26,228 bases of DNA, taken from positions 1 through 26,228 of IMG/VR virus record IMGVR_UViG_3300008217_000072. The stretch is one strand, 5' to 3'. The position numbers were made by a program, and so were the translations under genes. Position 1 is the stretch's first letter. Each line of letters begins with the position of its first letter. Positions 1 through 26,228 of this stretch are shown here, one piece after another. The notes under the pieces are model-generated. The model made no database searches, had not been told where the DNA came from, and saw only the letters and a program-made list of their open reading frames with translations. This stretch comes from a virus (Duplodnaviria; Caudoviricetes).

Positions 1-1
1 A

Positions 2-178
2 GAGAGACAAAGAGCTGTAACTCCTGCTACTCCTGAAGAAATGAAAAGAGAACAGGAGCGTAGGAAGAAGGCGGGTCTAAATCCAGATGGAACTAAGAAA
101 AAGCCAGTAAAGAAACAAACAAACCGAGAAGTAGCTAGAGCTACAAGATATGAAGATGAGGGAGGTGCCGTTAAGTGA
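2..178 (+). CDS. 3' end of a charged hypothetical protein (truncated by window edge)
   Basis: Frame 2 is open from the window start (ERQRAVTPATPEEMKREQ...EGGAVK*). Its TGA overlaps the GTG of the next ORF (GTGA). Confidence 0.6.
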   Translation, partial: ERQRAVTPATPEEMKREQERRKKAGLNPDGTKKKPVKKQTNREVARATRYEDEGGAVK

Positions 179-399
179 AAAAAGAATATGCTTTAGGCGG
201 TATAGGAATCCTCCTTGTAGGGATGGTGTTGGGAAGTGCCGCTTCCAAGATGTCTTACAAGGGCTGTGGTGCCCACAGGGGCGCACGGATGGAACGAATG
301 AGTGGTATGAGGCGTATGGGTCCCCCACAAAAGGCTTGGAAGGCTGAGTCTAAGAAGGCTAACAAAATTGCGAAGTACGCAAAAAAAAATAAAAAGTGA
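175..399 (+). CDS. Small hypothetical protein with N-terminal hydrophobic segment and basic C-terminus
   Basis: GTG start preceded by GGAGGT; hydrophobic stretch ALGGIGILLVGMVLGSAA; coupled to the upstream stop codon. Confidence 0.55.
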   Translation: MKKEYALGGIGILLVGMVLGSAASKMSYKGCGAHRGARMERMSGMRRMGPPQKAWKAESKKANKIAKYAKKNKK

Positions 400-416
400 A
401 TTTCTTAAAGAAATCA

Positions 417-424
417 TATAAATA
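417..424 (+). promoter_or_regulatory. T4-type late promoter TATAAATA
   Basis: Exact T4 late consensus in the intergenic gap before scaffold/MCP; a gp55-like sigma factor is encoded in the window. Confidence 0.65.
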
Positions 425-446
425 TAGATAGAAATTGGAGTGTTTT

Positions 447-1058
447 ATGAGTGAAAATATTAAGAGTATTGCCGATCTTCTTCCTGAAGGCTTGAGCGAG
501 GAATCAGTTGGGGAAGTTGCAGCCCTAGTTGATTCAGTTATTGCTGAGGAAGTTGAAGGTCGCATCAAAACTCTAGATGCAAAAGTTTCTGCTTACCTAC
601 GACATCACATTGATGAAGTAAAAGAACACGCTCTACAAGAACTAGAGGAGGAGAATGAAATTTTCCGTAACTCTCGTTTGTTTGAAGAGCTGCGTACTTT
701 TATGTCCATTGAACTTTCTCAAGATGATGAGGAAAGTGTTGTACGGGGAGCAGTCGCAGAAAAAGAACAAACAGAAGAAGAACTAGCCGTTCTTGCAGAA
801 GAGCTAAACAAGTCTCTTGTTGATAATGAAAAGCTAGAAAATTCTGTGAAGGTTTTATCAGATAGAAATAGTATCCTAGAAGAAACTCTTGGAGAAAAAG
901 ATAAAGAGATCGTGAGCTTGGAAGAAGAGAAGGACGAACCTTTTAAGTCTTCAGAAAAGGCTTTAGTAATAGCCGAAAATATGGCTCAATCAAAAAGAAC
1001 CGCTCCTTCCGAGCTTAATGAGTTCTTAACAGAGGACATGTTAAAGTACATGCCTTAA
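447..1058 (+). CDS. Prohead core scaffold protein (T4 gp22-like)
   Basis: Very acidic coiled-coil protein directly upstream of the MCP. ATG at 447 follows GGAG (437-440) and is preferred over the TTG at 435. Confidence 0.8.
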   Translation: MSENIKSIADLLPEGLSEESVGEVAALVDSVIAEEVEGRIKTLDAKVSAYLRHHIDEVKEHALQELEEENEIFRNSRLFEELRTFMSIELSQDDEESVVRGAVAEKEQTEEELAVLAEELNKSLVDNEKLENSVKVLSDRNSILEETLGEKDKEIVSLEEEKDEPFKSSEKALVIAENMAQSKRTAPSELNEFLTEDMLKYMP

Positions 1059-1077
1059 TTAATAGGAAAATAATAAT

Positions 1078-2715
1078 ATGTGGCAAGATAGTAAATTAAC
1101 TGAGAAGTGGGCACCTGTACTTGAAGGCATTTCTGATGCCGAATCAAGGGCTACTACAGCAAAGCTTCTCGAAAACCAAGCCAAGTCCATTATTGCTGAT
1201 CGCGTTGATGAAGATATTACCACAGCTACAACTACCGTTGGTAAGCTGGGTACATTCCAAAAGTTCGCGTTTCCTCTGATCCGTAGGGTCTATCCTGAGC
1301 TGATTGCTAACTCGATTTGTGGTGTGCAGCCTATGCAGGGACCAGTGAGCCAGATTTTCTATCTGGGTCATACTCGTTCAGGTGAAGATGCGACTGGAAC
1401 TCGTGTAAACCAAACAGTTTACAGTCAGTTCCTGCTTACCCACCAGGGTTTGACGGCATCAGGTATCGGCTCTACTTCCGGCCCGGGTGCGGGCCTGGCT
1501 GGTGGCGATAGTTACTGGGAAGATCCCGCAGGTGGCGAAGTTGGTGCAAGCCTAGGAGTGGAAAATACAGGACTTGATCTTGATGTAGCGACAGAGTTTG
1601 ATACGAGTAATGTTATAGCGCACGGGGCGGGCGGCGCTCATGGTACTCCTGACACCACGGTTGGTGGTAAGATTGCGTCATTCCCTGATAGCACGACAAC
1701 CCTTGGTTGGAATGTGTCAGCGGGTGAGCGTCTGAAAGATGGTGGGATCCCAGAGATAGCTTTCCATATCGAGCAACAGGCTGTTGTAGCCCGTACTCGT
1801 AAGATGAGAGCTCTCTGGACTCTGGAAGCTTCACAAGACCTTCGTGCATATCACGACATGGATCTGGAGCGGGAGCTTACTGGCCTTTTGAGCCAAGAGC
1901 TTCAGCTTGAGATTGACCGTGAACTGGTCGAAGATATTCGGATGCTTGCATACGATGTTGGTCGTTTTGGTAATTGGAAGCGTGATGAGCTAAATCAAGG
2001 AAACCCAAACTCCTTTAATGATGTCCCCGGTAAGGGACCATTTGAGGCTGACGGTGGCGCGAGTGACGGCTCCTGGCAACCAGCTGCGTTTACCTACGAC
2101 TTTAATGAAGTAGGACTAACAACTACCAACACCTCTGGTGCTGCTGGTAATGTGTTTGTGATTGATTTCTCAGCCTCGGCTATTGATTTCGCTCCACAGC
2201 ACATGGGTCATGTGTATGCTAACCTGCTAGCTGTTCTGAACCTCGCGTCTCAGGACATCTACAAGACCACTTGGCGTGGTCCTGGCAGTTGGCTGCTAAC
2301 CTCCCCACTCGTAGCTTCTATGCTGGAATCAGCTGCGAAGCTAGAAGGCGGTGTCCAAAATGGAGACGGCCCCTCTAACATGGGTGGTGGTAAGGTAGAA
2401 TATCGCGGCAAGTTTGCTGGTAAGTATGACCTGTATGTTGATCCTCTCTATCCTGAGGATGAAATTCTTATGGGTTATAAGGGTAAGAATGCAATGGATG
2501 CTGGCTTCTGCTACTGTCCTTACATTCCACTACAGCAAATCCCAACCATTACGGATCCTCATACCTTCCAACCACGGAAGGGTATCCTGACCCGTTATGG
2601 CAAGGCTGCTATTGAACCCGCGTCTAGATTCTACAGGGTGATCAGGATTGTTGGTCCTACGGCTAACTACCTGTTCTCGCCATTCCAATCTAACTCGTCA
2701 AATAGCGTAAGCTAG
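1078..2715 (+). CDS. Major capsid protein (T4 gp23-like)
   Basis: gp23 hallmarks: LTEKWAPVLEG, LLENQ, LIRRVYPELIA..ICGVQPMQGP, ARTRKMRALWTLEASQDL, EIDRE, YCPYIPL, FQPRKGILTRYG. Confidence 0.97.
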   Translation: MWQDSKLTEKWAPVLEGISDAESRATTAKLLENQAKSIIADRVDEDITTATTTVGKLGTFQKFAFPLIRRVYPELIANSICGVQPMQGPVSQIFYLGHTRSGEDATGTRVNQTVYSQFLLTHQGLTASGIGSTSGPGAGLAGGDSYWEDPAGGEVGASLGVENTGLDLDVATEFDTSNVIAHGAGGAHGTPDTTVGGKIASFPDSTTTLGWNVSAGERLKDGGIPEIAFHIEQQAVVARTRKMRALWTLEASQDLRAYHDMDLERELTGLLSQELQLEIDRELVEDIRMLAYDVGRFGNWKRDELNQGNPNSFNDVPGKGPFEADGGASDGSWQPAAFTYDFNEVGLTTTNTSGAAGNVFVIDFSASAIDFAPQHMGHVYANLLAVLNLASQDIYKTTWRGPGSWLLTSPLVASMLESAAKLEGGVQNGDGPSNMGGGKVEYRGKFAGKYDLYVDPLYPEDEILMGYKGKNAMDAGFCYCPYIPLQQIPTITDPHTFQPRKGILTRYGKAAIEPASRFYRVIRIVGPTANYLFSPFQSNSSNSVS

Positions 2716-2746
2716 ATAACTAGCACGATTGGGTAAAGGAAATAGG

Positions 2747-2782
2747 GAGGCCAGGAGTATTTTACTCCTGGCCTCTTGCTTT
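2747..2782 (+). terminator. Intrinsic terminator after MCP
   Basis: 13-bp perfect stem GAGGCCAGGAGTA-ttt-TACTCCTGGCCTC followed by TTGCTTT. Confidence 0.8.
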
Positions 2783-2810
2783 ATAACGAGTATATACTTT
2801 AGGAGGATTT

Positions 2811-3026
2811 ATGAAATATAAGAGCAAGTGCAGATTTAATATGGTTATTATTGTAAATGATGAGGTTCTTCAAATTCGTCCAGGGCAGGTTATTGAGTCT
2901 GATGTAGCGTTAGATTCTCCATATTTGCGTGTGATACCAAAAACAAAAAAGGCCCGAGTTAATAAAGAGAATCTAAATAAAGTAGTTAAAAAAATTAACT
3001 CTAAGGAGACTAAGTTAGATGGTTGA
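2811..3026 (+). CDS. Small basic hypothetical protein (possibly virion-associated)
   Basis: Strong SD AGGAGG; overlaps the gp13 start. Confidence 0.75.
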   Translation: MKYKSKCRFNMVIIVNDEVLQIRPGQVIESDVALDSPYLRVIPKTKKARVNKENLNKVVKKINSKETKLDG

Positions 3027-3909
3027 CATGGTTCCCGTTCCAAATCTTTCTACTTTTGGTACGAATAATATATATGGTAACTCCTTTGCTGATTATGCTG
3101 GGCAGAGGGTTGATGACGGTGTACCAAAAGGAACAATTGATTCCGCGAAACTTAATAAGACCACTTTAAGTGATGTTATTGAGTTCTCTGCCTTTGAAGA
3201 GCAACTTAAGGATTATATCTTAGGCAGACTCGGACACCCCATTGTTCGCATAGAACTTACACCCTTTCAAATAAAAATTTGTTTGGATGAGGCTGTGACA
3301 AGGTTTCAAAACCACGCTCCGCTATGGACAATGCAGATGATTGTCTTTGATGCGTCAGCAAATCAAACGGTTTACAAAATGCCCCCATATATTATTGATA
3401 ATCTAGAATATGTGGTGTATAAGAAAACGCTGTTATCTATACAGCAAAAAGCAGGTACTCTAGAATTTGACTTTTTCATTAAGTACTTCCAAGACAATTT
3501 CTTGTTCCAAAACTTTGGAGTTGGGGATTTCTACATGCTGCAAATGCACCTTGAGCAGATGCGTAAGGTACTAGGCATGGAGGGTTCGTGGAATGTCCTT
3601 AATAATCAATACCTACAGATAAGTCCCGCTCCTGTCCTAACCCCTGAGGAGGTGATCGTTGTCTTCCGTGCTGTTGATTCCGAGACTATCCACCCAGCCT
3701 ATAAAAATTGGATACAAAAGTACGCTTTAGCGTGTGCTAAGGGAGTACTAGGAGAAATTAGAGGGAAGTATGCCACTCTCCCAGGTCCAGGGGGAGGAGC
3801 ATCCCTTAACGGCGCAGCTCTGAAGCAGGAAAGTGAAGCAGAAAAACAAAAGCTTGAAGAAGAGTTGATGAACGAATTGGAAGAGCCTCCTTCCTTCACA
3901 ACCTTCTAG
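3019..3909 (+). CDS. Neck protein (T4 gp13-like)
   Basis: LKDYILGRLGHPIVRIELT..QI..CLDEA, WIQKYALACAK..LGEIRGKY..LPGPGG..SLNG..L..E; typical gp13 N- and C-termini. Confidence 0.9.
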   Translation: MVDMVPVPNLSTFGTNNIYGNSFADYAGQRVDDGVPKGTIDSAKLNKTTLSDVIEFSAFEEQLKDYILGRLGHPIVRIELTPFQIKICLDEAVTRFQNHAPLWTMQMIVFDASANQTVYKMPPYIIDNLEYVVYKKTLLSIQQKAGTLEFDFFIKYFQDNFLFQNFGVGDFYMLQMHLEQMRKVLGMEGSWNVLNNQYLQISPAPVLTPEEVIVVFRAVDSETIHPAYKNWIQKYALACAKGVLGEIRGKYATLPGPGGGASLNGAALKQESEAEKQKLEEELMNELEEPPSFTTF

Positions 3910-3911
3910 TC

Positions 3912-4484
3912 ATGGCTAAAAAAAAGAATTTTAAAGTTGGGATTGAAGTTCCTCCCTTGGTTGAGCTTGATGATATATCTGATAGCGAACTAAGTTTATT
4001 CGATCCAGGCAACCCAGATATAGCTCTCTTTAATTTAATTGATGATGAAACTATTAAATTATCTGGGTCTAAGATAGAGTATTATAAGTACTTTCAAAAT
4101 TCTGATTTTGATCCCGTCTATATGGAGTCTAGAAATAAGCCTGTAGCAAAAGAGCCTGTTATAGTTTATGGACACTATGAACCACGAGTTCTAGAGGAGA
4201 ACCTTACTCAGTTTGGAATAGAACTTACCAATGATCAGTTCTTTGTATTCAACAAAAGCTACATTGAGCGAGTACTAAAGCGTACCCCTATCCCAGGCGA
4301 TCAGATAAAGCCTAAGTTTCAAAATTGGAAGTGGGAGATCTTTCAAGTACAGGAAGATAGTTTTGAAGCTTATGGTGTATACCACCTAGTATGTTCTGCT
4401 AAGATCCTACGCGATGCTCCAGAAGTACAAGACACTCCTCTTACGGATGTATCTGAAGAGCTTGGGGGCTATACAGAATGGTAA
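3912..4484 (+). CDS. Neck / head-closure protein (T4 gp14-like)
   Basis: ETIKLSG..IEYY, DPVYMES, LTQFGIE, PIPGDQI, WEIFQV; follows gp13. Confidence 0.8.
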   Translation: MAKKKNFKVGIEVPPLVELDDISDSELSLFDPGNPDIALFNLIDDETIKLSGSKIEYYKYFQNSDFDPVYMESRNKPVAKEPVIVYGHYEPRVLEENLTQFGIELTNDQFFVFNKSYIERVLKRTPIPGDQIKPKFQNWKWEIFQVQEDSFEAYGVYHLVCSAKILRDAPEVQDTPLTDVSEELGGYTEW

Positions 4485-7012
4485 GTCTACCTAGACACCG
4501 TGGCATAACTTATGTTCAGGAGAGTGCGGCTTATGGGCACTCTACCTGGATGGATCTTGTTCAGGCTGAGGCTGATTTTGCACAGATGGCCAGTGATGGA
4601 TATAATTCCATAGGATTCTGGGTTAACCCTGGAGATATTATTGAGGTTTGGGATTACACTAATACATCTCCAGCTGATGGAGCCCCTGGTTTTTCTTGTG
4701 GTACATCTTCTTTAAATACTACAGGTATTCATACCCTGTCATCTCTAGTCAGCATGGCAGCATCGGCAGGACTAAGTTCAATAATAAATGTAAAAGGCCC
4801 TAAAAATAGGATGCCATATGGTCCTGTTAGTGCCGATGATGACCTGGGTCCTGGGTCGCCTGGGCATCTGGCTAGGGTAACGGGAACAGATCGCTCACCC
4901 CCTTTCCCTTGGATAGGAGATTGGCATGATAAGTGGGATGAGGGGGGAATATATATGAGTAAAGCTAAGGGTCATTTTTATGATTACGCAGCAGCTTTTA
5001 ATGGAAAGTATCTTGCGGGGGGACACCAACGAAAACTGACAAATTATTGGACTGATAATAATTCGACAGCATCTAATGTTGATTCAGGTAGCTACGATGC
5101 CTTTACTATAGGACCAAACCAAGACCTTATCCAAGGAGGTCCTGGCGTTGGTCATGAGGCTCTTACGGAACGAAATTGGGATGGTTTATATAATGATGAT
5201 TTTATATTATTCTATAAAGCATTTTTAATTGAGTTAGGAAAAATTTTTCAGGACGCAGCCTTAGATATAAATATTTTATATTATAAACTTTCTCAAGAGA
5301 CTCTTATTCCAGACAATCCGTGGGCTTACTATGGATCTTCAATAGCATATAAATTTACTAAGTGGTTGCAGGAAGATCCAGAAGGTTTAATGGGAGCGAA
5401 GACTCACGAAGATCTTGGTGCATCTTCAATAAATCCTACAGGAAAAAATGATCCTAAAGTTATAGATAACTGGTATTATCGTTGGCAAATACTGGGGAAG
5501 GATGGGGCTGCTGGGCTTCGAAATGGTGGGGGTTTATATAATAAATATCCAGAAAGCGTACTAGGGGGTGATGCTATTTATGGGACATCTGGGGAATGGC
5601 AATCGAACACTTTGGGTGCTGTAATTGATTGGGCTGATGACCCAACAGGTGCTCTTTTAGGAGCTTCAGGATTAAAAGATGTTTCTTCTTGGGAAGATTT
5701 TTCTTCAGTTAGTTTTAAAGCTCATGCTAGTGGAGACGAACAAGCTTATAGTTTTAGAGGAGTACCAAAATTTGATGGTATACAGAAGGCTTCATGGAGA
5801 CCTTTTTGGGATCTTATGAATAAATTAGAGTGGTCAATGGCATCAGGACATAATACCACTTTTTTCGATGCAAATGCGGGTGACGAGAATTTAGATGTAT
5901 GGAATATCCCCCATACAGCGAACGGAAATTGGCCAGGATTTACTTCAAGATACCACCAACGAGCAGACTTCTATAGATTTATAACAGCTACTTTAGGGGG
6001 ATACGGAGATGGGGATGTTTATCAATGTTCTGTGTCATCTATGGTTAGTTCAATTAAATTGGGAGATCCTGGGGCAGTAGTAGCAGTTAAGCATTTAAAA
6101 CCAAGATTTTACCAAGATTACTGGGGTTTAGATGAGAAGGACAAGGTACTTGGAGTCAGCGTGGAAACCCCTAGATACGAACGAGCCGACTGGTTATCAA
6201 AAGCCTATGGGGATGTTATCTGTTTGGGATGGTATCCCACTTCATCGGTTGATGGAAATTATTATTGTGATGACGGGGGCACATATATAACTTTTGCTGA
6301 ACATCTACAAGATATTTTAAATTTATCTGGAGAACCCACATGGCACCAACACAGCGATGGGAATAGACCCCTGACCATTTGGGAATGTGGTATGATAAGT
6401 TCGGGAACATTTGCTCCTGAAAAAAACCAGTTTGGAGGTGGGGGTCAAGCGGGTTCTCATAACACTGCTCGTGAGATGCTTGAGCAACTGAGTACTTTTT
6501 GTGATGCCAGTGATGTAGCAGGAATGAATTTATGGGAATCCATTGAACGGTATCCTAAAACAAAACAACTGCTATATTATTGGCAACATATAAATAATGG
6601 TAATGGCATGTGGAGTTCTCAGTCAGGACCGCGAGATAATGAGTACTTTGGTCTTAAATATAAAGGAACAAAATATCCAAAAGATCAATACAATATTTTT
6701 AATGCTTCAGGATTCGTAGAGGCTAGTAGTAACACTGGTGGTACAGATTTTGTTGCTGGAGATAGACTGTATGTTTCTGCTGGGCAGACGGTCAAGTTTA
6801 TCAATCAGGGGGATACCGTTTTCTCAGTAAGTGCTTTAGATACAAGTGGTAATAATGTATTTAAAGCATGGAATACGACCACAGAGGCATATGATACAAG
6901 CGGAAGAAATATACTACCTATAGCTGGAGATATTACTTCTCCCTTTGATCCTTCGTCTGTCTTTACTTACACCTTTCCTACTGATAGTGTATTTACAGTG
7001 AGTGCTACATAA
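4478..7012 (+). CDS. Clan GH-A (GH42/GH5-like) TIM-barrel glycoside hydrolase with C-terminal cupredoxin-like beta domain
   Basis: Ordered motifs: ADFAQMASDGYNSI, LVSMAASAGLSSII, YKLSQE (putative acid/base), FTKWLQE, ADFYRF, IKLGDP, DVICLGWYP, PLTIWECG (putative nucleophile), GMNLWE, EYFGL. C-terminus VSAGQTVKFINQG...FTYTF. Confidence 0.65.
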   Translation: MVSLPRHRGITYVQESAAYGHSTWMDLVQAEADFAQMASDGYNSIGFWVNPGDIIEVWDYTNTSPADGAPGFSCGTSSLNTTGIHTLSSLVSMAASAGLSSIINVKGPKNRMPYGPVSADDDLGPGSPGHLARVTGTDRSPPFPWIGDWHDKWDEGGIYMSKAKGHFYDYAAAFNGKYLAGGHQRKLTNYWTDNNSTASNVDSGSYDAFTIGPNQDLIQGGPGVGHEALTERNWDGLYNDDFILFYKAFLIELGKIFQDAALDINILYYKLSQETLIPDNPWAYYGSSIAYKFTKWLQEDPEGLMGAKTHEDLGASSINPTGKNDPKVIDNWYYRWQILGKDGAAGLRNGGGLYNKYPESVLGGDAIYGTSGEWQSNTLGAVIDWADDPTGALLGASGLKDVSSWEDFSSVSFKAHASGDEQAYSFRGVPKFDGIQKASWRPFWDLMNKLEWSMASGHNTTFFDANAGDENLDVWNIPHTANGNWPGFTSRYHQRADFYRFITATLGGYGDGDVYQCSVSSMVSSIKLGDPGAVVAVKHLKPRFYQDYWGLDEKDKVLGVSVETPRYERADWLSKAYGDVICLGWYPTSSVDGNYYCDDGGTYITFAEHLQDILNLSGEPTWHQHSDGNRPLTIWECGMISSGTFAPEKNQFGGGGQAGSHNTAREMLEQLSTFCDASDVAGMNLWESIERYPKTKQLLYYWQHINNGNGMWSSQSGPRDNEYFGLKYKGTKYPKDQYNIFNASGFVEASSNTGGTDFVAGDRLYVSAGQTVKFINQGDTVFSVSALDTSGNNVFKAWNTTTEAYDTSGRNILPIAGDITSPFDPSSVFTYTFPTDSVFTVSAT

Positions 7013-8043
7013 TGAGTTTTCTTATAGATGTTCTTGTTGATCGTTCTGATGTCAGCGGCTACGCTAGGACTAGTGCTGGCGCTGCAATAGGGGGTGTACA
7101 GGTTAAGTGGGGAACTACTCAGGTAGATACCGACAACAACGGGTACTACCTCCTACCAGCCCTTAAATGTGAGACACACGATCTGTACTTTAAGGTGCCT
7201 GGATACCAAGTATTTGTTATTGAGAATTTTACTCCTGCTGATTGTGTTGGGGCTAATACTAGAAATAGATATTTAGAAGTGTCGTTCATTACGGGCAGGC
7301 CTAATGTAAAATCTTATGAAACTCCTGTTGCAAATTTACAATTCATTGAATCTCAAAATACTTTAGCAAGTAGAACACAAAATGTTCGACTACTGTTAAG
7401 ACAAATTAATAAAATTCAAAAACAAAGTGCGTTGCAAGTCGGGACAACAATATACAAGCAAACTCTAAGAGAGATGATTTTCTTATTTGGAAGTTTACAA
7501 TATCTAAATTCTGAAAATGCTTTGATTGATATTAAATGTGTTCACGCAAATCCAGAACGAACGGTGGCCAAGTTAAATCAAGATAACAATATTATTCTCC
7601 CTATTATCTCAATAAATCAAAACATGACAACCACTGCTGAAAAAAGACAGAGGTATTCTGAAACTTTGGTGCATGAAGTAGTTTGGGATGATGTTAAACA
7701 AAGGGCGCAAAGAGTTATTAGTATACCACCACGGGCTGTGGATATTGGTTATGAGGTTAATGTGTGGGCGAAGTACAAAGAAGATATGGATCAAATTGTT
7801 GAACAAATTAGATCAAAATTTAACCCTGGATTAATTGTTCCCACAAAAAATAATAAAATAACGGAAGCTTTTATAACGGAAGAGAGGGATGACGGGGAGG
7901 TGGTTGCTGGTGATAGAGAAGATAGGATTTTAAGGAAAGCTTTTGTGGTTTCCATAGAAACTTATCTCCCAGCCACTAGGTTCCTATACACCAATACAGG
8001 CAAGATTGAGGAATTCAATCTGGAATATGAACTTGATGAATAA
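7012..8043 (+). CDS. Tail terminator / sheath stabilizer (T4 gp15-like) with N-terminal carboxypeptidase-regulatory-like beta-sandwich
   Basis: C-terminal part IILPIISI...VDIGYEVNVWAKYKEDMDQIVEQIRSKFNP is gp15-like. N-terminal VSG..AIGGVQV..TDNNGYY.L...PGY resembles CarboxypepD_reg domains. Confidence 0.8.
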   Translation: MSFLIDVLVDRSDVSGYARTSAGAAIGGVQVKWGTTQVDTDNNGYYLLPALKCETHDLYFKVPGYQVFVIENFTPADCVGANTRNRYLEVSFITGRPNVKSYETPVANLQFIESQNTLASRTQNVRLLLRQINKIQKQSALQVGTTIYKQTLREMIFLFGSLQYLNSENALIDIKCVHANPERTVAKLNQDNNIILPIISINQNMTTTAEKRQRYSETLVHEVVWDDVKQRAQRVISIPPRAVDIGYEVNVWAKYKEDMDQIVEQIRSKFNPGLIVPTKNNKITEAFITEERDDGEVVAGDREDRILRKAFVVSIETYLPATRFLYTNTGKIEEFNLEYELDE

Positions 8044-8093
8044 ATTTTTCATTTATGGTTGGTAGGTAGTGTACATAATGTAGGAGTTTTTAT

Positions 8094-8270
8094 ATGAAAG
8101 AAATTATTAATCAAAGTTTACAAGGACAGATGGTGTTCTTTCAAACTCCAAAAGGGGCTAAAGGCTTTTGGCTTAGCCCCCAGGAACATATGATTGTTCC
8201 CAGCTCTTTTCTTTCAAGCCACACTGAAGCGCTACAAGTAAGGAGCCTTATATCCGTGAAGGATGCTTAG
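8094..8270 (+). CDS. 58-aa hypothetical protein (missed by the ORF track)
   Basis: SD AGGAG at 8082-8086, ATG 8094, MKEIINQSLQGQMVFFQTPKG...ISVKDA, TAG at 8268-8270; fills the gap before the sheath gene. Confidence 0.75.
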   Translation: MKEIINQSLQGQMVFFQTPKGAKGFWLSPQEHMIVPSSFLSSHTEALQVRSLISVKDA

Positions 8271-8280
8271 GAGATAAAGA

Positions 8281-10428
8281 ATGGTAAATATTGTAAGTCC
8301 AGGTGTTTATATCTTAGAAAAAGATATCTCAGAATACGCCCCAACGGTAAACTCTTCAGTAGTAGGAGTTGTCGGTTTCGCTGATCGCGGATCTAGTGGC
8401 GCAGCTAAGCTTATAACCTCCCAGGAAAGGCTTATACAGGAGTTCGGCCAACCCGCTGAGCATATTACTGGTCAAGGTTTGGAGGGCGTTATGGAGATCC
8501 TAGAGGACACCACGACCCTATACTTTGTAAGGGCTATAGACTCAGGGACAGCCGCTGATGCTAGTGCTAACTTGCAATTTGGTGGGTGTCCAGCGATAGC
8601 CGTTAGTGGCAAGGGGCTGGGGGTGGCATCTGCTGTTTATCTTAAAGTAAACGGTACTGACAATAATGGCGTTTCCTCGTTTACAGCATTAAAATCTTAC
8701 GCTGTTCCAGCAGGAACTTTGGACTCAGCAAACGCCTCTTCAACACAGGGTGGAGCATTTGCAATGGTGTTAGGGGGCAACCTTGACAGTGATAAAGTGG
8801 GAGCATTCTACGATTCAACTACAGCGGCTAGCGGTTTTCTTGTTGGCCTTCACGCGGGAACTGGTGCAACTATACATGTTCAAGCTTTCGAAGATTCCGC
8901 TTACACTACCAAAATGGATTGTCTAGTACCATTAACTGCTAGTGGTGGAACAGTTCCTGACGGAGGCAGCCAAGACCCTTATGCTTTTAGTGAGGTAATC
9001 GCTTCTGGATTCAACATTGATGTTAATACTGCTGCTTACCATGCCAAGAGCCTCTACCCTGGAGCTGGCTACAACGGTGGGGTAAAATCTGATGGTGCTG
9101 CTTCTGGTATTAAGCTTGAAGTAAATGCTTTAGGTGGAGCCAACACGCAATTGCAAGTAAATGATGCAGGAGTAGCTGCGGAATCCTACAAGCAAACATG
9201 TCTATCTGGAGCAAACTTTTGGGAAGGAATTCTTAACACTTACGGAGTAGGAGGCAATCTTTCAACAAAATCTGACATCATTAGAGCTTATGTTGCTAGT
9301 GGTGCGACATCGGGCAATGTTGATCTAGCTACAAATGCTGCAAGTAATTTTGTGGACAAGGCTAATGGTATTCTAGGGTACACTCTGCAGGACGCTGGGG
9401 GACAGCGAGGTGGTGTAACAGCAGATCAGACAATCACCGAGCAGATGAACCCACGATTCCTTAAGCTGATGCAACAAACAGTAGACATGGACGGCGGTAA
9501 CAGCGGTATCCCAACGAGTGATGATGATATTACAACTACAATAGTTGGGACTGTCTTGGCAGACGGAACTAAGACTGGTATTCAGGCTCTTGATGATCAA
9601 AGTCTGAATATTGGAATAGCACTGACTCCTGGCATTCATCAGCAGTCGATTCAAAATGCTTTGATTTCTAAAGCTGAGGAGACTACGGACTTTATGGCCG
9701 TGGTATCACCTCCAGCGGCTATTGGAACAGCACAGAATGCAATTGATTGGTCAAACGGACAAAGCTTAACTCGCTCAGCCGCTATCAATAGTTCTTATGC
9801 TGCTATCTACTGGCCCTGGGTCAAGGTCTTCGATGTCTTTTCTGGGCAGGATCGCCTCATGGACCCAGCAATCTTTGGCACTAAGGCTATGCTGAAAACT
9901 GATAGTGTAGCAGAAACTTGGTTCGCTCCTGCTGGATTCCAGCGGGGTAGGCTAAACAAGCCTACCGAAGTTGAAGTTCTTCTCACAAAGGGAGAACGAG
10001 ATTCCATGTACAGCGGTGGTAATGTAGTTAACCCAATAGTTAAATTTCCTCAACAGGGAATTACAATCTTTGGACAGCGTACTTCGCAAAGATCACCAAC
10101 GGCTCTTGACCGTATAAATGTTCGTCGCTTGATGATTTATTTAAAGAAGGTAATTTTTGCTGCAACGCAAAGATTTGTATTTGAACCCAATGACGAATTC
10201 ACTTGGGCGAGAGTAGAAGAAGTCCTTATCCCCTTTATCTCTGATATTAAAGACAGGAGAGGAATTACAGATTTCCGCGTTGTATGTGACGCGACAACTA
10301 ATACTGCCACACGAATTGATAGAAACGAACTGTGGTGCAAAGTATTAATCAAGCCTACGAAGACTGCTGAGATGATGGTCTTTGAGATTAACTTGACAAA
10401 CCAAGCTGCTAAGCTTGGATCCCTATAG
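8281..10428 (+). CDS. Contractile tail sheath protein (T4 gp18-like)
   Basis: VSPGVYILEKD, YAAIYWPW, WFAPAGFQRG, GQRT, DRINVRRL, FEPNDEFTW, FRVVCD..TNT, IKPTK. Confidence 0.97.
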   Translation: MVNIVSPGVYILEKDISEYAPTVNSSVVGVVGFADRGSSGAAKLITSQERLIQEFGQPAEHITGQGLEGVMEILEDTTTLYFVRAIDSGTAADASANLQFGGCPAIAVSGKGLGVASAVYLKVNGTDNNGVSSFTALKSYAVPAGTLDSANASSTQGGAFAMVLGGNLDSDKVGAFYDSTTAASGFLVGLHAGTGATIHVQAFEDSAYTTKMDCLVPLTASGGTVPDGGSQDPYAFSEVIASGFNIDVNTAAYHAKSLYPGAGYNGGVKSDGAASGIKLEVNALGGANTQLQVNDAGVAAESYKQTCLSGANFWEGILNTYGVGGNLSTKSDIIRAYVASGATSGNVDLATNAASNFVDKANGILGYTLQDAGGQRGGVTADQTITEQMNPRFLKLMQQTVDMDGGNSGIPTSDDDITTTIVGTVLADGTKTGIQALDDQSLNIGIALTPGIHQQSIQNALISKAEETTDFMAVVSPPAAIGTAQNAIDWSNGQSLTRSAAINSSYAAIYWPWVKVFDVFSGQDRLMDPAIFGTKAMLKTDSVAETWFAPAGFQRGRLNKPTEVEVLLTKGERDSMYSGGNVVNPIVKFPQQGITIFGQRTSQRSPTALDRINVRRLMIYLKKVIFAATQRFVFEPNDEFTWARVEEVLIPFISDIKDRRGITDFRVVCDATTNTATRIDRNELWCKVLIKPTKTAEMMVFEINLTNQAAKLGSL

Positions 10429-10439
10429 GAGAATAATAA

Positions 10440-11075
10440 ATGGCATTCGGTACTGAATTTTTTGGAAATCCAGCTAATAACCCTCACAATCCAAAAGAGG
10501 CTCTTCCAAAGCTATCTTATGCATTGGATTCGGTAAGGACTCATCAATTTGAAGTCCATATCGAGTTACCAGTAACAATTGATGGGGTCACACAAAACGG
10601 ATTAACTCTTGCTGCAAAACAGGTAGGCACTTACGGCTACGCTGTCGCAGATATTGAAGTTCATAGAGCAAATGATAAGCTTTTCTATCCTGGGAAGCCT
10701 GCTCCTGAAGAACTTACGATTACTTTTGATAACCTATTGGCCAAGGAAGGCGATGCTTACCAGTCCATGTGGCAATGGTTTAAGCGTGGTTACAACCCTG
10801 TAACTGGTGATATGATGACTGAAACAGGTACAGCAGAGGGTGCTGACCTAGGCGGGGGTAATCAATTTAAAGCAAAGAGAATGTCTGTTATACTATTGAA
10901 AGGTAACTTAGATCATATAAAAGCTACTGAATTTTATGGTGTTTATCCTAAGTCTTGGAAGACTGGTGAGTTTAATTACGCAACGGGTGAGTTTCATACT
11001 ATAGAAGTTACCTTCAAATACGACTTCATGGATTCCTTTAGCCAAACTGGAATCGCTAGTACGCTTGGCGGCTAG
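10440..11075 (+). CDS. Tail tube protein (T4 gp19-like)
   Basis: Follows the sheath gene; FEV, YPGK...LTITFD, WQW, GVYP, IEVTFKYD. Confidence 0.9.
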   Translation: MAFGTEFFGNPANNPHNPKEALPKLSYALDSVRTHQFEVHIELPVTIDGVTQNGLTLAAKQVGTYGYAVADIEVHRANDKLFYPGKPAPEELTITFDNLLAKEGDAYQSMWQWFKRGYNPVTGDMMTETGTAEGADLGGGNQFKAKRMSVILLKGNLDHIKATEFYGVYPKSWKTGEFNYATGEFHTIEVTFKYDFMDSFSQTGIASTLGG

Positions 11076-11094
11076 ATTTATTAACAAAAACAGT

Positions 11095-11130
11095 AAGGCT
11101 CAACCTAGGTTACTGGGTTGGGCCTTTATA
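11095..11130 (+). terminator. Hairpin / probable terminator after tail tube
   Basis: AAGGCTCAACCTAG-gtta-CTGGGTTGGGCCTT: 14-bp stem with two G-U pairs and a short T tail. Confidence 0.65.
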
Positions 11131-11149
11131 ATATAATCTATGATAATAT

Positions 11150-13852
11150 ATGAAATACTTCGAAGAGTTACTTGAGAGTTATCAGCTTTTAAAAAAACGC
11201 CAATTCAAAGTTGATTTAAGGGTTCTTCAAGAACAGGGAGCGGCGGCTCAACAAGCAGGAGGGGCAGAGGCCACAGCCGCAAGTTATGTTAGCCAAGCTG
11301 TAGGTCTTGAAAAAGATCAGGGGATAACAGTAACATCCCCTACGAATAACAATACCTATTTAATTTGGCAAGCCAAAACAGCAGAGAGAATGATTGTTAT
11401 TGAAGGTGAGGGTTTTGGTGGGGCAGGATCACCCAAACGAATAGGAGACGCGAGGGGTAACCCTCTAACTGGAGAACACTATTGGGAAAAATTTGTTAGT
11501 ATGATGGGAGGTGAAGAGGCCGCTGCTCCAGCAGAGGGGGAAGCGGTAGAGGGAGAAGCTGTAGAGGGGGAAGCAGCAGAAGGAGTTCCAGAAATGCCGC
11601 CTCCAGAAGAAATGGGACCACCAATACCTGCACTACAAGCAACAAATCCTGAAGCTTGGAAAAATTTAGCCACAATTAATACTAGACTGGAGAAGGATAA
11701 AGAGAAGGGATCAACTGCAATGTCTAAATGTATTGCAGATGCAGAAGAAGCAATAAGAAAGTATGACGCTGAACAAGCGGCAGGGGCTGCTGAAGGTGAA
11801 AGGCCTCTCCCGTGTAAAGTTCCTGGGTGGGTAACGGGAGGGCACCAACCAGTACTACCTGTACCAGGGAGCATGAGTGAATTCGGTGCGCCTGGGTCGT
11901 TGCACAGTACTATTGCACAAGGACGGGGTTTTAAAATAGTAAATGGAGTTACGGCAGACGGGGTTGCGTATACCAAACTTGAGGAACGGGCTGTATCTAT
12001 GGAGGACCAAACAGCAGCAGCAGAAAGCGCCAAGGTCATATCCGATATGGCAACTGGTGGAGTACCAAACCGAGAAAAATTAGAAGACCTTAAAAGACGC
12101 TTCGCATTTACTGGTACAGGATGTCCTGATGGTGTTGGTTGCAGGATGGTATTGAGAGATCCTAATGATCCTACGGTTGGTATGGTTCTACCCTCTTCCT
12201 CGTATTTGACTTTTCTCGCTGCCGATGCAATGAGACAAGCAGGAGAAACAGCAACCGAAGAAGAGTGGGGAGCGGACGATGATGCCTTTAGGTTCGAAAC
12301 TATAAGATCTTCTTCACCTGATAACCCTCAAAAACTAAATGATTTCCGTGGAAAAACTATGGAATTGGGGCCAGTTCTTTTTTCTATGCTGGCGGTTCAC
12401 AATTCAGCTATGGCGATGGGTGATGTTGAGCTGGCTGGGAGATCTGAGTCTCACATAAAAGAGATATTGGGGACGATACAAGAAGATGAACTTCTTTTGG
12501 ATGCTGCTTTCTCTTACAGTACTCTAATGGACAACGGGGAAATAGGTGTTCCTATTGATAGCTTGGAAGAAATACAACTGGCAGAGGCTATTGTCGCTAT
12601 GGGTGGACACCAGGGCGTACTAAGGAGGCTGGCCCACACACATAGAGAAGCAGTGCTAGTTAGAAAGCCTGAAATAGTATTACCAGTTGGTAAGAGAGTT
12701 GGTTTGGGTTTTGCCACAGATACGGTAGAAGCTTTTGTTGGTCCAGACGCAGAGGTGAAGGCGTTGGAAGCTCTTCGAAGACAGGGCTATGAGGACACTG
12801 ACACTCTTGTTAGCGAACTGAAGGTTGGTTCCATCGCAGACCTCATGGCACAGAACCCTGAAATGTCACAAAGATATATGGATCTTCATGGGTTGTTACC
12901 AGAAGATACGGTTGCATTCTACGAAGTATCGCAGAAAGCTTACATTCAAGACGGACAAACTAAGTCTGGTGAGAGCAGGCCAGACAATGTAAGCAACCTG
13001 TTGTTGGGTAATGGTGGGGATGATGTACACCCAGAATTCCTAGGCAGAATAATGTCTACCTTAGGTATTAGAAATCCAAATGCTATAAGAAGATTTGCTC
13101 AGGAAGACCTGGATCAAAACGAAAGAATAGATTCCCTGCTACCTGACCCTCCCAATGGTAGGAGAAGTGCCGAAGCTCTTACGAGTATGATTCAAACTTC
13201 ATTAACTCAGGACTCAAATTATGATGAACAGCTTGTGGAACCCCTTCTCCAACAAATTAAATCTGCTGATTTAGGAGATAGAAGAGCAGTTAGACAGCTT
13301 AGAACTACAATAAAAAGGAGGTTGGCTTCTGCCAAAATGAATCAAAGGATTGTATCAGGGGATCCTGATGCTATTGATTATGCTAACTCTAGAGCGTTGG
13401 CTATAGGAGGTACTGGTTCTCCTACCATGCTTACTATAGCGCACTTAGAAAGTGGGAAACAGTTTAATTTAGATCAGAATGAGGTTATAGCAGAAGCTGG
13501 TAGAGGTGTTCACGATGGTACATGGAGTATAGAAGCTACCACTACTGGCTATAGGTATATTAACAAAGCTGATGCCAGCCGTACTGTTAAAATTGACGAT
13601 GAAGAAGAGTCTAGAGGAGACGAAAGCTCAGCTGAGGGTAAACATTATAAAGTAAGGTCAGTAGCACGAATATCGGAAACACAATCAAAAGCTCATGACA
13701 GAGATCCTATTGCTGAGACAGGTGTACAACAACTGGCTGCATCTAGAGACTTACTACTACAATTGATGGGTAACCAACAAAGAATTCTGGAGGGGATCCT
13801 TGATGCTATCAGTCGCCCAGCCAGTAAAAATCGTCAGTCTCTAAAAGATTAG
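11150..13852 (+). CDS. 900-aa unknown protein; possible internal head protein with PD-(D/E)xK-like region
   Basis: Long clean ORF; N-terminal L-x-E sites (LLES, LQEQ); acidic low-complexity linker; RGKTME...ATD...EVSQK. Confidence 0.5.
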   Translation: MKYFEELLESYQLLKKRQFKVDLRVLQEQGAAAQQAGGAEATAASYVSQAVGLEKDQGITVTSPTNNNTYLIWQAKTAERMIVIEGEGFGGAGSPKRIGDARGNPLTGEHYWEKFVSMMGGEEAAAPAEGEAVEGEAVEGEAAEGVPEMPPPEEMGPPIPALQATNPEAWKNLATINTRLEKDKEKGSTAMSKCIADAEEAIRKYDAEQAAGAAEGERPLPCKVPGWVTGGHQPVLPVPGSMSEFGAPGSLHSTIAQGRGFKIVNGVTADGVAYTKLEERAVSMEDQTAAAESAKVISDMATGGVPNREKLEDLKRRFAFTGTGCPDGVGCRMVLRDPNDPTVGMVLPSSSYLTFLAADAMRQAGETATEEEWGADDDAFRFETIRSSSPDNPQKLNDFRGKTMELGPVLFSMLAVHNSAMAMGDVELAGRSESHIKEILGTIQEDELLLDAAFSYSTLMDNGEIGVPIDSLEEIQLAEAIVAMGGHQGVLRRLAHTHREAVLVRKPEIVLPVGKRVGLGFATDTVEAFVGPDAEVKALEALRRQGYEDTDTLVSELKVGSIADLMAQNPEMSQRYMDLHGLLPEDTVAFYEVSQKAYIQDGQTKSGESRPDNVSNLLLGNGGDDVHPEFLGRIMSTLGIRNPNAIRRFAQEDLDQNERIDSLLPDPPNGRRSAEALTSMIQTSLTQDSNYDEQLVEPLLQQIKSADLGDRRAVRQLRTTIKRRLASAKMNQRIVSGDPDAIDYANSRALAIGGTGSPTMLTIAHLESGKQFNLDQNEVIAEAGRGVHDGTWSIEATTTGYRYINKADASRTVKIDDEEESRGDESSAEGKHYKVRSVARISETQSKAHDRDPIAETGVQQLAASRDLLLQLMGNQQRILEGILDAISRPASKNRQSLKD
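11533..11583 (+). repeat. Imperfect 15-bp tandem repeat (about 3.4 copies) encoding EGEAV
   Basis: agagggggaagcggt / agagggagaagctgt / agagggggaagcagc / agaagg. Confidence 0.8.
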
Positions 13853-14321
13853 CGAATAAAAACATTTTATATTTTTCGAACTTAACATAGGGTTCTACAT
13901 GGGGAAAGCTATCTTCCCTACAAACTGCTAGTATAGGCTGTCTATCTTGCTGAAAGATAAGTAGGGGCTGTCTACCAGATTCTTCAGCATCTCTCTCAAT
14001 TTGTGTGATGAATTTCCAAAACTCTGAACTATAATTAAATATACTATTTATAGATTCCTTATTATAACCTTTCTTACATTCTATTGTATATTTAAATTTT
14101 TCTATAGTTATTATATCACCATATATTTGTAAGTGTTTAGGTAGACTATGTATAGTAGCAAATGCTCCAGACCCTGGTGTTTTACAGAACTCTTTAGTAT
14201 TAAAGCGTTCATTGAACATCTTACATATTTTAGTAGCAAAAGTATTACCTTTCCTTCTGCTGTTTACTCTCTTCTTTTTCTTTTTGTTTACTAATTTTTT
14301 TAAATCGTAATTATCTTCCAT
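13809..14321 (-). CDS. Holliday junction resolvase (Hjc-like PD-(D/E)xK nuclease)
   Basis: NSRRKG..F, PGSGA, GDII, IECK, PLLIFQQDR; SD AAGGA upstream on the minus strand. Confidence 0.8.
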   Translation of the reverse strand: MEDNYDLKKLVNKKKKKRVNSRRKGNTFATKICKMFNERFNTKEFCKTPGSGAFATIHSLPKHLQIYGDIITIEKFKYTIECKKGYNKESINSIFNYSSEFWKFITQIERDAEESGRQPLLIFQQDRQPILAVCREDSFPHVEPYVKFEKYKMFLFANLLETDDFYWLGD

Positions 14322-14339
14322 AATAAATCCTTGATCCCC

Positions 14340-14348
14340 CTATAATAG
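14340..14348 (+). promoter_or_regulatory. TATAAT (-10-like) element upstream of ORF 14358
   Basis: CTATAATAG in the 36-bp divergent gap. TATAAT recurs before pol (15388), RNR (20707), SSB (25162) and the 900-aa gene (11127, 11132). Confidence 0.5.
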
Positions 14349-14357
14349 GCCGTAGCC

Positions 14358-14717
14358 ATGACCGACAATATTAATTTTAATTTCGACAGTTGGAGCCTGT
14401 CACTACAAGAAAGGAAACGAAACAGAATGAAACTCATTGTTAAACTAAACAAACATGAAAGTGAAGCTTTCAAAGCCTTTGCTGAAACAGTAAAGCCGAA
14501 TGATATCGCTGACGATCAATTTCTCAAGAGCATATTTTTATATGGCATTGATGCTATAAACCAAGAGCTTACTGAAGCAGTTAAGCAGTATGCTGAAGAG
14601 CACAAAGATGAATTAGCGGCTTCGGGTATTTCTTTTGACACTTCTGGTGATGTTGCCTCGTTTAGGGACATTGAATCTGAAGGCTCAGTTATGGTTGTTG
14701 ACGATTCTGAAGAATAA
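14358..14717 (+). CDS. Hypothetical protein, possible ribbon-helix-helix DNA-binding fold
   Basis: MKLIVKL (strand), KHESEAFKAFAETV (helix), DDQFLKSIFLYGI (helix); acidic tail; TAATG-coupled to the next gene. Confidence 0.5.
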   Translation: MTDNINFNFDSWSLSLQERKRNRMKLIVKLNKHESEAFKAFAETVKPNDIADDQFLKSIFLYGIDAINQELTEAVKQYAEEHKDELAASGISFDTSGDVASFRDIESEGSVMVVDDSEE

Positions 14718-15040
14718 TGTCAGACATACAACTTACCTTTTTAGAAAAAGAAAACGACCTGAATAAGGTTCTTCGCAACCAGAAGAAGACTAAGAGCTCT
14801 GCTTCTATATTATTTGTATCCTTGTGGGATAAATGGTGTGGAAGACTAGTTAAGGATCTTAAGGAAAAATATGGGAGCAGCACCGAGGGTCATCAAGTAT
14901 TTATTGTAGATAGTTTTAGAATGCCTCACGCTTTTGTTATCTTTAGATCCACAAAGCTTCCCCATCTTGTTAAGCTACGGAAAGATCGCGTTCATTCCGT
15001 AGACTATCTCCCCCAGATTTACAAGAACTTATCTGTCTAG
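14717..15040 (+). CDS. Thioredoxin-fold protein with degenerate active site (WDKWC)
   Basis: ILFVSLWDKWCGRL matches the F.a.WC..C..l pattern; IVD and the LPHLV cis-Pro-like loop are present; 107 aa. Confidence 0.65.
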   Translation: MSDIQLTFLEKENDLNKVLRNQKKTKSSASILFVSLWDKWCGRLVKDLKEKYGSSTEGHQVFIVDSFRMPHAFVIFRSTKLPHLVKLRKDRVHSVDYLPQIYKNLSV

Positions 15041-15382
15041 TTTAGATTTCTCTTTTTCCCTCTCTGTGTAAGCGTTTATCTTTTGATTATATCTTTTAGC
15101 TTTTGTGAACATAAGTTTTAGATTATTAACTATAACTGTGGTAAAGTAATTGAATGCACTTCCGTGGTTAGGGTCAAAGTTTTTAAGAACCTTAAGCACC
15201 AGTAAGAAACACTCCTGTTTAGCGTCATCCCTATCCAACTTGAAATTAAAGGAAAAGATAATATTCTCTATGAGTAAATCAAACATCCGTACCAGCTCAT
15301 CCTCATTCTTTTTTGGATCTTTCTGGTATAGTTTGATCACCTCTTCGAATCTTTTATTATCTATGTAGAATTTCTTTTCCAT
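15029..15382 (-). CDS. Late-transcription sigma factor (T4 gp55-like)
   Basis: YIDNKRF, ELVRMFDLL, DDAKQE, KNFDP, SAFNYFTTVIVN parallel gp55 motifs. Start set at the ATG at 15382, which avoids overlap with pol. Confidence 0.8.
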   Translation of the reverse strand: MEKKFYIDNKRFEEVIKLYQKDPKKNEDELVRMFDLLIENIIFSFNFKLDRDDAKQECFLLVLKVLKNFDPNHGSAFNYFTTVIVNNLKLMFTKAKRYNQKINAYTEREKEKSKLDR

Positions 15383-15387
15383 CGTTT

Positions 15388-15395
15388 TATAATAG
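15388..15395 (+). promoter_or_regulatory. TATAATAG -10-like element 7 nt before the pol ATG (likely leaderless mRNA)
   Basis: TATAAT at 15388-15393, ATG at 15401, no SD. Confidence 0.5.
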
Positions 15396-15400
15396 ATCAC

Positions 15401-16426
15401 ATGGACCAACTAGAAAGGCTTTATATGGGTGATTCCTGCAATTCTTTGTCAGGTTGTGAGGGGTGCTCCATTTTAGACCAGAACAAACCTTCTTACGCAA
15501 TCATGGATCATGATGAGTTAGACACCGCCAGAGTCCTATTTCTATCAGATTCTGTCCGTTACAAGTACGGTAAGTTTTCAGCATTCTCTGATTTAGAAAT
15601 AAACAAGGTGCTTGCCCCTGCTACATCCTTTATGGATGAGGACGAGTACACCTTTGCAGCGTCAGTTAAGTGTCCTGATGTTAGGGAGGCTGATATGTCC
15701 CCTAATAATATGAATTTATGCAGGGCCTACCTGACGGCGACAATTGACAGGGTTCAGCCTGAGTTGGTTTTGGCTTGTGGTAACTTAGCCATGAAAATGC
15801 TGGTTAAAAAGTCTGGTATAACCTCCAAGAGAGGTAAGTCCTTTGAGTATACTTCGGAACAGGACCATACTTGTGTTGTAGTCCCGGTGTTTCATCCCTT
15901 CTCAGTCCTTAAGGAGCCACGGCACAAAGCTTTATTTGAAATGGATATCCGTAATGCATATAATTTATACATAAAGAAGGACAGCGCCAGACCAGAGTTT
16001 GAGTATAAGTTACTTCTATCCTTTGAGGAACTAGGGGCGTATAACTATCTGTGTACCACCGAAGATACTGTGGCGTGTGATATAGAAACTACTGGTTTAA
16101 ATTTTATTACGGATAAAATTATGACCATAGCTTTGAGTTGTGGTTCGGACAATATAGTTATTCCCATAGATCACAAGGATTCCACGCTACAGGGTGGAGA
16201 AAGATTTGCTGTTTTGAAATGGTTGAGCTTAGTTCTTGGCAATCCTAACAATAAGAAGGTGTTTCACAACAGTAAATTTGATCAAAAGTTTCTTCTTAAC
16301 TATGGTGTTGGGTGTGTGAATGTTTGGGACACTAAGATCATGAGCCACCTAGTGAATGAAAATTTTCCTAAGAGCCTAATGGATTTAGTTAAGATTTATT
16401 TTCCCACAGAACTTGAGAATTTGTAA
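15401..16426 (+). CDS. DNA polymerase A subunit 1: family-4 UDG-like Fe-S domain plus N-terminal part of the 3'-5' exonuclease
   Basis: CEGC, SVKCP..(x14)..C, QPELVLACGNLA, PVFHP; ExoI DIETTG; ExoII HNSKFD; WDT..SHL.NEN...SL.DL. Confidence 0.85.
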   Translation: MDQLERLYMGDSCNSLSGCEGCSILDQNKPSYAIMDHDELDTARVLFLSDSVRYKYGKFSAFSDLEINKVLAPATSFMDEDEYTFAASVKCPDVREADMSPNNMNLCRAYLTATIDRVQPELVLACGNLAMKMLVKKSGITSKRGKSFEYTSEQDHTCVVVPVFHPFSVLKEPRHKALFEMDIRNAYNLYIKKDSARPEFEYKLLLSFEELGAYNYLCTTEDTVACDIETTGLNFITDKIMTIALSCGSDNIVIPIDHKDSTLQGGERFAVLKWLSLVLGNPNNKKVFHNSKFDQKFLLNYGVGCVNVWDTKIMSHLVNENFPKSLMDLVKIYFPTELENL

Positions 16427-16911
16427 TGTTAACAGTAGACAATCCCAAGACATTTAAGTGGAGTGATATTTCTCTAGGTGATTGTGCCGAAGGTAACGCT
16501 ACTGATACTTACTTCACTCTAAAGTTGTTTAACCTATTGGAGGGGCTGTTGGTTGACCTTAAGGCTCACGATCTTTACGATAAATTAATCTCGCCTGTCA
16601 CTGAGGTATTTGCTGGTATGGAGAGGGCTGGTCTTGAAGTTTCCAGGGACCAACTTAGTGTGGTAGGGAGAGAATTAAAGTATAATTGTATTGATTTAGA
16701 GGACGATATTTATGAAACCTCTAGGCTCACAAAAGAAGATAACATATATTCAAATAATGATTTGATGTCTGTATTGTATACCAGAGAAGGAGGGTATGAA
16801 TTGTATCCGCCAGACCTAACTAAGGGAGGCAAGCCTTCTGTGTCTGCACCTACACTTAAGATTTTGTTGGAACAAATAGGAAAAGAATTGAGTAAAAGAA
16901 AAGATGTCTAA
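16426..16911 (+). CDS. DNA polymerase A subunit 2: ExoIII region plus first part of the thumb
   Basis: GNATD (ExoIII-like), FAGMERAGLEV, NIYSNNDL..VLY, TKGGKPSVSAPTL. Confidence 0.85.
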   Translation: MLTVDNPKTFKWSDISLGDCAEGNATDTYFTLKLFNLLEGLLVDLKAHDLYDKLISPVTEVFAGMERAGLEVSRDQLSVVGRELKYNCIDLEDDIYETSRLTKEDNIYSNNDLMSVLYTREGGYELYPPDLTKGGKPSVSAPTLKILLEQIGKELSKRKDV

Positions 16912-18034
16912 GTGGAAGTTCCGCACAGAGAGTAAGAACATTAGTGAGTCTGTCCTGTCTCAGAAATCTACCGAAGACTTGGTGGAGTCCAAGGATTTTC
17001 TTGACAAGATTTTAAGCCTTCGTAAATTGTCTAAGCTTGAGAAGACTTATATAAATGGGACCAGGGCCGCGTTAGACTACAACGGTGTTGATAAGGTATT
17101 TGTAGATTACAGATTTGATGGCACCGCTACTGGTAGATTGTCCTGTGCTATGTATGCCGCTGACCAGCCAATGGGAGTGTCCTTTCACACCCTTCCTAGG
17201 GGAACCGAGAGTAATATACGCTCTATGTTTGTGGCACCAGACGATCACGCCTTCATTACTGTGGACTACAGTACTATGGAGTTAAGGGTACTGGCTAACC
17301 TAGCCAGAGAAACTAAGATGATAGAGGCATTCAAGAGTGGCGACGATCTTCATTCGTACACTGGCAGCTTGCTGTTCGGAAAAGATGTTAGTAGTGTCAC
17401 GAAGACCGAGCGACAGTTGGCAAAGATGGTATCGTTTCTTATTGTATACGGCGGTGGCCCGTTCAATCTTGCTGAAACCACAGGTGTTTCACTTAGAAAG
17501 GCTGAGAGGGTTGTGAGTTCTTACAAGCAGGTTTACCCTAAGATATTTAGGTTTATGGATTATGTCCATGGATTTGTTCAGAAGAACGGTCATGCCTACA
17601 CTATTTTTGGCAGAAGGAGAAACCTTGAGGACATTACTTCTAGGGATAGCACTGTTAAGCATCGAGCTTTAAGGCAAGGTTTCAATTTTGTTATTCAAAG
17701 TACTGCGTCTGATATACTTCTGTTTTCTTTGCTGGGTATCAATAGAGACTTTGAAAAGGCGGGCCTGGAGTCTAGGATTGTCTCTACTGTTCACGACTCC
17801 ATTGAAATCATTAGTCCCCTTGATGAACTAGACAAAAGCAGTATGATTATTTATAATAACATGATTAACTACCCAGTTATCAGGGAGAAATTTGGTATGG
17901 AATTTGAGGTTCCATTCCAGATAGAAACTGTTGTTGGTAAATCATTTGGTGATGGATTAGAAGCTACACATGGTAGTGATGGAAACATTAAAAATATTGA
18001 GGACATTAGAAATTATGTTAACTCTGCTAATTGA
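16904..18034 (+). CDS. DNA polymerase A subunit 3: end of thumb, palm and fingers
   Basis: RKLSKLEKTY, TATGRLS, motif A DYSTMELRVLA, DLH, motif B RQLAKMVSFLIVYG, GRRR, NFVIQSTASD, motif C VHDS. Confidence 0.93.
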   Translation: MSKWKFRTESKNISESVLSQKSTEDLVESKDFLDKILSLRKLSKLEKTYINGTRAALDYNGVDKVFVDYRFDGTATGRLSCAMYAADQPMGVSFHTLPRGTESNIRSMFVAPDDHAFITVDYSTMELRVLANLARETKMIEAFKSGDDLHSYTGSLLFGKDVSSVTKTERQLAKMVSFLIVYGGGPFNLAETTGVSLRKAERVVSSYKQVYPKIFRFMDYVHGFVQKNGHAYTIFGRRRNLEDITSRDSTVKHRALRQGFNFVIQSTASDILLFSLLGINRDFEKAGLESRIVSTVHDSIEIISPLDELDKSSMIIYNNMINYPVIREKFGMEFEVPFQIETVVGKSFGDGLEATHGSDGNIKNIEDIRNYVNSAN

Positions 18035-18182
18035 TATTATACTACTTCCTATCCGAATTTTGGGCTGCTTATTTGGTGGCATGCTCATAGGTGGAGCAGT
18101 TGGTCACCACAGGGCTAAGAAGGATTGGGAAGATTCACAGGAAGCCTGGAAAGAAGTTGATAAGCAATGGTATGGGGAGTGA
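18015..18182 (+). CDS. 55-aa putative single-span membrane protein
   Basis: ATG 18015, in frame with the track ORF at 17970; hydrophobic MLTLLIDIILLPIRILGCLFGGMLIGGAVG followed by a charged tail. Confidence 0.55.
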   Translation: MLTLLIDIILLPIRILGCLFGGMLIGGAVGHHRAKKDWEDSQEAWKEVDKQWYGE

Positions 18183-18198
18183 GTTGCTCTGCAAATCT

Positions 18199-19194
18199 AT
18201 GGTTAAAACTTTAGTAGTTACTGACATTCATCTACACACTCCTAGGCCTGGGTATCTTGATGCTCAAGTTGAGTGTCTTCAGAAGATATTTGAGGAGGCT
18301 AATCCCTCCAAGATGATTATCATGGGAGACATATTTATGAGTCGCAAGCCAAACCCAAGTGTTCTTCTGGGGTTCAAGAGGTTCCTAGACTCTTCTGATT
18401 GTGATGAAATTTATGTGATGAGAGGCAATCATGATTCAGAAAATAAATCTGACAATGGGGTTACTGCTCTAAGTGTGTTTCACGATCCTGATAGGGGCCG
18501 TCATGTTATAACTCATACCACTACCAAAGATGAGTGGACATTCATCCCTCATTATGAGGATGAGAATAGGATAAGGGAAGACCTAAAGGCAGCTCCAAAA
18601 AATAACATTGTGTTTGGGCACTTTGGATACATAGGATGCGTTGGCACTGTTAGACTAGATGAAATACCTTTTGGCCTTGATGTTGAGGAGTTCCCTAACA
18701 CTACTTATCTTGGACATATTCATAGGTTCAAGCAGACTGGAGATGTTACCATATTAGGCACTCAATATTCCACAAATTTTGGTGAAGCAGAAAAAGATAG
18801 CTACTATATGCTGCTTGATGATGACGATAACCCCTCGTTTCACGAGGTTAAACATGGCCCTAGACATATAGTTTGCAATCTTTCCGAGCTTCCAGATGTG
18901 TTAAAGCGTGTCGATGACCCAAATTATTTCACTCATTTACGAGTCTTTGTAGAAAAACTTACAGAAGATAATAGTGTAACCCTAGCCAGTGATATTGCTG
19001 GAAAATGTGATGCTGCCCAGATTGATATTAAATATAATCCTGTTTTCAGCGATGGAGGAAGCACCTTTCGCCCTTCAAGGAAGTTATTCTCCTTGAACGA
19101 AGCTATTGTTGATGAGTATATTGATCATAGTGGTACAGCGATTGCCAAAGAAGATCTACTGGAAGGATATAGGTTACTAGATGAAGATTCATAG
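18199..19194 (+). CDS. Mre11/SbcD-like recombination nuclease (T4 gp47-like)
   Basis: TDIH, GDIF, GNHD, FGH, LGHIH. Start set at ATG 18199 (MVKTLVVTDIH). Confidence 0.92.
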   Translation: MVKTLVVTDIHLHTPRPGYLDAQVECLQKIFEEANPSKMIIMGDIFMSRKPNPSVLLGFKRFLDSSDCDEIYVMRGNHDSENKSDNGVTALSVFHDPDRGRHVITHTTTKDEWTFIPHYEDENRIREDLKAAPKNNIVFGHFGYIGCVGTVRLDEIPFGLDVEEFPNTTYLGHIHRFKQTGDVTILGTQYSTNFGEAEKDSYYMLLDDDDNPSFHEVKHGPRHIVCNLSELPDVLKRVDDPNYFTHLRVFVEKLTEDNSVTLASDIAGKCDAAQIDIKYNPVFSDGGSTFRPSRKLFSLNEAIVDEYIDHSGTAIAKEDLLEGYRLLDEDS

Positions 19195-20755
19195 TATAGA
19201 GATAAACAATTTTTATTCTATAAAGCATCTTGAATTAAGTTTCGATGATTACAATGGCATAACTGTTGTAGAAGGTATTAATAATGACAGCCAAGGCTCC
19301 AACGGGGCTGGCAAGAGTGCACTATTTGAGGCAGTAGTGTGGGCCTTGTTCGGAAAAACAATTCGTAAATCCAACGAGGAGGCGTTGATTAACAACAGGG
19401 AGAAGAGAGACTGTTGGGTGAAGATCCGCATTAATGAAAATGTTATTGTAACACGCGGAAGAAAACCCTCACGATTAGAGGTTCTCGTTGATGACTCATC
19501 TATTACCCAGCAATCCATGGCTCAGACACAGGAATGCCTTGAAGAATTACTGGGTACTAATTATAAAGTTTTCATGGCAAGTGCTATCTTCGGGCAGCAT
19601 AACCACATTGATTTCCTTGGCGCTTCTCCTGATGATAAACGAACCATCGTTAGAAATTTTCTTAATCTAGATGATATTTTTCAAAAAAGAGATAGGATTC
19701 GTGGGCACAAAAGTAGGTGTACTCAGGAGATTAAAACATCGAACGCTCTGCTTGATGAACACTTGGCTACTCGCGAAGATCTAATGCGTAGGCTAGCAGA
19801 CATAGAATCAGATAAGTCAAAATATATCTACACCGATGAGGAAATAAATTTAGATGAGATCCTAGAGAAGGAGGCTCTCCTCCGTGACCTCATGGACAAA
19901 AACAGATCACTACACCACGAGAGAAGGAGGCTGAGAGGAAGGCTCAGTGATCTTAGACGGATTCTTAAGTCCGATCCTAGTTCTTGTCCTACTTGCGGAG
20001 CAAATTCTCCTATAGCGAAGGACCCAGTTCGGGCCGCCGTCGCCACCGCGCAGGGAGAAATTGACAAAATCTCTAAAAAAACAGTAAACCTAGAAAAGCG
20101 TCTTTCTAAGATAAATATCCCTATTTCCTCTGAAGAGTATTCAGAATATCTAAAGTATAAGGAGTTGTGTTCTAAAGCTAGCACATTTACTGAACTTCTA
20201 GATGAGGTTAATGATAAGATTGTTGAAATTGATGCTGTGAAGCTTGAAAATGCTAAAAACTATGAGGTTATGCGTTTTTGGGAAAAAGCCTTCTCTGAAC
20301 AAGGTATGATTCGTTACATAATCAGAAATATTTTAAGCTATTTCAATGATAAGTGTAACACCTATTTATCTTACCTTACTAATGGTCAGTTTTTGGTTCA
20401 TTTTAATGAAAAATTAGAGGAATCAATTACGAACGGTGGTAAGATTACTCACTACATTTCTCTGTCTGGGGGAGAGAAAAGAAAAATAAATTTGGCCGTT
20501 ATGCTTGCATTGCAGAGTTTGCTTGACTTGACAAGCAACGACCAATCAAATATTGTATTTTTCGATGAAGTTGCAGAGAACCTTGACGAAGAAGGAATTA
20601 AGGGGCTCTATATATTATTGCAAGAACTTAAAAAAGAAAGAAAGATCTTCTTAATAACTCATAATAAGTATCTTAATGCCTTCCTCGACAATTCGCGGAA
20701 GATCACTATAATTAAGCATAAAGGAATATCCAAACTAGCTGGAGCAAAAATATGA
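19181..20755 (+). CDS. Rad50/SbcC-like ABC ATPase (T4 gp46-like)
   Basis: Walker A NGAGKS, Q-loop FGQ, zinc hook CPTCG, signature LSGGE, Walker B FFDE, H-loop ITH. Confidence 0.95.
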   Translation: MKIHSIEINNFYSIKHLELSFDDYNGITVVEGINNDSQGSNGAGKSALFEAVVWALFGKTIRKSNEEALINNREKRDCWVKIRINENVIVTRGRKPSRLEVLVDDSSITQQSMAQTQECLEELLGTNYKVFMASAIFGQHNHIDFLGASPDDKRTIVRNFLNLDDIFQKRDRIRGHKSRCTQEIKTSNALLDEHLATREDLMRRLADIESDKSKYIYTDEEINLDEILEKEALLRDLMDKNRSLHHERRRLRGRLSDLRRILKSDPSSCPTCGANSPIAKDPVRAAVATAQGEIDKISKKTVNLEKRLSKINIPISSEEYSEYLKYKELCSKASTFTELLDEVNDKIVEIDAVKLENAKNYEVMRFWEKAFSEQGMIRYIIRNILSYFNDKCNTYLSYLTNGQFLVHFNEKLEESITNGGKITHYISLSGGEKRKINLAVMLALQSLLDLTSNDQSNIVFFDEVAENLDEEGIKGLYILLQELKKERKIFLITHNKYLNAFLDNSRKITIIKHKGISKLAGAKI

Positions 20756-22650
20756 CGGTAACAAAGCTGAACGAATTAGGTCAAGAAATATTTGAGAAGA
20801 GGTATGCGTATCCCGGTGAGAAAAAGTGGTCAGAAAGAGCCAAGGTTATCGCTAGAACAATTGCGTCAGCTGAAGCAGATGATGAAAAGACGAAATATGA
20901 AAAGAGGTTTTATGACGCGATTTCGTCTGGCGATTTTATCCCTGGAGGCCGCATTATATACGGGTGTGGGCGTAACGGTGGCAAGCATAATCTTCTCAAT
21001 TGTTATGTTATTATTCCTGAAGATTCTGTTCACTCGATAGGCCAAACTATTGATGACATGTACAAGATTTCTTGTGCAGGAGGGGGAATAGGCTTTAATT
21101 TCCACAAAATTCGCCCTAAGGGGGATGACATTCAGAATATTAAAAACTCTGCCCCTGGTTCCATTTCAGTTATGAGAATGATCAATGAGATTGGTGTCCA
21201 TGTTCGTGCTGGCAAGAACCGTCGCACCGCTTTAATGGGTATCTTAGATATCACTCATCCAGATCTTCTTGAGTTTCTTCATGTTAAACTGGACAAGGGG
21301 GAGCTTAACAATTTTAATATCTCTGTTGCTATCACCAATCGCTTCATTGAAGCGTGTGAGTTAGATGAGGAGTGGTACTTTACATTCAATAACAAGAAGT
21401 ATTTTGTTTATGAGGTCACTAGAACAACGAAAACTGGGGAGACATCAATAATCAATGTTGTAGCACTAGATGAAGATGATGCCGTAGCCCGTGCCGACCA
21501 GCATTGGAAAAAGTCTTTCGAAGATTCCTTTGAGGTTATGGGAAAATATGATTTAAAAGCTAGAGAAATTTGGGACAAGCTTTGGACAAATGCCGTGGAG
21601 TCTGGTGACCCAGGCATTTATAACATTGATCTAGCAAATAGTTATACGAATGTTTCTTATTTTGAGGATTTGGAGTCCACCAATCCCTGCGGGGAGATCA
21701 GTCTTCCCTCCTATGGCAACTGCTGCCTGGGAAATGTTAACCTATCCAACATGGTAATTGATGGGGAAGTAGATTGGAAGCGGCTGGCTCGAACAGTAAG
21801 AGCTGGGATTCGTTTCCTAGACAATGTTCTAACTGTTAACCATTTTCCAACCAAAAACTGTAAGGAGGTTGCTCATAGGTCACGCAGAATTGGACTTGGA
21901 GTTACTGGCCTTCACTACATGCTTATTAAGTTAGGTCTTCGTTATGGTAGTGAAAAGTGCTTGGAGTTTCTGGAGAGACTATTTGCTACCATTCGTGATG
22001 AGGCATATAAGGAATCCATTTACACCTCCAGAGACAAGGGTCCTTTTGGCGCGTTTGATTACAAGAAGTACCTGTCCGAAGAGTTTGCCAGAACGCTCCC
22101 CGCCAGGATTAGGATGTTAATTAAAGAGCATGGTATACGAAATGCTGTGATGCTCACTATCCCCCCCTGTGGTACTATTTCCATGTTGATGGGTGTATCC
22201 TCAGGGATTGAGCCTATCTTTTCTGCAATGTATATGAGAAGGTACAGGGACAGTAATGTTTGGAAGGAGCAGCTAGTTGTTGATCCTCTCTTTAAGGAGT
22301 GGCATAGAGAGGGTAAATTGTTAGATAATTTTGTAGGAGCATACGATGTGTCTCCTGTTGAACATTTAAGGGTTCAAGCCACTACTCAACGCTTTATTGA
22401 TTCTTGTATAAGCAAAACAATTAATCTCCCAGAAACCTTTGAGGCTGGTGATTTAGCTATGAGGGCTTTGGACTATGTTGGCGACCTTAAGGGGTTAACG
22501 GTGTACAAAGCTGGGTCTAAGGGGGATGAACCCCTTACAGCCATCCCTCTTACTGTGGAAAACCTTGCTACACATATGGTACATGAAGTACCTGAGTATA
22601 TTGCAGACGGCCAAGCCTGTTCCATGGCTGGAGGTGATTGCGGTGCCTAA
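20752..22650 (+). CDS. nrdJ: Ribonucleotide reductase, class II (adenosylcobalamin-dependent)
   Basis: PGGRI, NCYV, GGGIG, NFNISV, TNPCGE, CCLG, RRIGLG, PCGTIS, ISKTIN, KGLTVYK (single Tyr, no class I YY pair), C-terminal Cys pair; no nrdB adjacent. Confidence 0.85.
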   Translation: MTVTKLNELGQEIFEKRYAYPGEKKWSERAKVIARTIASAEADDEKTKYEKRFYDAISSGDFIPGGRIIYGCGRNGGKHNLLNCYVIIPEDSVHSIGQTIDDMYKISCAGGGIGFNFHKIRPKGDDIQNIKNSAPGSISVMRMINEIGVHVRAGKNRRTALMGILDITHPDLLEFLHVKLDKGELNNFNISVAITNRFIEACELDEEWYFTFNNKKYFVYEVTRTTKTGETSIINVVALDEDDAVARADQHWKKSFEDSFEVMGKYDLKAREIWDKLWTNAVESGDPGIYNIDLANSYTNVSYFEDLESTNPCGEISLPSYGNCCLGNVNLSNMVIDGEVDWKRLARTVRAGIRFLDNVLTVNHFPTKNCKEVAHRSRRIGLGVTGLHYMLIKLGLRYGSEKCLEFLERLFATIRDEAYKESIYTSRDKGPFGAFDYKKYLSEEFARTLPARIRMLIKEHGIRNAVMLTIPPCGTISMLMGVSSGIEPIFSAMYMRRYRDSNVWKEQLVVDPLFKEWHREGKLLDNFVGAYDVSPVEHLRVQATTQRFIDSCISKTINLPETFEAGDLAMRALDYVGDLKGLTVYKAGSKGDEPLTAIPLTVENLATHMVHEVPEYIADGQACSMAGGDCGA

Positions 22651-23086
22651 TTACGAGTTTAGTTGTGATCCTTGTAACATCTACTGGGAAAAGATTCGTC
22701 CGCTGTCTGAGTCAGGCAAAGGATCTATGTGTCCTAAGTGTAGAAAAAAGGGTGTACGAAATTATGGAGTAGCCCATATAAACTACCCAGCGGGAAGTAG
22801 GGAGAGGCAGCATATGCATGAAAAGTATATTGCGGGGGGAGATAAGGGTAGAGCGTTAGGAAAACAAAAGGCTCTAGTGGAAAGAACAAAGGCTAGACAA
22901 AAAGAGGTTCCATATACTCCTATGATTCCAAACACGCAAGAGATGGAAGAAAAAGGTTTAATAACTAGAAATAATGATATTCGAGCCAGTAAAAAGCGAG
23001 AAAACATGAAAAAAATTACAAGACATGTCTATAATAAAGCGAAGAAGGACCCTACTAAACCTACGAACTCACGACAAACACTTTAA
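22643..23086 (+). CDS. FmdB-like zinc-ribbon protein
   Basis: GTG 22643 after GGAGGT; MPNYEFSCDPC...CPKC. Confidence 0.75.
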   Translation: MPNYEFSCDPCNIYWEKIRPLSESGKGSMCPKCRKKGVRNYGVAHINYPAGSRERQHMHEKYIAGGDKGRALGKQKALVERTKARQKEVPYTPMIPNTQEMEEKGLITRNNDIRASKKRENMKKITRHVYNKAKKDPTKPTNSRQTL

Positions 23087-23087
23087 C

Positions 23088-24395
23088 ATGAAATATGAAT
23101 TTAGCGATAACATTCAGAGGGGTGTACTTTACCTTCTGAAATCAAGCCCCGATTTCTACCTACAAATAGCCAATCTAGTTAGGCCTGATTATTTCGAATA
23201 TCCTGCCCACGCTAAGATCTTTAACGCGGTCAGTTCTCATTACGAGAAGTACCACAAACTTCCTACTGACGAATTTATCCTTGAAGATGTTCGTGAGGAT
23301 TTGGGTAAGTCCGAGTCTCTTTCAGACTACACGGACGAAATTCTGTACATTAATAACCTTGATACCTCATGCGTTGAGAATCCAGAATACCTTCTTGATT
23401 TGGTAGAAGAATTTGCCAAGAGATCCGCCATGAAGGAGGCTATCGCAGAATGTATGGTACTCCTAGGGGATAACAGGTATGAAGAAACTGAATCCATCAT
23501 TAGAAATGCTTTAACCGTTAGCCGTGAGGTTAATCTAGGGCAGATGTATTTTGAAGATGTCAAGGCCAGATGGAAAAGGCTACTTGATGATTCAAATCAG
23601 AACTTCTATTCAACATTCCTACCCTCCCTTAATGATGCTATGGATGGTGGACTGGGGTCTAAGGAATTGGCTATGGTCGTGGCCCCCCCTGGGGTGGGTA
23701 AATCTTTATTCCTAGTTAATCAAGCAGTTGCCTCCTTAATTGAGGGTAGAAAGGTTCTTTATGTGTCCCTTGAAATGGGGGAGGACAGAATCGCTCAAAG
23801 GTTTGATTCTATTATGTCTCTTGTTCCCCAATCTCGGTTGAAGGTTGAGCAGCAAACTGTGTACGACCGTTTAAATCTATTTGAGGAGACTTTCCCAGAC
23901 GGTGAGTTAGTAATTAAACAGTTCCCTACTGGTCAAGCCACCATAAATACTATTAGAGCTTTACTTGTTCAGCTTCGCAACTACGAGGAGTTTGAACCCG
24001 ATGTTGTTATCGTGGACTACCTAGAATTGTTGCGCCCTACTAGAGAGGGCATGGCTGAGTATCAGGCTCAACAAAGAATCTCTGAAGAACTTCGCGGTTT
24101 GGCTGTAGAGAATGATATACTCATATGGACCGCCACGCAGACTAACAGAGAAGGTAGGAAAGTTACAGTGATTACAGACTCAGAACTAGCCGACGCTTAC
24201 GGCAAGATTAGAACCTGCGACATGGCAATTTCTTTGAATCAAACAGAGGAAGAGTTTGACAGCGGCAGAATGCGGGCGTATGTAATGAAGTCTCGCAATA
24301 GCCATCAAAGGTTTATTGTGCCTATGGATATAGATTATTCCATCCTTAAAATGAGGGAAGGGGATAAGTGGGAGGACGAAGATGCCGAGTTATAA
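23088..24395 (+). CDS. Replicative DnaB-like helicase (T4 gp41-like)
   Basis: Walker A APPGVGKS, VSLEM, IVDYLE, TATQTNR, KSRN. ATG 23088 lies just after the previous stop codon. Confidence 0.93.
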   Translation: MKYEFSDNIQRGVLYLLKSSPDFYLQIANLVRPDYFEYPAHAKIFNAVSSHYEKYHKLPTDEFILEDVREDLGKSESLSDYTDEILYINNLDTSCVENPEYLLDLVEEFAKRSAMKEAIAECMVLLGDNRYEETESIIRNALTVSREVNLGQMYFEDVKARWKRLLDDSNQNFYSTFLPSLNDAMDGGLGSKELAMVVAPPGVGKSLFLVNQAVASLIEGRKVLYVSLEMGEDRIAQRFDSIMSLVPQSRLKVEQQTVYDRLNLFEETFPDGELVIKQFPTGQATINTIRALLVQLRNYEEFEPDVVIVDYLELLRPTREGMAEYQAQQRISEELRGLAVENDILIWTATQTNREGRKVTVITDSELADAYGKIRTCDMAISLNQTEEEFDSGRMRAYVMKSRNSHQRFIVPMDIDYSILKMREGDKWEDEDAEL

Positions 24396-24663
24396 ACCAC
24401 AATATTTGGTCCTTAAGCCCCCCCATGAGCTTTCCAACTACATTGATTACATGGAGTTTAACTGGCTGACCTCTAGTAGGGGTTTGAAGTATGTGAAAAT
24501 GTTCGTTCCTTTTGGTATATCTAATTATGTTGATAGTATGGTCCCCTCCAACTCATGTTATATTGTTGGTGAATCAGGGGATTATTTAATGATGGATTCA
24601 AATGGGGGGCTTTCCATACTGAATGATGACACTTTACTTAACTTGTACGGAGTTATAACATGA
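24382..24663 (+). CDS. Hypothetical phage protein
   Basis: Coupled on both sides; GESGDYLM motif is reminiscent of small phage 'GDY' beta proteins. Confidence 0.6.
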   Translation: MPSYKPQYLVLKPPHELSNYIDYMEFNWLTSSRGLKYVKMFVPFGISNYVDSMVPSNSCYIVGESGDYLMMDSNGGLSILNDDTLLNLYGVIT

Positions 24664-25112
24664 CAAAAAAATCTGATGCATTGTTGATTACTTGGATGGA
24701 TTTAAATTGGGATATCTATTGTGACATCATTGACAGTATCGTTGAGATAGATAGAGATAATCTGATGTACGAACTTGAAAGACAGGCCGCGAGGTATGCC
24801 CATTATAATGGTTTGCTACAGGTCGCCAAGCGTGAGCTTGACAGGTCAAAAAACGAGTTAGAACAGTTTATTGCTAAGGTTAGAAAAGAGGAGTTTGATT
24901 CCCGTACCAGCAAGGGTCTTAAGGTTACTGATAAGTATCTTGAGTCTTTTGTTAGTTCCCACCCAGAGTTTCATACTTTGCAAGAAAAAGTCAACGAACT
25001 TACCTTTAAGACTGGGCTAGTTAAAAGCATTGCCCAGGCATTGGAACAACGCAAAGACACCATTGTACAACTCTCCGTTCGCGACAGAGCAGAAACCAAT
25101 CTGTACTCTTAG
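24660..25112 (+). CDS. Recombination mediator (T4 UvsY-like)
   Basis: Helical protein: IDRDNL..EL..QA..YAHY, K.TDKYLESFV, ALEQRKD..VQL; lies next to SSB. Confidence 0.75.
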   Translation: MTKKSDALLITWMDLNWDIYCDIIDSIVEIDRDNLMYELERQAARYAHYNGLLQVAKRELDRSKNELEQFIAKVRKEEFDSRTSKGLKVTDKYLESFVSSHPEFHTLQEKVNELTFKTGLVKSIAQALEQRKDTIVQLSVRDRAETNLYS

Positions 25113-25161
25113 TCGCGGGCGGGAATATTTAAAAAACTTGTAAAAAAACGGTAAAGATAAC

Positions 25162-25187
25162 TATAATAAACAAAAGGCTACGGCCTT
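25162..25187 (+). promoter_or_regulatory. TATAAT element plus AAGGC-TACG-GCCTT hairpin at the start of the SSB leader
   Basis: TATAAT at 25162-25167; 5-bp stem with a C(UACG)G tetraloop at 25174-25187. Confidence 0.55.
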
Positions 25188-25216
25188 AACAAATAACACT
25201 ATAACGGAAACAAAAA

Positions 25217-25972
25217 ATGACAATTAATCTCGATAAGTTGCGTGAGAAACACGCAGAAATGACCCGCCAAGGTACTGGTGATGGGGGCTCCTTTCTGAAC
25301 AACTTCCTACAAATTAAAGAGGGAAGTAATTTGGTTAGGATTCTTCCTGGCAAGGATGAAGAAACAGAATTCTACGCTGAAACCAAAATTCACCGCATAA
25401 CTGGTGGTGATGGTCAGATTCGTAATTTTCACTGCCTAAAGGTTCACAGTATGGCATGCCCTTTGTGTGACTCGTATTTTGGTCTGTGGAAGACTAGTGA
25501 CAAGGCAGACGAAGACACCGCTCGTCAAATTAAGCCCCGTTCGCGTTTTTACATGAATGTGGTTGATCGTGACACTGGCGAAGTTAAGATTCTGTCTGTC
25601 GGTATCATGTTGTTCCAAAAGATCGTGAATGCCATCCTCGATGAGGATTATGGTGATATCACCGATATGATGGAAGGCCATGATTTTAAGATTATCAAGA
25701 CAATGGAAGGCCAATGGCCTAAGTATGATCAGTCGTCCCCTCGCCCCAAGCCTGAGGCCGCTGGTACTGATGCTGAGGTCGCTACTTGGATGGATTCTTT
25801 GCATGATATCCACGGTCTGGTCAAGGTAGAAGAATATGAGGAGGTTAAGCAAGTTGCTATGACGATTCTTCCTACTCTCACCTATGATGAACCCGTTTCG
25901 CGAACTGCGCCACAAACGCAAACTGCTGATTCTGGTTCTGACGAGGATTACCTTGAAAGGCTTAAGTCTTAG
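25217..25972 (+). CDS. Single-stranded DNA-binding protein (T4 gp32-like)
   Basis: VRILP, H...C...CPLC zinc site, RFYMNVVDR, DITD...GHDFKI, WPKYDQS, acidic tail. Confidence 0.88.
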   Translation: MTINLDKLREKHAEMTRQGTGDGGSFLNNFLQIKEGSNLVRILPGKDEETEFYAETKIHRITGGDGQIRNFHCLKVHSMACPLCDSYFGLWKTSDKADEDTARQIKPRSRFYMNVVDRDTGEVKILSVGIMLFQKIVNAILDEDYGDITDMMEGHDFKIIKTMEGQWPKYDQSSPRPKPEAAGTDAEVATWMDSLHDIHGLVKVEEYEEVKQVAMTILPTLTYDEPVSRTAPQTQTADSGSDEDYLERLKS

Positions 25973-25988
25973 TACTATATATAAAGCA

Positions 25989-26192
25989 ATGGGTGCGGCA
26001 GCTTTGGTTGTCGCACCTTCTTGCATTTCAATTGACGGAGTACCAGTTATTCCTATCCCGTTTGTCTCATTATGGGCACCAGGGGTAGAGATAACAACCA
26101 AGGACATTTGTCCTTGGGGCGTGTATTGTGCAGAAAATGCTCCAGAAACACACTATCATAATGATACAAAGGTAAAAATGTTACAATGGTAA
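25989..26192 (+). CDS. 67-aa hypothetical protein, possible lipoprotein
   Basis: ATG 25989 after TATATATAAA; MGAAALVVAPSC resembles a short signal/lipobox. The track start at 25884 overlaps SSB. Confidence 0.45.
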   Translation: MGAAALVVAPSCISIDGVPVIPIPFVSLWAPGVEITTKDICPWGVYCAENAPETHYHNDTKVKMLQW

Positions 26193-26228
26193 AAAACACA
26201 GTCGTTAGCTTATTGCTACTTTTTGGTA
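26186..26228 (+). CDS. 5' end of a possibly secreted or membrane protein (truncated)
   Basis: MVKNTVVSLLLLFG..., signal-peptide-like; start overlaps the previous stop codon. Confidence 0.4.
   Translation, partial: MVKNTVVSLLLLFG

Follow-up and report, generated by a model that had tools for sequence, protein, structure and literature searches.

The window, which is the whole stretch of 26,228 nucleotides of phage DNA that was analyzed, encodes a family A DNA polymerase (PolA) in three conserved genes. The three proteins most likely assemble non-covalently into an enzyme that combines a UDG-like domain with a Klenow-type polymerase and that is likely the replicase of the genome, a reading that we hold with considerable confidence. 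The split is real and lineage-wide. By the domain content of its translated sequence, the enzyme is classified as a UDG-PolA.

Organization of the Three Genes

The three genes abut on the plus strand as ORF1 (15401..16426; subunit A, 341 residues), ORF2 (16426..16911; subunit B, 161 residues), and ORF3 (16904..18034; subunit C, 376 residues). ORF1 and ORF2 meet at TAATG (junction 1, 16424..16428, + strand), within the loop between ExoII and ExoIII that serves as an insertion slot in relatives. ORF2 and ORF3 meet at ATGTCTAA (junction 2, 16904..16911, + strand), a cut at the tip of the thumb between two added helices. These ORFs, both junction sequences, the in-frame TGA stops at 16414 and 16889, and the order of the polymerase motifs across the three genes are as an earlier note on this DNA had described. 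That note had overlooked two features, the N-terminal family-4-UDG-like domain of ORF1 and a Tyr-to-Gly change in ExoIII.

The UDG-like domain of ORF1 was located by comparison of structure and sequence (about residues 19-190; 15455..15970, + strand). It is followed by ExoI (D227 and E229; 16079..16090, + strand) and ExoII (N290 and D294; 16265..16282, + strand), both of which are invariant in 50/50 rows. The Pfam matches of ORF1 are UDG at residues 77-176 and DNA_pol_A_exo1 at residues 221-337, and its best Foldseek matches are the phiLo UDG-PolA (9qhs) and a family 4 UDG (4zby). ORF2 has no match in Pfam; its profile aligns with residues 160-291 of the Klenow chain (E = 6e-8), and the alignment spans ExoIII and the thumb. 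ORF2 holds the ExoIII helix, a linker, and most of the thumb as far as an extended helix, H2. Its ExoIII segment (16492..16506, + strand) reads G23-N-A-x-D27, with Gly aligned to the ExoIII Tyr of Klenow.

ORF3 consists of an N-terminal extension of ~28 residues, the last thumb helix, the palm, and the fingers. It matches DNA_pol_A (PF00476) with an E value of 9e-74 and contains motif A (17264-17287), motif B (17411-17452), and motif C (17792-17800), all on the plus strand, with the catalytic Asp residues of family A. Residues D121, R170, K174, F178, Y182, H297, and D298 are invariant in 47 aligned rows, and conservation in the alignment further delineates a family motif, GVSFHTLPR (17174-17200, + strand). 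In a subclade of 12 of 175 loci (L253, L265, L269, and relatives), motif A reads D-M-K or D-K-K instead of D-Y/F-S, so that the residues beside the catalytic Asp are altered.

Distribution of the Split

The survey took the best 80 loci per scan, with the motif scan run over 28 of 64 parts, and yielded 182 distinct loci (all those fetched, up to L371) that match both the ORF2 and the ORF3 profiles. These loci are mutually related, so the counts that follow are not independent events. ORF2 and ORF3 are split in 159 of the 182 loci and fused in 23, and no fusion of ORF1 to ORF2 was found among the 157 surveyed loci with an ORF1 match. On the question of whether homologues share both split points, the first cut is found in all 157 loci with an ORF1 match, and the second is absent from the 23 fused loci. 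None of these 157 loci encodes the polymerase as one continuous ORF.

ORF2 belongs to 399 homologous clusters (90% identity, within the searched length range), of which the best 120 measure 158-168 residues. When no length limit was applied, the best 150 matches to the ORF2 profile comprised 62 stand-alone ORF2-like proteins, 7 fusions of ORF2 and ORF3 that begin with MLT, 62 short or fragmentary sequences, and 19 long sequences without an MLT start. Of these 19, one alone, P0250, bears the family motif, and at 525 residues it is not a full-length chain. Word searches for longer forms, capped at about 8000 candidates and therefore weak evidence of absence, returned two-part forms and distant PolAs and no close single-chain relative, and no close relative was found among the INPHARED phages. 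At 50% identity, the family is represented by 124 sequences that match the ORF2 profile with E up to 1e-10; a few of these are unrelated single chains. For the motif counts, 7 of the 182 rows without an MLT-type start were excluded, which left 175 loci. ORF2 begins with MLT in 174 of these preselected loci, and the final residue of ORF1 is L, F, Y, or I in 148 of 150 loci.

A few loci depart from these patterns. In L257, subunits B and C are fused through 2 extra bases, and they are split in the near-identical L271; P0260 is a singleton fragment of 141 residues that is fused across junction 1 and broken at both ends. Each of the two could be a sequence error. The ORF2 of a single locus, L244, is interrupted mid-gene by a change of frame, which is likely an assembly error.

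Junction 1

The two genes abut at junction 1 in 78 of 150 loci and are separated by an insert in the remaining 72, with inserts in all three frames. The inserts span about 170-2500 bp and consist of ordinary genes on either strand, often the opposite one. Eight were scanned with Pfam, and the three that could be named are a glutamine synthetase, a glycosyltransferase, and a 2OG-Fe oxygenase. A glutamine synthetase-like gene lies between ORF1 and a fused ORF2+3 in L164-L167, L169, and L171 (Pfam-confirmed for L164). The inserts of L014, L053, L098, L106, L132, and L161 are arrays of opposite-strand Lys/Arg-rich ORFs, many with an N-terminus resembling MN-x-Y-x-R-I, and these may make up a family of proteins that bind DNA or lie inside the virion.

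ORF1 ends at an unchanged position whether or not an insert follows, and the junction is a clean nick with no net gain of residues. Between the last conserved helix and the position of the ExoIII Tyr the window has 34 residues, phi18 has 37, and the bacterial PolI fragment P0259 has 35. By count, the last residue of ORF1 presumably falls at or near Phe473 (E. coli numbering), an aromatic side chain against which the 3'-terminal base is stacked; in the phage single chains that aromatic residue lies two places earlier than the count predicts. When ORF1 was folded alone, the model was confident except at both ends, with the pLDDT falling from 58 to 30 over the last 30 residues. In the proposed trimer, this low-confidence end should be the place where the helix of subunit B packs, but it could also be ordinary terminal disorder. 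A Shine-Dalgarno (SD)-like word precedes the ORF2 start in 46 of the 78 abutting loci, compared with 17% of internal ATG/GTG codons.

Junction 2 and the Thumb

The offset between ORF2 and ORF3 is -8 in 88, -4 in 43, -1 in 6, and another value in 20 of 157 split loci (the 159 less 2 without the anchor motif). Relative to ORF2, ORF3 is in frame +1 in 101, in frame -1 in 48, and in the same frame in 3 of 152 loci. In L261/L327, a nucleotide-kinase-like gene occupies the junction as an insert of 504 bp. An ATG, GTG, or TTG codon is found at the expected place in 157 of 157 split loci and is preceded by an SD-like word in 115 of them, versus 294 of 1750 internal ATG/GTG codons. At both junctions the SD strength exceeds that after synonymous recoding, with 0 of 200 null sets reaching it.

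From the PS motif of the thumb to TGRL there are 100 residues in the window, 66-70 in 21 of the 23 fused relatives, and 58 in phi18. The extra segment thus amounts to about 33 residues against the short fused relatives and 42 against phi18, in line with the ~30 additional, probably helical residues noticed earlier. L313 is a natural fusion of B and C that keeps this segment (563 residues, 3 cluster members). Its model, which is not that of the window's trimer, has a pLDDT of 89.6 and a PolA fold with a TM score of about 0.7 to Bst Pol I. It places two added helices at residues 149-168 and 183-197, with the cut site in the loop that joins them; part of the segment is covered by a shallow alignment. 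The ORF3 extension was considered as a duplicate of helix H2 and found no profile support.

Exonuclease and UDG Sites

The four exonuclease carboxylates, D227, E229, and D294 of ORF1 and D27 of ORF2, are invariant in the alignments. The sequences strongly support a proofreading site whose acidic residues are spread over two chains, three on ORF1 and the fourth on ORF2, and to this extent a site built of two polypeptides, as previously proposed, is upheld. Gly takes the place of the ExoIII Tyr in each of the 175 loci counted, also in the two-part forms, and the YxxxD pattern of the DEDDy exonucleases is therefore absent; single-chain phi18, SP-10, P0242, and P0247 retain the Tyr. With the loss of this residue, proofreading may be weak or altered.

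Within the UDG-like domain, Cys19, Cys22, Cys91, Cys107, Asp50, Phe62, and His165 are conserved, and the Asn before VKC is replaced. In the catalytic site, Asp50 occupies the position of the Glu and both Phe62 and His165 are kept; the Gly/Pro residues around the Glu are lost. Both motifs that hold the four cysteines are found in 93 of 113 three-part forms under a strict pattern and are absent from 17 of 19 two-part forms.

Translation and Alternative Explanations

It is nearly certain that the three genes are translated separately. As an alternative, programmed frameshifting or a ribosomal bypass could yield one chain: the ORFs abut in the window, 43 of the 99 first-set loci have a -1 overlap at junction 1, and this junction costs almost no residues, so that a joined chain would be plausible there. 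However, the junction 1 inserts reach 2.5 kb and occur in every frame, and junction 2 is found in two frames and with the 504-bp insert. Heptamers of the form X-XXY-YYZ occur at 0 of 26 and 1 of 47 junctions. In the window, each start is preceded by an in-frame stop at a distance of 3-4 codons, and neither a fixed frame offset nor a conserved shift site was found. We consider a single chain of this kind very unlikely. The pieces could also be rejoined by splicing, either of protein through split inteins or of RNA through introns. Phages are known to carry fractured genes that have split inteins and gene insertions (PMC2677866), and the junctions reported here likewise draw inserts. Nevertheless, HN-C/S/T occurs near the N-termini in 2 of 157 split loci, Rfam gave no match in 9 sources (the window and 8 insert-bearing loci), and the unchanged ORF1 stop is the same whether an insert is present or not. 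Intein halves were not found at the facing ends, and Pfam shows no intein domain in ORF1, ORF2, or ORF3, as had been stated before; junction 1 has gained zero residues and junction 2 about 33, too few for an intein. Splicing is thus exceedingly unlikely. Taken together, the varied frames and the inserted genes at both junctions do not fit frameshifting, bypass, inteins, or introns.

The window is a single metagenomic contig, and an assembly error or a decaying pseudogene might for that reason be suspected. The junctions are, however, free of indels in contigs (not raw reads) from 4 other runs of 4 studies, all marine or aquatic metagenomes and none of them marked as a candidate source of the window. 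These independent assemblies bridge junction 1 in 3 of the 4 runs and junction 2 in 3 of the 4, and one contig piece of 2471 bases covers both with zero differences from the window. The ORF2 protein is recorded on 30 contigs. The median dN/dS values are 0.07 for ORF1, 0.05 for ORF2, and 0.06 for ORF3 (12, 13, and 14 estimable of 19 pairs), with maxima of 0.47, 0.30, and 0.16, respectively, in the least diverged pair; by these sequence comparisons, all three genes are judged to be under purifying selection. In 5 of 5 related records, two of which are 99-100% complete, there is one PolA match each and no PolB or DnaE. The split is not an assembly artifact, and this explanation has practically no chance of being right. 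A further alternative accepts the trimer as a polymerase and holds that its exonuclease does not proofread as usual, the contact between A and B being mainly structural or subunit A acting also as a UDG-like or DNA-binding protein alone. The Gly in 175 of 175 loci, the frequent separation of A from B by other genes, and the altered UDG pocket speak for it; the invariance of all four carboxylates, expected only if metal binding is kept, speaks against it, and we regard it as unlikely.

The separate products of the earlier note's translationally coupled heterotrimer are borne out by the relatives, whereas coupling does not hold as a rule, since the 72 of 150 loci with junction 1 inserts make it optional. 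Neither of the window's own junctions has a GGAG, GAGG, or AGGA word, and re-initiation after the overlapping stop is therefore the likely route in the window.

The near-palindromic motif TATNATAG lies directly before the start of ORF1 (15388..15395, no strand assigned), between a divergent sigma-like gene and ORF1, and a second copy is found in the window at 14341-14348. The motif occurs 0-7 nt ahead of start codons at divergent gene pairs. It precedes ORF1 in most relatives, and it precedes ORF2 where an opposite-strand insert is present. From these positions, TATNATAG may be a phage promoter, possibly one that yields leaderless mRNA. It is not a general marker of starts in the genome G002, where an ATG lies within 12 nt at 10 of 41 sites.

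Proposed Assembly and History

Assembly of the three proteins into an active heterotrimer is likely. Subunit A would contribute the UDG-like domain and the three carboxylates of ExoI and ExoII, subunit B the fourth carboxylate in ExoIII and most of the thumb, and subunit C the last thumb helix, the palm, and the fingers. The ExoIII helix of B would dock onto A and complete the proofreading site, and the extended C-terminal helix of B would pack against the N-terminal helix of C and stabilize the broken thumb. In the window, the overlapping stop and start codons would couple translation, and relatives with inserts would express B independently.

Every member examined has the cut at junction 1. 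The family forms one clade apart from the single-chain rows, on a long branch with an SH-aLRT of 100 (a quick tree with 7 outgroup rows). For junction 2, quick trees show one large clade of split forms, another clade of mostly fused forms, and fused branches that lie deep; L297, which is split and has a similar extension, is nested among fused forms in the quick trees of all three ORFs. A single clade of all split rows is rejected by the AU test (p = 0.001), and a single clade of the short fused rows, a group picked after the tree had been seen, is borderline (p = 0.044). The nesting of L297 and this rejection point to a thumb cut that arose twice, was transferred by recombination, or was undone several times. 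We infer that the whole family inherited the exonuclease cut from its ancestor and that the thumb cut was probably gained or reversed more than once.

The cuts might also be functional in themselves, with the free termini at junction 1 replacing the ExoIII Tyr and the helices at junction 2 forming a thumb clasp that can be opened, a reading that we consider rather doubtful. The MLT start and the hydrophobic or aromatic last residue would then lie in the loop where the 3'-terminal base is normally bound, and an exonuclease site made of free termini would explain why junction 1 is not re-fused. If so, the clasp would supply processivity in phages without a recognized sliding clamp, and by expressing subunit A separately the phage could adjust its proofreading and uracil repair.

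Comparison with Known Polymerases

The three-part PolA is apparently unpublished; none was found in a literature search of mostly open-access main texts, whose supplements could list members. The nearest published counterpart is a fission into two genes, exonuclease and polymerase, which Czernecki et al. 2023 (PMC10201439) report for the S-SBP1-like phages as the first split among PolAs. Together with the two-part members of the present family, it shows that PolA, which the earlier note took to be normally one chain, is not always so; the window's polymerase and its split relatives likewise are not single polypeptides. As far as that text describes it, the S-SBP1-like split shares with ours a fission into overlapping ORFs that are predicted to reassemble without an intein or a frameshift. 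It belongs to a T7-like lineage and falls between the exonuclease and polymerase domains; here there are three genes of a UDG-PolA lineage, with cuts inside the exonuclease and the thumb and with insertion slots.

The UDG-exo-pol order of domains is that of the SPO1-like, SP15-like, and N4-like UDG-PolAs, as given in parts of PMC10201439 and PMC13697223, and places the window's enzyme in the same class. Its best phage BLAST matches are SPO1-like (about 34% identity), and its best structural match is the phiLo polymerase. Those enzymes are described in the same parts as single chains with the ExoIII Tyr, whereas the window family is a separate long-branch clade that carries GVSFHTLPR and does not cluster with the SPO1-like polymerases. 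The SP15-like UDG-PolAs are single-chain, and the word "split" is absent from the main text of PMC13697223. In CCPol-MP of staphylococcal elements, the polymerase chain keeps only the last exonuclease helices and a partner binds there, according to the portion of PMC10201439 that treats it. Subunit B would likewise bind a partner at this place; MP, however, is not the missing piece of the exonuclease, and no exonuclease is rebuilt.

Split PolAs are not mentioned in the accessible portion of PMC11348598, and those of PMC10547690, PMC4611503, and PMC2993671 hold nothing direct on them. Two SAG myoviruses of PMC4611503 were not equated with the present group, since they are listed there with gp43. 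The gp23-type jumbo phages have family B polymerases in the part of PMC7824862 that covers them. The window itself belongs to a phage whose gp23, sheath, tube, and gp15 genes are T4-like, and its polymerase is flanked by SbcCD-like, DnaB-like, SSB, and ribonucleotide reductase genes. These phages combine a T4-like virion module with a PolA replication module. In some T4-related phages of Aeromonas and Acinetobacter, the family B polymerase is split into gp43A and gp43B, with insertions between the genes, and this two-chain enzyme is clamp-dependent. The likeness is that of a replicative polymerase in separate genes; the polymerases differ in family (B versus A) and in the number of chains (two versus three).

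These results add a three-chain form to the one- and two-chain family A polymerases, and its active site would be shared between chains. The one-cut, two-cut, and long-fused natural relatives form a series in which to study how an essential replicase withstands being divided, and the cut points are natural split sites for the engineering of split polymerases. Because ORF2 has no Pfam match, marker surveys of polA would see fragments, and this large group of uncultured marine phages is easy to miss.

Genome Context

A PHROGs scan of G002 (126 of 127 ORFs of at least 90 residues) identified a primase, a DnaB-like helicase, SSB, a UvsX-like recombinase, and SbcC. No sliding clamp family was matched in these 126 ORFs, a result that a diverged clamp could escape, and the sole clamp-loader match is secondary to an ATP-dependent protease. 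G002 (L376:4284-19416) has a sugar-modification cluster of glycosyltransferases, epimerases, an aminotransferase, and radical SAM, whose products could modify DNA or the virion surface, and two dCMP-deaminase-like genes are found elsewhere in the genome.

The sole match among GTDB genomes is L374, an ORF3 of the three-part type with 60% identity, which lies on a contig of 130.6 kb in a record titled Prochlorococcus sp. This is a weak hint of Prochlorococcus as the host, since adsorption or contamination could also account for the presence of the phage. The divergent gene beside ORF1 (15029-15409, - strand) encodes a sigma-70 region 2 protein of about 117-126 residues, which is also next to ORF1 in relatives with ~60% identity and may be a minimal late sigma factor. 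Two large ORFs of the window have no Pfam match, one of 844 residues (4478-7012, + strand) and one of 900 residues (11150-13852, + strand). The latter is found in a conserved place following the tail tube gene, and its sequence is highly variable between relatives.
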